From Comamonas sp. (GTDB lineage Bacteria > Pseudomonadota > Gammaproteobacteria > Burkholderiales > Burkholderiaceae_C): DNA of 64,000 nt. Positions 1 to 64,000 of the stretch are shown here, in pieces. Position numbers and translations under genes: made by a program. The stretch spans positions 134,515 through 198,514 of the forward strand of contig JAJPEQ010000011.1 in NCBI GenBank assembly GCA_021166775.1, given 5' to 3'. The first letter of the stretch is position 1; each line of letters begins with the position of its first letter. The notes beneath the pieces are model-generated. The model saw only the letters and a program-made list of their open reading frames with translations, made no database searches and had not been told where the DNA came from.

Positions 1-20
1 CACTTCGAAAGGACATTGCC

Positions 21-1469
21 ATGGCGCGCACGCATGTGCTCGCGGCCACGCCGCTGTGTGAACTCCTGGGTTGCCGCCATCCGCTGATTCTGGCCGGCAT
101 GGGCGGCGTGGCGCGTTCCGAGCTGGTGGCCGCCGTCAGCGCCTTCGGCGGTTTCGGCATTCTGGGCATGGTGCGCGAGCCCCTGGCGCTGATCGAGCGC
201 GAAGTGGCGCGGGTGCGCGCGCTCACCGATCGGCCCTTTGGCGTGAACCTGATTCCTTCGGGCACGGCGCACGCGCTGCTGCGCTCGCAGGTCGATCTGT
301 GCATTGCCCTGCGCGTGCCGGTGGTCGAGCTCTTCTGGGACATCGACGAGGATGTGATCGACCGATTGCGCGCGGCGGGCATCACCGTGGTGCACCAGGT
401 GGGCACGGTGCACGAAGCCCTGCACGCCCAGGCGGCCGGGGCGCACGCCATCATCGCCCAGGGCGTGGAGGCGGGCGGACATGTGCGCGGGCGCCAGCCT
501 TTGCTGCGGCTGCTGCCCGAGGTGCTCGGGTGCGTGGACGTGCCGGTGGCCGCCGCCGGCGGGCTGGCCGACGGTCGTGACGTGGGCCAGGTGCTGGCCA
601 TGGGCGCGCAGGCTGCTGTGCTGGGCACGGCGCTGATGATGACCACCGAATCCTTCGCGCATGAGGTGCACAAGCAGCGCCTCGTGCAGGCGGCATCGCG
701 CGACGTGCTGCTCACGGAAGACTTTCACATCAACTGGCCGCCGCTGGCGGCGGTGCATGTGCTGCCCAATGCCGTCACGCGCGGCGAGCGTGGCGACCCC
801 TTCACCAGTGAGCGGCAGGTGATCGGCGAGGAGGAGGGGCGGCCGATTTACTGCTTCAGCACCGATTCTCCGCTGCGATCGATGACGGGCGATCTTCAGG
901 CCATGGCGCTGTACGCGGGACTGGGTGTGGGCCGCATTGATGACATCGTGCCCGCGGCCGTGCGCCTGCAGCGGATCCTGCAGGCCGCGGCGGCGCATCT
1001 GCGGCTGGTGGCCGAGGCGCCTGGGGCGCTTGCGTCGCCCGTGTGCTACGCGGCCGAGGTGCAGCAGGGCGAGCAGGCGGCGCTCGCCGGCGAGGCGCGC
1101 GCCCTGCTGGTGCTGGAGCGCGCCGCGGCGCTGGGTGTTTTTGACGCCTGGCGCCATGCCGCGCAGGTGCAGCGGCGCCAGTGCCTGCAGCGTGTGCTCG
1201 ATGCCCAGGCCCGCGGCTGCGCGGTGCTGGTGCGCGCCCTGCGATCGGCCGACGCCGCGCTGCCCGAGGGTGGGCGGCATGAGGAGGCCTCGGCATCCGG
1301 CGGCGACGCGTCCATGGAGGCGCTGCAGCGCACGCGCGGCGACCTGGACGAACGGTGGGACGCGCTGCTGCCTCGGCTCGATGCCGCGCTGGCGGCCGAG
1401 GCGCGCCAGGCGCTCGAGGCCCGTGCCTCGGCCTGGGATGGACTGGCGCAGCATTTGCAGCGCGTCTGA
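21..1469 (+). CDS. Nitronate monooxygenase-family flavoprotein with an extra ~150-aa C-terminal helical domain
   Basis: LAGMGGVA start, QGVEAGGH and AAGGLADG motifs typical of NMO/2-nitropropane dioxygenase; C-terminal tail beyond about residue 330. Confidence 0.85.
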   Translation: MARTHVLAATPLCELLGCRHPLILAGMGGVARSELVAAVSAFGGFGILGMVREPLALIEREVARVRALTDRPFGVNLIPSGTAHALLRSQVDLCIALRVPVVELFWDIDEDVIDRLRAAGITVVHQVGTVHEALHAQAAGAHAIIAQGVEAGGHVRGRQPLLRLLPEVLGCVDVPVAAAGGLADGRDVGQVLAMGAQAAVLGTALMMTTESFAHEVHKQRLVQAASRDVLLTEDFHINWPPLAAVHVLPNAVTRGERGDPFTSERQVIGEEEGRPIYCFSTDSPLRSMTGDLQAMALYAGLGVGRIDDIVPAAVRLQRILQAAAAHLRLVAEAPGALASPVCYAAEVQQGEQAALAGEARALLVLERAAALGVFDAWRHAAQVQRRQCLQRVLDAQARGCAVLVRALRSADAALPEGGRHEEASASGGDASMEALQRTRGDLDERWDALLPRLDAALAAEARQALEARASAWDGLAQHLQRV

Positions 1470-1481
1470 GGGGTGGCCGTG

Positions 1482-2081
1482 ATGCCTTGGGCCGAATTCA
1501 CAGCCCTGTTCCTGCTGGCGACCGCGATGAGCTTCACGCCCGGCCCCAATACCTCGCTGGCGACGGCCATCGCGGCCAATCGGGGGCTCAAGCCCGCCAT
1601 GCGTTTCGTGCTTGCGGTGCCCGTGGGCTGGTGCCTGATGCTGGTGCTGTGCGCGGCGGGGCTGGGCGCGGCCGTGCTGGCCGTGCCGCCGCTGCGCTGG
1701 GGCATCAAGGCGCTGGGCATCGCCTACCTGTTCTGGCTGGCGTGGCGCCTGTCGCAATCGGCGCGCATGGCGCAGGCGGACGGCTCGCATCTCACGGTCG
1801 GCTTCTGGGAAGGCGTGGCGCTGCAGTTCGTGAACATCAAGGCGTGGCTGATGCTGCTGGCCATCGTCGCCAGCTGGATCATCGGGCGCGACGATGGCGT
1901 GCGGCGCATGGTGCTCGTCGTGCCGGTGATGGCGGGTTTCGCGTTCACCAGCAACTTCGCTTACGCGGCCGTGGGGGCGCTGTTGCGCGGCTGGCTCGCC
2001 CAGGGCGCCCGCCTGCTCTGGTTCAACCGCGCGATGGGACTGGTGCTGGCGTTCACGGCGCTGTGGATGATTGCCGCGTAG
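1482..2081 (+). CDS. LysE-family translocator
   Basis: SFTPGPNT motif, LQFVNIKAW motif, several hydrophobic helices. Confidence 0.85.
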   Translation: MPWAEFTALFLLATAMSFTPGPNTSLATAIAANRGLKPAMRFVLAVPVGWCLMLVLCAAGLGAAVLAVPPLRWGIKALGIAYLFWLAWRLSQSARMAQADGSHLTVGFWEGVALQFVNIKAWLMLLAIVASWIIGRDDGVRRMVLVVPVMAGFAFTSNFAYAAVGALLRGWLAQGARLLWFNRAMGLVLAFTALWMIAA

Positions 2082-2152
2082 GCGACAGTTGCGCCCTGGC
2101 GCGTCGCGGCCGGGACAAGGGCGCGTGGGGCACTTCGTGACAATCGCGCGCC

Positions 2153-2824
2153 ATGGGCACCCTCTATCTCGTGCGTCACGGCCAGGCTTCGTACGGCGCC
2201 GCCGACTATGACCAGCTCAGTCCCCGGGGCGCGCTGCAGGCGCAGCGCCTGGGGTCGTTCTGGCGCGCGCATGGGCAGCGTTTCGATGCGGTGCTCACCG
2301 GCACGCTGCGCCGCCATGCGCAGACGCTGCGGGAGATGGCGGGTGAGCTCGCCGAGATGCCCGAGGCGGTTCAGTTGCCCGCGTTCGATGAGTACGACGG
2401 CCTCGCGCTCGTTCGCGCCCTCGATCCTGCTTTCGCGGGGCAGGTGGACACGCCCGAGGGCTTTCGCGCGTATTTCCGGTTGTTGTGCGATGCGCTTGCG
2501 CAATGGATGGCCGGCACGATCAGCCCCCGGGGCATGCCCGACTGGCAGGATTTTTCAGGCGCGATCCGCGCCGCTCTGGATGAACTGCAGCGCACGCACC
2601 AGGGCCACCACGTGCTGGTGGTCTCCAGCGGCGGGCCAATCGCGACGGCGATCGCACAGGTGCTGGGCGTGACACCCGAGGTGGGCATCGCCCTGAACAT
2701 GCGGCTGCGCAACAGCTCGGTCTCGGAGCTGGACGTGGGCAAGCGCCGGCTGGCGCTGCAGACCTTCAACACGGTGGCGCATCTGGCGGCACCCGAGGAT
2801 GCGGGCCTGCTCACTCATGCCTGA
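2153..2824 (+). CDS. Histidine phosphatase family protein
   Basis: N-terminal LVRHGQ motif; VVSSGGPI; NSSVSEL. Confidence 0.9.
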   Translation: MGTLYLVRHGQASYGAADYDQLSPRGALQAQRLGSFWRAHGQRFDAVLTGTLRRHAQTLREMAGELAEMPEAVQLPAFDEYDGLALVRALDPAFAGQVDTPEGFRAYFRLLCDALAQWMAGTISPRGMPDWQDFSGAIRAALDELQRTHQGHHVLVVSSGGPIATAIAQVLGVTPEVGIALNMRLRNSSVSELDVGKRRLALQTFNTVAHLAAPEDAGLLTHA

Positions 2825-2902
2825 TACGGATTTGCCTTCAACCGCATAACGTTGTTGGTTCGCCTTGCCGTGCTGCAGCACTGTCTGCGGCTTCCCGCCT
2901 GG

Positions 2903-3739
2903 TTATCCGGCTGAATGCAAACCCGTAGGAGGCGAGGCGGGCTGCAACTGCTGCAGTTCGATGATCAGCCGCGCGAGCGCTTGGCCGGCCGCGGCCACGA
3001 GCCGGGCGCCCTTTTCCGCGCTGGCGGCCGTCGCGTCGCCGACGGCGCCGCTCGCGTTGTAGTCCTCGATCGCCCAGCCCAGCTTGGCGCTTTTGCCATT
3101 GCCCGCGATGGTGCAGCGCTCGGCCCGGCCCTGCGAACTCGAACGCCAGTGGCGGGCGTGCTCCATGCGCACGCTGGCGGGCGCCAGGTGCAGCATCATC
3201 GAGGTTTCAATGGCGCCGCCGTGAATGCCGAAACGGTGCTCTTCGGGGCTGAAAAGTGCCTGCACTTCGTCCGGCAGGGGCAGGTCGGACCAACTGCAGC
3301 GCCACACCTGCAGGCCGCAGCGCTGGCGCAGCGTGCGCGCCACGATGTCCATGGGCGCCACATTGCCGCCGTGGCTGTTGAGCAGCATCAGCGTGCGCAG
3401 CCCCGCGCGCGCCACCGCTTCGCCGAGCTCGCGCCAGAGCGCGAGCAAGGTCTCGGGTGAGAGGCTGAGGGTGCCGGCGAACGCCAGGTGCTCGGTCGAG
3501 AGGCCGATGTTCTGCGGCGGCAGCAGCAGCAGGGGCAACTCGTCGGGCAGCAGCGGCAGCGCCGCATCGATCACGCCCTGCAGCAGCCGCGCGTCCACGC
3601 CCAGCGGCAGGTGCGGGCCGTGCTGCTCCACCGCCGCCACCGGCAGGATGGCGAGGGTGCGCGCTGCCAGGCCGCTTGCGCGCGCCGCATCGAAGTCGCG
3701 GGTGCTCAGTTCCTGCCAGTGGCGTGAGGCGTAGGGCAT
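2903..3739 (-). CDS. Creatininase/creatinine amidohydrolase family protein
   Basis: EQHGPHLPLGVD, STEH, NSHGGN and HGGAIETS motifs; start placed at ATG 3739. Confidence 0.9.
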   Translation of the reverse strand: MPYASRHWQELSTRDFDAARASGLAARTLAILPVAAVEQHGPHLPLGVDARLLQGVIDAALPLLPDELPLLLLPPQNIGLSTEHLAFAGTLSLSPETLLALWRELGEAVARAGLRTLMLLNSHGGNVAPMDIVARTLRQRCGLQVWRCSWSDLPLPDEVQALFSPEEHRFGIHGGAIETSMMLHLAPASVRMEHARHWRSSSQGRAERCTIAGNGKSAKLGWAIEDYNASGAVGDATAASAEKGARLVAAAGQALARLIIELQQLQPASPPTGLHSAG

Positions 3740-3753
3740 GGCGTGATCGTGCT

Positions 3754-4248
3754 TCAGGAGCCGTGCGCGCCGCCGTGCATGGCAGCGCCGTGGCCGGCCC
3801 CTGCGGAGGCATTTTGCCGCACGGGCACGTCCACCGTCTGCGTGAGCGTCTTGCCGGTGGCGTCCTGCAGCTTGAGCTCGACCTGGATGGTGCTGCCAGC
3901 GGCGAGCGCCTGTTTCAGGTCCATCAGCATGATGTGGTTGCCGCCGGGGGTCAGGGCGACGCTCTGGTGCGCCGGCAGCGCCAGCGCCTTCATCGGGCGC
4001 ATGCGCATGGTGTCGCCTTCGAGCTTCATTTCGTGGATTTGCGCCACACCGGCGGCGGCGCTGGAGGCCCCCACGAGCTGCAGATCCTGCTGCGATTGCA
4101 GGGTCATGAAGGCCCCGGTGCCGACCTGGCCCGGCACGGTAGCGCGGGCCCAGGCGCCGCTCACCTGCAGCGGAGCATTCTGGGCAGAAACGCCCGTGGC
4201 CGCGCAGATCAGCGAGGCTGCAAAGAAATGGGTCAGGGAAAAACGCAT
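3754..4248 (-). CDS. Periplasmic copper chaperone PCu(A)C
   Basis: Signal peptide, AWARAT, HEM...MRM and PGGNHIML motifs, His-rich tail. Confidence 0.9.
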   Translation of the reverse strand: MRFSLTHFFAASLICAATGVSAQNAPLQVSGAWARATVPGQVGTGAFMTLQSQQDLQLVGASSAAAGVAQIHEMKLEGDTMRMRPMKALALPAHQSVALTPGGNHIMLMDLKQALAAGSTIQVELKLQDATGKTLTQTVDVPVRQNASAGAGHGAAMHGGAHGS

Positions 4249-4336
4249 GATGAAAATTCCGAAATCCTGTTGAACGAGACACGCGCCGCGGGCCTGGCCG
4301 ACGCGGCGTGCGGGTAGGGCTTTGATCGTGAAGATT

Positions 4337-4702
4337 TCAGAGCAGCGGAGGACCACGCACCGGCGGCGCGCGGCCTTCGTGCCCGGCAGCGCGCACCAGC
4401 ATCGTCCACCGGGGAAGGCCGGAAGGTGCGGGCTGCGCCGCGGGCAGTGCGTGGCAGGCCGACGGCGGCGGCGCGGTCGGCACGCACAGCGGGCAGTCGA
4501 GATGGGAAGGGGCCGAGGGTCCTGCGCTGCCCGCGCCGGCAGACACGGCGGCGATGCCCGCGCTGGTGCAGACATCCTGCAGCGTGCCCGAATGGGCCAC
4601 GGGCGCCGCCACGGCCGCTGCGATCGTGAGCGTGAACCACGCGAGCAGCGCGCGACCGGGCAGGCGGGTCGCGCAGCGGCGAAGGCGGGCGAAGAGCGGC
4701 AT
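4337..4702 (-). CDS. DUF2946-like protein
   Basis: VCTSAG, HLDCPLC and C-terminal RGPP motifs; directly upstream of PCuAC. Confidence 0.7.
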   Translation of the reverse strand: MPLFARLRRCATRLPGRALLAWFTLTIAAAVAAPVAHSGTLQDVCTSAGIAAVSAGAGSAGPSAPSHLDCPLCVPTAPPPSACHALPAAQPAPSGLPRWTMLVRAAGHEGRAPPVRGPPLL

Positions 4703-4819
4703 GGCGTGGGGTGACCATGATAACGGCATGGGTGGCCGTCCCGAGAGGCCCTACCATTGCCCTTCGCCGCCTCGGGCGTGCCCGGAACCAAAGCCGGGGC
4801 CGCCCCTCCAAGTAACGCC

Positions 4820-7000
4820 ATGTTTTTCCGATTCCGACAGCACCTCCATCGTCTCCTGTTTTTGATAGCCGCCAGCGCAATGTGTACGGGCGCTGCGGCA
4901 CAATTTCATCTAAAGACGTCGACCGCTCCCGCGGGCGCCAGCGTGGTGACGACGGAGCGCGTGCGTGCCGAGCTCGTCGCTCAGGCGCCCGAGGGTGTGG
5001 CCGCGGGCAAGCCGCTCACGCTCGGTCTGTTGCTCACGCATCAGCCGGGCTGGCACACCTACTGGCTCAATCCCGGCGATTCCGGCCTGCCGACGCAGTT
5101 GCAGTGGACCTTGCCGCAGGGCGTGGATGCGGGTGAGATCGCGTGGCCCGTGCCGCGCAAGATCCCGATCGGCACGCTGGCCAATTACGGCTACGAAGGC
5201 CAAGTCCTGTTGCCCGTGCCCATGACGGTGTCGCGCCTGTTTGCGCCTGCGTCGGGTGACACGCAGGCGACTTTTGAGCTGCATGCCTCCTGGCTGATCT
5301 GCCGCATGGAGTGCGTGCCCGAGGAAGGCACGTTCACCCTGCAGGTGCCGCTGGACGGCACGACCGCGCTGAACGCGGCGGCATTCGCGGCGGCCGAGCG
5401 GGCGCATCCCCGCGAGCTGCCCGCGACGGACAGCAGCGCGCACGTCGATGGCGAGACGCTGACGCTGCAGGTGCATGGGCTGCCCGCCTCGTGGCAGGGG
5501 CGCAGGCTCGACGTTTTTCCGGAAACCCCCGAGGTGGTGCACAACGCCCGCGAACCGACGCAGCGCTGGGAGGGCGCGGTCTGGAAGGCGAGCGTGCCGC
5601 TCTCGCCCGACCGCGCGGCCAGCCCCGAGGTGATGCCGGTGGTGCTGGCCCTGGGCGGCGCGGGTGAACGCGTCAGCCTGCCGGTGACCGGTGAGTGGCC
5701 GCCGCTGCAGGAGCTGCCGGTGCTGTTCGGCGGGCCGCAGGCCGCGGCGAGCCCGCCATCGGCCGCACCCGTGGCCGCGACGACGGCGGCGCCCATGGGG
5801 GTGTGGCTGTTGGCCCTGGGCGGCGCCTTGCTCGGCGGCATGCTGCTCAATCTCATGCCGTGCGTGTTCCCCATCCTCGCGGTCAAGGTCGTGGGGTTTG
5901 CACGCCACGGTGGCCAGCGGCGGGCGCAGCGCATCGGCGGGCTGGCCTACACGGCGGGGGTGGTGCTGTCGTTCGTGGCGCTCGGCGCCCTGATGCTGGC
6001 GCTGCGCGCGGCCGGCCAGGCCGTGGGCTGGGGCTTTCAGCTGCAGTCGCCGCTGGTGGTGGCGCTGCTGGCGACGCTGTTCACGCTGATCGGGCTGAAC
6101 CTGGCCGGCCTGTTCGAGGTGGGCATGCTGCTGCCTTCGCGCTGGCTGGCGGCGCAGGCGCGCCGACCGGTCACCGACGCTTTTCTCACGGGCATGCTCA
6201 CCGTCGCGGTGGCCTCGCCCTGCACCGCGCCCTTCATGGGCGCATCGCTCGGGCTCACGCTGTCCCTGCCGGGTTGGCAGGCACTGGGCATCTTCGCGGT
6301 GCTGGGCCTGGGGCTGGCCGCGCCCTATCTGCTCGCAAGCTGGTGGCCCGCCGTGGCGGGCCTGCTGCCCCGGCCGGGCGCGTGGATGCAGACGCTCAGG
6401 CATCTGCTGGCCTTCCCCATGTTCGCCACCGTCGTCTGGCTCGTCTGGGTGCTGGGCCAGCAAAGCGGCATCGATGGGGCGGCGGCCTTGCTGGCGCTGC
6501 TGGTGGTGCTCGCGTTCGCGGTCTGGAGCCTGGGTCTGCGCGGGCGCACGCGCCAGGTGATTGCTCCTCTATCCATAGCTGTTGGCGCATGGCTGTTGTT
6601 TGCTTGGGGGCCAAAAGTCATTGAATTTCATGAACCGGTGCTGGCGCAGGCGCGTCAGGCCGGGGGCTGGCAGCCCTGGCGGGCGGATTTGCCGGATCGA
6701 CTGCTGGCCCAGGGGCAGCCGGTCTTTGTCGATTACACGGCGGCATGGTGCGTGACCTGCCAGTACAACAAAAAGACCACCCTCGCGGATGCCGGTGTCC
6801 GGCAGGACTTCGCGGCCAAGAACATCGCGCTGCTGGTGGCCGACTGGACGCGCCAGGACCCGGCGATCACCGCCTCGCTGGCGTCGCTGGGGCGCAGCGG
6901 CGTGCCGCTGTACGTGCTCTATGCCCCGGGCAGCAAGCCCGTGATCTTCAGTGAAATCCTGGGCGTGCGCGAGCTGCGCGAGGCGCTCGCGCGCCTGTGA
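4820..7000 (+). CDS. dsbD: DsbD-family thiol:disulfide interchange protein
   Basis: GWHTYW N-terminal domain, LNLMPCVFP and ASPCTAPF transmembrane Cys motifs, C-terminal thioredoxin WCVTC. Confidence 0.85.
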   Translation: MFFRFRQHLHRLLFLIAASAMCTGAAAQFHLKTSTAPAGASVVTTERVRAELVAQAPEGVAAGKPLTLGLLLTHQPGWHTYWLNPGDSGLPTQLQWTLPQGVDAGEIAWPVPRKIPIGTLANYGYEGQVLLPVPMTVSRLFAPASGDTQATFELHASWLICRMECVPEEGTFTLQVPLDGTTALNAAAFAAAERAHPRELPATDSSAHVDGETLTLQVHGLPASWQGRRLDVFPETPEVVHNAREPTQRWEGAVWKASVPLSPDRAASPEVMPVVLALGGAGERVSLPVTGEWPPLQELPVLFGGPQAAASPPSAAPVAATTAAPMGVWLLALGGALLGGMLLNLMPCVFPILAVKVVGFARHGGQRRAQRIGGLAYTAGVVLSFVALGALMLALRAAGQAVGWGFQLQSPLVVALLATLFTLIGLNLAGLFEVGMLLPSRWLAAQARRPVTDAFLTGMLTVAVASPCTAPFMGASLGLTLSLPGWQALGIFAVLGLGLAAPYLLASWWPAVAGLLPRPGAWMQTLRHLLAFPMFATVVWLVWVLGQQSGIDGAAALLALLVVLAFAVWSLGLRGRTRQVIAPLSIAVGAWLLFAWGPKVIEFHEPVLAQARQAGGWQPWRADLPDRLLAQGQPVFVDYTAAWCVTCQYNKKTTLADAGVRQDFAAKNIALLVADWTRQDPAITASLASLGRSGVPLYVLYAPGSKPVIFSEILGVRELREALARL

Positions 7001-7006
7001 TGGCGA

Positions 7007-7936
7007 TCAATCGTCCGCCTGGCCTCGCAGCGCGAGGGCCTGCTGGTAGAGCGCGTTGCGGCTGGCGCCGGTGAGGCTGGCGGCGATGCGCACCGCGCTC
7101 TTGACGGGCAGCTCGGGCAGCAGCAGGCGCAGCGCCTGCTCCCCCGCCTGGTCGGTCTGCGGCGGCAGGTGGACGGCCTGCGGATGCAGCACGATGGCGA
7201 ATTCACCGCGGCCGCGCTGCGGCTTGGCATCGAGCCAGGCGCGGCAGTCCCTTGCGGGCAGGGTGGCCACTTCTTCGAACTGCTTGGTCAGCTCGCGCGC
7301 CAGTGTCACGCGGCGCTCGCCGAGGGTGGCCAGTTCGTCAGCCAGTTGCGCGATGCGGTGCGGCGCCTCCAGCAGCACGACGGCGCGCGGTTCGCGTGTG
7401 AGCTGCTGCAGCGCCGTCTTGCGCTCGCCCGGGCGCGTGGGCACAAAGCCGAAAAACACGAAGCCCTGAGCCTCATCGGCGGGCGCCACCGCGCCGGCCA
7501 CGCTCAGGCTGGCCGTCACGCTGCTGGCGCCGGGCAGGGGAATGCAGCGTGCGCCCGCGGCCTGCGCGGCCGCGACGAGGCGGGCGCCGGGGTCGCTCAC
7601 CGCCGGTGTGCCGGCATCGCTCATGTAGGCCACGCGCCGCCCGTCGGCCAGATGCGCCAGCACCGTCTGCGCTGCCTCGGCCTCGTTGTGCTGGTGCAGC
7701 GCCAGCCACTGGTCAGAGCGTTTGTCGATGCCGTAGGCGCGCAGCAGCTGCTGTGAGTGGCGCGTGTCCTCGCAGGCGAGCAGGTCGGCGAGCTCCAGCA
7801 CGTGCAGCGCGCGCAGCGTGATGTCGGCGAGATTGCCGATCGGCGTGGCGACGACGTACAGCGCTCCCTCGGGATAATCCTGGGCGGCGGCCGCGTCGCG
7901 TGCGGCGGTGAGGGCGGATGCGTAGGAGGCGCTCAA
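7007..7936 (-). CDS. rsmI: 16S rRNA (cytidine1402-2'-O)-methyltransferase
   Basis: [43 protein letters not shown]; start codon (TTG 7936) uncertain. Confidence 0.95.
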
Positions 7937-7971
7937 TGGGAATCCTTGGCGGTAAAAGCGCAGGCGGGCCG

Positions 7972-8331
7972 ATGGCCACCACGCGTGTGCGCGGCCAGCA
8001 GGCGGAAGACGCGGCGCTCGCGCACCTGCGCAGCGCGGGCCTGGCACTGGTGCAGCGCAATTATCGAACGCCCGGGCGCGGCGGCGGCGAGATCGACCTC
8101 ATCATGCGCGAGCGAGGCGGCACGCTGGTGTTCGTCGAGGTGCGCAGCCGCGCCGGCGCAGGCTTTGGCGGCGCCGCAGGCAGCGTGGGAGCGGTCAAGC
8201 AGCGGCGCATCATCTTTGCCGCGCGCCACTATCTGATGCGCTGGCCTTCGCCGCCGCCATGTCGCTTCGATGTGGTGACGCTCGGCCCCGAGGGTCTGCA
8301 GTGGCTGCGCGCCGCCTTCGATGCCGGGTGA
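7972..8331 (+). CDS. yraN: YraN-family predicted endonuclease
   Basis: [22 protein letters not shown]; divergent from rsmI as usual; alternative start at 7936. Confidence 0.9.
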
Positions 8332-8341
8332 CGCGCGCGCG

Positions 8342-8653
8342 TCAGACCTGCATGTTCATGATGTCGGTGTACGCCTGCACCAGGCGGTTTCTGACCTGCA
8401 GCGTGGCCTGAAAGCTCACCTGTGCCTTCTGGATCGCCACCATGGTCTCTTCGAGACTGACCTTGGGGTTGTCCAGCTGCACCTGTTTTTGCAGTTCGTC
8501 CGCCTGGTTCTGCGCCTTGCTCACGGCGTTCAAGGCACCCTTGAGGGCACCTGAAAAACCCGCTTCCTGCGTGCCGCCCTGGGGAGTGGCCGTGCGCCGC
8601 GCCGCCAGCGCGCTGGCAAACGGCAGTGGGGTGCTGGAGATGCGCAGATCCAT
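8342..8653 (-). CDS. fliE: Flagellar hook-basal body protein FliE
   Basis: QVRNRLVQAYTDIMNMQV C-terminus. Confidence 0.95.
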   Translation of the reverse strand: MDLRISSTPLPFASALAARRTATPQGGTQEAGFSGALKGALNAVSKAQNQADELQKQVQLDNPKVSLEETMVAIQKAQVSFQATLQVRNRLVQAYTDIMNMQV

Positions 8654-8710
8654 GGCGTCGGCTCGGGTGGGAAGGTGCGGTGATCGTAAGTCGGGAGCCG
8701 GCCTTCGGAC

Positions 8711-8774
8711 GGGCGAATAAACGGCCAAACCGGCGCCTTATTGCCCGAACGTCACGGGGGGTGGCGTGAATAAT
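8711..8774 (+). promoter_or_regulatory. Putative class II (FlhDC-type) flagellar promoter upstream of fliF
   Basis: Imperfect inverted repeat GGGCGAATAA..TTATTGCCC followed by AATAAT; same TAA-N18-TATT-N26/28-AATAAT layout as upstream of fliL. Confidence 0.55.
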
Positions 8775-8827
8775 CATTGCACCGCCCGTGTCTGCATGAG
8801 GCGCAAGTACCTCCCGGAAATACCACG

Positions 8828-10516
8828 ATGCCCACTGCCGCTGTTGCTGAAATGCCCGTTGCCCCGCCGGTTGCGACACCAGGATGGCTGCAGCGCTTTT
8901 CATCGCTCGACCGCGCGGCGCGCATCCGGCTCGGGATCGGCCTGGCCCTGTTCGCCCTCATGGTGGCGGCCGCCGCCTGGTTTGCCGGCCGGCCAGACTA
9001 CCGCGTGCTGTTCGCCAACCTGAGCGACAAGGACGGCGGTGCCGTCGTGGCGCAGCTGGCGCAGATGAACGTGCCCTACAAGTACACCGAGGGTGGCGGT
9101 GCCATCATGGTGCCCGCCGATCGCATCTACGACGTGCGCCTGCGCCTGGCTTCGCAGGGCCTGCCCAAGGGGTCGGTCGCCGGGTTTGAAACCACCGAGG
9201 CCAGCCGCTTCGGCGTGACGCAGTTCCAGGAGCGACTCAATTTCCAGCGTGGCCTGGAGGGTGAGCTCACGCGCTCCATCCAGTCGCTGGAGCCGGTGCA
9301 AAGTGCCCGCGTGCACCTGGCGCTGCCCAATCAGAATGGCTTCTTTCGCGAGCAGCAAAAGCCCTCGGCCTCGGTGCTCGTGAGCCTGTACCCGGGGCGC
9401 TTCCTGGACCGCACGCAGCTGGCGGGCATCGTGCATCTGGTGGCGTCGAGCGTGCCGGACATGGCGCCGTCGGCCGTGAGCGTGCTTGACGAGACGGGCA
9501 AGCTCCTGTCGCAGACGCCTGACGCCGTGGGCGGTGCTCCCTCGGGCGAGCAACTGGCCTACGCGCAGAAGATCGAGCAGCAATACGCCAGGCGCATCGT
9601 CGACATCCTGGAGCCCATCGTGGGGCGCGACAACGTCAAGGCGACGGTGACGGCCGACATCGATTTCAACCAGACCGAATCCACGACCGAGCAGCACCGC
9701 CCGAATCTGGCCGCGGATGTGAGCGCCGTGCGCAGCCAGCAGCTGATCGAGAGCGCGGCCAAGCCGGGCGACAAGCTCCCCGCGGGCATTCCCGGCGCCG
9801 TGAGCAATCAGCCGCCGCAAAACAACAATGCGCCGGTCAACGGCGCGAATCCCGCGCCCGACGCGGGCGGCCAGGGCGCGGCCGGGGGCGGCAGCGTCGG
9901 CCGACGCGAGCTCACCACCAACTACGAGGTGGACAAGACCACCAGCGTCACGCGCGCGGCGCAGGGCATGGTCAGGCGCGTGAACGCGGCCGTGGTCGTC
10001 AACTACCAGTCGGTGCCCGAGGGCGCGGGCAAGTCGCTCGTGGCCAAGCCCCTGTCGCCCGAACAGATCGAGCAGATGACCGCCCTGGTGCGCGAAGCCG
10101 TCGGCTACAACAAGGAGCGCGGCGACTCGGTGAACCTGATGAACGCCCCCTTCAGGAGCGAGGCGGTTGCGCAGGCCGAGCTTCCACTGTACAAGCAGCC
10201 CGAGGTGCTGGAGCTGGCGCGCAGCCTGGGCATGCCCATCGGCCTGTCGCTCGCCGCCGTGCTGCTGCTCATGGGCGTGGTGCGGCCCGTGCTCAAGGCG
10301 GGCAGGCTGCCTGCCAGGGCGGTGGCGACGCCGCTGCGCAAGGTCGATGCCCTGGCGGCCGAGCACATCGAGCGCCCGGCGCTGCCGGCGCCCGTGAAGG
10401 CGGAGGATCAGGCGCCGAGCGAAGAGCAGTTGCGCCTGGAGGAGGCGCGTTCGCTGGCCAAGGAGAATCCGGTGGCCGTGGCCAATATCGTGAAAACCTG
10501 GGTCAACGGCGACTGA
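8828..10516 (+). CDS. fliF: Flagellar MS-ring protein FliF
   Basis: DYRVLFANL, FQRGLEGELTRSI, ARVHLALP motifs. Confidence 0.97.
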   Translation: MPTAAVAEMPVAPPVATPGWLQRFSSLDRAARIRLGIGLALFALMVAAAAWFAGRPDYRVLFANLSDKDGGAVVAQLAQMNVPYKYTEGGGAIMVPADRIYDVRLRLASQGLPKGSVAGFETTEASRFGVTQFQERLNFQRGLEGELTRSIQSLEPVQSARVHLALPNQNGFFREQQKPSASVLVSLYPGRFLDRTQLAGIVHLVASSVPDMAPSAVSVLDETGKLLSQTPDAVGGAPSGEQLAYAQKIEQQYARRIVDILEPIVGRDNVKATVTADIDFNQTESTTEQHRPNLAADVSAVRSQQLIESAAKPGDKLPAGIPGAVSNQPPQNNNAPVNGANPAPDAGGQGAAGGGSVGRRELTTNYEVDKTTSVTRAAQGMVRRVNAAVVVNYQSVPEGAGKSLVAKPLSPEQIEQMTALVREAVGYNKERGDSVNLMNAPFRSEAVAQAELPLYKQPEVLELARSLGMPIGLSLAAVLLLMGVVRPVLKAGRLPARAVATPLRKVDALAAEHIERPALPAPVKAEDQAPSEEQLRLEEARSLAKENPVAVANIVKTWVNGD

Positions 10517-10542
10517 CGTTGCACGGGAGGAAGTAGAACACC

Positions 10543-11538
10543 ATGGACGAGCAAGGCCTCAACGACGCCGCCGTCTTGCTGATGTCCCTCGGCGAGGAGG
10601 AGGCGGCCGAAGTCTTCAAGCACCTCTCGCCCAAGGAGGTGCAGAAGCTCGGCGAGACGATCGCGCGCATGCGCACCGTCTCGCACGAGCGTGTGACCGA
10701 GGTGGTCTCCCGTTTCTCCAACGAGGCGGCGGCCCAGAGTCTGCTGGTGTCGGACACCAGCAACTACGTGCGCGCGGTGCTCAGAAGGGCGCTGGGCGAC
10801 GACAAGGCGGCGCTGCTGATCGATCGCATCCTGCAGGGCGGCGACGTCTCGGGCATCGAGAGCCTCAAGTGGATGGATCCGCTCGCGGTGGCCGAGTTGC
10901 TGCGCAACGAACATCCGCAGATCATCGCGGCTATCCTGGTGCACCTGGACCCGGACCACGCCGCCGACATCCTCATGCAGCTCACCGACCGCCAGCGCGG
11001 CGAGATCATGCTGCGCATCGCGACGCTGGAGGGCATCCAGCCCACGGCCCTCAGGGACCTGAACGAAGTGCTGTTCAAGGTGCTCGCCGGTGGCGACAAG
11101 GTGCGCAAGAGTTCGCTGGGCGGCGTCAAGGCCGCGGCGGAAATCGTCAATCTGTTTCGCGGGGGCGTGGACGGCGTGGTGCTGGAGAGCATTCGCGAGC
11201 AGGATGCCGAGCTCGCGCAGAAGATCATGGACAAGATGTTCGTGTTCGACGACGTGCTCAAGCTCGATGACCGCGCCATTCAGACCGTGCTGCGCGAGGT
11301 GGCCTCCGAAACCTTGGTCGTGGCCCTCAAGGGCGCCCAGCCCGAGTTGCGCGAAAAATTCCTCAAGAACATGTCCACGCGCGCCGCCGAGGCGATGCGC
11401 GAGGATCTCGAGTCGCGCGGGCCGATCCGCCTGTCCGAAGTGGAAGCGCAGCAAAAGGAAATCCTCAAGACCGTGAGGCGCCTGTCCGACGAGGGACAGA
11501 TCGCCATTTCCAGTGGCGCCGACGACGCCTTTGTCTGA
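10543..11538 (+). CDS. fliG: Flagellar motor switch protein FliG
   Basis: AAVLLMSLGEE, EHPQIIA, MFVFDD motifs. Confidence 0.97.
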   Translation: MDEQGLNDAAVLLMSLGEEEAAEVFKHLSPKEVQKLGETIARMRTVSHERVTEVVSRFSNEAAAQSLLVSDTSNYVRAVLRRALGDDKAALLIDRILQGGDVSGIESLKWMDPLAVAELLRNEHPQIIAAILVHLDPDHAADILMQLTDRQRGEIMLRIATLEGIQPTALRDLNEVLFKVLAGGDKVRKSSLGGVKAAAEIVNLFRGGVDGVVLESIREQDAELAQKIMDKMFVFDDVLKLDDRAIQTVLREVASETLVVALKGAQPELREKFLKNMSTRAAEAMREDLESRGPIRLSEVEAQQKEILKTVRRLSDEGQIAISSGADDAFV

Positions 11539-11553
11539 CGGCGGCGAGCAAGC

Positions 11554-12276
11554 ATGTCCAACTCCAGCACCCGCAACTACACCCGCTTCATTCCCGGCGA
11601 GGAAATCGCGGAGGCGGTGCAGTGGCAGTTTGGCGAGGTGGGCGACGGCGATATGGCGCTGTTGCCGCTCAAGAGCGCTGCGGCGCAGGTGACGCCCGAG
11701 CCCGAGGTGGCGTACGACGCCGAAGAGCAGCTGCGGCGGGTGCACGATGCCGCCCTGGCCGAGGGGATGCGCCAGGGGCATGCTCAGGCAACGCAGGAAT
11801 GGCAGCAGCGTCTGGATGATTACGTGGCGGGCCAGGGCCGACAGGTGGGTGCGCAGCTGGCCGCCGTGGTTCAGGCGCTGGACGAGAGTTTTTCCGGCCT
11901 GCAGCAGAAGATGGCCGACGAGTTGCTGCAGCTCGGCTGCGACATCGCACGCCAGGTGGTGCGTCAGGAGCTGCAGTCGAATCCGCGCGCTCTGTTGCCG
12001 GTGGTGCGAGAGGCGCTCGCCACCTTCGTGCAGGAGAGCCGCCCGGCGACGGTGCGCTTGAACCCGGCGGACTGGAAGCAGCTCGAATCGGCCTTGCGGG
12101 AAGAGTTTGGCGGCGCGCGCGTGCAGTGGCAGGCCGATCCGGCGGTGGCGCCTGGCGGCTGCCTGCTGGAGTGCGCCGGCGCCACGATCGACGGGTCGCT
12201 CGATACCCGCTGGCGCCGGGCCATTGCGGCGCTCGGACTGGTGTCTGCGTGGCGGGAGATGGACGATGCCGATTGA
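11554..12276 (+). CDS. fliH: Flagellar assembly protein FliH
   Basis: Position between fliG and fliI; YTRFIP N-terminus; GGCLLE...IDG C-terminus. Confidence 0.9.
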
Positions 12277-13672
12277 GACCAGCCAGGCCTGGGAGGATTT
12301 CATGTGCCGGGCACGCGCCCGGGCCGGGGCCGACGTGGCGCTGGCCGCGCACGGCACGCTCACGCGCCTGACGGGGCTGGTGCTGGAGGCCGTGGGCCTG
12401 CGCGTGCCCGTCGGCGCGCAGTGCCTGGTGCGCCAGGGCGCGCAGGAGCCAGTGCTTGCCGAGGTGGTGGGTTTTGCCGCCGACAAGGCCTTTCTGATGC
12501 CCGCGGGCGACATCCACGGCCTCTCCAGTGGCGCGAGCGTGGTGCCGGCGCAGGCCTATGTGCCTCCCCTGCGCCTGGGCGCTGCGGCGGCGCAGGAGCC
12601 GCAGCCGAGCGGCGTGGGGGTGCTGCGCCTGCCGCTTGGGGATGGTTTGCTGGGGCGCGTGGTCGATGCGCAGGGCGAGCCGCTCGACCACATGGGGGCC
12701 TTGGAGCACGTGGCCGCGCGGCCGCTGGCGCGTGAACCGATCAATGCGATGGAGCGCGCCCCGGTGCGCGAGCCGCTCGATACCGGCGTGCGTGCCATCA
12801 ACGCCCTGCTGACCGTCGGGCGCGGCCAGCGCCTGGGTCTGTTCGCCGGCTCCGGGGTGGGCAAGAGCGTGCTGCTGGGCATGATGGCGCGCTACACCCG
12901 CGCGGACGTGATCGTCGTCGGATTGATCGGCGAGCGCGGGCGCGAGGTCAAGGAATTCGTCGAGGACATCCTCGGGCCGCAGGACCGCGGGCGCGCCGTG
13001 GTCGTTGCCGCGCCTGCCGATGCGCCGCCGCTCCTGCGCATGCAGGGGGCAGCCTACGCGACGGCGGTGGCCGAATATTTTCGCGATCAGGGCAAGCACG
13101 TGCTGCTGCTCATGGATTCACTCACCCGCTACGCCATGGCGCAGCGCGAGATTGCGCTGGCCATCGGCGAGGCGCCCGCCACCAAGGGCTACCCGCCGAG
13201 CTGCTTTGCCAAGCTGCCCAGGCTCGTGGAGCGCAGCGGCAATGGCTTGGGCGGCGTGGGGTCGATCACCGCGTTCTACACCGTGCTGACGGAAGGCGAT
13301 GACCAGCAGGACCCGATCGCGGACGCCTCGCGCGCCATTCTCGATGGCCACATCGTGCTCTCGCGAGCGCTGGCCGAAGGCGGTCATTACCCCGCGATCG
13401 ACATCGAGCAATCGGCCTCGCGCGTGATGGTCAACGTCGTTTCGCCGGAACACTTCGAGCTGGCGCGCGACTTTCGGGCCACCTGGTCGCTCTACCAGAA
13501 AAGCAGCGATCTCATCCAGGTGGGCGCGTATGTGAGCGGCTCCGATGCGCAGCTGGACGAGGCCATTCGGCTGTACCCCGGCATGCGTGGCTTCCTGCAG
13601 CAGGACATGCGCACGCCCGCGCCCATGAACGAGAGCCTCGCTGCCATGGTGGCGGCGCTCGAGCGTCACTGA
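12266..13672 (+). CDS. fliI: Flagellar export ATPase FliI
   Basis: Walker [26 protein letters not shown]. Confidence 0.97.
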
Positions 13673-13683
13673 CGCAGCCCATC

Positions 13684-14148
13684 ATGGCGGCGCACAAGGC
13701 TTTCGAAGTAGCGATCGATCTGGCAAGGCGCCAGCGCGATGCGGCGCGCCATGCCCTCGTGCAGTTGCGCGGCCAGCGCGGCAAGGCGCAGATGCAGCTC
13801 GATCAGCTCACCGGCTACGCCGCGGAAATTCGCCAGCGCTGGGGTGCGCGCGAGGGCGCAGTGCTGCAGCCCGAGGTGGTGCGCCATCAAAGGCAGTTCC
13901 TGCAGCGGCTGGAGCAGACCATGGAAATGCAGCGTGGTGTGGTGCACGAACTGGAGTTGCGCATCGACCGCGCGGTGGGGGTCCTCGCGACGGCCGAGGC
14001 CCGTCTGATGAGTCTGTGCCATGTGCTGGAGCGGCGCTTGCGCGAAGCGGCGCTCAGGCAGCAGCGGCTCGAGCAGAAGGAAACGGACGAGTTGGCCACG
14101 CAGCGGCATGGGCGTGGCAGGGGCCGTCAATTGCTACAGGGAATTTGA
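13684..14148 (+). CDS. fliJ: Flagellar export chaperone FliJ
   Basis: Coiled-coil protein after fliI; EQKETDE motif. Confidence 0.85.
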   Translation: MAAHKAFEVAIDLARRQRDAARHALVQLRGQRGKAQMQLDQLTGYAAEIRQRWGAREGAVLQPEVVRHQRQFLQRLEQTMEMQRGVVHELELRIDRAVGVLATAEARLMSLCHVLERRLREAALRQQRLEQKETDELATQRHGRGRGRQLLQGI

Positions 14149-14151
14149 GCC

Positions 14152-15570
14152 ATGGAACAAGTACGCATGCCATCCGCGCAGCCCAAGGCTGCATCCAAGG
14201 CGTCTGCCACGAACGCGCCGGCTGAGGATGACAAATCCGAAGCAGGCGGTGTGACCGGTGCGCGCAAGGATGGGTTTGCCCTGCTTCTGGCGGCGCTTGA
14301 TGGCGCCGCGCCCGCGCAGCCGCTGGCAGCGCCCGGCGACACGGTGGTGCTTGGAACACCGACCACCGGGGTGCAAGCCCCCTTGGGCGATGCCGCCGCG
14401 GACGATGCAGCCCTGACGCTCCAATCGCCCGACAAGTCCCGCTTGGTCGCGAAGAACGTGAAAGAAGTGAAGGACGCGAAAGACACGACAGCCGGGGCTG
14501 GCGCCGGGCACGCCGCCGCGGCCGTAGGTGACGCGAAGCCGGCCGATGCCCCGGCGGATGCGCTGGCGCACGCTTCGCTGCAGGACCACTTGAACATGCT
14601 CCTGGATCAGGGGCGTCATGCGCTGGTGGGGCAAGGGCTGGGGCCAGATGTCATGATTCATGAAACCGCGCGCCTCGATGCGGCCGTGCAGCCGGCGTTG
14701 GGGGCGGCCGCACGCCGGGTCGGTCCCGGCGTGGCGCGGTCGGCCGGACAGGCGCCGGGGATGTTGCCGCAGGCTGTGGCGACGTCGATCGGTGCCGACG
14801 GCGAGGGTGCGGCGGCGTCCGCCGGCGTCGGCGGCGCCTCAGGTGCCACACATGCGGCTGCGGCGGGTCAGGAACTGCTCAAATCCGTGCTGGAGAAGAT
14901 GCCTGTGGGTGACCCCCGCGTGTCATTGCAGCAGGCGGGTGCCACGGGAGCGCCGGCGACCGCGGCCCATGTCTGGGCTTCCCCGGCGCCGGTGGCGGCG
15001 GACGCCGCCGTGGGGCATGCGGCACGCGTCGACTCGGGGGCCGGGGCGCAGGGCAGTGCCGGCTCCGGCGCAGGGGCGGGGGCGGGGGCGGCGCCCGTGC
15101 CGCCGCAGGGCGCCAGCGCGAGCGATCTTGCCGGTGGCGCGGGACAGGATGGGGCATTGCCGGGCAGCTTCATGGAACAGCTCGGTGAACAGGTGGCCTT
15201 CTGGGTGCACCAGAAGAGCCAGCGCGCGGAATTCACACTCGATCGCGACGGCCAGGCCGTGCAGGTGCAGTTGAGCCTCACCGGCGACGTGGCCAAGGTG
15301 ACCTTTCTGACCGACCATGCGGCGGCGCGGCAGGCGCTGGATGCGGGCATCGACGATCTGAGGCAGCGCTTGCACGAGCAGGGGCTGGCGCTTGCGGACG
15401 TCAATGTCGGCGTGGCGGGCGAGCAGGGCGGCAGCACCCCGGGCCAGGGGGGCGCACATCACCCGCACCCCGCTGCGGCGGCGGGCACGGTACGGGTCGA
15501 GGCGGCTGAACCGGTCGCGGGAGCCGGCCCGCGTGCCGCGGGCCACCGGGCGCTTGACGTCTTCGTCTGA
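14152..15570 (+). CDS. fliK: Flagellar hook-length control protein FliK
   Basis: Low-complexity Ala/Gly/Pro N-terminus; C-terminal FliK domain; ends LDVFV. Confidence 0.85.
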   Translation: MEQVRMPSAQPKAASKASATNAPAEDDKSEAGGVTGARKDGFALLLAALDGAAPAQPLAAPGDTVVLGTPTTGVQAPLGDAAADDAALTLQSPDKSRLVAKNVKEVKDAKDTTAGAGAGHAAAAVGDAKPADAPADALAHASLQDHLNMLLDQGRHALVGQGLGPDVMIHETARLDAAVQPALGAAARRVGPGVARSAGQAPGMLPQAVATSIGADGEGAAASAGVGGASGATHAAAAGQELLKSVLEKMPVGDPRVSLQQAGATGAPATAAHVWASPAPVAADAAVGHAARVDSGAGAQGSAGSGAGAGAGAAPVPPQGASASDLAGGAGQDGALPGSFMEQLGEQVAFWVHQKSQRAEFTLDRDGQAVQVQLSLTGDVAKVTFLTDHAAARQALDAGIDDLRQRLHEQGLALADVNVGVAGEQGGSTPGQGGAHHPHPAAAAGTVRVEAAEPVAGAGPRAAGHRALDVFV

Positions 15571-15597
15571 TCCGTGTCCGAGGCCTCGGGGTGAAGC

Positions 15598-15660
15598 GGC
15601 GTAAGCGCCCTGTTTGCCGCCCTATTCTGGCTATCATCGCGCGGCACCCCGCCCAATAAT
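15598..15660 (+). promoter_or_regulatory. Putative class II (FlhDC-type) flagellar promoter upstream of fliL
   Basis: TAA(15602)-N18-TATT(15623)-N28-AATAAT(15655), matching the fliF upstream layout. Confidence 0.5.
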
Positions 15661-15744
15661 CCATGCAAGGTCCGGTGGTGCCTGCCAGAGGCACTGCCGC
15701 GCCGACCGACCCTTGGCGCCTAGCTGGCGCGAGAAAGTTCGCAC

Positions 15745-16335
15745 GTGGCCGAAGAAACTGCTGCACCCGCACCGGCGCCTGTCAAAGGCAAGAAGAAATG
15801 GCTTCTGATCATCATCGCGCTGGTCGTGGTGCTTGCGATCGCGGCCGCCGGCGTGCTGTGGTTCCTGGCCAAGCAGCGCAGCGCGCCTCTGGATGGCGAG
15901 GGCGGCGACGAGTCCGCGGCGCAGATCGAGGAGTCCAAGACGCCGCCGACCTTCCTGCCCATGGACAACATGGTGGTCAATCTTGCCGATCCCGGCGGTG
16001 AGCGCTTTGCGCAGGTGGGCATCACGTTCGAACTGAGCGACGGCAAGACGGCCGAGAAGGTGAAGTCGCTGATGCCGACGATACGCAGCAGAGTGCTGCT
16101 GCTGCTTTCGCAGCGCTCGGCCGAGGATCTGCTCTCGCGCGAAGGCAAGGAAAGGCTCGCGGTCGACATTCGCGGCGAAGTGCTTGGTGCGCTGGGTTAT
16201 GCGTCGCCCAAGGTGAAAACGGCCAGGCAGCGCGCCGCCGATGGCGAGGACGAGGCCGCGAAGTCGCGCAAGACCGCGGTGGACCACGATGCACCGGTAC
16301 GCGCGGTGCTGTTCTCCAGCTTCATCGTCCAGTAG
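15745..16335 (+). CDS. fliL: Flagellar basal body protein FliL
   Basis: KKK then N-terminal TM; VVNLAD; LFSSFIVQ C-terminus. Confidence 0.93.
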   Translation: MAEETAAPAPAPVKGKKKWLLIIIALVVVLAIAAAGVLWFLAKQRSAPLDGEGGDESAAQIEESKTPPTFLPMDNMVVNLADPGGERFAQVGITFELSDGKTAEKVKSLMPTIRSRVLLLLSQRSAEDLLSREGKERLAVDIRGEVLGALGYASPKVKTARQRAADGEDEAAKSRKTAVDHDAPVRAVLFSSFIVQ

Positions 16336-16359
16336 GCCGTTTGCGACCAGGAGAAAAAC

Positions 16360-17364
16360 ATGGCCGATTCATTTTTGTCCCAGGAAGAAGTGGATGCCCT
16401 GCTGGAAGGGGTCACGGGTGAGAGCCAGAAGAACATCGAGGAAGAAGTCGACGCCAGCGCCATCCGCAATTACGACATTTCCAGCCAGGAGCGCATCGTT
16501 CGCGGGCGCATGCCCACGATGGAAATCGTCAATGAGCGCTTTGCGCGCAACCTGCGCGTGGGCCTTTTCAATTTCGTTCGCCGCAGCCCTGAAATCTCGG
16601 TGGGAACGGTGTCGGTGCAGCGCTACAACGCCTTCCTGCGCGAGATCGTGGTGCCGACCAATTTCAATCTGGTCGCGATTCGCCCGCTGCGCGGCAGCGG
16701 CCTCGTGGTGTGCGAACCCTCGCTCGTTTTCGGCATCGTCGATACGCTCTATGGCGGGGTCGGCAAGTACCAGACGCGCATCGAAGGGCGGGATTTTTCC
16801 GCGACCGAGCAACGCGTGATCCAGCGCATCGTGGACGTGATCACCACCGAATACAAGAAGGCGTGGCAGGGTATCTACCCGCTGGAGCTGACTTATCAGC
16901 GCTCGGAGATGCAGCCGCAGTTCGCGAACATCGCCACGCCCAGCGAGATCGTGGTCTCCACGGCCTTTCACCTCGAGATCGGTGATCTGGCGGGGTCGAT
17001 CCACATCTGCATGCCCTATGCGTCGCTCGAACCGATCCGCGACGTGCTCTATTCCTCCGTGCAGGGCGATGCGATCGAGGTGGACCGGCGCTGGGTCAAG
17101 GTGCTCTCGCGCGAAGTGCAGGCGGCCGAGGTCACGCTGGTGGCGGAGCTGGCGCGCGCCGATGCCACGGTGGAGCAGCTGCTCGCGATGCGCCCGGGCG
17201 ACTTCATCGAACTCGAACGCCAGCCGCGCATCCGCGCGTCGGTGGGCGGCATCGATTTGTTCGCGTGCCAGTACGGCACGCACAACGCGAAATACGCGAT
17301 CCGCATCGAAGAACGTTTACACACCGGCGAAACAGGCTGGACGGGGAACGAGCATGGCCACTGA
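16360..17364 (+). CDS. fliM: Flagellar motor switch protein FliM
   Basis: LSQEEVDALL; RIVRGRMPTMEIVNERFAR. Confidence 0.97.
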   Translation: MADSFLSQEEVDALLEGVTGESQKNIEEEVDASAIRNYDISSQERIVRGRMPTMEIVNERFARNLRVGLFNFVRRSPEISVGTVSVQRYNAFLREIVVPTNFNLVAIRPLRGSGLVVCEPSLVFGIVDTLYGGVGKYQTRIEGRDFSATEQRVIQRIVDVITTEYKKAWQGIYPLELTYQRSEMQPQFANIATPSEIVVSTAFHLEIGDLAGSIHICMPYASLEPIRDVLYSSVQGDAIEVDRRWVKVLSREVQAAEVTLVAELARADATVEQLLAMRPGDFIELERQPRIRASVGGIDLFACQYGTHNAKYAIRIEERLHTGETGWTGNEHGH

Positions 17365-17815
17365 TACCAATACCACCGAAGACGTTGCCGCCGAAGGCGG
17401 CCAGGCCGCGGCCGACGACGCCTTTGCCGACTGGGCCGAGGCGCTCAACGAACAGAAGGCCGCGGACGCTGCCTCGTCCGACGCCGAACAGGGCGGGCCG
17501 CTGGCGGGCGAGCCTGCGCCCCCTTTTGCGGGCGCAGGCGATCCTTCGGTGCAGGACATCAACATGGTGCTGGACATCCCGGTGCAGCTCTCGGTGGAGC
17601 TCGGGCGCACCAAGGTACCGATCAAGTACATCCTGCAGCTGGCACAGGGCTCGGTGGTGGAGCTCGATGCACTGGCGGGCGAACCCATGGACGTGTTGGT
17701 CAATGGCTATCTGATCGCCCAGGGCGAGGTGGTGGTGGTCAACGACAAATTCGGCATTCGCCTCACCGACGTCGTGACGCCCTCGGAGCGGTTGCGCCGT
17801 GTCAGCCGGGGCTAG
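17354..17815 (+). CDS. fliN: Flagellar motor switch protein FliN
   Basis: LDIPVQLSVELGRT; GEVVVVNDKFGIR. Confidence 0.97.
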   Translation: MATDTNTTEDVAAEGGQAAADDAFADWAEALNEQKAADAASSDAEQGGPLAGEPAPPFAGAGDPSVQDINMVLDIPVQLSVELGRTKVPIKYILQLAQGSVVELDALAGEPMDVLVNGYLIAQGEVVVVNDKFGIRLTDVVTPSERLRRVSRG

Positions 17816-18125
17816 TGCGTCCTCGCTCGTCTGGGTGGTGGTGTTCATCGGCGCCATCGCCACGCTGCCATGGCTCGTGCGGCGCTGGCAGCGTGGTCGC
17901 TCGGCGCTGCCGGGTGCGGCATCCGCGGGTTCGCGCGTTCTCTCGTCGGTGGCCGTGGGACCGCAGCAGCGTGTGGTGACCGTGGAAGCCGGCACCGCGC
18001 AGCAGCGCGTGGTGCTGGTGCTGGGGGTCACCGCCGCGCAGATCAATTGTCTCCACGTGCTGCCTGCCTCATCCACGTTCGCTGGCGAGATGGTGGTGGC
18101 GCAAGGCGCGCAAAAGCATGACTGA
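17799..18125 (+). CDS. fliO: Flagellar biosynthesis protein FliO
   Basis: N-terminal [19 protein letters not shown]; between fliN and fliP; start uncertain. Confidence 0.8.
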
Positions 18126-18882
18126 GCGGCGTCCGCCCCGATCGTGGCTCGTGGCCGCGGCGCTGCTGGCCGCGCTGCCCGCGGGCAGCGCGCTGGCCCA
18201 GCAGGCAGCGGGCACGCTGCCCATCGTGATCGGCTCTGGGCCGGGGGGCAACAGCTACTCCGTGCCGATACAGACGCTGCTGTTCTTCACGGCGCTGTCC
18301 TTCCTGCCGGCGCTGCTGCTCCTGATGACCGGTTTCACGCGCATCGTCATCGTGCTCTCGCTGCTGCGCCAGGCGCTGGGCACGCAGGCGGCGCCGCCCA
18401 ACATGGTGATCATCGGCCTGTCGCTGTTTCTCACGTTTTTCGTGATGGGGCCGACGCTGGACAAGGTCTACCAGGAGGCTTACCTGCCCTATACGCAGAA
18501 CACGCTCACCTTCGAGCAGGCGCTGCCCAAGGCCGAGGCTCCCATGCGCGCTTTCATGCTCAAGCAGACGCGCCAGAGCGACTTCGCGCTGTTCGCGCGT
18601 CTGGCCAAGTTGCCCGCCGACGTCACGGCGGAGACCGCGCCGCTGCGCGTGCTGGTTCCGGCCTTCGTCACGAGCGAGCTCAAATCGGCCTTCCAGATCG
18701 CCTTCATGATCTTCATTCCTTTCCTCATCATCGACATGGTGGTCGCCAGCGTGCTGATGTCGCTCGGGATGATGATGCTCTCGCCCGTGCTCGTGGCGCT
18801 GCCGTTCAAGCTCATGCTGTTCGTGCTGGCCGATGGCTGGAACCTGCTCATGGGCTCGCTCGCCGCGAGCTTCGCCACCTGA
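18118..18882 (+). CDS. fliP: Flagellar export protein FliP
   Basis: [19 protein letters not shown]; [14 protein letters not shown]. Confidence 0.97.
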
Positions 18883-18895
18883 TGGAGAACCGCCC

Positions 18896-19165
18896 ATGAC
18901 GGCCCAGTACGTCCTCACCTTTGGCCATCAGGCCCTGATGCTGCTGCTCATGATTGCGCTGCCCGCGCTCGGGGCTGTGATGGTGGTGGGCCTCATCGTC
19001 AGCATCTTCCAGGCCGTGACGCAGGTGCACGAGGCCACGCTCTCCTTTGTGCCCAAGCTCGTGGCGGCGGTGCTCGTCTTTGCGCTGGCGGGGCCGTGGA
19101 TGGTGACGACGCTGGTGGACTACCTGCGCACGACGATAGAGACCATCCCGTCCATCGTCGGATAA
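18896..19165 (+). CDS. fliQ: Flagellar export protein FliQ
   Basis: QAVTQVHEATLSFVPK. Confidence 0.95.
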   Translation: MTAQYVLTFGHQALMLLLMIALPALGAVMVVGLIVSIFQAVTQVHEATLSFVPKLVAAVLVFALAGPWMVTTLVDYLRTTIETIPSIVG

Positions 19166-19176
19166 GCCGTCTCGCC

Positions 19177-19944
19177 GTGCTGACCTTCAACGAGGCACAG
19201 CTCATGGCGTGGGTATCGCCCCTGCTGTGGCCCTTTTTGCGCGTGCTGGCGATGTTCACGGCTGCGCCTATCTTTTCCATGCGCGCCATTCCCTTGCGCC
19301 TGAAGATCGCGCTGGCTTTCCTCGTGGCGGTGTGCGCCCAGGCCGCGCTGCCGGATCAGCCGGTGGTGGCCATCGATTCTTCCGCCGCCTGGGGCGCCAT
19401 CGTGCAGCAGGTGGGCGTGGGCCTGTCCATCGGCTTTGCGGTGCGGCTGGTGTTCGTGGCCATCGAACTGGCCGGCGAGGTGATCGGTCTGCAGATGGGC
19501 TTGAACTATGCGTCGTTCTTCGATCCCTCGAGCAATTCGCAGCGCGGGGCGCTCACGAGCTTTTACAGCAACATCGCGATGTGGCTGTTCGTCGTCGTCA
19601 ATGGCCATCTCATGGTGCTCATGGCGGTGCTCAAGAGCTTCCAGGCCTTTCCCGTCGATGGAAACTTCATGCAGGCGGTGGCCCGGATGCGCCTGCAGGA
19701 TCTGGGCGCGGGCCTGTTTTCCAGCGCGCTCTGGATCGCGCTCCCGCTGGTGGCCCTGCTGCTCTTCGTCAACCTGACCATGGGCATCATCTCGCGCGTG
19801 GCGCCGCAGACCAACATCTACGCCGTGGGCTTTCCGGTCACGATCACCGTGGGGTTGCTGGGCATCACGGCGACGCTGCCCATGCTGGAGCAGCCGCTGC
19901 TGACCTTGCTGCAGCAGTCCATCGATCTGTTTGGCGGCCACTGA
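19177..19944 (+). CDS. fliR: Flagellar export protein FliR
   Basis: GEVIGLQMGL; RVAPQTNIYAVGFP. Confidence 0.95.
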   Translation: MLTFNEAQLMAWVSPLLWPFLRVLAMFTAAPIFSMRAIPLRLKIALAFLVAVCAQAALPDQPVVAIDSSAAWGAIVQQVGVGLSIGFAVRLVFVAIELAGEVIGLQMGLNYASFFDPSSNSQRGALTSFYSNIAMWLFVVVNGHLMVLMAVLKSFQAFPVDGNFMQAVARMRLQDLGAGLFSSALWIALPLVALLLFVNLTMGIISRVAPQTNIYAVGFPVTITVGLLGITATLPMLEQPLLTLLQQSIDLFGGH

Positions 19945-20006
19945 GGCTGGCGGGCCGCCGGTAGCCTGGACAACAACAAGATCGAGTGACGCAGTGGGTT
20001 TCAGCG

Positions 20007-20636
20007 CTATACGAGCTTGTTGCGTATTGCATAGACCGTGAGCTCGGCGTTGTTGCTCAGGTGCAGCTTGGTCAGGACCCGCGCACGGTAGACGCTCACC
20101 GTCTTGGGGCTCAGGACGAGTTCCTGCGCGATGTCCGACAGGCGCTTGCCCGATGCGATCTTCACCAGTGTCTGCAGTTCGCGCTCCGACAGTGCCTCGT
20201 GCGGCAGTTCGCGCTCGGGTTGCGAGAGGCTGTCGGCCAGCAACTGGGCCACTTCCGGCGTCAGATATTTGCGTCCCTGCACCACGGTATGCACTGCATC
20301 GATCAGGGCCAGCGGGTCGCTGGCCTTGTTGGCGTATCCGTGCGCCCCCGCCCTGATGGCGCGCAGCGCGTATTGATCCTCCGGGTACATGGAGACGATC
20401 AGCACCTTGATCGACGGATGGCTTTCCTGGAGGCTGGAGAGGATCTCCAGGCCGCTTCGCCCTGGAAGGTTGACGTCCAGCAGCAGCACGTCGCATGGGG
20501 CGTGCCGCAGCAGCTCCTTGAGTTCGGTGTAGCTGCCCGCCTCGCCTGTGACCCGCATGTCGGCCGATTCGGCCAGGGTGTCGCGGATGCCCCGGCGGAC
20601 CAGGGCGTGGTCGTCGCACAAAATCACGTGAATCAT
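20007..20636 (-). CDS. NarL/LuxR-family response regulator
   Basis: REC domain (DDH, LLDVNLPG) plus LSERELQ..SPKTV HTH. Confidence 0.93.
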   Translation of the reverse strand: MIHVILCDDHALVRRGIRDTLAESADMRVTGEAGSYTELKELLRHAPCDVLLLDVNLPGRSGLEILSSLQESHPSIKVLIVSMYPEDQYALRAIRAGAHGYANKASDPLALIDAVHTVVQGRKYLTPEVAQLLADSLSQPERELPHEALSERELQTLVKIASGKRLSDIAQELVLSPKTVSVYRARVLTKLHLSNNAELTVYAIRNKLV

Positions 20637-21760
20637 GGTGTGGGATCTCCGCCAGCGCCATCGTGACCGGAGCTCGTGGGCAGTGTCAGGATGATGGATG
20701 TTCCGCAGCCGCTCTGGCTGCTGATGTCCAGCCAGCCGCCGGCGCGACGTGCGCGCTCGCGCAGACCGCGCAGGCCGAACGAACGCGCATTGGCCAAGGC
20801 TTGCGGGGCCATGCCCACCCCGTCATCGACGACTTCGAGCAGCATGTGGTCGTCGTGGGCCGACAGCTCCACCCGGACGCTGTGCGCCTGCGCGTATTTC
20901 TGGATGTTGGTCAGGGCTTCCTGCACCGTGCGGTAGGCCACCAGTTGCAGTGCCTTCGCGATGCAGGGCTCCTGCGGGTCGGCGAGCACGCGCGTCGGCG
21001 TGCCGGTGCGCCGCTCGAAGGTCTGCGTGAGCCATTGCACGGCGGCGATCAATCCCTGGTCGAGCACGGGCGGGCGCAGGTTCATCATGATGCGCTGGCT
21101 GGCGCCCAGGGCATGCTGCAACATGTCGTTGGCGCTGCGGGCGTGCGCGGCGATGGCGGTGTCGGTGGCGTGACGGGTGATCCATGCGAGATCGAAGCGC
21201 GCGGCCGTCAGCGCCCCGCCCACATCGTCATGGATCTCGCGGGCGATGGCCGCGCGTTCTTCCTCGATGGTGGCCTGCAGGTGCTCGGCCAGCTCCGCAA
21301 GGCGCTTTTCCGACGCGGCCAGCTCGGCGCCCGCTTGCTCGCGCGCGCGCCGTGCCTGTGCCATTTCGATGGCCCGGGCGATGACCCGCGGCAGGCGTGC
21401 GATATCGTCCTTGAGCAGGTAGTCGGCAAAGCCCATGCGCATGGCATGCACGGCCGCGGCCTCGCCGATGGCGCCGGAGAGCAGGATGAACGGGGGGTGC
21501 GCGGGGATCTCCTGGGCCAGATTCCAGGCGTCGATCGCGGTGAAACCCCGCAGCCGGTAGTCGGCCAGCACGACATCGAACGACCTGTCGAGCAAGTACG
21601 CACGCAAGGCCTGCAGGGTGTCCACGCGAGTGAGCGTGTATTCGGAGGAGGCGTGTCGCAGCGCCAGACAAGCCAGTTCATGATCGGTGGCCGAGTCCTC
21701 CAGATGCAGCACCCGCACGGGTTTGTCAGCGCTGTCATTTTCTTCGGGAGTAGCTATCAT
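20633..21760 (-). CDS. Hybrid REC + HisKA_3 histidine kinase
   Basis: N-terminal REC; IAREIHDDVGG H-box; QEALTNI; DDGVG. Confidence 0.9.
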   Translation of the reverse strand: MIATPEENDSADKPVRVLHLEDSATDHELACLALRHASSEYTLTRVDTLQALRAYLLDRSFDVVLADYRLRGFTAIDAWNLAQEIPAHPPFILLSGAIGEAAAVHAMRMGFADYLLKDDIARLPRVIARAIEMAQARRAREQAGAELAASEKRLAELAEHLQATIEEERAAIAREIHDDVGGALTAARFDLAWITRHATDTAIAAHARSANDMLQHALGASQRIMMNLRPPVLDQGLIAAVQWLTQTFERRTGTPTRVLADPQEPCIAKALQLVAYRTVQEALTNIQKYAQAHSVRVELSAHDDHMLLEVVDDGVGMAPQALANARSFGLRGLRERARRAGGWLDISSQSGCGTSIILTLPTSSGHDGAGGDPTP

Positions 21761-21889
21761 GTTTGCCAAATCAGACCGTGAAGAGTCGTTTGCGGCGCGG
21801 TACGCCCTGCATTGCAACTGCCATGCCGTCGGGATGGTAGCTGTTCGCGTGAGGGGGCTCCGGGCCTGGTTATCTGCAATGCTGGAGAA

Positions 21890-22339
21890 ATGATGCCGTC
21901 AACACCTGATGCTCCTTCGGAGCCCATGGTTGCAATACCGGTGCTGGTGGCCGCAGATTTGCAGGACGCGCTGCTCACCTCGCTGCATGATTTGCACCGC
22001 CTGCAGGGCTTGCTCGATCATGCGGCCGGCAACCTCATTCAGCGTTTTGGCGATGCGGATGCCGCGCTGTCCCGTGACGTGGTGGATGCGCACCCTGAAC
22101 TCGAGGCACTTCGCGATGCCTTGCGCAACGCCATCACCGAGTTGCAATTTCACGACATGGCGGTCCAGCTCATCACACACACAGGCAAGGTCTTGCAGGC
22201 CTGTTCGTCGCGGCTGAGCGTGGAAGCCATGGGTTCGGATGACGGGGAAGAAGCCGCGGTCATCGAGATCGTGCCGCCCGAAAAACCCAATCCCGTGACG
22301 CAAAGCGAGATGGATGCCGGTTCCATCGAGCTCTTTTGA
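21890..22339 (+). CDS. Chemotaxis-associated hypothetical protein
   Basis: Helical protein with LQFHD..Q motif and C-terminal GSIELF, directly upstream of cheY. Confidence 0.7.
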   Translation: MMPSTPDAPSEPMVAIPVLVAADLQDALLTSLHDLHRLQGLLDHAAGNLIQRFGDADAALSRDVVDAHPELEALRDALRNAITELQFHDMAVQLITHTGKVLQACSSRLSVEAMGSDDGEEAAVIEIVPPEKPNPVTQSEMDAGSIELF

Positions 22340-22395
22340 CTGTTACAGGATCGTTACCGGTTAACCTACGTACTTCGGAGAGATTGGAGTCCTGC

Positions 22396-22758
22396 ATGCA
22401 GTCGATACTGGCCGTCGATGATTCGCCTTCCATGCGCAAGATGGTTTCATTCACGCTGACCAGCGCCGGATACAACGTGCTTGAGGCGGTAGATGGCGAG
22501 GATGCGTTCGAGAAGGCCATGGCGAACGACGTCGATCTGATCCTGGCCGACCAGAACATGCCGCGCCTTGATGGCATCGGCCTCACGCGGCGTTTGCGCG
22601 AGCATCCGCGCTTCAAGGACAAGCCCATTCTGATTCTCACGACGGAATCGAGCGACCAGATGAAGCAGGCCGGACGCAGCGCCGGGGCCACCGGCTGGCT
22701 GGTCAAACCTTTTGATCCGACCCGGCTGGTCGAGGTCATTCGCAAGGTCATTCGCTGA
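22396..22758 (+). CDS. cheY: Chemotaxis response regulator CheY
   Basis: Stand-alone REC (VDDS, DQNMP, VKPF) before cheA. Confidence 0.9.
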   Translation: MQSILAVDDSPSMRKMVSFTLTSAGYNVLEAVDGEDAFEKAMANDVDLILADQNMPRLDGIGLTRRLREHPRFKDKPILILTTESSDQMKQAGRSAGATGWLVKPFDPTRLVEVIRKVIR

Positions 22759-22809
22759 AACGATCGGGATCTGATCCGCGGCGTACATACGGAAGAAGGA
22801 AGTCACACC

Positions 22810-24936
22810 ATGGCAGATACCCAGGCGGCAAGCGGTGGTTCGGATTTCGATCTGAGCCAGTTCTACGGTGTTTTTTTCGAAGAGGCAGCCGAGAACCTGG
22901 ACCAGATGGAGCAGATGCTGCTGGCATTGGACGTGACTGCGCCCGATGATGAAGAGCTCAACGGCATTTTTCGCTGCGCCCACTCCATCAAGGGCGGTTC
23001 GGCCACTTTTGGTTTCGCTGATGTCGCCGAACTCACGCACAAGATGGAATCGCTGCTGGACAAGCTGCGCAGGCATGAGCTGCAGCTGACACCGCCGATG
23101 GTGGATGCGCTGCTGGAGTCGGCCGATGTCTCGCGCAGCCTGCTCGCGCGCCACCAAAGCGGCGGACAGGATGAGGTCGTCCCCACCGCCGAGCTGGTGG
23201 CGCGTATCCGGGCGTTGGCCGAGGGTGTCGCACCCGCGGCGGCCGTTGCCGTCGCTGCGCCTGTGGTGCCCGCGCCGGCTCCGGCTCCGGTGGCCGCGCC
23301 GGTAGCGGCTGACGCGGCGCAGGCGACGGGCGAGCGTTTTCTGGAAATCAGCATCGGGCCATTGGCGCAGCCCGAGCTGGCGGACGCCGTCAAGGACCTG
23401 TTTCACGACATCGAGGGCCTGGGCACCATCAGCGACCTGCCGGACGAGCGCCCGGGCATGCGTGCGTTTGCGGTCCGCACACGTTCTTCCGACGCCGAGC
23501 TGCTGGACCTGTTCGTCTTTCATGTCGCCAAGGAGCAGGTGACGATCAAGGAGCTTGGCGCGGTTGCCGCGGAAGGCGGCGGTGACGCAGCTGCCCCGCC
23601 GGCCGAGGCGTACGGCTTTTTCAACGGGGCGCCCGGGGCGCCCAGGGACCTCGGAGCTGCGGAACACCATGAAGCGGCAGCGGCTGCGGCCGCCCCCCAG
23701 ACCCCTGCGGGCGCGCAGGGCGCGGCTGGAGCGCACCCTGCACAGCACAAGGCAGCGGCGCACGCTTCGATCGAATCGAGCACCATCCGCGTTGCGGTCA
23801 ACAAGGTGGATCAACTCATCAACCTGGTGGGCGAGCTCGTGATCACGCAGGCCATGCTGGCGCAGAACAGCCGCGATCTGGATGCAGGTGTGCATCAGCA
23901 GCTGCTGGCAGGCTTGGCGGATCTTGATCGCAATACGCGCGATTTGCAGGAATCGGTCATGTCCATCCGCATGATCCCGATGTCGACCGTGTTCAACCGT
24001 TTCCCACGCATGCTGCGCGACCTTGCCAACAAGCTTGGCAAGAAGGTTGAATTCGTCACCAACGGCGAAGCCACGGAGCTGGACAAAAGTCTGGTCGAAA
24101 AAATCACCGACCCGCTCACGCATCTGGTGCGCAACAGCTGCGATCACGGCATTGAAACCCCCGCCGAACGACTGGCCGCGGACAAGACCGAGCATGGCAC
24201 GCTCACGCTCTCCGCGTCGCATCAGGGAGGCTCGATTGTCATCGAGGTGCGCGATGACGGCCGCGGGCTGTCGCGTGAAAAGATTCTCGCCAAGGCGCGT
24301 GAGCGCGGCATAGATGCACCCGACTCCATGGCGGACGCGGACGTCTGGAATCTCATCATGCTTCCGGGCTTCTCGACGGCGGACGTGGTCACGGACGTTT
24401 CAGGCCGTGGCGTGGGAATGGATGTCGTCAAGAAGAACATCGCGGCGCTCAACGGCACGGTCGAACTCGAATCGATGGAAGGGGTGGGCACGCGCGTCTC
24501 GGTGCGCCTGCCGCTGACCCTGGCCATCATGGATGGCATGTCCGTGGGTGTCGCCGACGAGGTTTACATCCTGCCCCTGTCCTCGGTGGTCGAGTCGTTC
24601 CAGGTCAACCAGGAAGGCATCAACACGGTGGCGCAGGGGTCCCAGCTCGTGAAGGTGCGCGATGAATTCATGCCGGTCATCTCGCTGGAAAAAATCTTCC
24701 AGGTACCGCGCGCCGATCCCGGGCATGGCAACGAGATCATGGTGGTGGTGGAAGCCGACGGCTCCCGGGTTGCCTTGCTGGTCGATGAATTGCTTGGCCA
24801 GCAGCAGGTGGTCGTCAAGAACCTGGAAACCAACTATCGCAAGGTGGCGAACGTCTCGGGCGCCACGATCATGGGTGATGGCAGCGTGGCCCTGATACTC
24901 GATACGGGTGCACTGGTGCGTCGTGCGCGCCACTGA
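22810..24936 (+). CDS. cheA: Chemotaxis histidine kinase CheA
   Basis: Hpt AHSIKGG; HLVRNSCDHG; SGRGVGMDVV; CheW-like C-terminus. Confidence 0.97.
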   Translation: MADTQAASGGSDFDLSQFYGVFFEEAAENLDQMEQMLLALDVTAPDDEELNGIFRCAHSIKGGSATFGFADVAELTHKMESLLDKLRRHELQLTPPMVDALLESADVSRSLLARHQSGGQDEVVPTAELVARIRALAEGVAPAAAVAVAAPVVPAPAPAPVAAPVAADAAQATGERFLEISIGPLAQPELADAVKDLFHDIEGLGTISDLPDERPGMRAFAVRTRSSDAELLDLFVFHVAKEQVTIKELGAVAAEGGGDAAAPPAEAYGFFNGAPGAPRDLGAAEHHEAAAAAAAPQTPAGAQGAAGAHPAQHKAAAHASIESSTIRVAVNKVDQLINLVGELVITQAMLAQNSRDLDAGVHQQLLAGLADLDRNTRDLQESVMSIRMIPMSTVFNRFPRMLRDLANKLGKKVEFVTNGEATELDKSLVEKITDPLTHLVRNSCDHGIETPAERLAADKTEHGTLTLSASHQGGSIVIEVRDDGRGLSREKILAKARERGIDAPDSMADADVWNLIMLPGFSTADVVTDVSGRGVGMDVVKKNIAALNGTVELESMEGVGTRVSVRLPLTLAIMDGMSVGVADEVYILPLSSVVESFQVNQEGINTVAQGSQLVKVRDEFMPVISLEKIFQVPRADPGHGNEIMVVVEADGSRVALLVDELLGQQQVVVKNLETNYRKVANVSGATIMGDGSVALILDTGALVRRARH

Positions 24937-24962
24937 CAGCGACAGGCAAGGAGGTGTGAGAG

Positions 24963-25454
24963 ATGAGTGCAGTCCTGGAAAAGAACATTGAAGCAACGGT
25001 GCCTGGGGCCAGTGAATACCTCACGTTCAGACTCGGCAACGAGGAGTACGGCATCGATATCCTCAAGGTGCAGGAGATACGTGGATATGAACCGCCCACG
25101 CGGGTAGCCAATGCGCCCGCCTTCATCAAGGGGGTTTCCAATCTGCGCGGCACCATTGTTCCCATCATCGACATGCGCTTGCGCTTTGCCTGCCCGAGTG
25201 CCGAGTACAACCAGCTCACCGTGGCGATCATTCTCAACCTGCACGACCGGGTGGTCGGCATGGTGGTGGATTCGGTCAGCGACGTGATCGAGCTCACCGA
25301 CGGGCAGGTGCGCCCGGCGCCCGAGGTGGAGAGTGCGATCGATGCTCGATGCATCCGCGGCCTGGGCGCGGTCGGGGAACGCATGCTGATCCTGCTGGAC
25401 ATCGAAAGGCTGATGAGCGGCCCGGACATGGGCCTGGTTCTGTCGGCCAGCTGA
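24963..25454 (+). CDS. cheW: Chemotaxis protein CheW
   Basis: YGIDILKVQEI; NLRGTIVP. Confidence 0.95.
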   Translation: MSAVLEKNIEATVPGASEYLTFRLGNEEYGIDILKVQEIRGYEPPTRVANAPAFIKGVSNLRGTIVPIIDMRLRFACPSAEYNQLTVAIILNLHDRVVGMVVDSVSDVIELTDGQVRPAPEVESAIDARCIRGLGAVGERMLILLDIERLMSGPDMGLVLSAS

Positions 25455-25509
25455 TGCGCTCCAGGCAGGCCGCGCGCCTGCCTGACCACGACGAACGGAT
25501 CATCTGTCC

Positions 25510-26382
25510 ATGGCCGCATCCATGTCTTCTGGCCGCTCGGCTGCGGTGGCGGGTGGCCAGGAGATCGGCGTGGGTGAGGCCCGGGAGTTTGCCTGGACGG
25601 AGGCGGATTTCAAGCGGGTGCAGAAGCTCATCTATCAGCGTGCCGGCATCAGTCTGCACGACGGCAAGCACGCGATGGTCTACAGCCGACTGTCCAGGCG
25701 CCTGCGGGAGACCGGGTACGGGCGCTTTGACGACTACCTGAACTGGCTGGAAGGGCAGGATGGGCCGGAGTGGCAGGAGTTCATCAACGCGCTGACGACC
25801 AATCTCACGGCGTTCTTTCGTGAGCAGCATCATTTCGAGAGTCTCTCCGCGCTCCTCAAGAGGCGGCCGGGTGGACCATGGAAGATGTGGTGCAGCGCCG
25901 CCTCCACTGGCGAAGAACCGTATTCCATCGTCATGACCGTGCTGCAGACGCTGGGCGGCGGCGTGCCGTTCGACTTGGTGGCCAGCGACATCGACTCTCG
26001 CGTGCTCGAGGCGGCGGGGCGCGGCGTCTACCGCGCCCAGGGCCTCAAGGGGCTGACGCACGAGCAGTTGCAGCGGTTCTTCATGCGGGGAAAAGGGGAC
26101 AATGACGGTTTGGTTCGGGTGCGGCCCGAGCTACGCAAGCCGATCACGTTCCTGAGTGTCAATCTGATTCGCGACGATTGGCCGTTTCGCGAGCCATTCG
26201 ATGTCGTTTTTTGCCGTAATGTGATGATTTATTTTGATGCGCAGACGCAGCGGCGCGTGCTCGAGCGCATCCATCGCGTGCTCAAGCCCGGCGGTACGCT
26301 GTTTGTCGGTCATGCGGAAAACTTCAGCGAGTCGCGCGACTTGTTTGTGCTTCGCGGAAAGACGGTCTATGAACGGGTTTGA
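25510..26382 (+). CDS. cheR: Chemotaxis methyltransferase CheR
   Basis: TTNLTAFFREQHHF; ASTGEEPYS; FCRNVMIYF. Confidence 0.96.
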   Translation: MAASMSSGRSAAVAGGQEIGVGEAREFAWTEADFKRVQKLIYQRAGISLHDGKHAMVYSRLSRRLRETGYGRFDDYLNWLEGQDGPEWQEFINALTTNLTAFFREQHHFESLSALLKRRPGGPWKMWCSAASTGEEPYSIVMTVLQTLGGGVPFDLVASDIDSRVLEAAGRGVYRAQGLKGLTHEQLQRFFMRGKGDNDGLVRVRPELRKPITFLSVNLIRDDWPFREPFDVVFCRNVMIYFDAQTQRRVLERIHRVLKPGGTLFVGHAENFSESRDLFVLRGKTVYERV

Positions 26383-27091
26383 TGCCGGTACGGCGCCCGC
26401 CAGCGGCAAGGAGCGCCGCCGTGCGCCGCGCATCGGCCCTATCCCGAAAGATGCCGGGCGTCTGCCCGCGCATACGCCCACGATACAGGAGCTTCAGGGG
26501 GCGCCGCGGCGTACCGGCGAGGCGTCGTTTTTTTTCTTTGATCAGCGCTTTCAGTTCAACGCGGTGAAGGTGCTGCCCGGCGAGTATTTCGTGTCCGGCG
26601 AAAACATGGTCATCCAGACCGTATTGGGTTCGTGCATCGCCGCCTGCCTGTGGGACAGTCGCACCCATGTGGGCGGCATGAATCATTTCATGCTGCCCGA
26701 GGGGGACGGCGCAGACCAGTCCGGCCGTTATGGTTCGTATGCGATGGAAGTACTGATCAACGAGATGATGAAGCTGGGCGCGCGTCGCGAGACCTTGCAA
26801 GCCAAGATTTTCGGGGGCGGACAGGTCATGGCCAATTTTTCCACGCTCAACGTGGGCGAGCGCAATACCGAGTTCGTGCAAAACTATCTCGCCACCGAGC
26901 GCATTCCGGTGATTGCCGAGGACGTGCTCGATATCTACCCGCGCAAGGTGGTCTTTTTCCCGGTGACGGGCAAGGCCATGGTCAAGCGTCTGGCGCACGC
27001 CCATCCCGATCTGCTGGCCGATGAAAAGGCACGCGGCAGCGCGGCCGTGGTGGTCCAGACCAATCACGGCGGCTCGGTCGATCTGTTCTGA
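26369..27091 (+). CDS. cheD: Chemoreceptor glutamine deamidase CheD
   Basis: [10 protein letters not shown]; GGMNHFMLP; AKIFGG. Confidence 0.95.
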
Positions 27092-27110
27092 GCAAGGAGT
27101 GAACCTGGCC

Positions 27111-28202
27111 ATGGGACGCAAGACCCGAGTGATCGTGGTGGACGATTCCGCGTTGGTGCGCAGTCTGCTCGCAGAGATCATCAACCGTCAGCCGGACATG
27201 GAGTGCATAGGCGCGGCCAATGATCCACTGCAGGCGCGCGAGATGATTCGCAGCCTCAACCCCGACGTCATCACGCTGGATGTGGAAATGCCGCGCATGG
27301 ATGGCATTGATTTTCTCGGGCGTTTGATGCGCCTGCGGCCCACGCCTGTCGTGATGATCTCCACGCTCACCGAGCGCGGGGCCGAAGTGACCATGCGCGC
27401 GCTCGAACTGGGGGCCGTGGATTTCGTGGCCAAACCGCGTATCGGATTGGCGACGGGCATCAACCAGCTGGCCACGCAGATCACCGACAAAATCCGCATC
27501 GCCGCGCAGGCCAGGGTGCATCGCGTGGTGGCGCCCGTGGCGGACGGATCGGCGGCGGCAGGCGCCGCCGTGCCGGCTCGCACCGGCCTTCTGGGTCGAA
27601 TCTCCACCGAGAAAATCATTGCCATCGGCGCCTCCACGGGGGGGACCGAGGCCATCCGCGAAGTTCTGACACGGCTTCCCGCGGACTGCCCGGCGATCGT
27701 TATCACCCAGCATATGCCCGCGGGCTTCACGACGAGCTTTGCCGCTCGCCTCAATGGGCTGTGTCAGATCACGGTGAAGGAAGCGCAGGATGGCGAGCGC
27801 ATATTGCCGGGGCACGCCTACATTGCGCCGGGTGGCATGCAGTTTCACCTCAGCCGCAGCGGAGCCAATTACCTGGCGGCAGTGGACGATGGCCCGCCGG
27901 TGAATCGCCACAAGCCTTCGGTGGAGGTGCTTTTCAAATCGGTGGCTGCCTGCGTGGGACGCAATGCCTACGGCATCATGCTCACTGGCATGGGCGACGA
28001 TGGCGCGGCTGCGATGCGCGCCATGAAGGATGCGGGCAGCTACAACTACGTGCAGGATGAAGCCAGCTGCGTGGTGTTCGGCATGCCGCGTGAAGCCATC
28101 GCGCATGGAGCGGCCGATGAGGTGCTGCCGCTCACAGAGATCGCCGGTGCCCTGGTGGCGCGTCTGCGCGGCTCAACGGATCGGCTGCTCAACCGCATCT
28201 GA
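27111..28202 (+). CDS. cheB: Chemotaxis methylesterase CheB
   Basis: REC domain plus [18 protein letters not shown]. Confidence 0.96.
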
Positions 28203-28223
28203 GCGGCCGGACTCCATCCCGAT

Positions 28224-28721
28224 TCAGCCAGGCAGTTCATCGCGAGCAGCAATGTCAAGATGGCTGGTGTCGGCCCAGCCCACCAGAGTCAGGCCGCTGC
28301 CCGGGCTCCACAGCAGCCGATTGATGGCCGCGTTCGGCAATGGCCAGGTACGGGCCGCCTGCAGATGCTGGCGCGTTGCGAGACGGTAGAGGACATCCAT
28401 CACGCCTCCGTGCGCAACAAGGATTGCCAGTTCCCCCGCATGGCGCGCTGCCAGGTCGTCAACGGTTCCTGCGATGCGATCACGCAGGCTGTTGAGTGAT
28501 TCACCTCCGGGCGGCGCGTACTCGGGGTCGCGCCGACGCCAGCGCAAGGCATGCTCGGGGGACTCCTGTTGCACCTGCGTGAAGGTGCGGCCTTCATAGT
28601 GGCCGAAGCAGCGCTCGCGCAGGCGGGGATCGGCCACGGCGCGGCGGTGGGTGCGATGCGCTATCTCCGCGGCCGTTTCCATGGCGCGCCTGAGGTCACT
28701 GCTGTACACGGCGGCAGGGAG
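28224..28721 (-). pseudogene. 3' part of a histidine phosphatase gene, truncated by prophage insertion
   Basis: AAVYSSDLRRA, LRER.FG.YEG, PPGGES and VAHGGV motifs present; the N-terminal RHG segment is missing and is replaced by unrelated non-coding DNA from about 28722. Confidence 0.85.
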
Positions 28722-28754
28722 TGGGGGACTGCTCGGTTTGGCACTCGGGTGGGC

Positions 28755-28763
28755 TGTGGATAA
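28755..28763 (-). promoter_or_regulatory. Consensus DnaA box (TTATCCACA)
   Basis: TGTGGATAA on the + strand. Confidence 0.6.
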
Positions 28764-28921
28764 ATTTGGGCATCACTAGAGTTGGCGCGGGTTTACGGGG
28801 AATTTTGGCAGATATGGCGTTGACGATTGCTTTGGCGCGGAATGGGTGGCACGGGGGGAGAAAACGGGCGAAATGGGCGATTTCCGGGCTGGGGTGGGCC
28901 TAGGGTAGCCTGAAGGAGTTT

Positions 28922-28943
28922 CGGGGCCTTGTGGCCCCGTTTT
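28922..28943 (+). terminator. Intrinsic terminator facing into the prophage
   Basis: CGGGGCC-TTGT-GGCCCCG followed by TTTT. Confidence 0.65.
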
Positions 28944-29070
28944 CATTGGGGAAGTCGGTGTTCCAGGAGGGCGCCGAGTTGTCTGTGGGAGCTTGCGGGC
29001 GGCTGGCGCGAGGTCGGACGTCTTGAGGTCGGACGCAATGGCAACGTCCAACCATCTAATAAATCAATGA

Positions 29071-29083
29071 AATCAGCAGGTTA
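29071..29083 (+). promoter_or_regulatory. IHF consensus site
   Basis: AATCAGCAGGTTA fits WATCARNNNNTTR and is preceded by an A/T tract. Confidence 0.65.
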
Positions 29084-29101
29084 GAACGCTGCACAGCTAG
29101 G

Positions 29102-29110
29102 TTATCCACA
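29102..29110 (+). promoter_or_regulatory. Consensus DnaA box (TTATCCACA)
   Basis: Exact 9-mer directly abutting the 11-bp inverted repeat. Confidence 0.6.
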
Positions 29111-29160
29111 ACGTCCGACCTTATCGAGGTCGGACGTGTTTAAAGGTCCATTTCAGGGCT

Positions 29161-29580
29161 TTAAAACAGGGTGGCTTGCGACCTATCCACAGGCGCCGCT
29201 GCACCGGCGGCGGCCACGATGCGCTCGATCTGGCGCTCGGTCAGCTGGTATTCGGCAGCGAGTTCGCGGGCCGTCTTGTGCGTGGTGTAGGCCTGCACGA
29301 TGCGGGCGTTGCGCACGGCTAGCAGGGCGCGCTCGGCCTTGGGCAAGGGGAAGTGGGCCTCGGCGCCGTAGACCTCGGCCAGGGCGGCCAGGCGGTCGGC
29401 GCCGATGAGCTTGGCGATGGGGTGGTCCTGCCGCACGCGGGCCGGGGTGGGGATGTAGATGCGCAGGCCGCCGTAGGCGTGCACCAGGTCGAGCGTGGCC
29501 GTCAGGCCGATGAGGCGCACGAAGTCCTGCAGCAGCGGGGGCAGCAGGTCGGTGTCGATGGCGGCGGCCAAGCTGCTCAT
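29161..29580 (-). CDS. Mor/C-family transcription activator
   Basis: LDLVHAYGGLRIYIP, RNARIV and C-terminal HTH (ELAAEYQLTERQIERIV). Confidence 0.9.
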   Translation of the reverse strand: MSSLAAAIDTDLLPPLLQDFVRLIGLTATLDLVHAYGGLRIYIPTPARVRQDHPIAKLIGADRLAALAEVYGAEAHFPLPKAERALLAVRNARIVQAYTTHKTARELAAEYQLTERQIERIVAAAGAAAPVDRSQATLF

Positions 29581-30083
29581 ATTTCGGATGCGAGACCCCG
29601 GCGAAGCGCCTCGGTAGCGCTGATGAGGGCTGAGGCGGCCTCGCCGGGTAGCACTTCGCGGTGCTCAGCGACCAGGCACAGCTCTGCTTGTGCGCGACGC
29701 ATGGCCGCGACCAGGTCATCTCTTTGCTGTATGGCTCCCTCGAAGGCGTTCCATCGCATATTGGCGCGGACGCGCCAGGCTCCGATCGCGGCCTGTGCAG
29801 CAGAGAGCTGCACCAGCGTTTCGCCGGGTCCGGTCTTGACCGAAGCACGACGATAGCCGTTCTGTGTGTACAGGCGGGCCACGGCGGGCATCAAAGGAAT
29901 AGGCGGCTCTTCCGGTTTGTAGGCGCCCGTTTCTGTGCGCTCGGCCATGTCCAGTAGCGCGAGAATGTTGAGCGGATGCGCCACGGCATCCACGAAGGGG
30001 CCGTAGTGACGATTGCACGCGTCGCGCGCATCCTCGGCCAGGCGGCGCAGGCGTTTGCGCTCCTCGTAGGTCAGATCAGCCAT
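29577..30083 (-). CDS. Phage early protein, Ead/Ea22-like N-terminus
   Basis: AHPLNILALLD motif; coupled overlap with neighbours. Confidence 0.55.
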   Translation of the reverse strand: MADLTYEERKRLRRLAEDARDACNRHYGPFVDAVAHPLNILALLDMAERTETGAYKPEEPPIPLMPAVARLYTQNGYRRASVKTGPGETLVQLSAAQAAIGAWRVRANMRWNAFEGAIQQRDDLVAAMRRAQAELCLVAEHREVLPGEAASALISATEALRRGLASEI

Positions 30084-30660
30084 GGCGCGACCTCTTGGCG
30101 ATCTCGGATTGCAGGCGCGCGATTTCGGCAACGGGGTCGCCTTCTTCCTCCATCCCTAGCAGGCTCAGGATCAGGCAGTAGTTGTTGGCGTCCTCGCGCG
30201 TGACCGGCACCGTGTCGACGGCAGGCGTATCACTTTGCGCTACAGCCACGGCAGAGAGGTACGCAAGAATGCCCGCCTCAACCAGCTCTCGGAATCCCCA
30301 CGCCATGCCTGGCATCTTTCCGCGCCGGTTCCAATCTCTCACGAGATTGTCAGCAACCTCAGCCACCAATACAGCGGCAGGCGCAACCTGCTGATGAGTG
30401 ACGGCACCTGCGGTGAGCAACCGCCGCAGCGCCCATTCGGCCCGGCCGCCCGGGGCCAAGGTCTCCCCCGGCTTGTCGTCGGGCAGCTCTTCCAGGACGT
30501 CGAGCGCTTGGCAGATGTCGTCGAAGTTCTGGCCGGCGATGCCGTGGCTACGCCCTTCTGGGCCTTCGAATTCCTCGGAATCGTCCAAGGCCAGGTGCGT
30601 GGCATGCGCCAGCGTGATCAATGCCTGGATGGCGGCGCGTTCGGTTGATGTGAGGATCAT
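30076..30660 (-). CDS. Hypothetical phage early protein
   Basis: 194-aa ORF with ATGA-type overlap and AAGGA RBS. Confidence 0.7.
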   Translation of the reverse strand: MILTSTERAAIQALITLAHATHLALDDSEEFEGPEGRSHGIAGQNFDDICQALDVLEELPDDKPGETLAPGGRAEWALRRLLTAGAVTHQQVAPAAVLVAEVADNLVRDWNRRGKMPGMAWGFRELVEAGILAYLSAVAVAQSDTPAVDTVPVTREDANNYCLILSLLGMEEEGDPVAEIARLQSEIAKRSRHG

Positions 30661-30971
30661 TTCTTTTCCTTGAAGACCTGGAACTCCCAATGGCAGCTGC
30701 GCACAGCCCACCCTGTGCCGATGGGGCGGCGACGAAAGCCGAACCGGGACAGATCGGGGCGGTGCTCGACGCTGACGTACCAGCCGCGCCGCTCCAGCCT
30801 GTCCAGCAATGCGAACAAGGGGACCAGCAAAAAGAACAGAGGCCACAGGAGCGCGATGAGAAAGATTGAGCGGGTATTGGCCGTTTGCTCGCGCACGGCC
30901 AGCCATCCCAACAGCGAGAAAACACCAGCGAGATAGGGGATGGCGAGGATGAGGATCGAAGCGTCCGTCAT
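30657..30971 (-). CDS. Hypothetical phage membrane protein (2 TM)
   Basis: 104 aa, two hydrophobic segments, in the operon. Confidence 0.7.
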   Translation of the reverse strand: MTDASILILAIPYLAGVFSLLGWLAVREQTANTRSIFLIALLWPLFFLLVPLFALLDRLERRGWYVSVEHRPDLSRFGFRRRPIGTGWAVRSCHWEFQVFKEKK

Positions 30972-30974
30972 GGC

Positions 30975-31442
30975 CTACCCCTGCGCCCGCTTGGCGCGGT
31001 CGAGCATGGACTTGAGGGCCTCGATCACCTTGGAGGCATCGGCCACGGGCAGGAACTTCACGTCCGCGACGCCCTTGCCCGTGATGCGGCCGATGAACAC
31101 CAGCAGCGCGGCTGGGGTGGCATCGCGCAGACCACCGGCCTCGCCGATCTTTCTCCACAGCCATTTGATCTTGGCGGCCTGGTCGAAGGGTTTGAAGGTG
31201 CTGGCCTTGGGCGTGTAGCCCAGCGTGTCCATGTGCGCGAGCACCGCCGCGCGGCCGGTGGCGTCGAGCTCGGCGGCGCTGGTCTTGCCGGTGAGGTTGC
31301 GCAGGTGGTAGCGGTAGTCGTCGTCGCTCCAGCCGAGCGCCGCCTTGCCCTGGTGGATATGGCCGAGTTCGCGCTTGCGCTGGGCAGCGGCGGCGCCCGC
31401 GTTGATGTGGGTGGTGAAGGGTCTGCGGGTGGTGATAGCCAT
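30975..31442 (-). CDS. gemA: GemA / Mu gp16 (DUF1018) family protein
   Basis: HIHQGKAALGWSDDDYR..L..LTGKTSAAEL; KIKWLW; ASKVIEALKSM. Confidence 0.88.
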   Translation of the reverse strand: MAITTRRPFTTHINAGAAAAQRKRELGHIHQGKAALGWSDDDYRYHLRNLTGKTSAAELDATGRAAVLAHMDTLGYTPKASTFKPFDQAAKIKWLWRKIGEAGGLRDATPAALLVFIGRITGKGVADVKFLPVADASKVIEALKSMLDRAKRAQG

Positions 31443-31446
31443 GGCT

Positions 31447-31752
31447 TTAAACAAGCGAAGTGAACAGGCCGCGCTGCGGGTCTGCGGCGCGGAGGGCAAG
31501 GTGGCATTCGGGGCATAGGTGCCGGTTGGGGCCGGTCTCGCGTGCGTGAACCGCGCACAGGGCGCGATCGCATGTGCTGCTGCCGCTGCGAACGCCCTGG
31601 CGTTGTTGCGGTGGCGGGCCATCGCACAGAAATGCGCTGATCGCCAGGCACGGCTGCTCGCGGCCATTGATCAACACGCGGGCACCACAGGGCGCGGGCA
31701 GCTTGGTGCCGCGCATGTGGACCATGCCCATGGACGTGCGGTAGAACGGCAT
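31447..31752 (-). CDS. Cys-rich phage protein
   Basis: FLCD, TCDRALCAVHA and HLCPECH motifs. Confidence 0.7.
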   Translation of the reverse strand: MPFYRTSMGMVHMRGTKLPAPCGARVLINGREQPCLAISAFLCDGPPPQQRQGVRSGSSTCDRALCAVHARETGPNRHLCPECHLALRAADPQRGLFTSLV

Positions 31753-31892
31753 CAGGCGGTCCTTGCTGGCGCGTGCGGCGCGTTGCAGTAGCCCACCGGG
31801 CCGACGCACAGGCGGAAGTCGATGAAGCCGAGCGCGCCCAGCAGCCACAGGATGAGCACGGCGGTGCCGATGTAGTGGCAGATGGTTTTCAT
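31752..31892 (-). CDS. Small membrane protein (46 aa), not in the ORF track
   Basis: MKTICHYIGTAVLILWLLGALGFIDFRLCVG...; overlaps both neighbours at start/stop. Confidence 0.6.
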   Translation of the reverse strand: MKTICHYIGTAVLILWLLGALGFIDFRLCVGPVGYCNAPHAPARTA

Positions 31893-32167
31893 CGCAGCAA
31901 CCTCGGCCCTGTGGACTTGACGGGGGCGGCCTCGCCATCGGGCATGCGCACCTTGTCGGCTGGCACCAGGCGGAATTCCACGTTGACCGGACCTTCCACC
32001 TCGTAGGTGTCGTGGTTCCCACTAGCGCGATCCCACTTCCACTCCACATTGACCGCGTGCTGCATCAGCTCGGCCACCTTCATGGCCTTGGCGGGGTCCA
32101 TCAGGAAGTGGCTGTAGCCGATGGTGAGATAGGCCATCTGCTGGCCGGGTTTGGCGGCGCGGGTCAT
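31889..32167 (-). CDS. Hypothetical phage protein (92 aa)
   Basis: GGAG RBS; coupled in the operon. Confidence 0.7.
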   Translation of the reverse strand: MTRAAKPGQQMAYLTIGYSHFLMDPAKAMKVAELMQHAVNVEWKWDRASGNHDTYEVEGPVNVEFRLVPADKVRMPDGEAAPVKSTGPRLLR

Positions 32168-32583
32168 GCGGGGTCTCCTTTAAAAAAATGGGCGCCGGTG
32201 AGCAGCGGCGCGATGGCGTCGCTGGCGTGTGCCCGCAGCGCTGGCAGGCACACGCCGGCGCGGCGCAGGCGCGCCTCGCTCTCGCACGCGCGGCAGACGT
32301 TGTGCAGCCGCCCCGAGTGGCGTGGCAGCGGGCGGAAAAACTCGCGCGAGAGCGGCCAGCTTTGGCCGCACCGGGCGCAGGCGTGCTCGACATCAGGGTT
32401 CTGCGCCAGGCCGGGCGCGGGCCGCATCAGCTGCCCTCGCGCGGTGCACTCGCGGCAGCGACAGCGGCGCGAGGCGTTCGATAGCGCGCGCGCGCCAAAG
32501 AACTCGGACGTGGCGGGCAGCCACTGTCGACACGCGCCGCACTGCAGCCAGGTGAACAAGGGGTGTCGAGCGATCAGCGTCAT
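32164..32583 (-). CDS. Tandem zinc-ribbon protein
   Basis: Two CxxC..P...FF..CxxC repeats. Confidence 0.7.
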   Translation of the reverse strand: MTLIARHPLFTWLQCGACRQWLPATSEFFGARALSNASRRCRCRECTARGQLMRPAPGLAQNPDVEHACARCGQSWPLSREFFRPLPRHSGRLHNVCRACESEARLRRAGVCLPALRAHASDAIAPLLTGAHFFKGDPA

Positions 32584-32587
32584 GGCG

Positions 32588-32809
32588 TCAACCCCTGCGC
32601 TGCTCGCGCGCGCTCAGCGTGCCGCGCTTGATCTGCTCGGTCCTGAGCGCCTGCGCGCGGCTCTTTTGCTGGTTGAGCACCACCATGCCGGAGCGGCGCG
32701 GAGCAAGATCAATAGGGCGAACCTGACGAGCAGAAGGCAGGTGCGCGTTCTGGCATCCCTGCGCCGCCGCGCGGGTACGCAGCATCTGGAAGGCATTGGG
32801 CGGGCTCAT
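32588..32809 (-). CDS. Hypothetical phage protein (73 aa)
   Basis: Fills the operon gap with coupled overlap. Confidence 0.5.
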   Translation of the reverse strand: MSPPNAFQMLRTRAAAQGCQNAHLPSARQVRPIDLAPRRSGMVVLNQQKSRAQALRTEQIKRGTLSAREQRRG

Positions 32810-33045
32810 GCGTGCGCTCCTTCGTCATCGGCGACGCGTGCATCCAGGCGTTCCAGATCGGCGAGCGCTGCAGGCACGCTGCGCCGGTGCGTGAAGCACG
32901 CGCGTGCGCTGTCGCGCTGCGCGGCTGCGGGCCAGGTGCGCGGGGAGAGATCACCACCGACCGCGCGCCAGCGGGCAGGCCAGACCCCTGGCTCCTGGTA
33001 CTCGAAGCCGAAGCCCTGCGGGAAGGTGCGGCTGCGGGTTTTCAT
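32806..33045 (-). CDS. Hypothetical phage protein (79 aa)
   Basis: ATGA overlaps with neighbours. Confidence 0.55.
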   Translation of the reverse strand: MKTRSRTFPQGFGFEYQEPGVWPARWRAVGGDLSPRTWPAAAQRDSARACFTHRRSVPAALADLERLDARVADDEGAHA

Positions 33046-33503
33046 GCGGCCCTCGCCCACACCACGCCGTCGCGGCTCTTGCGCGCACCGCACCAGGCCA
33101 GCCACCGCGCAAGCGCATCGCCCGCGGCCTCTTGCGTGCCCGCCTCAGGGACGCCGGGCACGAGCAGCTTGCCACTGCTCGCGCCCTGCCCGTGCCGGGC
33201 CAGCGCGCCGACCTGGGCGTCTAGGGCGTACCTGGGGCCGCGTGCGATCTCGATCGCACCGCCGCCGTCCGGCGACTCCGCGGGTATGGCATCGCCGATC
33301 TCGATCAGGCCCGATGCCCAGCACCACGCAACCTGCGGCGTGCAGTCGTAGTAGTTCTTGCAGCCGCAGCGCGGGCACACCATGTCGCTCATCGATATCT
33401 CGGACGTTGAACGGCGCGGCCGGGGCCGCGAGATGCGATCGGCCTCGGTGTGCATGAGGCGGCAGCGGGTGCACTTGATAGGCGTGTGGAGGTGCATGAT
33501 CAT
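33042..33503 (-). CDS. Zn-finger plus conserved Mu-like early domain protein
   Basis: CTRC..CPRC finger; AWCWASGLIEIG..LLVPGVPEA domain recalled from Mu-like early regions; AAGGAG RBS. Confidence 0.7.
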   Translation of the reverse strand: MIMHLHTPIKCTRCRLMHTEADRISRPRPRRSTSEISMSDMVCPRCGCKNYYDCTPQVAWCWASGLIEIGDAIPAESPDGGGAIEIARGPRYALDAQVGALARHGQGASSGKLLVPGVPEAGTQEAAGDALARWLAWCGARKSRDGVVWARAA

Positions 33504-33712
33504 TTCTCCTTTGAACCATCGCGCTCGAGCTGGCGCAGACGCGAGTGCACCGCGCGCGCCACGGTCTTTTGCAGGTTCGGCAGTGCCAGCGCGGCCTGGC
33601 ACTGCTCGCTGGTGAAACGGCGCACGGCAGCGATGCGGTCTTCCACCGTTATGTGGTAGGTCTGATGTCCGTTGTAGACCGTGGCGGCGAAGGGGTTGGC
33701 AGCGCGGCTCAT
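33500..33712 (-). CDS. Hypothetical phage protein (70 aa)
   Basis: GGAGG RBS; coupled overlaps. Confidence 0.65.
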   Translation of the reverse strand: MSRAANPFAATVYNGHQTYHITVEDRIAAVRRFTSEQCQAALALPNLQKTVARAVHSRLRQLERDGSKEK

Positions 33713-34335
33713 GCTCGAACCTCCATCGCCTGCGTGCCGCGATCGCACAGCGCCACCAGTCGCTCCACGTCGAAGTGCGGCCCGAAGATGGCCCGGCCAC
33801 GGTAGTGAAACTGCTCGCGTGCCTCGTGCTCCAGGCTGGTCAGCACGCACTTGAGCGCGGTCTGCACCAGCTCGCTGGGTGTCATGTGCGCCGAGAGTCG
33901 CCACTTGCGTGTGCTCTGGCGCACCGGCTTGCCGCCCGATACGTTGCACGGTGCATGGAAAACCGCCTGCAGATAGGTGGCGCCGCTGAAGTTGCCCACC
34001 ACCCGGAACTGGTAGCCGGGAAAGCTCACCAGGCACAGCACTTCGTGGGCGCGCAGTACCGTCATGCCGGGGCTGGGTGGCACCTTTGCGACCAGGCGCT
34101 TGGCTTGCAGACGTGGATGGATCAGCCACTGCCAGATGCCAATGACGGATGTGGCGGTGAACACGACCTGCTGCAGCAGGAAGAACCAGTGCTGGTTGCC
34201 CGCGCCGAAGGCGATCCAGCCCACGTTGCTGATGAGCCAGACGACGAAAGCCCAGCCCGCGTGGCGGTTGCGTGTGGCGAGCAGCAGCGCGCCCGCCATG
34301 CCCAGGATGGCCGAGAAGATTTCAATAAGCTGCAT
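33709..34335 (-). CDS. 3-TM PnuC/SemiSWEET-like segment fused to a soluble phage domain
   Basis: N-terminal GWAFVVWLISNVGWI..QQVVF..IGIWQW; C-terminal RKWRLSAHMTPSELVQTA..EHEARE.F.YRGRAIFGPH. Confidence 0.6.
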   Translation of the reverse strand: MQLIEIFSAILGMAGALLLATRNRHAGWAFVVWLISNVGWIAFGAGNQHWFFLLQQVVFTATSVIGIWQWLIHPRLQAKRLVAKVPPSPGMTVLRAHEVLCLVSFPGYQFRVVGNFSGATYLQAVFHAPCNVSGGKPVRQSTRKWRLSAHMTPSELVQTALKCVLTSLEHEAREQFHYRGRAIFGPHFDVERLVALCDRGTQAMEVRA

Positions 34336-34345
34336 GGCCGCTCCT

Positions 34346-34573
34346 TCAAATATCAGTAGGGCCAATGACCCGCTTGACGCCGCAATGCAGCAGGTGGCCA
34401 TTGCCCAGATCAATATCCTGGGTGTTGCCGCCCAGGCAATTCAGCCCGATGACAGTGCGCAGCGCGATGTCCAGAATTTCATGGACTTGTTGCGCCTCAA
34501 GGGTGCCGCCCGCATCGCTGGAAACGACGGAACGGGCGACGTCGGCGATGGTGGCGTTGCGAGGTGTTTTCAT
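34346..34573 (-). CDS. Hypothetical phage protein (75 aa)
   Basis: Coupled to the upstream DUF3164 gene. Confidence 0.55.
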   Translation of the reverse strand: MKTPRNATIADVARSVVSSDAGGTLEAQQVHEILDIALRTVIGLNCLGGNTQDIDLGNGHLLHCGVKRVIGPTDI

Positions 34574-35190
34574 GCTGCCGCCACGTCCAAGCTGATGAGC
34601 TGGTACTTGTCCGAGTCGCCCACGCGCTCGTACAGCCGGATGTAGCTCTTGCTGCCCACCACCTGCAGGCTTTCGCCGATGGCTTGCATGGCGCGCGCCC
34701 AGCGGTCATCCTGGATGTCCAGGCGCCGCAGCGCGAGCACCGCGTTCGTGTTGAGGTTGCCAGCCTTGTCGGTCTCGAAGGCGCGGTTGACGATGGCGCG
34801 CAGCTCGGGGCGTGCGCCTTGCGTCCACTCAGTCAGGCACTCCTCGATGAGCGCCTTTGCCGCTTGCAGCCGCTCGTCGAACGAGAGCGTCTCGGCGATG
34901 GCGCGCAGCACCTTGTAGCGCCCGTCGTAGCTGATGAGGCTCACATTGCCCTTGGTGCCGCCGAGCTGCGCACCGTACTGCTCGGCGCTCAGTTGCACGA
35001 AGCTGGCGATGTCGCCCAGCGCCTTTTCTCGGTAGCGCGCCACGTCGCCGCTCAGCGCCTTGGCGCCCGCGATCAGTTCATGCACGAGCTCGTCACGCGC
35101 CCTATCGATGGGCTTGATGGTCTCGATGGGGTCAAGGCCGCCGCGCGCGTTGCGCCAGTAGCCGTTGGGGATGGTTTGTGCTTCGGTCAT
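34570..35190 (-). CDS. DUF3164 family protein (Mu-like early region)
   Basis: GYWRNARGGL, YGAQLGGTKGNVSLISYDG, SKSYIRLYER. Confidence 0.85.
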   Translation of the reverse strand: MTEAQTIPNGYWRNARGGLDPIETIKPIDRARDELVHELIAGAKALSGDVARYREKALGDIASFVQLSAEQYGAQLGGTKGNVSLISYDGRYKVLRAIAETLSFDERLQAAKALIEECLTEWTQGARPELRAIVNRAFETDKAGNLNTNAVLALRRLDIQDDRWARAMQAIGESLQVVGSKSYIRLYERVGDSDKYQLISLDVAAA

Positions 35191-35227
35191 TGGGATGGTC
35201 TTTCGGGTGGTTGAGGTGGTGAATGGA

Positions 35228-35380
35228 TTAGCCGAGCAGGTAGCCCAGCAGGCCGCTGGCGAGCGCAAGCAAGGTCAGCAGCACCAGTGCCATGACCGCG
35301 CTGCGCAGCGCATGCAGCACGCGGGTGCGCCAGCGCAGCGGGTAGCGCTGGAGCACGCCAGGCGCGAATGGGCGGCTCAT
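35228..35380 (-). CDS. Small membrane protein (50 aa)
   Basis: C-terminal hydrophobic helix; GGAGG RBS. Confidence 0.6.
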   Translation of the reverse strand: MSRPFAPGVLQRYPLRWRTRVLHALRSAVMALVLLTLLALASGLLGYLLG

Positions 35381-35631
35381 GCGGCGCCTCCATGGATCAG
35401 GCGCAGCACGCGCTCGCGGTGCATGCGCGTGAACTGGTAGTAATCGGTCGTGGCCTCGTACAGGGCCACGCGGCGCGGCACCTGGAAGAAGCGCTCGATG
35501 CGCCGCGTGCGGCGCTTGATCCACGCCAGGGGCGGGCGGCGGTAGTCGGCCTCGGCCAGTACGCGATTGAGCGGCAGCTGCACCACGCGGGCGTCGGCAT
35601 CCGTGGCGGCGACAGCGGTTTTAAATGTCAC
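35377..35631 (-). CDS. Hypothetical phage protein (84 aa)
   Basis: AGGAG RBS before GTG 35631. Confidence 0.6.
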   Translation of the reverse strand: MTFKTAVAATDADARVVQLPLNRVLAEADYRRPPLAWIKRRTRRIERFFQVPRRVALYEATTDYYQFTRMHRERVLRLIHGGAA

Positions 35632-36049
35632 GGGTAGTCTCCTTCTGGGCTTTGGTCTTGCGCACCGTTGTGACGGCGGGCGGTGCGCTGGCAATGAAGT
35701 GCTCGCATGTGCGGCAGGCCTGCCAGTGCTGCATCTCGCGCGGCGTGGTGGGGGCGGGGCGGTGGGCATAGGCGCGGCACTGCTCGGCGGTGATCACCAC
35801 CGGCTCGCCGCCGTTCTCTTGAGTGAGGTAGGGACAGGGGTAGCGGCCGTAGGTGTGGATCACGCGGTTGGCGATGCGCGTGGTGTCCGCCTGACCGCTG
35901 CCGTACAGGCCGCCGCAGCGCAGCACCTGGTTGACGGTTGAAACCGAAATGCCCAGTTCAATGGCCACGGCTGTCTGAGAGCGCCGCTGGCACTGGTCGC
36001 GTAGGAGTGCGTACCAGGGCTCGCTCATGTAGTTGCTGGAGCAGCTCAT
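35621..36049 (-). CDS. HTH DNA-binding protein with Cys motif
   Basis: SQTAVAIELGISVSTVNQVL; CPYL..C..WQACRTC. Confidence 0.8.
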   Translation of the reverse strand: MSCSSNYMSEPWYALLRDQCQRRSQTAVAIELGISVSTVNQVLRCGGLYGSGQADTTRIANRVIHTYGRYPCPYLTQENGGEPVVITAEQCRAYAHRPAPTTPREMQHWQACRTCEHFIASAPPAVTTVRKTKAQKETTRDI

Positions 36050-36684
36050 TGCGGCGCTGCTCCTGTATCCGCCCCAGCGCGTTTGACAAGGTAGCGCGCT
36101 GGAATGGGCATGGTTTTGTCAAATGCAGTCGGATGGATCAGCCCGGCTCGCGCGGGCGGCGGCCAGCGCCCCAAGTCTTTGATGAGCACGTAGCGCAGGC
36201 ACCCTGCCTCGCGTTTTTGTGAAACCACAACAGCTTCGGGTGCGTGCTTGGCCCAAGCGGCGAGCAGTGTCGCGATGCGCCGGGTGTCGGCAGAAAAATC
36301 GTCACCGGCATCGGCCAGTGTCTGCGCGGCGTCCAATGCGGTCAGGCGTCGGCGGATACGCAGCAGATTCCATAGCCGGGTGGATAGCGCCCGAACGTCC
36401 GGGCCTGTGCTGGACTGAGCTTGAGCTGCCGCTTGCGCGGCCTGCAGCCCTTTCGTGGTCAGGCGCCACTTGCGCGCGAACCGCGCATGCGTGCGCACAC
36501 GGACTTCTTGCGCGTAGCCTTGCCGCTGCAGGCTCTGGAACGCCATCTCGGCAATGCTCGCCACAAAGTCAATGCGGCCATCCGTGGCCCACGCGGCCAG
36601 CTCGGCGGTCGTGATCTGGCGCCTGGTGCTTGTCACGTTCCGCTCAAGCGCCAGCAGAGCCGGGACGAGATACCACTGCCACAT
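36046..36684 (-). CDS. Hypothetical phage protein (probable winged-helix), downstream of the ATPase
   Basis: 212-aa ORF; LWNLLRIRRRLT; RYVLIKDLG. Confidence 0.7.
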   Translation of the reverse strand: MWQWYLVPALLALERNVTSTRRQITTAELAAWATDGRIDFVASIAEMAFQSLQRQGYAQEVRVRTHARFARKWRLTTKGLQAAQAAAQAQSSTGPDVRALSTRLWNLLRIRRRLTALDAAQTLADAGDDFSADTRRIATLLAAWAKHAPEAVVVSQKREAGCLRYVLIKDLGRWPPPARAGLIHPTAFDKTMPIPARYLVKRAGADTGAAPQ

Positions 36685-36686
36685 GG

Positions 36687-37415
36687 TTACGGCCTCCTCG
36701 TCATGTGGCCGCTGAAATCAGCGCAAAGCGCGCGGCCCTTGACGTGAGCCACGTCTACCTCGCGCCAGCTATTGGCTTCGGCCCAAGCCTCGACGTTGGC
36801 GATGGCGTTGAGCACGTGGCGCATGCGCCCCTGGCTGTCGGCGTGGATCTGCGCCACCAGCGCGGGCGTGAGCGCCACCTCTGACTTGGCCTTGCATGTG
36901 GCCTGCACATCGGCCAGGTCCAGCGGATGCAGCTGCACGATGCGCGCCACGCGGCTGGCGATGTGCGCGTAGCGCTGCACGATGGCCGGGAAGTTCTCCA
37001 TGCCGATCAGGAACACCATGGTGCCCGTCACGTCCGAGATGTCGCGGATCGTCTCAAGCTTTGCCGCGCTCTTCATGTCGGCGAGGTAGTCGGCCTCGTC
37101 GAAGATCAGCGCTTGCATTGTTTGCGCCAGGTGCGCTGTGATGCGGTTTTCCACGTCGGCGGCGCTGCCGCGCACAGACAGCGCCAAGCCTGTGGCAATG
37201 TCATCGAGCATCGAGCGGCCCGACCACACGCGCTTGGCGCGGATGAAGACGTGGCCGTTCTCGCTTGCCCAGCGCTCGGTCAGTTCGCTCTTGCCGATGC
37301 CGTACTTACCCTGGATCAGCACCAGGCCGGCCTCGCGCGCGCCGCGGCGCTGCACCACCTTCTCTGCCTCCTTGAGCAGGCGGAAGTTCTGCGTTTGCAC
37401 GAATCCCTTTTTCAT
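36687..37415 (-). CDS. Transposition ATPase (MuB-like AAA)
   Basis: Walker A GKYGIGKS; Walker B LIFDEAD; follows the transposase. Confidence 0.9.
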   Translation of the reverse strand: MKKGFVQTQNFRLLKEAEKVVQRRGAREAGLVLIQGKYGIGKSELTERWASENGHVFIRAKRVWSGRSMLDDIATGLALSVRGSAADVENRITAHLAQTMQALIFDEADYLADMKSAAKLETIRDISDVTGTMVFLIGMENFPAIVQRYAHIASRVARIVQLHPLDLADVQATCKAKSEVALTPALVAQIHADSQGRMRHVLNAIANVEAWAEANSWREVDVAHVKGRALCADFSGHMTRRP

Positions 37416-37484
37416 TTACATTTCCTTTTGCTTGGGGTCTCGAAATCAATCAACTCAGGCACGCCCTCGTGACGGTTGCCGCCG

Positions 37485-39728
37485 TCACAGGGCACTCTTA
37501 AAACCGGGCTGTTCTTGTCCTGGCGAATCCCACGCCAGACCGCGCGCGCAGTAGTAGTCGCGCAGCCCCTCGTAGCCGTCGCTGGTCACGTAGCGGTGCA
37601 GCCAGTCGACGTCGTCGTTCTGCCAGTCATCGCGGTGGGCCATCAGCCACTCGTAGCGGTCGCTGGGGGTGTCGAAGAAAGGTCTGCCCGGGGCCGCACC
37701 CGCAGGCCCTGCGGTTTGCGCGTGCGCGGCCTCGCCCGTGGAGGAAGGAGGGAGGGAGGAGCGTTGCGCGGCCTCCTCGGTGCAGAGCGCGTCCACGAAG
37801 GGCGCGGGGCTCTGCGGCAGGGAAAGGGTGGTGGCGTCGCTCGCCAGCGTGGGGTTCAGCTCGCGCAGCGCCAGGTCGATCTGCTGCTCGCGCAGCTTGA
37901 TGCGTGCTGCGGCGCGCTTGGCCTTGGCCATTTCCACCACCGGCGTGGGGAAGAAGGCACGGCGGCTGGCGTCAAAGCGGGCCTCGCAGACATACTCACC
38001 GCCCAGCGTGTAGATCAACACGCTACTTGCGTCGTGGATGTCGTAGCGCACGCTGACCTCGCGCCCATCCACGTCGCGGCGCATCAGCTCGGGCGCGGCG
38101 TAGGTCTGGTTGAAGAAGGTGACCTGCCCGCGCTTGGCCGTGCGCAGCACCGCGGGCATGAACATCATGCGCAGCTCAAGCTGCGAGAGCATCACCTGTT
38201 CGCCCGGCACCAGCTTCGCGGCCCAGGCCTCGGCGGGCGTCATGTGCTTGCCGTCGGCCCGCTTGGGCAGGCTGCGGTGACGATGCTCGCGGTTGTATTC
38301 ATCGACCGCCTGCGCCACCGCGTCGATGAACTGCTGCCAGGTGGGCACCTTGCTGCTCAGAGTGACCACCTCGCCGGTCTGCTCGGCACGGCGCACCGCG
38401 CGCTGCTCCTTGGCCAGCTCGGCCGCCACCTTGCGGAAGGTGCCAGCGTCTACGTCGCGGCCCTGGTAGCTGCCGAAGCGCCGCGCCAAGTTGATGCCCA
38501 ACGTCTGGTGCACCCGCTCCACCATGCCGTGGCCTTGCGGCTTGCCCGGGATGCCGGTGCGGTGGTCAATGCCCAGCCGCGCGCAGAAGCCGTCGATGGG
38601 ACAGTCCATCTGCCTGGCCGTTTCGCCCGCGCCGTTGTCGCCGTAGAGGATGGCGGGCACACCGTACAGGCCAATGCCGTGGCGCAGCGCATCGCCCACC
38701 GCGCGCACGTTTTCCGACAGGTTGACCGACCAGCCAGTGACCACGCGCGTGGCGGCGTCGATGCAGACCGTGAGCTCTGGCGCGAAAGGCGCACCGTGGT
38801 CGGGGTGGCGCACCTTGGCCTTGAGCGTGTGGCCGTCGATCAGCCAGACGTCATTGGCATTGAGGCCGCTGGGGTCGCGGTGTTTAAACGGCAGCTTGGC
38901 ATCGCGTTGCGCGCTTGGCGCGTGGCGCGACTTGATCAGCGCGATGCTGGCCTCGTGGTTCTTGCCCAGCTTGTCCAGCGCGCGGCGGGCACGGGCGTAG
39001 AGCGCGCGCCAGGTGTCGAAGTCGCGCCCCAGCTCACGGGTGACTTCCTTGGCCGCACCCGAGAGCTTGCGAAAGCGTGCATCGCGGCTGTGAAACAGCC
39101 CCAGCACTGCGGCCACGTCCTGCTCGATGTCATGCAGGCTGGCTGTAGGCACAGGCGCGGGCAATAGGCCCCACCAGCCCTGGGCGCGGTAGATGCTGAG
39201 GTAGCGCTCCAGCGTGCGGCTGCTCACCTGGTCGGCACGGGCACGCTGGTTGGCGGCGCGCGCGGCGGCCTGCACTTCGGCGCCGGCCTGGCCGCTGGCG
39301 AGCTGCAGCGCCACGATGGCGCAGGCGCGCTTGACGCCGTGCAACGGCTCCAGCTCCAGCACCAGGTTGACCAGCTGCATGCGCGCATCGGCCGTGGCTT
39401 TGTCGTTGATCGATGGCGGGCGGCGTTCAGGTTGCGGCGCCAACGGCAGATCGGTGGGCGCCGGTTGCGGCGCGGGGGGTGCAAAGGCGACCACTGGCGC
39501 GGCATCCACCTGGGTCAGTGCAATGGCACGGGCCTGAACCACGATGCGTGCGGCGATTGCGGCGCGGGTTTCTTCGGGCAGCGCAGTGCTGTCGTATTCC
39601 AGGCCGCCGCCGCTGGCGCGCCGAGGACGGCTGGGAAAGCCCAGACGCTCCAGCTTTTCGCGAGTGCGACGTTCGGTAGTGGGCATGCCCGGCATGCCCG
39701 CCAGTTCGCGTGCGGTGAGCCAAGTCAT
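37485..39728 (-). CDS. Mu-type DDE transposase (MuA-like)
   Basis: N-terminal Mu HTH (WLTARELAGMPGMP); LIDGH, YGDNG and GMVER catalytic motifs; Mu transposase C-terminal domain. Confidence 0.96.
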   Translation of the reverse strand: MTWLTARELAGMPGMPTTERRTREKLERLGFPSRPRRASGGGLEYDSTALPEETRAAIAARIVVQARAIALTQVDAAPVVAFAPPAPQPAPTDLPLAPQPERRPPSINDKATADARMQLVNLVLELEPLHGVKRACAIVALQLASGQAGAEVQAAARAANQRARADQVSSRTLERYLSIYRAQGWWGLLPAPVPTASLHDIEQDVAAVLGLFHSRDARFRKLSGAAKEVTRELGRDFDTWRALYARARRALDKLGKNHEASIALIKSRHAPSAQRDAKLPFKHRDPSGLNANDVWLIDGHTLKAKVRHPDHGAPFAPELTVCIDAATRVVTGWSVNLSENVRAVGDALRHGIGLYGVPAILYGDNGAGETARQMDCPIDGFCARLGIDHRTGIPGKPQGHGMVERVHQTLGINLARRFGSYQGRDVDAGTFRKVAAELAKEQRAVRRAEQTGEVVTLSSKVPTWQQFIDAVAQAVDEYNREHRHRSLPKRADGKHMTPAEAWAAKLVPGEQVMLSQLELRMMFMPAVLRTAKRGQVTFFNQTYAAPELMRRDVDGREVSVRYDIHDASSVLIYTLGGEYVCEARFDASRRAFFPTPVVEMAKAKRAAARIKLREQQIDLALRELNPTLASDATTLSLPQSPAPFVDALCTEEAAQRSSLPPSSTGEAAHAQTAGPAGAAPGRPFFDTPSDRYEWLMAHRDDWQNDDVDWLHRYVTSDGYEGLRDYYCARGLAWDSPGQEQPGFKSAL

Positions 39729-40027
39729 TTTTTTGTGCTCCTATCGATGGCGCTCGCGCTCTGTAATGCACGGCGACTGGGGCGCGACGGGAGACCAAGA
39801 AGGTGGCGGATAACCGCGACCTGCCCAGCCATATGCATCGCCCGACCACTTGGCCGCAATGCAATGCAAACCGCCCCGTATGAGAGGTGGTAGCGCTCCG
39901 CGAAAGCGAGAAGCGAGCCGTAGTGCTCTCGCACAAACTGGCGTGCGCTGACTTCGGCCCAAGGGTTGCTTCCAACCTGCACGACGCGAAGCCCACCATT
40001 GCGCGTAGGCTTGAGGCGCGGCTTCAT
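39725..40027 (-). CDS. Small phage DNA-binding protein
   Basis: HTH-like LAFAERYHLSYGAVCIAL; between ner and the transposase. Confidence 0.65.
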   Translation of the reverse strand: MKPRLKPTRNGGLRVVQVGSNPWAEVSARQFVREHYGSLLAFAERYHLSYGAVCIALRPSGRAMHMAGQVAVIRHLLGLPSRPSRRALQSASAIDRSTKK

Positions 40028-40257
40028 TGACCCCTCCGCTTCAGGCCGTAGTGCTTGCCCGGTTCATAACGGCCCGGCCAAATCTTGCTCACGGGCTTGT
40101 GGATCACGGCCGAGATGGCATTGGCGACGCGTCTTGATGTGGCTCGCCCATGGATCACGTTGCTCACGGTCATCCGCGATAGCCGCAGATCGTCGGCAAT
40201 CGCGGCAGGGGTCGTGCCACTCATCCGTATCTCTGCCTTGATTTGTTCAGGGTGCAT
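40024..40257 (-). CDS. ner: Ner-like transcriptional regulator
   Basis: MHPEQIKAEIR..IA..I...IWPGRY pattern of the Ner/Nlp family; divergent from the repressor. Confidence 0.88.
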   Translation of the reverse strand: MHPEQIKAEIRMSGTTPAAIADDLRLSRMTVSNVIHGRATSRRVANAISAVIHKPVSKIWPGRYEPGKHYGLKRRGQ

Positions 40258-40274
40258 TTGGGTGCTACGCTATT

Positions 40275-40335
40275 GGTTCGGAATGAAACGTTTCAGCTTG
40301 AACCGTATTCTTGGGCCAAATTGAACCGGAGTCAA
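40275..40335. promoter_or_regulatory. Lysis/lysogeny switch: operator dyad and overlapping divergent promoters
   Basis: GGTTC-N4-TGAAACGTTTCA-N4-GAACC dyad; TTGAACCG twice; leftward TTGACT-17-AAGAAT and rightward ATGAAA-17-TATTCT. Confidence 0.65.
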
Positions 40336-40340
40336 TAGGT

Positions 40341-41021
40341 ATGCCGGAAAAAAATCCTCCCGCCGCGCTGGGCGTTGCGTCTGCAGAGCGCGTGATCGAT
40401 CGTTTGAGCGAGGTGTTGGGGCCGGATTGGATGGCCCGGATGGAGGTTCAACCCGAAACGGTCAGGACATGGCGCAAGCGAGGAGAGGTGCCGATTCGCC
40501 AGCTCTTGCGCGCGGCGCAGCTATCGGGACACCTGGTTGAGTACTTCAACGGCACGATGGAAACATCTGCGGTTGCTCAGAATCGGCCCTCGGCCGACGA
40601 AGACGAATTCACCCAGATCGAGATGCTGGACGCCCGCATCAGCGCTGGTCACGGCGCGGTGAACGGAAGTCACGAGGTCATCGGCAAGTTCGCGTTTCGC
40701 ACCTCATGGTTGAGAGAGCGTGGGCTGAACAAGCGCAACGCGAAGATCGTCCGCGTGCGCGGGCGATCAATGGCCGACAGGATTAACGACGGTGACATCC
40801 TGCTCGTGAACACTGCTGTCAACACGCTCACACAGGACGCCGTCTACGTCATCGACCTGGAGGGCGAGGACTATGTGAAGCTCTTGCAACGGGATTTCAC
40901 CACTGGCGGCGTCCGGATCGTGAGCTACAACCCGGCATTCCCGACGCAGGTTCTCGAGGGCGAAGCTGCTAACAGGCTTCGAATCGTCGGCCGAGTCGTT
41001 TGGCATGGAGGAGAGCTGTGA
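40341..41021 (+). CDS. Prophage repressor (HTH + S24 peptidase)
   Basis: ETVRTWRKRGEVP; VRGRSMADRINDGD; YVKLLQ. Confidence 0.92.
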   Translation: MPEKNPPAALGVASAERVIDRLSEVLGPDWMARMEVQPETVRTWRKRGEVPIRQLLRAAQLSGHLVEYFNGTMETSAVAQNRPSADEDEFTQIEMLDARISAGHGAVNGSHEVIGKFAFRTSWLRERGLNKRNAKIVRVRGRSMADRINDGDILLVNTAVNTLTQDAVYVIDLEGEDYVKLLQRDFTTGGVRIVSYNPAFPTQVLEGEAANRLRIVGRVVWHGGEL

Positions 41022-41371
41022 TGACTGGAAAAAAGATCGTAGGGGCGACTGTTGCCTTGCTATTCGCGACGGCGGCCTATCCTGCCGACGCGGGGAAACA
41101 GGTGAAGTGGTCGTCTGCGCTGGAGCTCTGCCAGGGTGCATTGAAAATGATTGCGCGTGATCCGGAGGCGGCAAAGGTCCCAGTGGTCTATCCCATGCCG
41201 GGCGGCGCGGACTGGCGATTTTTGTGGGCACCGCACACCAAGCAGGTTCGCATGCGCAACGGGCTCGGTGTTGAAGTGGCTGTGGGTGCCTTCTGTGTGG
41301 TCGATGAAGATACCGGTCGAATCAAACTGCTGACGCTGGACGGAAAGCAGTTCGTCACCCCTGGAAGGTGA
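41021..41371 (+). CDS. Exported hypothetical protein (lysogenic-conversion candidate)
   Basis: Signal peptide, two Cys, TGATG coupling to the repressor. Confidence 0.75.
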   Translation: MTGKKIVGATVALLFATAAYPADAGKQVKWSSALELCQGALKMIARDPEAAKVPVVYPMPGGADWRFLWAPHTKQVRMRNGLGVEVAVGAFCVVDEDTGRIKLLTLDGKQFVTPGR

Positions 41372-41467
41372 CCTTACCGATAACGGGCCTGCGGCTATCC
41401 TTAGTGATGGTTGAAAGTGTGTCACTGCTGTCACGCACTAGGAAGAGCAACTGAGAAAAGAGGAACC

Positions 41468-42079
41468 ATGAAATTCAGAACCGCTTTCATGACCGCCTTG
41501 CTGGCGTTCGGTCTCACGCAGGCTTTCGCTGCTGATCCCGAATCGTTGAGCTACAAAGGGGTGCTGCTTGGCGCCTCGGTAGCCGAATTCCAGGAAAAGC
41601 TTCCCGACTACCAGTGTCGGGAAAGCCACTGCACCTTTAGCAAAGATGCTTGCAACGGTGCTCTGACCAGCGTATCCAAGGCTGTGGTGGACGCGTACAA
41701 CGCGCGTTCCGATGCTTGCAAGGAGCGGACATCTTTTGGTGGTGCCTTGGTGACGAATGGATCTGCGTCGTTTCTGGACGGGCGCTTTGCGAAGCTGGTT
41801 TTAACGATCCCGACGCCACATATGGAAGTGCTTCTGGCCGCCGTTATGCAGAGGTACGGCAACCCAACAGTGTCCAACGATGCGCCATTCGTTAACGGCC
41901 TCGGCGCGCAGTTTCCTAATTGGCAAAAGACATGGACAATCGGCGATGACCATCTGACTCTTGTGTTGCGCGGTGGAAGGCTCGATGAAGGCGGAGCCGT
42001 GTTAACCAGCGCTGAACAGGGGCAAGCTGCCGAAGACTCACAGGCAAAGAAGGTACAACAGGGCAGCAAGGACTTCTGA
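41468..42079 (+). CDS. Exported hypothetical protein (lysogenic-conversion candidate)
   Basis: GAGG RBS, Sec signal ending AFA, four Cys. Confidence 0.8.
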   Translation: MKFRTAFMTALLAFGLTQAFAADPESLSYKGVLLGASVAEFQEKLPDYQCRESHCTFSKDACNGALTSVSKAVVDAYNARSDACKERTSFGGALVTNGSASFLDGRFAKLVLTIPTPHMEVLLAAVMQRYGNPTVSNDAPFVNGLGAQFPNWQKTWTIGDDHLTLVLRGGRLDEGGAVLTSAEQGQAAEDSQAKKVQQGSKDF

Positions 42080-42134
42080 AATTTGGCGTTGCAAGCCAGA
42101 CCGTGCTACCGTAGCGCCGCATCCAATTCACCCA

Positions 42135-42182
42135 AGGCCGACCCACGTCGGCCTTAGTTTTTGATGCCCCGGCAATGACAGT
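42135..42182 (+). promoter_or_regulatory. Putative late promoter 1 (activator dyad + T-tract + weak -10)
   Basis: 28-bp exact match to 50240-50267, with conservation continuing to ACAGT. Confidence 0.75.
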
Positions 42183-42188
42183 TGCTGC

Positions 42189-42878
42189 ATGGGCATCACT
42201 GCATCTTTCCTCTTCGGCTGCGTCTGCGCGCTGGTGATCATCGCCATCGCCGAGTGGCCCGCGTTGCCGCGGGCGCGCGGCCCATGGCGCATGCGCGGCG
42301 GCGCGAGTCCGCGCCTGCTGGTGGCGGGCCTGTCGCTTTCGGCCGCAGGCTTCATCGGCCTGGTGGTGCACGAGGGCTATACCGGCCGCGCCGTCGTGCC
42401 CACGCAGGGCGACCGGTCCACTGTGGGCTTTGGCAGCACCTTCAACGAAGACGGCACGCCCGTGAAGCCTGGCGACACCACCACGCCGGTGCGCGCACTC
42501 ATCAAGGCGCAGGCGCATCTGAGTCGCGAAGAGGCGGTGTTTCGCACCAGCCTGCCTGGCGTGGCGCTGTCGCAGGGCGAATACGACCTGTACATGGACT
42601 GGCTCTATCAATACGGCTCGGGCGCCTGGTTCACTTCCGGCATGCGCCGCGAGTTACTCGCGGGCAATTACCGCGCGGCGTGCGATGCGCTGCTGGACTA
42701 CCGCAAGCTCACCAGCGGCCGAAAAGAGGGGCCGGGCTGGGTGGTCAACCGGCGCAACGCGCAGGGTCAGCCCACGCGGTGGGAATTCGACTGCTCCACA
42801 CCAGGCAACAAGGTGTGCCGGGGCGTTTGGACGCGTCAGCTCGAACGCCACAAGAAATGCATGGAGCTGCAGCAATGA
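42189..42878 (+). CDS. SAR-type endolysin (GH24 lysozyme) with an extra N-terminal hydrophobic segment
   Basis: HEG....PTQGDRSTVGFGST catalytic E/D/T pattern; alternative start at Met35 (42291). Confidence 0.9.
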   Translation: MGITASFLFGCVCALVIIAIAEWPALPRARGPWRMRGGASPRLLVAGLSLSAAGFIGLVVHEGYTGRAVVPTQGDRSTVGFGSTFNEDGTPVKPGDTTTPVRALIKAQAHLSREEAVFRTSLPGVALSQGEYDLYMDWLYQYGSGAWFTSGMRRELLAGNYRAACDALLDYRKLTSGRKEGPGWVVNRRNAQGQPTRWEFDCSTPGNKVCRGVWTRQLERHKKCMELQQ

Positions 42879-42994
42879 AGCGCGCCCTGAAGATTCTTGG
42901 CCTGGCCGTGGCCGTGGTGCTTGTTGCCGCCATGGCGGCACTCGGCTGGCTGTACGCCACGTTTTGCACCGGGCATCCCCACGGCATGTGCTGA
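42875..42994 (+). CDS. Small single-TM protein (39 aa) in the lysis cassette
   Basis: MKRALKILGLAVAVVLVAAMAALGWLYATF...; ATGA overlap with the endolysin. Confidence 0.6.
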   Translation: MKRALKILGLAVAVVLVAAMAALGWLYATFCTGHPHGMC

Positions 42995-43000
42995 TCGACC

Positions 43001-43597
43001 ATGGTCGCCCGTCTACTCATCGCCCTACTCGCCGCGCTGGCCCTGGTCAGCGGCGGCTACTGGTGGGGCAGCGCCGCCACCAACAACGCCTGGACCGCAC
43101 GCCAGGCCAAGGCAGAGCAGGCCGCGGCGCGGCGGCTTGCCAAAGAAACCGCGCGTGCCGACCAGGTCGTAGCGCGCTATCTCACCGAACACCTCGACCA
43201 GGAAGACCGCTATGCAGCTCTTGCAACTCGTTATCAAGACCTTCGTCGCCGCGCTCCTTTTGTGGTGCGCGTTCCTGTGGTGGCGTGTGCCGGATCACCC
43301 GCTGAACCTGGGCCGCCGGACGCGGCGCAGCCTGTCTCTGTTGAGCCTGCTGAGCGCCTCACTCTTGCTGCTGTCCGGATGTGGAACGGCGCCCTCACCG
43401 GTATTGATGCGCCCGCCAGTGCCTGCGGCGCTGCTGGTGCCGCCGAAGGCGCCGACGCTGCTTGTGCCCAAAGCAGCGGCCTCACCCTCGACGACGCCTG
43501 GGCCAACCACGCGGCCAACGCGCGCAGCTGCGCCGCAGACCGGCAGCGCTACCAGGCCCTGATCGATTTTTTAAACCGCCGCCAAGAACAACCATGA
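43001..43597 (+). CDS. Rz-like inner-membrane spanin
   Basis: N-terminal TM plus coiled coil; contains an embedded lipoprotein gene. Confidence 0.8.
   Translation: MVARLLIALLAALALVSGGYWWGSAATNNAWTARQAKAEQAAARRLAKETARADQVVARYLTEHLDQEDRYAALATRYQDLRRRAPFVVRVPVVACAGSPAEPGPPDAAQPVSVEPAERLTLAAVRMWNGALTGIDAPASACGAAGAAEGADAACAQSSGLTLDDAWANHAANARSCAADRQRYQALIDFLNRRQEQP
43212..43562 (+). CDS. Rz1-like outer-membrane spanin (embedded, +1 frame)
   Basis: Lipobox LLLSGC followed by a Pro-rich segment; true start uncertain. Confidence 0.7.
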   Translation: MQLLQLVIKTFVAALLLWCAFLWWRVPDHPLNLGRRTRRSLSLLSLLSASLLLLSGCGTAPSPVLMRPPVPAALLVPPKAPTLLVPKAAASPSTTPGPTTRPTRAAAPQTGSATRP

Positions 43598-43884
43598 GCG
43601 AATCGAACAACGACGCCGGGCGCCAGCAAGAGCTGCTGCTGCTGGGCCAAATCCACGGCCTGGTGCAGTCCCTGAAAGACGGGCAGAACCAGCAAAACGT
43701 GCGCATGGACCGCATGGAGGCGCGCATGGAGGAGCACTACACCGGCCTGGACACGCGCCTGCGCGAGGTGGAGAAAAAGGCCGCTGTCGCGGGTGCCCTC
43801 TCGGGCGGCGCCGTGGCGGTGGGCACCGCGCTGGTGGTGGAAGGCATCAAGCAGTTCATCCGCGGCAATGGCTTGGGCAACTGA
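43594..43884 (+). CDS. Coiled-coil protein with C-terminal TM
   Basis: 96 aa; sits before the putative small terminase. Confidence 0.7.
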   Translation: MSESNNDAGRQQELLLLGQIHGLVQSLKDGQNQQNVRMDRMEARMEEHYTGLDTRLREVEKKAAVAGALSGGAVAVGTALVVEGIKQFIRGNGLGN

Positions 43885-44381
43885 TGGCGCACGCGCAAGA
43901 AAAACGCACCCAGCTGCGTGGCCTGTATGTACACCAGCGCCTGCCGATGGAGACGGCCTGCAAAAAGACAGGCGTGCCGCGCAGCACCGCCGACCGCTGG
44001 AAGCGCGAGGCCGCGGCCGAGGGTGACGACTGGGACACGGTGCGCGCCGCCGTGGCGCTGGGCGACGAGAACTTTTCCAGCCTGAGCAAAAAGCTGCTGG
44101 AAGACTACCTGGTGCAGCACCAGGCCACGATGGACCTGCTGCGCGACGACAGGAAGATGAGCCCGCGCGAGCGCGCCGAGACGCTGGCGAGCATGAGCGA
44201 CAGCTTCAACAAGACCATGGCGAGCTTCAAGCGCCTGGCGCCCGACCTGGACCGCCAGGCGGTGCAGCTCGATGTGATCCAGCGCTTTGTGAACTTCGCC
44301 CGCGCGCGCTTTCCGCAGCACCTGCAGGCCATGGCCGAGATGCTGGAGCCCTTCGGTGAAGAGCTGGCGCGGGGGCGATGA
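43884..44381 (+). CDS. DUF1804-family protein, probable small terminase
   Basis: N-terminal HTH (RWKREA..GDDWD); directly upstream of the terminase. Confidence 0.8.
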   Translation: MAHAQEKRTQLRGLYVHQRLPMETACKKTGVPRSTADRWKREAAAEGDDWDTVRAAVALGDENFSSLSKKLLEDYLVQHQATMDLLRDDRKMSPRERAETLASMSDSFNKTMASFKRLAPDLDRQAVQLDVIQRFVNFARARFPQHLQAMAEMLEPFGEELARGR

Positions 44382-44476
44382 TGCTGATCATTGCCTTTGT
44401 CACCGGCGCGCTGTTCTACCACGGCCATTGGGGTCTGGCCCTGCTGCTGGTGTACGTGCTGCTGGACATGAGCTGA
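44378..44476 (+). CDS. Small hydrophobic protein (32 aa)
   Basis: MMLIIAFVTGALFYHGHWGLALLLVYVLLDMS; ATGA overlap. Confidence 0.5.
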   Translation: MMLIIAFVTGALFYHGHWGLALLLVYVLLDMS

Positions 44477-44479
44477 GCC

Positions 44480-46153
44480 ATGGCCAAGAACAGCAAGGAA
44501 TTCCTCGCCGGTCTGGCCGCGCTGGCGGGTGACCTGCGCCGCCAGATCGATGCCAACCTGGACGGCTGGGACGTGAGCCCCGAGGCGGTTGCCGAGCGCC
44601 GCCGCCTGGTGTGCGACCCGGTGACGGGCTACGAGGTGTGGGACCGCAACTACTTCCCGCACTACGGCCGGGCAGAGGCGAGCGAGCTGCACAAATACCT
44701 GTACAAGCGCCTGCCGGAGATCATCAACAGCCCCAGCGGCCAGCGCGACGCCATCGCCGCGCCGCGCGGCGAAGCCAAGAGCACCAAGATCAGCATGAGC
44801 TTCGTGCTGTGGTGCGTGGTGACCGGCGCCAAGTGGTACCCGGTGATCATCATGGACGCCTTCGAGCAGGCCGCCGAGATGCTCGAAGCCATCAAGGCCG
44901 AGCTGGAGGCCAACCCGCGCATCGCCGGTGACTTCCCCGAGGCAGCAGGCGCGGGCAAGGTCTGGCGCGCGGGCGTGATCGTCACGGCCAACGGCCGCAA
45001 GATCGAGGCCTTCGGCTCATCCAAGAAGATCCGCGGCCGCCGCCACGGTGCGCACCGGCCAGACTTGGCCATCTGCGACGACATCGAGAACGACGAGAAC
45101 GTCAACACGCCCGCGCAGCGCGACAAGCTGCAGGCCTTCGTCACGAAGAGCGTGCTCTCGCTCGGCCCGCCCGACGATTCGATGGACGCCATCCTGGTGG
45201 GCACGGTGCTGCACTACGACAGCGTGCTTGCGCGCTTCCTGAAGAACCCGCTGTGGAACCGCAAGGTGTTCAAGGCCGTCTTGAGCTGGCCTGACCGCAT
45301 GGATCTGTGGGAGCATTTCGAGGGCCTGCTGCTGGGGGGTGAGACACCCCAGCAGGGCGAGGCCGCCGCCATGGCGCTGTACCAGCAAAACCGCGCCGCC
45401 ATGGATGCGGGCGCGCGGGTGAGCTGGCCCGCGCTGCGCCCGCTGGTCAAGTTGATGATCCGCCGCGCGCGAGAGGGCCACGCCGCGTTTGACAGCGAGC
45501 AGCAAAACGACCCGGTGGCCGGCGACGACGCGCCGTTTGCCAACTCCATCCGCTTCTGGGTCAACCGCCTGGCCGAGTGGGTGTTCTACGGCGCCTGCGA
45601 CCCGAGCCTGGGCAAGGCCGGCAACAGCCGCGACCCCAGCGCTCTGGTGGTGGGCGGCTGGCAGCGCGAGACGGGCGTGCTCGACGTGGTCGAGGCGCAG
45701 ATCAAGAAGCGTGTGCCTGACCGCATCATCAGCGACGTGGTCGAGCTGCAGCGCGAGTACGCCTGCATCGTCTGGGGCTTCGAGTCCGTTCAATTTCAGG
45801 AGTTCTTGCGCACGGAGCTGGTCAAGCGCAGCGCCCAGCTCGGCGTGCCCGTGCCCGCCCGCGCGTTGATCCCGATCGCCGACAAGCTGCTGCGCATCGA
45901 GAGCCTGCAGCCGCACATGGCCAACGGCCTGCTGCGCCTGCACAGCAGCCAGAGCACGCTGATCGACCAGTTCCGCCACTTCCCCAAGGCCGACCACGAC
46001 GACGGGCCGGATGCCGTGCAGATGCTGTGGATGCTGTGCGTCACCGGCGGCGTGGCCGCTGCCGCCCAGGGCGGCAATGGCCCCCAGCAAAACCAGACCG
46101 CGCGCGAGCGCTACGCGCGCCAGGCGGCGCGCATGTTCAGGAGACAAAGATGA
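44480..46153 (+). CDS. Terminase large subunit
   Basis: APRGEAKST Walker A; RPDLAICDDIE; GACDPS; HDDGPD nuclease motif. Confidence 0.95.
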   Translation: MAKNSKEFLAGLAALAGDLRRQIDANLDGWDVSPEAVAERRRLVCDPVTGYEVWDRNYFPHYGRAEASELHKYLYKRLPEIINSPSGQRDAIAAPRGEAKSTKISMSFVLWCVVTGAKWYPVIIMDAFEQAAEMLEAIKAELEANPRIAGDFPEAAGAGKVWRAGVIVTANGRKIEAFGSSKKIRGRRHGAHRPDLAICDDIENDENVNTPAQRDKLQAFVTKSVLSLGPPDDSMDAILVGTVLHYDSVLARFLKNPLWNRKVFKAVLSWPDRMDLWEHFEGLLLGGETPQQGEAAAMALYQQNRAAMDAGARVSWPALRPLVKLMIRRAREGHAAFDSEQQNDPVAGDDAPFANSIRFWVNRLAEWVFYGACDPSLGKAGNSRDPSALVVGGWQRETGVLDVVEAQIKKRVPDRIISDVVELQREYACIVWGFESVQFQEFLRTELVKRSAQLGVPVPARALIPIADKLLRIESLQPHMANGLLRLHSSQSTLIDQFRHFPKADHDDGPDAVQMLWMLCVTGGVAAAAQGGNGPQQNQTARERYARQAARMFRRQR

Positions 46154-46329
46154 CCGATGAGCAAGCGACCCTGCTCGCGATCCGCCAGGTGATTGCCGAG
46201 CTGCCCGAGGATGACCGCGCGGGCGTGTGCCTGGCGGCGCTCAAGCTGCGCGAGGTGGTGGCGCTGCACAACGACCACGGCCGCCTGGCGCTGGCCCTGG
46301 TGGGCGCCGAGCACGCGGCCGAGGGTTGA
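46150..46329 (+). CDS. Hypothetical protein (59 aa)
   Basis: GGAG RBS, ATGA overlap. Confidence 0.6.
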   Translation: MTDEQATLLAIRQVIAELPEDDRAGVCLAALKLREVVALHNDHGRLALALVGAEHAAEG

Positions 46330-46332
46330 GCC

Positions 46333-47808
46333 ATGGGCATGATCAACCGCTTTAAAAAGTTCGCGGGTATCGACACCGGCGAAGACACCAGCGAAACCAT
46401 CCGGACCGTGCGCGAGGCTGCGGCCGCGCAAGGCGCGGGCGATGACGGCGGTAGCTGGCGGCGCCTCTCCGGCGATGGCCAGGGCAGCATGAATGACCGC
46501 GACCTGCAGCCCATGGCGCAAGAGCGCATGCAGAAGCTCGCCGAATACCTGTGGCAAAGCAACCTGCTGGCCAACCGCCTGGTGGAGCTGCCGCTGGCCT
46601 ACCTGCTGGCCGAGGGCGTGACGCTGCAATGCGCCGAAGACACCCACCAAAAGCTGCTCAACGCCTTCTGGGCCGATCCCATCAACAACTGGCCGATGAA
46701 GCTGGAAGGCCGCGTGCGCGCCCTGGGCCTGATGGGCGAACAGTGCTACGTGGCCAGCGTGCGCGAGGGCGATGGCTTCGTGCGCCTGGGCTACCTGGAC
46801 CCGCGCCAGATCGCCACCGTGGTCAACGACCCCTACAACCCCGAGCAGCCCATTGGCGTGGTCACCAAGCGCGACAGCCGGGGGCGCCAGTACAAGTACC
46901 GAGTGATCGTGTTGGGTGAGGAGTCGGAGCTCTTCAGCGCGGGCACGGTGCGCATCCGCGCCGAAGATTTCACTGATGGTGAAGTGCTGCTGTTCCAGCT
47001 CAACAAGTTTCCCAATGGCAGCCGCGGCCGCAGCGACCTGCTGGGGCAGATGGACTGGCTGGATGCCTACGACGGCTTTCTGTTCGCGGAGCTTGACCGC
47101 ATCGACTACCTGCGCCGTTTCGTGTGGGACGTGACTTTGAGCGGCGCGGACGATGAGGCGGTGAAGAAGTACCAAAAAGAGTTCGTCGCGCCGGCCCCCA
47201 ACAGCGTATGGGTGCACAACGAAAGTGTGACGCTGGCGCCCAAGACGCCAGGGCTGGATGCTGCTGACACCAGCCAGAGCGCCCGGTTGTTGCGCAACCA
47301 CGTTCTGGGCGGCGCCACCGTGCCCGAGCACTGGTTTGGCGGCGGCGGCGACGTGAACCGCGCGGCGGCCAGCGAGATGGGCGAGCCTACGTTCAAGATG
47401 TACAGCATGCGCCAGGGCTACTTGAAGCGCATGCTCGAAGAGATCGGCCGCTACGTGCTGCTGTGCCACGCCCGTACAACGGGCGTGGTGCCCGACTGGG
47501 CCGATGACGCCTGGCAGGTAACTGCCGTCTTCCCCGAGCTGCTCAACCGCGACATCACCAAATTCGCCAGCGCCATGCAGACGGTGACCAGCGCGGTGAC
47601 CCAGCTGATTGCCGCCGGATTGATGACCGAAGAGACCGCGCTCAAGACCGTGGCCGACGTGGCGCAGCGCTTTGGCCAGGACTTCGACGCCAAGACCGAG
47701 CTGGCGGCGGCCCGCACCGAGCACGCGGCGCGCCAGGCCGAGAAAGACGCCCGCGACGTGTTCCGCCTGCCCCCGAACAACGCGCCGCCCGAACCCGAGC
47801 CCGCCTGA
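46333..47808 (+). CDS. Portal protein
   Basis: 491 aa after the terminase; RGRSDL, VPEHWFG motifs. Confidence 0.85.
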   Translation: MGMINRFKKFAGIDTGEDTSETIRTVREAAAAQGAGDDGGSWRRLSGDGQGSMNDRDLQPMAQERMQKLAEYLWQSNLLANRLVELPLAYLLAEGVTLQCAEDTHQKLLNAFWADPINNWPMKLEGRVRALGLMGEQCYVASVREGDGFVRLGYLDPRQIATVVNDPYNPEQPIGVVTKRDSRGRQYKYRVIVLGEESELFSAGTVRIRAEDFTDGEVLLFQLNKFPNGSRGRSDLLGQMDWLDAYDGFLFAELDRIDYLRRFVWDVTLSGADDEAVKKYQKEFVAPAPNSVWVHNESVTLAPKTPGLDAADTSQSARLLRNHVLGGATVPEHWFGGGGDVNRAAASEMGEPTFKMYSMRQGYLKRMLEEIGRYVLLCHARTTGVVPDWADDAWQVTAVFPELLNRDITKFASAMQTVTSAVTQLIAAGLMTEETALKTVADVAQRFGQDFDAKTELAAARTEHAARQAEKDARDVFRLPPNNAPPEPEPA

Positions 47809-47814
47809 CGCGCC

Positions 47815-48750
47815 ATGGCGGACGCCTTGCAAAATCCCGACAAGGCCTTCGAGGCCGAACTGGCGCGCCACCTGCGCGAGCGCGCCCGCACGCTGCTGGC
47901 CGGGCAGACCGAGGTGCTGCAACTCTTGCAGGCCGCACGCACGCAGATCCTCGCCCAGCTCGCCGGCCTGCCGCCCGACTGGCAGCAGTGGCAGCTCTCG
48001 CGCCTGCTCGGGCAGATCGAGGACGTGCTGGCGGGTGCCACCAGCCAGGCTGGCTCGCTGTTCGCGCGGCGCATGGACGGCGCCTGGCACGCGGGAGAGG
48101 ATTTTGTCGATCAGCCCCTGGCCACCATCGGCCACCGCGTGGATCTGCGCCTGGCGCAGCTCGATGTGGGCGTCTTGAAGCAGATGCAGACCTTTGCCAG
48201 CCTGCGCCTGAAAAACGTGGGCCGCGAGGCGGCGGGGAGAATCGGCCAGCAGCTGGGCCTGGCCACGCTGGGCGGCATCACGCCGCACGAGGCCATCAAG
48301 GCCGTGCAAACCATCCTTGGCGGGCAGGCCGCGCAGCGCGCCGGCATGATCGTGCACACCGAAATGAGCCGCGCCTTCGACCTGGCGGCCAATGGACGCG
48401 TGCAGCAGGCCGCTGCGCTGGTGCCGGGCCTCTCCAAGCAATGGCGGCGCAGCGGCAAGATTCACAGCCGCTGGAACCACGACATCATCGACGGCCAGGT
48501 GGTGGATGCCAACAAGCCCTTCAAGGTGCCCAACCCGGGCGGTGGCTTTGACCTGATGCAATGCCCGCACGACCCCAAGGCGCCGGTGGAGCAGGTGATC
48601 CACTGCGGCTGCGTCAGCCTGCCGTGGATGAAGCAGTGGAAGGTGATGACGCCCGGCGCCAAGCCCTTCACTGAACGCGAGCTCGAGCTCGATGGCCGCA
48701 AGGCCGCGCTGGACCAAGCGGCCAAGCGCGCGGGGGCGCGAAAGGAATGA
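47815..48750 (+). CDS. Head morphogenesis protein (Mu gpF / SPP1 gp7-like)
   Basis: IVHTEMSRA, KQWRRSG, HDIIDGQ, IHCGC. Confidence 0.88.
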   Translation: MADALQNPDKAFEAELARHLRERARTLLAGQTEVLQLLQAARTQILAQLAGLPPDWQQWQLSRLLGQIEDVLAGATSQAGSLFARRMDGAWHAGEDFVDQPLATIGHRVDLRLAQLDVGVLKQMQTFASLRLKNVGREAAGRIGQQLGLATLGGITPHEAIKAVQTILGGQAAQRAGMIVHTEMSRAFDLAANGRVQQAAALVPGLSKQWRRSGKIHSRWNHDIIDGQVVDANKPFKVPNPGGGFDLMQCPHDPKAPVEQVIHCGCVSLPWMKQWKVMTPGAKPFTERELELDGRKAALDQAAKRAGARKE

Positions 48751-48908
48751 GGCGCTGGTGCGATTGCCGGGCCACGGTGCGGCCTACCCCATGGCCAGCC
48801 CGAGAAAACCGCACCATCGGCGATTTAAAAGGGGTTTAAACGTATTGGCGTTATAGACGTCTGACTCAGAGTGGCCCCGGATGTCCCGGTTCTATATGAA
48901 TTGATGGC

Positions 48909-49700
48909 TCAGAAAAGGCCTCTTTGGCGCGCAACTTCTGCAGGAGCTACGCCGGAACGCAGGAGACCGATGATGATGAATTGCCTCGGATGGGCCTTCA
49001 TGGTTCCCATCACGAAATGCAGGTTTCGCTCGGGTATTCGTTGCTGGTACTGTTCGCGCAGTGCATCCATTCCACCATCGCCATAGTCTCGCTTGAACCT
49101 ATGAAATGCTGACTGTACTTCCCAATCATGAATTTTCATGTTATGGGAACGCCCGTCACAGGTGAACTGATAGCTGAACTCGTACTCGACGGTGATAGGG
49201 TTGAGGACCGATGGGTCCAACAGCGAAAATTGCCGAAAAGTGCTCCTCAGCGTAGCGTCTTCCGCAGAATCCTTTGAGAGCTTCCGCGCCTTAAAGCGCA
49301 AAGAGTCTTCATCTGGCTTCACGATACCGAGGCTCCTCTCCGTGCTCAAGTTCTCCTGCTTGAGGGCTTCAATGGAAGGGGAGACGTGAGGAAGCCAAGC
49401 CCGCACCTTTTGCTCTTCGTTGAGCTGATTAGCAAACTGGACTACCGTGATGGAGTCTTCGTTGACATGTCTGCTCTCAGGGCGATGATCGCCTACAGGT
49501 CGATGAGCAAAATATTCGAGAACATCCCACCGGTTGAATTGCTTGTCTATGGGGAGATGACGGAACCGAATCGGATAGAGGCGAACAAATTTTCCCTCCG
49601 GGGTGACTCCCGCGCAGCAGACCGTTTCATCGTATTTTTGGCTAGGCTGCGGGAACGCCTTCACAAGTACGAGCGCCCGCTCTTTGTCTCCCTGCACCAT
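48909..49700 (-). CDS. Uncharacterised 263-aa partner of DUF488 (cassette gene 2)
   Basis: VKAFPQPSQKYDETVCCAGV...VRLYPIRFR N-terminus; IHDWE; FVMGT..HP..FIIIGL; GGAG RBS inside the upstream gene; low GC. Confidence 0.85.
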   Translation of the reverse strand: MVQGDKERALVLVKAFPQPSQKYDETVCCAGVTPEGKFVRLYPIRFRHLPIDKQFNRWDVLEYFAHRPVGDHRPESRHVNEDSITVVQFANQLNEEQKVRAWLPHVSPSIEALKQENLSTERSLGIVKPDEDSLRFKARKLSKDSAEDATLRSTFRQFSLLDPSVLNPITVEYEFSYQFTCDGRSHNMKIHDWEVQSAFHRFKRDYGDGGMDALREQYQQRIPERNLHFVMGTMKAHPRQFIIIGLLRSGVAPAEVARQRGLF

Positions 49701-50136
49701 CTCTAACTCCCAGATGCTTCACTTTGAGCCCCGTGAGATTTTCAAGCTGACGTGCTACCACGCTGCGGTGACATGTGGCAGGATCACGTTCGTAGCATAC
49801 CAAGGCAACGGTGCCCTCCAGATCCGAGGCCAGCTTTTCCAGGAGAGGCTTTTGGGATTTTAGATATTCTTTAAAAGATTTGAAATAAGTTGCGTAATCG
49901 CCATCGACGTGGAGTTGGTGACGAATATTCTTTGGTGAACCCAAGTCTCTTTCGTGCCGGTAATTGATGCCTACGGCCTCTGCATGTTGCGCAAGTGCTT
50001 TCTTGGAAAAACCTTTGCGCCTCGAGATGGGGATTTCGCGTACGTCGAGCAACAGCGTCACGTTGGCGTGCGCAAGCGTCGCGATGAAGTCCTCGATAGA
50101 TGAGCCTTCGTATCCTATGGTCATGAGCTGCTGCAT
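49642..50136 (-). CDS. DUF488-family protein (cassette gene 1)
   Basis: TIGYEG, LLDVREIPISRRKGFSK, LGSP and LVCYERDPATCHR motifs; GAGG RBS; low GC. Confidence 0.88.
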   Translation of the reverse strand: MQQLMTIGYEGSSIEDFIATLAHANVTLLLDVREIPISRRKGFSKKALAQHAEAVGINYRHERDLGSPKNIRHQLHVDGDYATYFKSFKEYLKSQKPLLEKLASDLEGTVALVCYERDPATCHRSVVARQLENLTGLKVKHLGVRDGAGRQRAGARTCEGVPAA

Positions 50137-50239
50137 CGATTTTCCTCTTCACTGCGCAAATGAGAATCATAGCCATGCCCCCTAACCTTGTTGCATCGTG
50201 TGGTGATGTGTTAGCCTGAAAAGTCGTTCACCGCAGCTG

Positions 50240-50287
50240 AGGCCGACCCACGTCGGCCTTAGTTTTTTGTGCTCCCGCAAGCACAGT
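50240..50287 (+). promoter_or_regulatory. Putative late promoter 2
   Basis: Second copy of the 28-bp dyad plus the conserved downstream 20 bp ending ACAGT. Confidence 0.75.
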
Positions 50288-50341
50288 CACTCCGTCACAA
50301 CTGCCGCACTTCTCGCGGCGTTCTCAACGATGGAGTGATCG

Positions 50342-50602
50342 ATGCCCGACGACAAGACCAAGACCCCGCCCGAGGCCAACAGCAAGGCCAGGGAGCTGAC
50401 GACCGCCGACGCCGCCAAGCGCGTGAAGCGCACCGTCACCGAATGGGTGGACGGCGAAGACAAGGCGGGCAAGCCAGTCAAAACGGCGCGCACCCGCGAG
50501 GTGGCGGTGCAGGCCGCCGACGTGCTGTCGTTCCGCGACTACGGCACGCACGTCGTGGTGGTCACCACGGACGGCCAGAAGCTCTCCAGTCTGGGCGAGT
50601 AA
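50342..50602 (+). CDS. Small late protein (86 aa)
   Basis: GGAG RBS; first gene after late promoter 2. Confidence 0.75.
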   Translation: MPDDKTKTPPEANSKARELTTADAAKRVKRTVTEWVDGEDKAGKPVKTARTREVAVQAADVLSFRDYGTHVVVVTTDGQKLSSLGE

Positions 50603-50608
50603 GCGGCC

Positions 50609-52972
50609 ATGATCAAGCTCATCCCCGTCGGCACCGGCTTCGCGCGCCTGACCGAGGCGGTGACCACCGAGTACGGCCAGCTCTTGGACCTGGTGAGCCA
50701 GGCCATCCGCGAGAAGCTGCGTCTGGCGGCCAATGGCGGCGACTTCTACGCGAACGTGCGCGGCATCTGGCCCGATCGCGTGGTGGTGCAGTTCAAAGGG
50801 CGCCTCTACAGCTACGCCTACACCGTGGCGGCGGACAACACCGTCGCCCTGGGCGACGCCACCGAGGTGGTGCAGGACTTTGCGCCTGTGGACGCTGCCA
50901 CGCCGCCCGCCGCAGGAACCACGGGCGCCGTTCGCGAAGCCATCCAGCCGCACGGTGACGTCCGCTTCACGGAGGCGGCCGATGGCTCGATCGAAGTCAC
51001 CATCGTCAAGGCCGGGCGCAGCGGCAACCGCAACTACTACTCCGACGCCGCGCTGCGCGAGGCCGCCCCCATCTTCGAGGGCGTGCGCGTGTTCGCGAAG
51101 TCAGATACCGATCACACGACCGGCAAGGGCAAGGATGTGCGCAACCTGATCGGCGGCATCTATGGCGTGCGGTTCGTCGAGGGCAAGACGCCCGACAGCG
51201 GCGTGCTCGTGGGCACGTTCAAAGCCATCGACCCTTCGGACGCCGTGGTCACCAAGATGACTGAGGCCGTCAAGCGCGGCATGCAAGACCTGCTGGGTCT
51301 GTCCATTGACGCCATTGCACGCACCAAGCCACGCATGGTGGGCCGAGTGCGCCTCACCGAGGCGTCGAAGTTCCTCAAGGTGAACTCCGTTGATTTGATT
51401 GTCGAGCCGGGCGCTGGCGGCGGCCTGGATCGTCTCACCGAAGCCGCCGCCGATCCATACATCACCAACACCCCGAAGGAAGAAGCCATGCCCCTGTGGA
51501 AGCAACGCATGCTGGAGGCCATCCAGGCCAAAGACCCGGCGAAGCACGCCGCGATCGACGTCGACACTGTCACCGACGACGCGGTCACTCAACTGTATGA
51601 GGCCGTGTGCGGCCCGCTGGTGCCGGCCGAGCCTGGCACGCGACGCGTGGCCGAGGCGCAGGGTCAAGGCGATGACACCCCGCTCACTCGCGCCGACCTG
51701 CAGATGTTCGAGCAGCGCGCCGCCGCGCGCGAGCGCATTGGCGCGGCCAAGCTGCCGCAGGCCTCGCGCGACCGACTGCTCGCGCAGATCGCCACGGCCG
51801 GGGCTGAGCGCCTCACCGAAGCGGCCGTGGGCGACCTCATCAAGACCGAGGGCGACTACGTGGCCCGTTTGACCGAAAGCGGCACCGTGCGCGTGCCCAT
51901 GTTCGGCGAGGGCTCAATCACCGTGGGCGACCGCAGCCTGACCATGCGCGACATGCTGGATGCCTTCTGGGACCCGGCGCACAAGGACCACGGCCGCGTG
52001 CAGTCCTTCAAGGAGTGCTACGTCGAGATGACGGGCGACCGCCTGGTGACGGGCCGCCTGCGCGAGTGCGACCAGTCGCGCCTGGTGGAATCGCTGGGCA
52101 GCGCCTCGCTGGGCGAGGTGCTGGGCGACAGCGTCACGCGCCGCATGCTTGCCGAATACCGCGCTGCGGTGGACTTCGACGGCTGGCGCCAACTGGTCAA
52201 CGTGGTGCCCGTGAACGACTTCCGCATGCAGCACCGCACCCGCTGGGGCGGCTATGGCGATCTGCCGGACGTGGCCGAGGGCGCCGACTATCTGCCGCTG
52301 ACCAGCCCCGGCGATGAAGAAGCCACCTACAAGGCGGGCAAGAAGGGCGGCACGGAAGACATAACGCTGGAGATGATCAAGAACGACGACGTGGGCACGA
52401 TCCGCCGCATTCCCACCAAGCTCTCGCGCGCCGCCAAGCGCACCCTGGCCAAGTTCGTGTTCGACTTCCTGCGTGCCAATCCGGTGATCTACGACACCAA
52501 GGCGCTGTTTCACGTTGATCACGCCAATCTGTTTGCCGCCGCGCTCTCGAAGACGGAGCTGGCCGTGCACCGTTTGGCAATGCTCAAGCAGACCGAGCTG
52601 AGCAGCAACGACCGCATCGGCATCACGCCCACGCGCCTCGTCGTTCCCGTGGAGCTGCAAGAGACGGCCGTTGATCTGTTCAAGCTGTCCACCAACAACG
52701 AAAAGACGTTCATCCAGTCCCTGACGATGAACATCATCCCCGTGTGGTACTGGACCGATGCCAACGACTGGTGCACCGCCGCAGACCCGGCCGACATTCC
52801 CGGCATCGAGATGGGCTTCCTGGACGGCCGCGAGGAGCCCGAGCTGTTCGTGCAGGACACGCCCAACGTGGGCTCCATGTTCGCGGCCGACAAGCTGACC
52901 TACAAGATTCGCCACATCTACGGCGGCGCGGTCACCGACTACCGCGCCTTTACCAAGGCCGTGGTGGCCTGA
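50609..52972 (+). CDS. Prohead protease-scaffold-major capsid (gpT-like) fusion
   Basis: Protease-like NYYS..L..A..FEG, GLSID and SVDLIVEPGAGG; capsid-like VNDFR, DLPDVAEG, ITLEMIKNDD, YKIRH. Confidence 0.88.
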   Translation: MIKLIPVGTGFARLTEAVTTEYGQLLDLVSQAIREKLRLAANGGDFYANVRGIWPDRVVVQFKGRLYSYAYTVAADNTVALGDATEVVQDFAPVDAATPPAAGTTGAVREAIQPHGDVRFTEAADGSIEVTIVKAGRSGNRNYYSDAALREAAPIFEGVRVFAKSDTDHTTGKGKDVRNLIGGIYGVRFVEGKTPDSGVLVGTFKAIDPSDAVVTKMTEAVKRGMQDLLGLSIDAIARTKPRMVGRVRLTEASKFLKVNSVDLIVEPGAGGGLDRLTEAAADPYITNTPKEEAMPLWKQRMLEAIQAKDPAKHAAIDVDTVTDDAVTQLYEAVCGPLVPAEPGTRRVAEAQGQGDDTPLTRADLQMFEQRAAARERIGAAKLPQASRDRLLAQIATAGAERLTEAAVGDLIKTEGDYVARLTESGTVRVPMFGEGSITVGDRSLTMRDMLDAFWDPAHKDHGRVQSFKECYVEMTGDRLVTGRLRECDQSRLVESLGSASLGEVLGDSVTRRMLAEYRAAVDFDGWRQLVNVVPVNDFRMQHRTRWGGYGDLPDVAEGADYLPLTSPGDEEATYKAGKKGGTEDITLEMIKNDDVGTIRRIPTKLSRAAKRTLAKFVFDFLRANPVIYDTKALFHVDHANLFAAALSKTELAVHRLAMLKQTELSSNDRIGITPTRLVVPVELQETAVDLFKLSTNNEKTFIQSLTMNIIPVWYWTDANDWCTAADPADIPGIEMGFLDGREEPELFVQDTPNVGSMFAADKLTYKIRHIYGGAVTDYRAFTKAVVA

Positions 52973-53030
52973 CGGAACTCCGAAGCCCGCGTAGGGCAAG
53001 TGAAGTGGCTGGCATTCCATAACTGCCCGG

Positions 53031-53050
53031 CCCGCCCCGAAAGGGGCGGG
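53031..53050 (+). other. GC hairpin with GAAA loop after the capsid gene
   Basis: CCCGCCCC-GAAA-GGGGCGGG; poor U-tract. Confidence 0.6.
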
Positions 53051-53120
53051 TTCGTCAAGGCCCTGCTTGCTGCGGAGCCTTCACGAACCCAGCCGAACGA
53101 CTTTTTAAACACGCGCACCC

Positions 53121-53798
53121 ATGGCACTCGCCGACTACCAGCAACTTGTAATGGACATGGTCTCCGACCAGGACAGGGCCGTCACGTCCGACGTGCTCGG
53201 CCGCGCCATCGAGCAGGCGCGCGTGCGCTACAGCATCGACTGCCCTCGCAGTCTGGTCGCGGACGTGGTGTTTGGCGATGGGCAGCTGGCCGACGTGCCC
53301 GAAGGCTGGACGGACGGCGCTTGGGTGCAGAGTGCCGAATACCCCATCGGCCGCGAGCCGCTCGCGCTGATCGACGTGGCGCCGTACCTCTCGCCGACAG
53401 GCTGGAGGCTCATGGCCGCCGATCAGCTGCCGGCAGACGCCCAGGTGCGCGTGACGTTCACGGCGGCGCACGAGCTCACGCCCGCGGCAGACACCATCGC
53501 GCTGGCGCACCGCCTTCCCGTGGCCCAGTACGCCGCGCACCTTCTGTGCCAGCAGCTCGCCAGCCGTTACAGCGGCGAGCGCGAGAGCACCGTGGGCGCC
53601 GACGTGGCCCGCACTGAAAGCCGCGCGCGCGCCTATGCGGCGCGGGCCAATGAATACCGCGCTGCCTACTACCAGGGCACGGGCCAGGCAGACCCCTTTG
53701 CGCCTGCGGGCTCGCCCGCAGGCGGCCAGGCCGCGGCCGCCGCCGTGCTGGCCTGGCCGGGGCGTGCGCGCCACGCGCTTGTGCGGAGGGTGCCGTGA
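53121..53798 (+). CDS. Probable head-tail adaptor
   Basis: Position after the capsid gene; 225 aa. Confidence 0.6.
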   Translation: MALADYQQLVMDMVSDQDRAVTSDVLGRAIEQARVRYSIDCPRSLVADVVFGDGQLADVPEGWTDGAWVQSAEYPIGREPLALIDVAPYLSPTGWRLMAADQLPADAQVRVTFTAAHELTPAADTIALAHRLPVAQYAAHLLCQQLASRYSGERESTVGADVARTESRARAYAARANEYRAAYYQGTGQADPFAPAGSPAGGQAAAAAVLAWPGRARHALVRRVP

Positions 53799-54304
53799 GC
53801 AGCCTGCACCTGTCCGTCTCTGGCCTGGATGCGCTCTTGCGCGGCTTCGCCCAGGCGCCCGAGTTCACCCAGCGCACGCTGCTGGCCACGATGACCGAGG
53901 CCACGATGCTGGTGCAGCGCGAGGCGCAAGAGCGCACGCCCAAGGTCACGGGCAAGACGGCCGCCAGCATCGCCAGCGATGCCTTTGCCACGCCTGTGGG
54001 CGTGATCGGCATCGTGGGCAGTTCGCAGCCTTCGGCCACATTCATCGAGCTGGGCACCAAGCCGCACATGCCGCCCGTCGAGGCCCTGGTGCCCTGGGTG
54101 CGCGCCGTGCTGGGCGTGGACCGCAAGCGCGAGCGCAGCGTGGCCTACCTGGTGGCGCGCAAGATTGCCCGCAAGGGCACCAAGGCGCAGCGCCCATTCG
54201 GCGAAGCCATTGCCGCCACCGAAGGCCAAATGCTGCGCATGTTCGAGGACGCGGCGGGCCGCATCGCCGCCCACCTGGCAGGCCAGGCCGGAGGCGGCGC
54301 ATGA
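53795..54304 (+). CDS. HK97 gp10-like neck / virion morphogenesis protein
   Basis: TGKTAASI, FIELGTKPH, GTKAQRPF. Confidence 0.8.
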   Translation: MSSLHLSVSGLDALLRGFAQAPEFTQRTLLATMTEATMLVQREAQERTPKVTGKTAASIASDAFATPVGVIGIVGSSQPSATFIELGTKPHMPPVEALVPWVRAVLGVDRKRERSVAYLVARKIARKGTKAQRPFGEAIAATEGQMLRMFEDAAGRIAAHLAGQAGGGA

Positions 54305-54795
54305 GCACCTTGCAGCAACACCGCGCCGCCATCGTGGCCGCCCTGGCCTCGGTGCCCGCCATCGGCATCGTGCACGACCGCGAACGCCATGCGGACAGCA
54401 ATGCCAAGTTCATCGCGCAGTACCTCTACACGCCGCCGGCGGGCAGCGTACCCGCCGAGCCGCACATCCGCGGCTGGTGGCTGCGCCGCGCCGCCACGGC
54501 CGAGCGCAGCCCCAACCTGCGCCGCACCGTCAACGTGCACACCTGGGCGGTGCGCGGCTACCTGGCCTTTCGCGACCAGGAGGCCACCGAGCTGGTGCTC
54601 GATGACCTGGTGGAGCAGTTCCGCGCCGTGGTGCGCGCCGACCTCACCCTGGGCGGCGTGTGCCAGCCCGGCCCCCTGGGCGCCAGCGATGACGCCAGCG
54701 ACGGCGTGCAGGTGCTGGACGCGGGGCCGGTCATCTTCGCCGGGGTGCTGTGCCACTCCGTCCTTTTACAACTCAGAACCTGGAGCTACCTGTGA
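54301..54795 (+). CDS. Probable tail terminator/completion protein
   Basis: 164 aa from ATG 54301; position before the tail tube. Confidence 0.65.
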   Translation: MSTLQQHRAAIVAALASVPAIGIVHDRERHADSNAKFIAQYLYTPPAGSVPAEPHIRGWWLRRAATAERSPNLRRTVNVHTWAVRGYLAFRDQEATELVLDDLVEQFRAVVRADLTLGGVCQPGPLGASDDASDGVQVLDAGPVIFAGVLCHSVLLQLRTWSYL

Positions 54796-55064
54796 CTACC
54801 AAGAAGGCACCGCATGCCACCACCACCGAAGACGCGCGCGCGGCGCAAACCCAAGAGGGCGCGCAAGCCGCGCAGCCGGCCGCGCCCGCCGCAGCTGCCT
54901 CTGGCCCTGGCGCTGATGCCCCCGTGGCTCATGCCCCGCCGCCCGTCTCGAGCGCGCCGCCAGCGCGCGATGCCCACACCGGACACGGCGGGCTCTACCG
55001 CCGCAACCCGGACGGCACGCGCTCGCTGATCGAGCGTACCGCTCGCTCTGCCGAGCGCACCTGA
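54792..55064 (+). CDS. Small Ala/Pro-rich protein
   Basis: GTGA overlap; GGLYRRNPDG motif. Confidence 0.55.
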   Translation: MTTKKAPHATTTEDARAAQTQEGAQAAQPAAPAAAASGPGADAPVAHAPPPVSSAPPARDAHTGHGGLYRRNPDGTRSLIERTARSAERT

Positions 55065-55089
55065 ACCCCGTCCATCAAGGAGCTGAGAA

Positions 55090-56022
55090 ATGTCCGATCC
55101 GATTTTTGTCAACCAGACCGTCATCCTTGCCAAGGTTGAAACCACCAAGGGCACCGATGCCGCGCCCACGGGGGCGGCGAACGCCATCCTTGTGAGCGAT
55201 GTCACCTTCACGCCGCTGGAAGGCGACGAAGTGGAGCGCAACAACATCCGCCCGTACTTCGGCGATGGTGGCAGCACGATGGTGACGCAGTACGCCAAGC
55301 TGTCGTTTTCCGTTGAGGCGGCGGGCGTGGAAGCGGCTGGCGACGTGCCTGGGTACGAGCCGCTGCTGCGCGCCGCGGCCACCAGCGTGACGGTCGCAGC
55401 GGGTGTGGACGTGCGGTTCGCCCCGGTCACCGAAGGGTTGGAGAGTGTGACCATCTACATCGCCGTGGGCCGCAACCTGCAAAAGATGACGGCGGCCATG
55501 GCGAACGTGAAGCTCGCGGGCGACGCCAAGACGATCGCCAAGTTCCAGTTCGAGTTCACCGGCACCTATCAGGCGGCCACCGACGCCGCGCTGCCGGCGG
55601 TGACCTACACCGCGTTCCAGGACCCGTTCGGTGTGAACAAGGTCAACAGCACGCTGTCGCTGCATGGCACGGCCGTGGCGGCCAGCGCCTTCAGCTTCGA
55701 CTTTGGCAACACCGTCATCAAGCGCGACCTGATCAACGTGGACACGGTGGAGATCACCGGCCGCAAGAGCACTGGCAGCGTCACGTTCGACAACACCTTG
55801 GTGACCGACAAGAACTGGGTGGAGCTGGCGCGCCAGGGCACGCGCGGCGCGCTGGCGTTCAAGCATGGGCCGGGGGCCACCAACGTGATCGAGCTCACCG
55901 CGCCCAACGTGCAGCTGGGCAAGCCCACGTTTGGCGAGTCGGACGGCGTGCAGCAGATCACCGTGCCGCTGCGCTATGTGCCGATCGACGGTAACGACGA
56001 GTGGGAGCTGATCGTCCGCTGA
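55090..56022 (+). CDS. Major tail (tube) protein, non-contractile
   Basis: 310 aa, AAGGAG RBS; no sheath gene between neck and chaperone. Confidence 0.8.
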   Translation: MSDPIFVNQTVILAKVETTKGTDAAPTGAANAILVSDVTFTPLEGDEVERNNIRPYFGDGGSTMVTQYAKLSFSVEAAGVEAAGDVPGYEPLLRAAATSVTVAAGVDVRFAPVTEGLESVTIYIAVGRNLQKMTAAMANVKLAGDAKTIAKFQFEFTGTYQAATDAALPAVTYTAFQDPFGVNKVNSTLSLHGTAVAASAFSFDFGNTVIKRDLINVDTVEITGRKSTGSVTFDNTLVTDKNWVELARQGTRGALAFKHGPGATNVIELTAPNVQLGKPTFGESDGVQQITVPLRYVPIDGNDEWELIVR

Positions 56023-56074
56023 AGACGAGGCCACCCCAACCAACAAGCAAATTTCACTCAAGAGGAACAAGACC

Positions 56075-56542
56075 ATGGCCGTCAAGATTTCGGGCGTCAA
56101 GCCCACCGTTACCTGCCCTGCGGCGCTGTACCTGCCCGATGACGGAGGCAAGTTTTACGTGCACCGCTTCGAGGTGGTTTTCCGCCGCCTGGGCGCCGAG
56201 GAGCGCGACCGTCTGCACGAGCACTACACCAAGGGCATCGTGCCCGCCGCGCAGGCGCAGGGTGGCGAACAGGCCACGCAGGAGCGCCAGTTCTTGACCA
56301 CGCCCGAGCTGCTCGATGAGATCGTCGAGGGCTGGGCCGGCATGCTCGATGAGCGCGGCGCGCCCGTGCCCTACAGCGCCGCCGAGCGCCGCGCGACCGA
56401 ACAGGTTTACCCGGGCCTGGAGCAGGCGATGGCGGTGAGCTGGTACGAGAACTTTTTCACGCACCAGCGCGAGGCCGCCCGAAAAAACTCCGAGGCGCAG
56501 TCCGCCACCACCTCGGGCGCGACGACGCACGCCGGGGCGTAG
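56075..56542 (+). CDS. Tail assembly chaperone (G)
   Basis: Between tube and tape measure; slippery AAAAAAC at 56482-56488. Confidence 0.8.
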   Translation: MAVKISGVKPTVTCPAALYLPDDGGKFYVHRFEVVFRRLGAEERDRLHEHYTKGIVPAAQAQGGEQATQERQFLTTPELLDEIVEGWAGMLDERGAPVPYSAAERRATEQVYPGLEQAMAVSWYENFFTHQREAARKNSEAQSATTSGATTHAGA

Positions 56543-56868
56543 TCGATGCGGACTTGCGCGGTGACGCGGCGCTGCTCAAGGTCGACCTTGACCGCCTCAT
56601 CGCGCCACAGCGCCAGCGTCAGAGGCCGCTGGACTACGAGCTGTGGCCCGAGCATGCGCTGGCCTGGGACGTGTACCTGGGCTGCGCCACGCAATGGGTC
56701 AAGGCCGTGGGCCTGGCGGGCGTGATTTGGGAGGGGTTGAACTACCCCGGAGTGGAAGTGGTGATGCGCCGCTACGGCGTGCCGCCAGAGCGTGAGGACG
56801 AGGTGTTTGCGCAACTGCAGGTGCTGGAGGAGGAGACCGTGAAGCTGCTCAACCAGCGCAGGAAGTGA
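56488..56868 (+). CDS. -1 frameshift extension of the chaperone (GT; DUF1799-like)
   Basis: -1 frame open from the slippery site to 56868; ATQW..GLNYPGV..LQVLE motifs. Confidence 0.75.
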   Translation, partial: LRGAVRHHLGRDDARRGVVDADLRGDAALLKVDLDRLIAPQRQRQRPLDYELWPEHALAWDVYLGCATQWVKAVGLAGVIWEGLNYPGVEVVMRRYGVPPEREDEVFAQLQVLEEETVKLLNQRRK

Positions 56869-56899
56869 ACCCGGTCGCAGCCAGAAAGGTGCGGCGGGA

Positions 56900-57052
56900 T
56901 CAGCCGATCAGCAGGCAGTACAGCAGCCAGGCGGGGACCACGAACAGGAGCGAGGCCGCCCACCCCGCCGCACCGGCCGAAGCACCCGTGAGCGCCAGCA
57001 GGAGCAGCACCGGGAACCACAGCCGGAAGTAGGCGGAAAAGATCAGCGACAT
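56900..57052 (-). CDS. Antisense 50-aa two-TM protein (not in the ORF track)
   Basis: MSLIFSAYFRLWFPVLLLLALTGASAGAAGWAASLLFVVPAWLLYCLLIG; fills the gap between GT and the tape measure; no clear RBS. Confidence 0.55.
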   Translation of the reverse strand: MSLIFSAYFRLWFPVLLLLALTGASAGAAGWAASLLFVVPAWLLYCLLIG

Positions 57053-57070
57053 GCAAGGACTTTAAAACAA

Positions 57071-60000
57071 ATGAGCGCGGTACGCCAGATCGGCATCAAG
57101 ATGGTGGTGGATGCCCAGTCGGTCTCGACTGAGCTGCCCCGTGCCACGCGCGAGTTCGCGGCTTTGGGCGCTGGTGCCGAGCAGGCCAGTGCGCGCACCA
57201 CTCGCAGCCTGGCGCAGGTCAGCATGTCGGTGCGCGACATCGTGCGCGGCGCGGCTGGCCTGCACATCGTGAGCAGCGGCATCGAGGCCATCAGCAACGC
57301 CATCACCGCGCTGCCTCGCGAGGGCCTGAACTTTGCCCGCGACCTGGAGGTGAGCCAGATCGGCATGGCCGGCATCCTGGGCTCCATGACGGCCATCAAT
57401 GGCCAGCAACTCGATTACAACCGCGCGCTGCAAATCTCCAGCGAGTACATCCGCAAGCTCAACGACGACGCGCTGCGCACCGCCGCCACCAGTCAGGAGC
57501 TGGTGACGGTGTTCCAGGCGTTGCTGGCCCCGGGCCTGGGCGCCAAGATGACGCTGGAGGAAATCCGCCAGCTCACCGTGGTGGGCACCAACGCGGTTAA
57601 AAGCATTGGCCTGGATGCGCGCCAGGTGGTGCAGGAGCTGCGCGACCTGGTGGCGGGCGGCATCCAGCCGGCCAGTTCCACGCTCGCGAATGCGCTGGGC
57701 CTGAAAGATTCGGATATCGCCAAGGCCAAGGCGTCCAGCGAGGGGTTGTTTAACTTCCTGATGGCCCGCCTGCAGGGCTTCGAGGCGTCGAGCGAGGCGT
57801 TCGGTAACACCTTCAGGGGCAAGATCGAGCAGATCCGTGAAGGCGCCACGCGCGTGGCGGCCGAGGGCATGGAGCCGCTCATCACGGCCTCGAAGGCGGC
57901 GCTGGACGGGGTCTCCAAATTTTTCGTCACCATCGACGAGAATAAGAACGTCACGCTCAACCAGGGGCTGATCGAGAGCATCAAGGCGTTTTCTTCAAGC
58001 GCTGTGACCAGTCTTGAGGCGCTGCGCAATTTCAGCGCGGGCGTGTACGAACACCGCGAAGCCATTGCGGCACTGGTGGCCGTCTATGTCGGCGCGCGGC
58101 TGGGCAACTTCGTTGCCGACCTGACGCGGGCCACGGCCGCCAAGCTGGAGGCGACACAGGCCTCGCGCCTGGCGGCCGCGCAGGCGGCGGTGGAGGCCGC
58201 AAGCAACGTGGAGGTGGCGGCCACCTCGCGCCAGAAACTGGCGGCCTACCTGGCCGAGCTATCGGCCAAGGCCGCAGACGCGCAGGCCGAGGTGGCGATG
58301 CAGGCGGCGCGCATCGCCACCCTGCGTATCACGCAAGAGGCCATTCCGCTGGCGCGCGCTGAGGTGCTGGCGAAGCTGGATTCGGTGCGCGCCACCATGG
58401 CGCAGGCCGAGGCGCAGATCGCTGCCGCGCGCGCCGCTGGCGCACAAAGCATGGCGCTGGCGCTGCTGCGTGAGGGCACGGATGCGCTTTCTGCCGCACA
58501 GGCCCGCCAGGTGGCACTGGTGACCGAGCTGGCCGCTCTGGGTCGCCAGCAGGCGGGCGTGCAGGCCGCCCTGGCGGCGGCCACCGCAGCGCAGACGGCG
58601 GCCACCAACGCGGCCGCAACGGCAGCGGCGGGGCTCTCGGCGGCGCAGGGCGCATCGTCGGTGGCGGCTCGCGCTCTCAGCGGCGCCGTGGGGTTCCTGG
58701 GCGGCCCGATTGGCATCGTCACCACGGCGCTCACGCTGGGCGTGACGGCGTGGACGCTTTGGGGCAACAAGGGTGCGGATGCCCAGCACCAGGTGCAGAG
58801 CGCGGTAGCGCGCAGCACGCCCGAAATCCTTGCAAACCTGGACAAGCAGATCGCGGCCCTCAAGCAGCGCAACGTCATGGCGGCCCAGGGCATGGGCGAC
58901 ATTGCCAAGGCCAACGGCGAGGCGGCGCAGGAGGCCGAGCGCCTGTACGCAAAAATTGAAAACCTGCGCGCCGGCAAGGGGGTTGATGGCGGCAAGGCGC
59001 TGCCCGAGCCCGTGCGCGCGGTGGTGCTGCAGGCGCTGTCTGAGCAGTACGACAAGCTGGTGGGGAAGATGCGCGAAGCTGAGCGCTAGCAGGCCAAGCT
59101 CGATGCTGGTACGGGCGCGTTGGGCCTGACGGTTGCGGGCGCCGAGCAGGCTTGGCGCAAGGCTAACGACGGCATCAAGACAGGCATCTCGATCCAGCAG
59201 GAGTACGCCAACAAACTGTCGGCCTCGCGCAGCGCGTTCGAGCAGTACCTGAACACCCTTGAGCAGACCGGCGCAGACCCGGAAAAAATCCGCCAGGCCC
59301 ATGCCGAACAAGATCAGGTAGAGGCGGCACTTGCCGCCGAGCGCGACAAGAAGATCAAGGAGATGGGCGCGGCTGCGGCGACCGCGCGCGCGCAGGGCAT
59401 CGATGCCGAGATCGCGGCCACCAAGCAAGGCTACAAGCTGCTGGCGGCGCAGACGGCGGGGAGCTTGGCCGAGGTGGAGGCGCAGCGCAAGCAGGGAACG
59501 ATCAGCGACGCGGACGCGCTGGAGCGGCGCACCGCGCTGCAACTGGCCGACATCGACGCCCAGCGCGCCGCGCTGGCCGCCGAATTGGCTCTGCTGCAGG
59601 GGCGCAAGGATTCAGCCAAAGAACAGGCCAATCTGAACGGTGAACTGATCGAGCTGGCGCAGAAGCGCGCCAACATCGAGGCGCAGGCCGCGCGCGAGCA
59701 GCAGGCGCTGGATGCCCAGGCGGCGCAGGCGCTGGATGAGCGCGTGAAGGGCTATGAGGACGCCGCGCGCTCGGCTGCGGTGAACTTGCGCAATGCCCAG
59801 CTCGACACGCTGGAGATCGGCAAGACCGGCGCCGCCCTGGGCGCGCTGCGCCAGGCTCGCATGCAGGATGCCGCCGCCGAGCTGGAGCGCAAGGCGCTCG
59901 TGATGGATGGCATCGATTTGTCGGGCCGTGCATCCAAGGCCTTGCGTGAGCAGGCCCAGGCCATGCGCGATCTGGCGAAGGTGCAGGGCTACAACGAATC

Positions 60001-63000
60001 TGCCCGCATGGTGTACGACTATGCGAAGGCGATCGATGAGGCAAACGCCGCGACGCAGTACGAGCTGAGCCTGGCCACCATGTCGCAGCGCGACCGCGCG
60101 GTGGCGCTTGAGCAGTACCGCATCGCGATCGATCTGAAGAAGCGCCTGGCTGAAATCGACGCCCAAAACCCGGCCGACAAGCAAGCTGCCGAGCGGCTCA
60201 AGGCGGAGGCGACCGAGGCGGCCGCGCGGGCACAAGCGGGCGTGGCGGGCCGGGTCTTCGTGCAGGAATGGACGCGCACGGTCGACCAGGTCGACGACGT
60301 GTTCCGCCAGGGCTTCGCCGACATGCTCAACCGTGGCGAGGACGGCTGGAAATCGTTCAATCAGAGCCTGGTCACGACGTTTAAAACGACGGTGGCCAAT
60401 GAGCTGTACAAGGCATTCGCGCAGCCCTTCGTGGTCAACATTGTCGGCAACTTGATGGGTCTGTTCGGCGGCGGTGGCGGCGCAGCGGCCGCGGGCCTGG
60501 TCAGCGGCAGCGGCAACATCCTCGGCCTGGCCAGCAACGCCTCTTCAGCCTACAACCTTGCGACGGGCAGTTTCGGCTCCATGCTTTTTGGCAATGCGGC
60601 GGCCTACAGCGCCATGACACCGGGCCTCGCCCTCGGCGGACAGCAGGCCGCGATGCTCGCAGCACAAACCGGCGAATTTGGCCTGGCCGGAGCCACGGCC
60701 ACGGCTCAGGCTGGAGGTGCGGGCTTGGGTGGTTTCGGCGCGCTACTGTCGAACCCGCTGGCCATCGCGGGCGGCGCCCTGCTGCTGGGCAACGCCCTGG
60801 GCCTGTTTCGCACCACGGAACGACGAGGCGGCGGCCTCATCGGCACCTTGGGCGAGGCCGGCGGCGTGCACGACGCCGACCTCATGCGCAAAAGCGGCAC
60901 GCTCTTCGGTGGCCCCGATTGGTTCGTCGAGGATCGCGGCAGGTCGGCGCTGGACAAAGCTATCCAGGCGCAATTCACGGCCAGCAAAGAGGCCATCAAG
61001 GGCTTCGCCCAAGGGCTGGGCCTGGCCACCGACAAGATCGAAGGCTTCAGCAGCGTGCTGGGCACCGAGACCCTGGGCGATCACGGGCAACTGGGCATCC
61101 GCCTTGACAACAATGGCCAACCGCTCAGCGACGCCGAGGTGCAGGCAAAGATCACGGCCGCGATCAAGAACGCGGACAACCAGCTCGCCGAGCAGCTGAT
61201 CGGCACCTGGCAAGAGACCACGCGCGAAGTCACCGAGACCGTCAAGACCGGGTTCTGGGACGATCTCAAAGAAACCACCCGCACCCGCACCGTCACCGAC
61301 CGCACCTACACCCCTTCGGAATTCGCGCGCGATGGCGAACAGGCCATCGACACCTTGACGCGCCTGGGCACCAGCATCGCTGCTGTCAACACCACGTTCG
61401 AGACGCTGGGCATGGCGCTGCTGGATGCGTCGCTGGCCGGCGGGGCTGCGGCCAGCAGTTTCATCGATCTGTTCGGCACGCTGGAGAACTTCAACGCCGC
61501 CATCGGCACCTACTACCAGAACTTCTACAGCGGCGACGAGCGCCGTCAAAAGCAGAAGGCCGACCTTGACAAGATGTTCAAGGAGTACGGCCTTGACCCC
61601 ATCGACATGGACGCCGCGGACGCGCGGGCCCAGTACCGCACCCTGGTCGAGCGCGAGCAGGGCCGCATGGCCGAGGAAGAATCGGCCAAGCAAGCCTTGA
61701 AGCAGACCTTCAAGGACGGGCTGAGCGGGCTGCCCGATCTGGCCGATATGAGCGGGCAAGCGCTCGATGATGCGCTGCGCGCCGCGCTGGGGCCGGGCGA
61801 GCAGATATCCGAAGAGGCCCAGGGCAAGCTCAAGGGCCTGTTTGCCGATTTTGACGCGGGCAAGCTGAACATCGATCAGCTCTCGGGCTCGGTGGCTGAT
61901 CTCGTGGCGCCGATCACCGGCACCGGCAAGAGCGCCGCCGAGACGACCGCGGCGCTGTTGCAGGCCTCGGGCGCCTTTGCCGCGGTCACCACATCGGCCG
62001 AAGACGCCGCCGCCGCGCAAACGGCTGCGCACAAGAGCGCCACCGACGCCGCCTGGCGCGCCATGCAGCAATCGATTGCCGCCGCGCGCGAGGCCGCCCA
62101 GGCCGAGATCACCCTGCGCCAGCAGCGCCTGCAGACCGCGCAGGCCATCGTCGAGCTCACGCGCGATCAGGCGCGCGAGCTGCGCGGCCTGGTGGACAGC
62201 ACCATCGCCATGACCACCGCCCAGGCCAACGCCTGGATCGACAGCGCCCTCACCGCCGCGCGCTCGGGCCAGCTGCCCGAGGCCCAGGCCCTGCGGCGCG
62301 CCGTCGAAGACGCGCGCGCCGGCATGGACACGTCGGCCTACGCCAACCGCCTGGACTACGAGGCCGCCCAGCTCATCCTGGCCAACAAGCTCGACGCCAT
62401 CGGCGACTCGGGCCAGGCGCAAGTCGATGTCAACGAACTGCTGCTGGAGCAGGCCAAAAAAGAGGTTGATCGCCTGGAGCTGCTCCTCAAGGCCGGGCAG
62501 GCGGCGCTGGATGAGGCGCGCGGCAACACGGCGGCCGTGCAGGGCGTGGAGAGCGCCGTGCGGGCGTTCTACGACCGGCTGTTCGAGGAACAAAACAGCA
62601 ATGAGGTTGTCGGCGGCGGCGACGGCGCGTCCGGTGGCAACGCCGGCCCCACCTTCGGCCCCGGCGACCCTGGCGGCGCATCCTCCAACATCTCCAGCAA
62701 ATACACCACGCCCGTGGGCGGTTACACCGGCGGGACGATCTATGCCGGGGTCAGTCTCGAGCAGGAAAAACGTCTCGACAAATACGCTGCCGGGTACCAC
62801 GCATTCGATGGCACCGGAGACGCCGAAGGCCTGAACCAGTACATCATCGACAACAAGCTAACCCCGGAAGACATGTCCGGTCTGTCAGGACTGTACAAGC
62901 GTGATTGGGAGGATTGGTACAAAACCCACGGCATCCCGGCATTCGCCAGCGGCGGCGGCCACGCGGGCGGCCTGCGCCTGGTCGGCGAGGACGGGCCCGA

Positions 63001-63226
63001 GCTGGAGGTGACCGGCCCGGCGCGCATCTACAACAGCCAGCAGACCCAGCAGCTCTTGGCAGGCCTGCAGGGCGGCGGCAACGCCGAGGTGGTGGCCGCC
63101 ATTCAGGCGCTGCAGCGCCAGGGCTACGACATCGGCCGCACGCTCATCGTGCTGCTGCAAAGCGTCGAGACCCTGGCGCGCAAGCAAGATGCCATCGGCG
63201 TGCTGCAGCGTGAGGTGGTGGCATGA
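57071..63226 (+). pseudogene. Tape measure protein gene (2051 codons) interrupted by one in-frame TAG at 59087-59089
   Basis: ORFs 57071-59089 and 59120-63226 are in the same frame with only TAG between them; Ala-rich helical content throughout; FASGG..VGEDGPEL C-terminal motif. Confidence 0.85.
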
Positions 63227-64000
63227 GCGCGGACGGCTATACCCTAGGCATGGGCTTTTTGCCGCCCATGGCCGTGACGCTCGGCAACATGGTCACCAAC
63301 GTGCCAGCAAGCACGCTGCCCGCCTGGGCCGCGGACACCACCTACGCGCTGAACGAAGAGATCATCGACACCGATCGCGTGATCTGGCGCTCCATGCTCG
63401 ATGGCAACCTCGGCAACGACCCGGCCAGCACCGGCACCAGCGGCAAGTGGCAGAACCGGGGTGTGGAAAACCGCCTTGCCATGTTCGATGCCAGCCTAGG
63501 CACCAGCACCGAGAACCCCGACCTGATCGAATTCACCATCACGCCCGCCCGCGTGGTCACCGACATCCAGTTTCTGGGCCTGACCGCCTACAGCGTGCAG
63601 GTCACCATGGATGACCCGGTCAACGGCGCGCTGTTTGACAGCGGCGAGCAGCTCCTGCTCGCGCCCTCGGGTAACTCGCACTGGGGCTACTTCTTCAACC
63701 CCATCGAGCGCGAATCCAAGCTGCTCGTCTCGGGCCTGCCCGCATACACCGGCGCCAGCATCACCGTGCGGATCCGCAACCAGGGCGGCGTGGCGCGCTG
63801 CGCCGAAGCGGTGCTGGGCCGCGCCATCTGGCTGGGCAACACCCAGTGGCGCCCGTCCATCAGCTTCGACGACTGGAGCCAGAAAAGCCGCGACCCCTGG
63901 GGCGGCTGGAAGGCGAGCCAGGGCGCTTATAGCGACCGCCTGAAGCTGCAAGTGCTGGTGCAGGGCACCCAGTACGAGCGCACCCGCCGCTTGATCCTGC
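63223..64000 (+). CDS. Tail protein following the tape measure (partial, runs off the window)
   Basis: ATGA overlap with the TMP stop; open to the window end; WAADTTYA..W motif and ENRLAMFD. Confidence 0.75.
   Translation, partial: MSADGYTLGMGFLPPMAVTLGNMVTNVPASTLPAWAADTTYALNEEIIDTDRVIWRSMLDGNLGNDPASTGTSGKWQNRGVENRLAMFDASLGTSTENPDLIEFTITPARVVTDIQFLGLTAYSVQVTMDDPVNGALFDSGEQLLLAPSGNSHWGYFFNPIERESKLLVSGLPAYTGASITVRIRNQGGVARCAEAVLGRAIWLGNTQWRPSISFDDWSQKSRDPWGGWKASQGAYSDRLKLQVLVQGTQYERTRRLIL

Follow-up and report, generated by a model that had tools for sequence, protein, structure and literature searches.

The window (the whole 64,000-nucleotide stretch of Comamonas DNA analysed) carries a two-gene cassette that, by its profile matches, is a member of the PDC-M19 family: a catalogued anti-phage candidate, not a new kind of system. 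The cassette sits in a true variable accessory slot of a Mu-like phage lineage, and its two genes, a DUF488 gene and a dual-OB (DuOB) gene, are obligately linked and under purifying selection, with dN/dS of about 0.1. The pair is carried on mobile elements and beside restriction-modification (R-M) genes. A conflict or defence role, proposed in an earlier note made from the window alone, is still the best reading of these genomic contexts, and the odds tilt slightly in favour of defence. That the cassette is a self-contained, horizontally mobile PDC-M19 moron, a prophage-borne anti-phage module with the mechanism set out below, is an even call, and the postulated complex of the two proteins, the substrate and the chemistry are speculative.

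The cassette and its surroundings comprise the following features.

47815..48750, plus strand: Mu-F-like head-morphogenesis gene, left flank, phage core (Pfam Phage_Mu_F 1.3e-4; phrog_2468 6e-20)
48753..48908, no strand: spacer from the gene-2 stop to the Mu-F stop, left edge of the variable slot; sibling homology ends here
48909..49700, minus strand: gene 2, divergent dual-OB (DuOB) protein, PDC-M19B-type, 263 aa, intact ORF
49642..49700, minus strand: dual-coding overlap of gene 1 and gene 2, 59 nt
49642..50136, minus strand: gene 1, DUF488 protein, PDC-M19A-type, 164 aa, intact ORF
50137..50237, minus strand: cassette-specific upstream region with a Shine-Dalgarno (SD) sequence and a -10-like hexamer, 91% identical to the Ottowia copy
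50240..50290, plus strand: repeated late-operon element, right boundary of the slot, conserved in all siblings
50342..50602, plus strand: 86-aa gene, right flank, phage core, conserved in siblings
50609..52972, plus strand: 787-aa protease-capsid fusion, right flank, phage core (Phage_capsid_4 2.5e-46; phrog_29592 8.5e-212)

Both genes are minus-strand ORFs that overlap by 59 nt and run antisense to the late operon, as had been noted from the letters alone. The low GC content remarked on at the same time (about 50% against about 68% in the flanks) is borne out by 300-nt windows, in which GC is 0.477-0.567 across 48800-50300 and 0.65-0.73 in both flanks. Comparison with a second prophage copy, in an Ottowia MAG (L002), gives dN/dS of 0.11 for gene 1 and 0.07 for gene 2. 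These ratios, together with HMM E-values of 2e-28 (Pfam DUF488) and 5e-40 and 4e-43 (PADLOC), show that the cassette genes are not chance ORFs.

The pair is already catalogued, since both proteins match PDC-M19 models of PADLOC-DB v2.0.0. Gene 1 matches PDC-M19A (PDLC04505 5e-40, PDLC04504 5.8e-26) over model positions 149-293 of 294, which is the C-terminal half of the model, and gene 2 matches PDC-M19B (PDLC04508 4.1e-43) through residues 6-247 and model positions 3-258 of 269. The A and B components adjoin on the same strand, with their 59-nt overlap. The same models also match distant versions of the pair in Gordonia phages, in an actinobacterial MAG and in a fused ORF, while the N-terminal part of the PDC-M19A model is matched by nothing examined, the HTH genes upstream of some pairs included. 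The earlier description of the cassette as a candidate new system therefore falls. PDCs are candidates predicted by 'guilt by embedding', and a literature search found no published experiment on the anti-phage activity of PDC-M19; searches on PDC-M19, DuOB and DUF488 in defence or with rhodanese returned nothing relevant. Linkage of DUF488 and DuOB was reportedly predicted by Burroughs and Aravind (2023, NAR Genom Bioinform) through computational comparative genomics. The window pair resembles those predicted conflict systems in placing an 'active N3' DUF488 beside a dual-OB protein and in the association of the pair with DNA-modification or restriction genes. It differs in that its partner does not reach the Pfam threshold for DuOB and in that, in the prophage, the two genes stand by themselves, with neither methylase nor nuclease.

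Gene 1 is firmly placed by its sequence in the 'active N3' subclade of DUF488. It passes the Pfam gathering scores both for DUF488 (PF04343; 2.1e-28, 99.8 bits against 22.2) and for DUF488-N3a (PF22751; 30.6 bits against 27), and the motif CYERDPATCHR, already picked out in the earlier note, occupies residues 114-124. Residues C114, C122, H123 and R124 are invariant among 30 homologues, and the motif C114-x7-C122-H123-R124 lies between a strand (109-114) and a helix (125-135). This position fits the rhodanese/Cys-phosphatase superfamily, whose Rossmann-like fold places the catalytic Cys in a loop leading from strand to helix. An AF2 model of the protein has a pLDDT of 86.9. Its best Foldseek matches in the PDB are weak (E 3.6e-3 to 5e-2, TM <=0.43) and mixed, comprising diphthine-synthase-type methylases, SRP GTPases and PTP-fold phosphatases (4kyr, 7mpc, 2dxp, 3gxh); a phosphatase-like chemistry would thus rest on the position of the motif and on outside knowledge.

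Some enzymes of the Cys-phosphatase superfamily act on polynucleotide ends, among them the RNA 5'-triphosphatases of baculovirus BVP and of metazoan capping enzyme. DUF488 resembles them in layout: a strand that ends in an invariant Cys leads into a loop, and Cys-His-Arg opens the following helix. It differs in its loop, which is C-x7-CHR and not C-x5-R, and in fold matches that are weak (E >=3.6e-3) and mixed with those to diphthine-synthase-type methylases. Burroughs and Aravind reportedly place DUF488 in a clade with predicted activity on nucleic-acid ends. It is a very large family, to which, to our knowledge, no biochemistry has been assigned. Neither protein matches an NCBIfam family, and a sequence search of the PDB with both proteins and both family profiles gave nothing meaningful.

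Gene 2 is firmly identified as a divergent dual-OB (DuOB) protein. It matches phrog_25907 at 1.5e-35 and contains the motifs CCAG (28-31), VRLYP (39-43) and IHDWE (190-194), all of them named in the earlier note. The only Pfam family matched by its relatives is DuOB (PF22557), with 6 of 33 family members matching at E <=0.01. Close relatives score 26.3 and 25.9 bits against the gathering threshold of 27, and gene 2 itself has no match to the DuOB model even at E up to 10, so it belongs to a divergent subfamily. The AF2 model (pLDDT 87.4, pTM 0.86) contains two OB-like beta units, and its best Foldseek matches in the PDB and BFVD are all tandem-OB DNA binders (RPA, CST, HIN-200, TEBP-alpha and LEF-3), with probabilities of 0.93-1.0. 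The family-level DuOB matches and the structural comparison agree with the dual-OB kinship suggested before. Like RPA, CST, TEBP-alpha, the HIN-200 domains of AIM2/IFI16 and baculovirus LEF-3, the model has two OB-like units joined by helices, although its TM-scores to tandem-OB binders are 0.22-0.46 at 5-14% identity and its invariant HDWE and H..GTM..H are atypical of passive OB proteins. The family invariants are C28, R40, R47, D71, R73, E75, S76, H186, D192, W193, E194, H228, H237 and R248; with so many His, Asp, Glu and Cys residues among them, gene 2 may be catalytic or metal-binding itself rather than a passive sensor.

The host element is a BcepMu-like transposable prophage, and its closest copy lies in the Ottowia MAG. 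It encodes a MuA transposase (Mu-transpos_C, HTH_Tnp_Mu_1 and rve; 37485-39728, minus strand) and a MuB-like ATPase (AAA_22/TniB; 36687-37415, minus strand), and carries further Mu markers: DUF1804 (1e-54), Phage_Mu_F, Mu-like_gpT and Phage_capsid_4. When 46300-53000 was compared at near-identity with 50,697 phage records, nothing matched. Among 19 sibling phages, homology stops at about 48752-48775 and returns at about 50238, and different low-GC cargo lies between; the spacer at the left edge is poorly conserved even against the Ottowia copy. Homology that breaks and then resumes around different cargo upholds the description of the site as an accessory hotspot. The sibling cargo includes PDC-M18A/B, a capH/capP-like pair and other low-GC genes, and PDC-M18 also occupies the P4 hotspot (PMC9122126, Rousset et al. 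2022).

The right edge of the slot is marked by one of just two exact copies of a 28-nt element in the window (42135-42162 and 50240-50267; 0 expected), and this repetition supports the 'late promoter 2' that had been placed beside the cassette. The first copy precedes the lysis genes (lysozyme gene) and the second the head genes. The late-operon element, AGGCCGACCCACGTCGGCCTTAGTTTTT..., contains a 7-bp dyad and a T-run, is terminator-like by scan, and is present in all sibling phages at 2-3 copies each. With the Mu-F-like gene on its left and this repeated element on its right, the cassette does lie between head morphogenesis and the proposed late promoter 2.

The slot invites comparison with prophage morons at hotspots, including lambda rexAB beside cI, P2 old/tin/fun, the P4 hotspot and the anti-CRISPR/accessory locus of Mu-like Pseudomonas phages. 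Shared features are low-GC, swappable cargo at an operon boundary, expression signals of its own (putative here), and siblings that swap in other candidates such as PDC-M18. The cassette differs from all of these in that its proteins are unrelated in sequence to Rex, Old, Tin or Acr/Aca. Mu-like phages of Pseudomonas carry anti-CRISPRs in the equivalent region, where small acr genes run along the late operon and are followed by an Aca HTH gene. An analogy with the D3112/JBD-type phages had been drawn for the cassette, and the position matches, but the rest of the likeness does not hold: the phage is BcepMu-like and from Burkholderiales, no Aca-like HTH ORF was found in the slot, and the cassette runs against the late operon and encodes proteins of 164 and 263 aa with an enzyme fold and OB folds.

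Position also bears on whether the pair might serve the phage itself in counter-defence or self-protection, by shielding or repairing the phage's own DNA ends (against such threats as RecBCD or restriction) or by masking them from host sensors. The pair is phage-borne, OB proteins can coat DNA, the anti-CRISPRs of the Pseudomonas phages occupy the equivalent region, and in a Neptunomonas prophage the pair lies between G and I in the same direction as the late genes. The window pair instead runs against the late operon behind an upstream region of its own, and the slot lacks an Aca-like regulator. Elsewhere, chromosomal pairs stand in one operon with a type IIG R-M gene, an unlikely home for an anti-restriction gene, and the pair of the Gordonia phage Nymphadora lies just after the immunity repressor, where genes are expressed during lysogeny. 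Self-protection is accordingly held to be improbable, and the prophage-borne anti-phage module is preferred.

A family scan of one genome per species found 67 loci in 185,579 species, and DUF488 adjoins a full-length partner in 38 of 39 genome loci. The family as a whole has roughly 2,400 representatives. Bit scores of gene 1 and gene 2 correlate across loci (rho 0.56). In five Burkholderiales loci and two contig-end fragments, type IIG R-M/DrmMI-like genes stand 11-40 nt 5' of the pair, and the pair is also found close to a type I HsdR and an SLFN/AlbA_2 ATPase. At least eight loci carry an HTH-DUF488-DuOB operon on integrase-primase elements. Other Mu-like prophages hold the pair beside Mu G/I head genes (L047/L070 and L007) or near such genes (L016). 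Three candidate relationships were examined in this survey and rejected: Nymphadora gp44 ('immunity repressor') is no HTH-DUF488 fusion and has no DUF488 similarity; the HTH genes of the integrative elements match capH/RmrA-type HTH models only and not the N-terminal half of PDC-M19A; and the neighbour of a DuOB homologue on Sulfolobus pSOG2 is not DUF488 (hhalign probability 0.8%).

Across 44 sampled loci, the neighbours are mostly not recognisable defence genes, which counts against a defence role. Many of them are ordinary metabolic genes, one point in favour of a lysogenic-conversion or DNA-repair module, in which an end-processing enzyme and a DNA-binding cofactor would mend termini (e.g., blocked 3' ends) and raise the fitness of the host or element with no targeting of phages; the end-processing reportedly predicted for the DUF488 clade and the resemblance of the tandem-OB fold to the repair and replication factors RPA and CST point the same way. 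A repair module is nonetheless unlikely, if the least unlikely of the alternatives weighed here. The distribution of the pair is sporadic, at 67 loci in the whole scan, and the GC content of the cassette is below that of its host. Phages, plasmids and integrative elements carry the pair repeatedly, it shares an operon with type IIG R-M genes, and other defence candidates fill the same phage slot, all of which count against repair.

A compact two-gene operon with translational overlap that travels on plasmids, prophages and integrative elements could also be a toxin-antitoxin or addiction module, one protein being toxic and the other neutralising it, so that the mobile element is stabilised. 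The annotator of a Gordonia phage guessed as much in labelling the DUF488 gene (gp42 of Nymphadora) a 'HipA toxin', but this is a mislabel with no support from sequence. No known toxin-antitoxin family was matched in Pfam, NCBIfam or PADLOC, the last of which gave PDC-M19 and PDC-M45. In several lineages (Gordonia phages, the actinobacterial MAG, Rhizobium pRL8 and a Pseudomonas plasmid) the two genes are convergent and not co-directional, which is unusual for toxin-antitoxin operons. The family also includes a fused single ORF of 409 aa, found in Thioploca and as a 50%-cluster representative, which is hard to square with a labile antitoxin. Addiction is rated the least likely of the alternatives, and an abortive-infection mode of toxin-antitoxin type would still count as defence.

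Each gene has its own ribosome-binding site, as claimed: AAGAGGA (50143-50149) lies 6 nt 5' of the gene-1 ATG, and GGGAG (49707-49711), inside gene 1, lies 6 nt 5' of the gene-2 ATG. The upstream region is missing from sibling phages that lack the cassette, and its identity to the Ottowia copy exceeds the 84% of the coding region; 84% is also the identity of the two prophages over 1.85 kb here. The proposed -10 hexamer, TATGAT, can be read on the minus strand (50171-50166) and is kept in the Ottowia copy. A consensus scan of the upstream region called no sigma-70 promoter there because an acceptable -35 is absent; a promoter for the cassette is therefore no more than plausible. The cassette (1.2 kb) takes 5 of 12 near-identical full-length contig pieces within a 16-kb stretch from four RNA-type runs, in metatranscriptome data that are unstranded and contig-based and may include DNA. 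These contigs cover the cassette and offer a weak hint of its expression, less than the earlier 'lysogen-expressed' calls for.

The preferred reading, that of a prophage-borne anti-phage module, can be drawn as a sequence of steps. The cassette would have a promoter of its own, be expressed separately from the late genes and protect the lysogen against other phages. The dual-OB protein might bind invading or replicating phage DNA at single-stranded regions or free ends and, once bound, direct or activate its DUF488 partner. DUF488 would be a Rossmann-like enzyme with a Cys-loop-CysHisArg site, capable of Cys-dependent phosphoryl transfer or processing at nucleic-acid termini, and phage DNA so processed could then not be ligated, replicated or packaged. 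Next to type IIG enzymes, the pair may process the ends made by restriction. In its general form, it is a speculative proposal that DUF488-DuOB is a stand-alone anti-phage system of new effector chemistry, in which a tandem-OB sensor of free or single-stranded phage DNA licenses Cys-dependent chemical alteration of DNA (or RNA) termini by DUF488.

If this is true, DUF488-DuOB could help Mu-like prophages, whose own injected DNA has ends protected by protein, to exclude competitors, and could put the cuts of type IIG restriction enzymes beyond repair. PDC-M19 is one among many predicted systems in PADLOC, and close relatives of the window pair share operons with type IIG enzymes. The locus is a clean natural test case: a minimal two-gene unit of 1.5 kb that brings its own upstream sequence and occupies a defined slot in the phage. 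Anti-phage activity would validate the candidate system, give DUF488 and DuOB a first function, and mark the BcepMu-like F-to-I junction as a place to seek more defence genes. If the pair has no anti-phage effect, the cassette is an ordinary accessory unit.

The junction between the two genes is itself conserved. The DUF488 tail (...EGVPAA-stop) and the invariant VKAFPQPS of its partner share the same bases in the overlap, which recurs in nearly all proteobacterial loci, and the C-termini of 25 of 30 DUF488 homologues fall in the same alignment column. Between the window and the Ottowia copy, the overlap contains one synonymous change and no other. The long conserved overlap and the fused Thioploca ORF suggested a programmed +1 frameshift joining both ORFs; as a single fused example, the Thioploca ORF may reflect an assembly indel.

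The cassette formed by gene 1 (DUF488) and gene 2 (DuOB, the partner) is securely identified from sequence as the DUF488-DuOB pair PDC-M19. The earlier note had presented it as a candidate new system; PADLOC-DB v2 already lists it, with gene 1 matching PDC-M19A (5e-40) and gene 2 matching PDC-M19B (4.1e-43). PDCs are "phage defence candidates" predicted through guilt-by-embedding. Experimental tests of other PDCs have had mixed success, and a literature search for PDC-M19 found no paper naming or testing this candidate. Burroughs and Aravind (2023) reportedly proposed that DUF488 and DuOB are associated and that they take part in processing DNA ends in conflicts between viruses and hosts. The cassette belongs to a known, catalogued, unvalidated kind rather than a new class, and is a good entry point for experiments.

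The surrounding element is, as read from its genes, a Mu-like transposable prophage with the BcepMu layout:

36687-37415, minus strand: MuB-like ATPase
37485-39728, minus strand: MuA transposase
40311-41021, plus strand: S24 repressor
42189-42878: lysozyme, lysis gene
43884-44381: DUF1804
44480-46153: large terminase, without a Pfam match, assigned from gene order and neighbours' phage-library matches
46333-47808: portal, without a Pfam match, assigned in the same way
47815-48750: Mu-F-like gene, followed by the cassette
50342-50602: 86-aa gene, beyond the cassette
50609-52972: 787-aa protease-capsid fusion, beyond the 86-aa gene
55090-56022: tail tube

The fusion is one ORF joining a head-maturation protease/scaffold-like N-terminal part to a Phage_capsid_4 major capsid domain (phrog_29592, 8.5e-212). 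The window originates from a sediment metagenome. The closest copy of its prophage, in an Ottowia sp. MAG, carries the cassette at the identical place, with proteins 90% and 95% identical; between the two copies, dN/dS is 0.11 for gene 1 and 0.07 for gene 2.

The cassette comprises the following features:

49642-50136, minus strand: gene 1, intact ORF, 164 aa
48909-49700, minus strand: gene 2, intact ORF, 263 aa
50143-50149, minus strand: Shine-Dalgarno AAGAGGA of gene 1, read from the sequence
49707-49711, minus strand: Shine-Dalgarno GGGAG of gene 2, inside gene 1, read from the sequence

The two ORFs share 59 nt, each follows a properly spaced Shine-Dalgarno, and GC content is 0.48-0.57 over 48800-50300 vs 0.65-0.73 on either side, which bears out the overlap, separate ribosome-binding sites and low GC of the earlier note. 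Every peptide motif that it had read in the two proteins was found. The proposed -10 hexamer, TATGAT, is present (50171-50166, minus strand) and kept in the second prophage copy, but a consensus scan called no promoter there because it lacks an acceptable -35.

Gene 1 is indeed a DUF488 protein, scoring 99.8 bits, above the Pfam gathering score, and it also exceeds that of the "active DUF488-N3" subclade (30.6 vs 27). Residues invariant among 30 homologues include E10, D31, R33, E34, S38, R39, K45, H61, R72, C114, E116, D118, C122, H123, R124, and H141. In its AF2 model (pLDDT 86.9), strand 109-114 ends in C114, and C122-H123-R124 lies just before helix 125-135; a Cys-phosphatase P-loop is arranged in this way, although its loop is shorter. 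The PDB contains no structure related by sequence to either protein of the cassette. Foldseek matches of the gene 1 model to the PDB (E of 3.6e-3 or higher) include diphthine-synthase-type methylases and PTP-fold phosphatases; because these matches are weak and mixed, the model can be called only consistent with placement in the Cys-phosphatase superfamily. No DUF488 examined matches the N-terminal stretch (90-165 positions) of the PDC-M19A models PDLC04505 and PDLC04504 or of phrog_14939.

Gene 2 itself has no Pfam match, while six of 33 family members match Pfam DuOB ("dual OB-containing domain") with scores slightly under the threshold, in line with the suspected dual-OB relation, and none of the 33 matches any other Pfam family. 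In the AF2 model (pLDDT 87.4, pTM 0.86), helices join two OB-like beta units. Its top PDB and viral matches are tandem-OB DNA binders throughout: RPA, CST, TEBP-alpha, the HIN-200 domains of AIM2/IFI16/p202, and baculovirus LEF-3. Conservation across the family is striking: 14 polar residues are invariant, among them C28, H186, D192-W193-E194, H228, and H237, so the protein's role may go beyond DNA binding. Clustered at 50% identity, the family has some 2,400 representatives, almost all of them stand-alone proteins of ~260 aa.

DUF488 and DuOB are, judged by their co-occurrence, an obligate pair. A scan of one genome per species (185,579 species) gave 67 loci, chiefly in Beta- and Gammaproteobacteria. 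DUF488 lies directly upstream of the partner on the same strand in 38 of the 39 loci with a full-length partner, almost always overlapping it. The DUF488 stop codon falls within the partner's invariant PQPS codons, and therefore 25 of 30 DUF488 homologues finish at one alignment column. Gene order is convergent in Gordonia phages (Nymphadora gp43 and gp42), an actinobacterial MAG, Rhizobium pRL8, and a Pseudomonas plasmid, so the linkage is independent of operon structure. Across loci, the bit scores of gene 1 and gene 2 homologues covary (rho 0.56). A single 409-aa ORF joins the two in a Thioploca MAG (L040, 1777-3006) and in P0243, which represents a cluster at 50% identity; the fusion may be genuine or may stem from a 1-nt assembly error within the overlap. 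Of two contigs from a single Methylibium MAG (L020 and L078), one carries a type IIG gene, DUF488, and the partner's first 34 residues and the other a full-length partner without DUF488, reflecting either rearrangement or misassembly.

The accessory hotspot described in the earlier note is real. The portal, Mu-F, 86-aa, and capsid genes are common to 19 contigs of sibling phages; the DNA homology of these contigs to the window ends at ~48752 and restarts at ~50238, and the slot between holds 0.55-3.7 kb of low-GC DNA with varied cargo. PDC-M18A+B occurs in at least five contigs (E down to 5e-118), and a ~100-aa ORF family, missing from the window, in five (e.g., L083 7044-7346). By contig, the slot contents include:

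L088 7058-8603, also L090, L091, L094, L095: PDC-M18A (340 aa) and PDC-M18B (172-aa membrane protein), a PADLOC candidate
L096 7239-8115: capH/capP-like pair, HTH and HExxH metalloprotease
L093 6827-10095: four ORFs without a PADLOC match

PDC-M18 has also been reported from the hotspot of P4 satellites in E. coli (PMC11754643).

The slot's right boundary is a 28-nt element, AGGCCGACCCACGTCGGCCTTAGTTTTT, with a perfect 7-bp dyad and a T-run. Its two exact copies in the window precede the lysis genes (42135-42162) and the head genes (50240-50267), within tracts conserved to ~42185 and ~50290, so that the cassette stands where two late transcription units meet. Every sibling phage has 2-3 copies. 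A scan calls the element terminator-like, but where it lies points rather to a site for a late activator or to a junction between terminator and promoter.

Elsewhere, the pair lies 11-40 nt 3' of a type IIG R-M/DrmMI-like gene (1,250-1,440 aa) on the same strand at five Burkholderiales loci and two contig-end fragments, and at one locus near type I HsdR/HsdS and an SLFN/AlbA_2 ATPase. In Gordonia phages, the DuOB gene is directly behind the immunity repressor gene; in Nymphadora (L001, 4027-6274), the pair directly follows the annotated immunity repressor gp44, and gene 43, annotated as hypothetical, is the DuOB partner. Nymphadora gene 42, annotated as a HipA toxin, is instead DUF488 (PDC-M19A, 5e-29). 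Other Mu-like prophages carry the pair between G-like and I-protease genes (Neptunomonas), 3' of a G-like gene (L007), or near head genes (Piscinibacter, L016). At least eight gammaproteobacterial loci (L021, L022, L026, L027, L029, L032, L037, L053; e.g., L021 2225-8074) oppose integrase-primase (minus) to capH-like HTH-DUF488-DuOB (plus), a layout that looks like a small integrative element and may be satellite-like. The primase there is DnaG/Toprim of ~1,050 aa, often with large RHS genes downstream. Conjugative plasmids also carry the pair, and in the archaeal conjugative plasmid pSOG2 of Sulfolobus islandicus (L099, 3498-4858) a DuOB homologue adjoins the integrase; the 168-aa gene overlapping it downstream is not a DUF488. 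The defence-island signal is real, yet not overwhelming, because many remaining neighbours are ordinary genes.

Functionally, the cassette is best read as an anti-phage module that is carried by the prophage and whose expression does not depend on the late genes. Three alternatives, namely a moron for repair or fitness, a module for counter-defence, and one for addiction, fit less well with the type IIG R-M genes in whose operons the pair occurs, its place next to the immunity repressor, and its replacement in the slot by other defence candidates. For the anti-phage module, we infer from folds, invariant residues, and contexts that DuOB would sense ssDNA or DNA ends and DUF488 would chemically alter the termini.

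Four RNA-type metagenomic runs yielded near-identical contig pieces on the cassette:

48918-49307: run X14
49494-49746: run X25, its only real piece
49922-50071 and 50109-50340: run X26
50030-50180: run X27

Since these contigs are unstranded and possibly include DNA, they only hint at expression of the cassette, which is 8% of a 16-kb prophage stretch yet holds 5 of the 12 full-length RNA-run pieces.

Follow-up and report, generated by a model that had tools for sequence, protein, structure and literature searches.

A prophage gene that probably unites protease, scaffold and major capsid protein in one frame, with putative Glu-directed cleavage sites and a conserved candidate internal start

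The 787-codon gene at positions 50609-52972 of the window, a 64,000-nucleotide stretch of a Comamonas sp. contig, is best explained as a single head-assembly gene that joins the roles of the phage Mu genes I, Z and T in one frame, a reading to which we assign a probability of about 0.7. The element that carries it is a Mu-like siphoviral prophage, transposable and not lambdoid. The ORF is very probably a tripartite protease-scaffold-capsid gene, since the three parts (protease, helical scaffold and capsid) lie in one uninterrupted frame and no separate protease or scaffold gene was found by ORF, Pfam and PHROG analysis of the head module, from the portal to the tail genes. An earlier note, made from the sequence alone, had proposed that one gene yields all three proteins; its interpretation is supported by the comparative evidence, and the three-part composition is borne out by BFVD fold matches, the invariant residues H169, S232 and D262, an all-helical region at residues 294-494 and an HK97-fold region at 495-787. 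The predicted parts are as follows.

50609..52972 (stop codon included), + strand: whole head gene, a polyprotein of N-domain, protease, scaffold and major capsid protein; 787 aa, 85.8 kDa
50609..50974, + strand: N-terminal accessory domain, residues 1-122; folded alpha+beta at about 20-100, with flanking sites E16, E110 and E122
50975..51442, + strand: prohead serine protease core, residues 123-278; AF2 pLDDT about 95
51113-51115 (H169), 51302-51304 (S232) and 51392-51394 (D262), + strand: putative catalytic triad, in invariant columns
51476-51480 (AAGGA), 7-nt spacer, 51488-51490 (ATG, Met294), + strand: putative internal translation start, from sequence
51488..52090, + strand: scaffold (delta-domain-like), residues 294-494; 22.1 kDa, all-helical, 6 motif sites
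52082..52093, + strand: predicted capsid maturation site L492-V-E494 / S495, which would give the mature N-terminus SLGSASLGE
52091..52969, + strand: major capsid protein domain, residues 495-787; 293 aa, 32.6 kDa, HK97 fold, Mu gpT-like

The protein belongs to a large family. Over its whole length it matches phrog_29592 (E 8.5e-212), and phrog_4523/133, 'major head and protease', are further PHROG matches. More than 1,600 homologues were found, with source names that include Comamonas, Acidovorax, Paracidovorax, Delftia, Ottowia, Hydrogenophaga, Ramlibacter and Rhodoferax. Among isolated phages, only Microcystis phage Mae-JY22 has a homologue over the full length (46% identity, annotated 'hypothetical protein'), and our literature searches returned no description of this fusion, of Mae-JY22 or of Mu-like processing at Glu. 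The family phrog_29592, listed as 'unknown function' and carried as 'hypothetical protein' in Mae-JY22 and many genomes, could be annotated and an internal CDS added.

Assignment of the N-terminal region to the prohead-type serine proteases, with H169, S232 and D262 as the putative triad, is supported by structure prediction and conservation. The AF2 model of residues 1-345 (pLDDT 85) matches BFVD entries annotated as prohead or capsid-maturation proteases (E 7e-13 to 1e-5, probability 1.0), among them COG3740, XkdF-type and 'prohead core protein serine protease' entries; the protease core also matches phrog_15531, 'head maturation protease'. Across 81 diverse sequences of 22-77% identity, the invariant columns include G136, H169, G182, S232 (Ser in GLSID) and D262; His precedes Ser, as in prohead proteases of the HK97 gp4, T4 gp21 and herpesvirus assemblin fold, and Asp comes after, as in the T4 type. 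Foldseek found nothing significant for the protease model in the PDB (best E 0.13), so that the fold assignment rests on predicted viral structures. Sequence families were similarly silent: no protease family in Pfam or NCBIfam matched residues 1-108, 109-289, 290-494 or 1-494 at E<=10, and neither Peptidase_S78 (MEROPS S78, HK97 gp4) nor Mu-like_Pro (Mu gpI) was matched in Pfam at E<=10 by residues 1-494 or their sub-segments. Searched against PDB sequences, the protein alone found nothing and the family profile only Mu GpT-type capsids; hhalign of the family profile against Mu gpI, HK97 gp4 and HK97 gp5 found no relationship, with single-sequence templates of low sensitivity. By sequence, the protease cannot be recognised as belonging to the T4 gp21, HK97 gp4 or Mu gpI families, and the comparisons with T4 and Mu made below are therefore analogies of mechanism and layout.

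The AF2 model of the scaffold (pLDDT 90.7) is built entirely of helices, interrupted by disorder at 345-355 and 425-437, stretches that adjoin the motif sites E349 and E423. The capsid domain matches Pfam PF25209 Phage_capsid_4 over residues 487-783 with 159.5 bits against a gathering cut-off of 27, the Mu GpT-domain capsids 8rkc/8rkx in a PDB profile search, and mature HK97-fold capsid proteins in Foldseek against the PDB (E 5e-11). Aligned by hhalign with Mu gpT (probability 91%), it places gpT residue 1 at about residue 501 of the 787-aa protein. The last motif copy, RLVE/S, with its Ser495 codon at 52091, falls where gpT-like sequence begins, as the earlier note had it.

Fused head genes of this kind are known, and what appears unusually clear here, judged from sequence comparison, is the Glu-Ala site array together with the conserved internal start. 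A 'tripartite capsid gene' that fuses protease, scaffold and capsid has been described for Gifsy-2 (Effantin et al. 2010, Virology 402:355, as cited via PMC8538268). The present gene shares with that type the single ORF in which the protease comes first, the scaffold second and an HK97-fold capsid protein last, and in tblastn its capsid domain (residues ~498-786) is about 30% identical to those of Gifsy-2, mEp043, Stenotrophomonas S1 and others. It differs in its protease, which is not ClpP-like (no CLP_protease match, and His precedes Ser), in its extra N-domain and dense Glu-Ala site array, and in its residence in a Mu-like transposable prophage. The NCBIfam model for the ClpP-like type, NF045540 scaf_prot_MCP1, scored 146.9 bits against a cut-off of 475, over residues 500-784 only. 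NF045541 scaf_prot_MCP2 scored 176 bits against 525 and aligned only residues 345-783 with model positions 206-630; like the actinophage 'major capsid and protease fusion protein', it stands for the same kind of fused gene, an established annotation category, but its model leaves the protease and N-domain parts found here uncovered.

A precedent for the layout is Mu I/Z/T. Mu gene I (361 aa) has an annotated internal Z start at residue ~179 and is followed by T (305 aa); the module order is the same here and the sizes are closely similar (protease ~170 aa, scaffold 201, capsid 293). In both, an in-frame start is nested where protease and scaffold meet, annotated for Mu Z and predicted here; the capsid domain is homologous to gpT, and both belong to Mu-like transposable phages with a MuF-like gene upstream. 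The protease part, by contrast, has no detectable sequence similarity to gpI, and T is a separate gene in Mu but fused in frame here. The Mu gpT start was confirmed by amino-acid sequencing (GenBank note), so that Mu T is made as a separate gene, whereas the capsid protein of the fused gene must be released by cleavage. HK97 gp5 offers a further likeness, in that the proposed internal product would consist of a helical N-terminal scaffold, removed by the protease, and a capsid domain; in the mature part, the fold agrees with that of HK97 Head I/II. Unlike the present case, the HK97 protease is a separate gene, and hhalign found no similarity to gp4 or gp5.

Cleavage after Glu has precedent among larger phages. 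The prohead proteases of T4, phiKZ and SPN3US cut after Glu at multiple propeptide sites (PMC5694885, PMC10052503), and the T4 gp21-type proteases carry a His-Ser-Asp triad in that order (PMC5694885), which is the order of H169, S232 and D262. T4 gp21, phiKZ gp175 and SPN3US gp245 read a short x-x-E motif at many propeptide and scaffold sites and process the portal and the protease itself, a pattern that is also predicted here; they differ in that their phages are large virulent myoviruses in which protease, scaffold and capsid each have a gene of their own. The specificities of capsid maturation proteases in small temperate phages are poorly defined.

Residues 1-495 contain 13 copies of the motif [LFMV]-x-E-[AS], residues 496-787 none. 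Shuffled versions of residues 1-495 held a mean of 1.1 copies (sd 1.0, maximum 8), and none of 20,000 shuffles reached 13. RLTEA appears four times, at residues 13, 248, 275 and 401, and the count and variants given in the earlier note (RFTEA, KMTEA, RMLEA, RVAEA, RLTES, RLVES, VREA, LREA, LYEA) are all present. Its remark that the motif never occurs in the last ~292 residues holds as an observation but has no force as evidence alone, with 0.54 copies expected there and P(0)=0.57; in relatives, a motif-like site is common around position 557 or 685. Within the head/tail module, enrichment was confined to the 787-aa protein. A logo of 843 sites shows R/K at P4, L/F/V/I/M at P3, E at P1 and A/S/G at P1', and comparison with it found no such flanking context around the Glu residues of the capsid domain. 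Besides E494, the sites are listed below as four-residue P3-P1' windows, with conservation given as the fraction of 62 diverse homologues that have the motif at that column.

50648-50659, + strand: motif site E16, 61% of 62 homologues
50930-50941, + strand: motif site E110, 61% of 62 homologues
50966-50977, + strand: motif site E122, 76% of 62 homologues
51053-51064, + strand: motif site E151, 71% of 62 homologues
51257-51268, + strand: motif site E219, 48% of 62 homologues
51353-51364, + strand: motif site E251, 27% of 62 homologues
51434-51445, + strand: motif site E278, 68% of 62 homologues
51509-51520, + strand: motif site E303, 26% of 62 homologues
51593-51604, + strand: motif site E331/332, about 63% of 62 homologues
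51647-51658, + strand: motif site E349, 24% of 62 homologues
51812-51823, + strand: motif site E404, 29% of 62 homologues
51869-51880, + strand: motif site E423, 47% of 62 homologues

Several observations make it likely that R/K-[LFMIV]-x-E / [A/S] is the recognition site of the protease. The best-conserved copy is the predicted maturation site E494/S495, with the motif in 54 of 62 diverse homologues (87%); about eight of the 13 sites are kept in at least 45% of distant relatives and five in fewer than 30%. Conservation of the motif in homologues was one of the points on which the earlier note had made its claim depend, and enrichment proved to be family-wide, lasting in representatives down to ~27% identity (for example 15 copies against 2.1 expected and 17 against 2.3). 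In the AF2 models, E16, E110, E122, E278, E349 and E423 lie within or beside low-pLDDT linkers. The portal, too, has a candidate site, which the earlier note had pointed out as VREA at the N-terminus:

46408..46419, + strand: portal V26-R27-E28 / A29, putative propeptide cut site; portal gene 46333-47808

Here the motif stands exactly at the junction between a leader that is variable in length and sequence and a conserved core, and [VMLF]-R-E-A is retained in portal homologues down to ~50% identity.

A divergent clade offers a further line of evidence. Three homologues (P0216, P0264 and P0258) have Gln instead of Glu at P1 of homologous sites. The Gln-type motif is enriched in this clade (15 copies against 4.9 expected, P=2e-4, and 11 against 3.8, P=1e-3) and the Glu type is not; Gln occupies five and four of the 13 site columns against a background of 1.8% (P=2e-6 and 7e-5), and the E494 column reads RISQ/A or RLRQ/T. 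The portal of the clade could be seen in one context only (L087), where the leader is very short (…SHRKASQSF…). Two protease residues that are otherwise near-invariant are also replaced, Y144 by F/W and S260 by G/T/A. The coordinated replacement of Glu supports a putative switch in specificity from Glu to Gln, a natural one that comes with candidate pocket residues.

Could the R-L-x-E-A repeat instead be a structural or docking element, such as a helix cap or a contact made repeatedly with the portal or the inside of the capsid, with maturation cleavage occurring elsewhere or at only one or two places? Motifs rich in Ala, Glu, Leu and Arg are common in helical scaffolds, and E151, E219 and E251 sit inside confidently folded protease helices and strands, where they may be inaccessible. 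Yet the best-conserved copies avoid helices and fall at domain boundaries or in linkers predicted to be disordered, the motif also marks the leader/core junction of the portal, an unrelated protein, site positions turn over among relatives while their number is maintained, and coordinated Glu-to-Gln replacement at four to five or more homologous sites is hard to explain by independent roles; we regard this alternative as improbable. More improbable still is that the N-terminal region is inactive, either degenerate or purely scaffolding, and that processing is left to a host protease or does not take place. Such a view draws on the missing links to curated protease families, to a PDB fold and, by hhalign, to Mu gpI and HK97 gp4, but it has to contend with invariant His, Ser and Asp in the order of the prohead serine proteases, with the BFVD and phrog_15531 matches, and with the existence of stand-alone genes made of the protease domain alone, such as the complete 253-aa gene P0165.

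The other distinctive feature is the candidate start at Met294, which is probably used for translation. The earlier note's AAGGA ahead of an in-frame Met294 is present, and comparison of homologues agrees with its proposal that Met and SD sequence mark an internal start, both being kept while the encoded residues vary. The column holds Met in 52 of 62 diverse homologues and at 64 of 67 loci, in an otherwise gappy linker; a GGA/GGAG/GAGG core stands 6-11 nt from the ATG at 60 of 61 non-redundant loci and an SD-like sequence of <= -5.4 kcal/mol at 60 of 61, counts that are not independent events because the loci are phylogenetically related. The residues encoded by the SD region read PKEEA, NEGSE, QGSQT, SQGNA, TGAT, SAGDA, LEDED and others. 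Mean SD strength at the Met294 column is -6.2 kcal/mol, against -2.7 for the background and -3.8 at Met1, although SD-like strings are frequent in these GC-rich genes and each locus taken singly reaches only about the top 10%. An in-frame initiation site at the junction is what defines nested protease/scaffold genes of the Mu I/Z, lambda C/Nu3 and herpesvirus UL26/UL26.5 type, and the comparative evidence points to one here. A 501-aa homologue that begins exactly at the Met294 equivalent (P0135) was considered as a natural split gene and rejected as a gene-calling artefact because it lies 27 nt from a contig end.

Alternatively, the gene might be a pure polyprotein, made only as the full-length 787 aa with protease and capsid at 1:1, and Met294 and its purine stretch might be kept for other reasons, such as the start of a helix or a pause in translation. 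In its favour, the frame is open and conserved throughout, and conserved residues happen to encode SD-like strings at other places in the gene; eight columns are stronger than that of Met294, which ranks 9 of 753. We nevertheless hold this to be unlikely, given the SD core kept despite the varying residues, the near-constant Met and the precedent of the annotated Z start nested in Mu gene I. Space inside the shell argues in the same direction: at 415 copies, the 53-kDa N-terminal part would take up ~69% of a T=7 procapsid the size of that of HK97 and the scaffold alone 29%, both at an assumed procapsid radius. The stoichiometry problem of protease-capsid fusions is not settled in the literature searched, and the present family is among the clearer comparative cases for a nested start in a fusion gene, one that links fused genes to Mu I/Z/T.

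Under the preferred reading, a single gene combining Mu I, Z and T, head assembly might proceed as follows. The weak upstream ATG (50609) would give a minor 85.8-kDa product with N-domain, protease, scaffold and capsid, and the SD and ATG at Met294 (51488) the bulk product, a 54.6-kDa scaffold-capsid protein resembling HK97 gp5 with its delta domain. The two would co-assemble through their shared scaffold and capsid parts and so place a few protease domains inside the procapsid. There the serine protease would cut after Glu in R/K-[LFMIV]-x-E / [A/S]: cleavage at E494/S495 would free the mature capsid protein of 293 aa (32.6 kDa), cuts at the remaining 12 sites would dice scaffold, protease and N-domain into pieces of 12-94 residues able to exit the shell, and one more cut would remove the N-terminal leader of the portal. 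The proposed code thus predicts the mature capsid N-terminus, scaffold dicing, self-destruction of the protease and portal trimming.

More tentatively, and with the odds somewhat against it as a whole, these elements could be joined in one account, in which this uncurated prohead-protease family would be a natural, sequence-readable model of protease/substrate co-evolution, the gene a nested pair and the N-domain a pro-domain. A single active site would recognise some dozen sites in cis and, in trans, the portal leader, and the sub-clade would have shifted P1 from Glu to Gln at every key site; positions Y144 and S260 would line the S1 pocket. The internal start of the nested pair would set the protease:capsid ratio, and the N-domain, removable at E16 and E110/E122, would keep the protease inactive until assembly. 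The AF2 model of the N-domain has pLDDT >85 at residues 20-100 and disorder at 104-119, and some relatives lack it, their match beginning at query residue ~120.

One further conserved element lies directly upstream of the fusion gene:

50342..50602, + strand: conserved small ORF, 86 aa; stop 6 nt ahead of the fusion-gene ATG

Pfam and PHROG gave no family match for it. An ORF of similar size occupies the same place in relatives (L086 486-746, L087 6745-7008 and Mae-JY22 L001 5805-6032), and the 6-nt distance from its stop to the next ATG makes translational coupling with the head gene possible.

The earlier note had read protease, scaffold and capsid into a single head gene, and comparative evidence, comprising invariant residues, fold matches in BFVD and Pfam PF25209, supports that reading. 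The frame of 787 codons is open throughout and lies in the order terminase, portal, MuF-like gene, fusion gene, tail genes, with no further protease or scaffold gene among its neighbours.

Features of the head module in the window
47815-48750 (+): MuF-like protein
48909-50136 (-): pair of genes encoding a 263-aa protein and a DUF488 protein
50342-50602 (+): 86-aa ORF
50609-52972 (+): fusion gene, 787 codons
50609-50974 (+): N-domain, residues 1-122
51476-51480 (+): AAGGA, 7 nt upstream of the Met294 codon
51488-51490 (+): ATG of Met294
52091 (+): codon of Ser495

The C-terminal part of the product is clearly a capsid protein. PF25209 (Phage_capsid_4) matches residues 487-783 with 159.5 bits, the Mu gpT signal being weak, and PHROGs families of the 'major head and protease protein' type match the same part, while phrog_29592 (unknown function) matches the full length. 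Two curated NCBIfam 'prohead protease/major capsid protein fusion' families align to scaffold and capsid only, far under their cut-offs. In a model of residues 294-787 (pLDDT 90.7), residues 294-494 consist of helices only, interrupted by disorder at 345-355 and 425-437; what follows is an HK97 fold, which matches mature capsid proteins 280-300 residues long. Profile comparison indicates that the capsid domain is homologous to Mu gpT (hhalign probability 91%), with gpT residue 1 aligned to about residue 501, a few residues from S495.

No Pfam or NCBIfam model matched residues 1-345, even at E<=10. Searching exhaustively with HMMER from residues 1-494 recovered 1,130 cluster representatives (clustering at 50% identity). 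Some are full-length fusions, with identities as low as about 27%; others are without residues 1 to ~120, or are short and span only residues ~121-336, and of the short ones at least one (P0165, 253 aa) is a complete stand-alone gene. When 81 diverse members are aligned, just five columns of residues 1-345 are invariant: G136, H169, G182, S232 (the serine of 'GLSID') and D262. The order H169-S232-D262 is the His-Ser-Asp order reported for T4 gp21-type enzymes (PMC5694885). With residues 1-345 modelled by AlphaFold2 (pLDDT 85), Foldseek gave no significant match in the PDB and 78 in BFVD (E down to 7e-13); the best are capsid-maturation or prohead proteases, among them COG3740 (HK97 gp4-type), XkdF-type and 'prohead core protein serine protease' entries. 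No similarity of the protease part to Mu gpI or HK97 gp4 was detected.

Segments in the AlphaFold2 model of residues 1-345
About 20-100: N-domain, alpha+beta
104-119: disordered linker 1
125-278: compact core
279-289: disordered linker 2
From 296 on: helices

The N-domain, one helix packed on a sheet of four to five strands, is missing in many relatives. Its sole resemblance in the PDB is to the cystatin-fold 4r80_A, which is non-significant (E 0.21), and phrog_760 (unknown function) matches it weakly. Conserved sites flank it on both sides (E16 and E110/E122), and the domain may therefore be a pro-domain that can be removed.

The motif [LFMV]-x-E-[AS] occurs 13 times in the fusion protein, always within residues 1-495, as had been claimed; over 20,000 shuffles of these residues the count averages 1.1 +/- 1.0 and peaks at 8, short of 13 in every case. 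Four copies read RLTEA and the last is RLVE|S, ending at Ser495, again as noted earlier. That residues 496-787 hold no copy is correct as a count but is not informative alone, because only 0.54 copies are expected there (P(0)=0.57).

Five independent lines of evidence, namely enrichment, logo, position, portal and covariation, agree in supporting the proposal that the motif is the recognition site of a self-cleaving protease. Conservation in homologues was examined, and enrichment persists at 27-45% identity, where representatives typically carry 8-18 copies against 1.5-3 expected. Site positions turn over in part, and sequence conservation does not account for the enrichment. A logo of 843 sites shows R/K at P4, L/F/V/I/M at P3, E at P1 and A/S/G at P1', a context that glutamates of the capsid domain lack. 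In the two models, E16, E110, E122, E278, E349 and E423 lie in or beside low-confidence linkers. Weak points for the cut-site reading are that E151, E219 and E251 lie inside folded elements, and that five sites are kept in <30% of distant relatives.

Presence of sites, named by their P1 glutamate, in 62 diverse homologues
E494|S495: 87%
E122: 76%
E151: 71%
E278: 68%
E16, E110 and ~E332: 61-63%

The portal does contain the VREA that had been pointed out in its N-terminus (V26-R-E-A29). Portal homologues with identities as low as about 50% have [VMLF]-R-E-A exactly at the boundary between a leader variable in length and sequence and a conserved core, which supports the portal as a putative second substrate. 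The MuF-like protein holds zero copies of the motif; it matches PHROG head-morphogenesis families well and falls below the Pfam Phage_Mu_F cut-off (23.1 vs 29.6 bits). There is precedent for a Glu-cutting mechanism, since in T4, phiKZ and SPN3US the prohead proteases cleave C-terminal to Glu, with several sites in each propeptide, and trim the portal as well as themselves (PMC5694885, PMC10052503), although this does not imply family membership.

Covariation comes from three related representatives, P0216, P0264 and P0258, which show no enrichment of the Glu motif and carry Gln at P1 of homologous sites, the capsid maturation site included (RISQ|A, RLRQ|T). The corresponding Gln motif is enriched (15 vs 4.9 expected, P=2e-4; 11 vs 3.8, P=1e-3), and Gln occupies 5/13 and 4/13 site columns against a 1.8% background (P=2e-6 and 7e-5). 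The near-invariant protease residues Y144 and S260 are substituted in this clade, making them candidate P1-pocket residues, though only as a lead. The single portal compared from this clade, on contig L087, has a very short leader (…SHRKASQSF…) and is uninformative as to the switch. On the metagenome contig encoding P0258 (L087, 1545-8968), the packaging genes (Mu gp27-like, terminase, portal, MuF) are divergently transcribed from the capsid and tail genes, whereas the two blocks are collinear in the window.

The suggested internal start at Met294, preceded by AAGGA, likewise finds comparative support, from which we infer translation initiation there. Met occupies this column in 52/62 diverse homologues and 64/67 loci, within a gappy, variable linker. 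Among 61 non-redundant loci, the residues encoded just before it differ widely and a GGA/GGAG/GAGG core is kept 6-11 nt before the ATG; the anti-Shine-Dalgarno (SD) duplex reaches -5.4 kcal/mol or stronger in 60/61 (mean -6.5 vs a within-gene background of about -2.8 kcal/mol). The column ranks 9th of 753 aligned codon columns by SD strength and is the sole high-ranking one with a conserved ATG. At the annotated start nothing of similar SD strength is seen in the window, and the mean is -3.8 kcal/mol. A rough packing estimate with an assumed procapsid radius makes a bulk scaffold-capsid product plausible: at 415 copies, the complete N-terminal part (53 kDa) would fill about 69% of the space inside an HK97-sized procapsid, and the scaffold by itself (22 kDa) 29%. 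One representative starting at the Met294 equivalent was discarded as split-gene evidence, being a contig-end artefact.

In Mu, the annotated start of Z lies inside gene I (361 aa), at residue ~179, and T (305 aa) comes next; here the counterparts (about 170, 201 and 293 aa) share a single frame. Fused protease-scaffold-capsid genes are an established category, including the Gifsy-2 'tripartite capsid gene' (Effantin et al. 2010, as cited in PMC8538268), the NCBIfam families NF045540 and NF045541, and the actinophage 'major capsid and protease fusion protein'. Unlike these, the present gene combines a protease without a curated family model, an extra N-domain, a Mu-like context merging I, Z and T, a dense cleavage-type motif array readable from sequence and reaching the portal, and a natural Glu-to-Gln switch within its family. 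A literature search turned up no account of the family, the motif or the internal start. The value lies in clear, cheap experimental predictions rather than a new principle, and in improved annotation of a widespread 'hypothetical' protein family.

The minus-strand pair, whose 263-aa product has no family match, interrupts the head module between the MuF-like and capsid genes. The 86-aa ORF, without a Pfam or PHROG match, stops 6 nt before the fusion gene's ATG; ORFs of similar size occupy the equivalent place in distant relatives (L086 486-746, L087 6745-7008 and, in Microcystis phage Mae-JY22, L001 5805-6032). This ORF may encode a small, conserved factor for head assembly whose translation is coupled to that of the full-length product. 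Mae-JY22 (PP438414.1) is the sole isolated phage with a full-length homologue (L001 6029-8344, 46% identity), annotated 'hypothetical protein' like nearly all its structural genes. This homologue keeps the E16, E110, E122, E278, E423 and E494-type sites, and the Met294 equivalent with GGAG upstream. It was unexpected to meet so close a relative of this head module, which belongs to a betaproteobacterial prophage, in a cyanophage.
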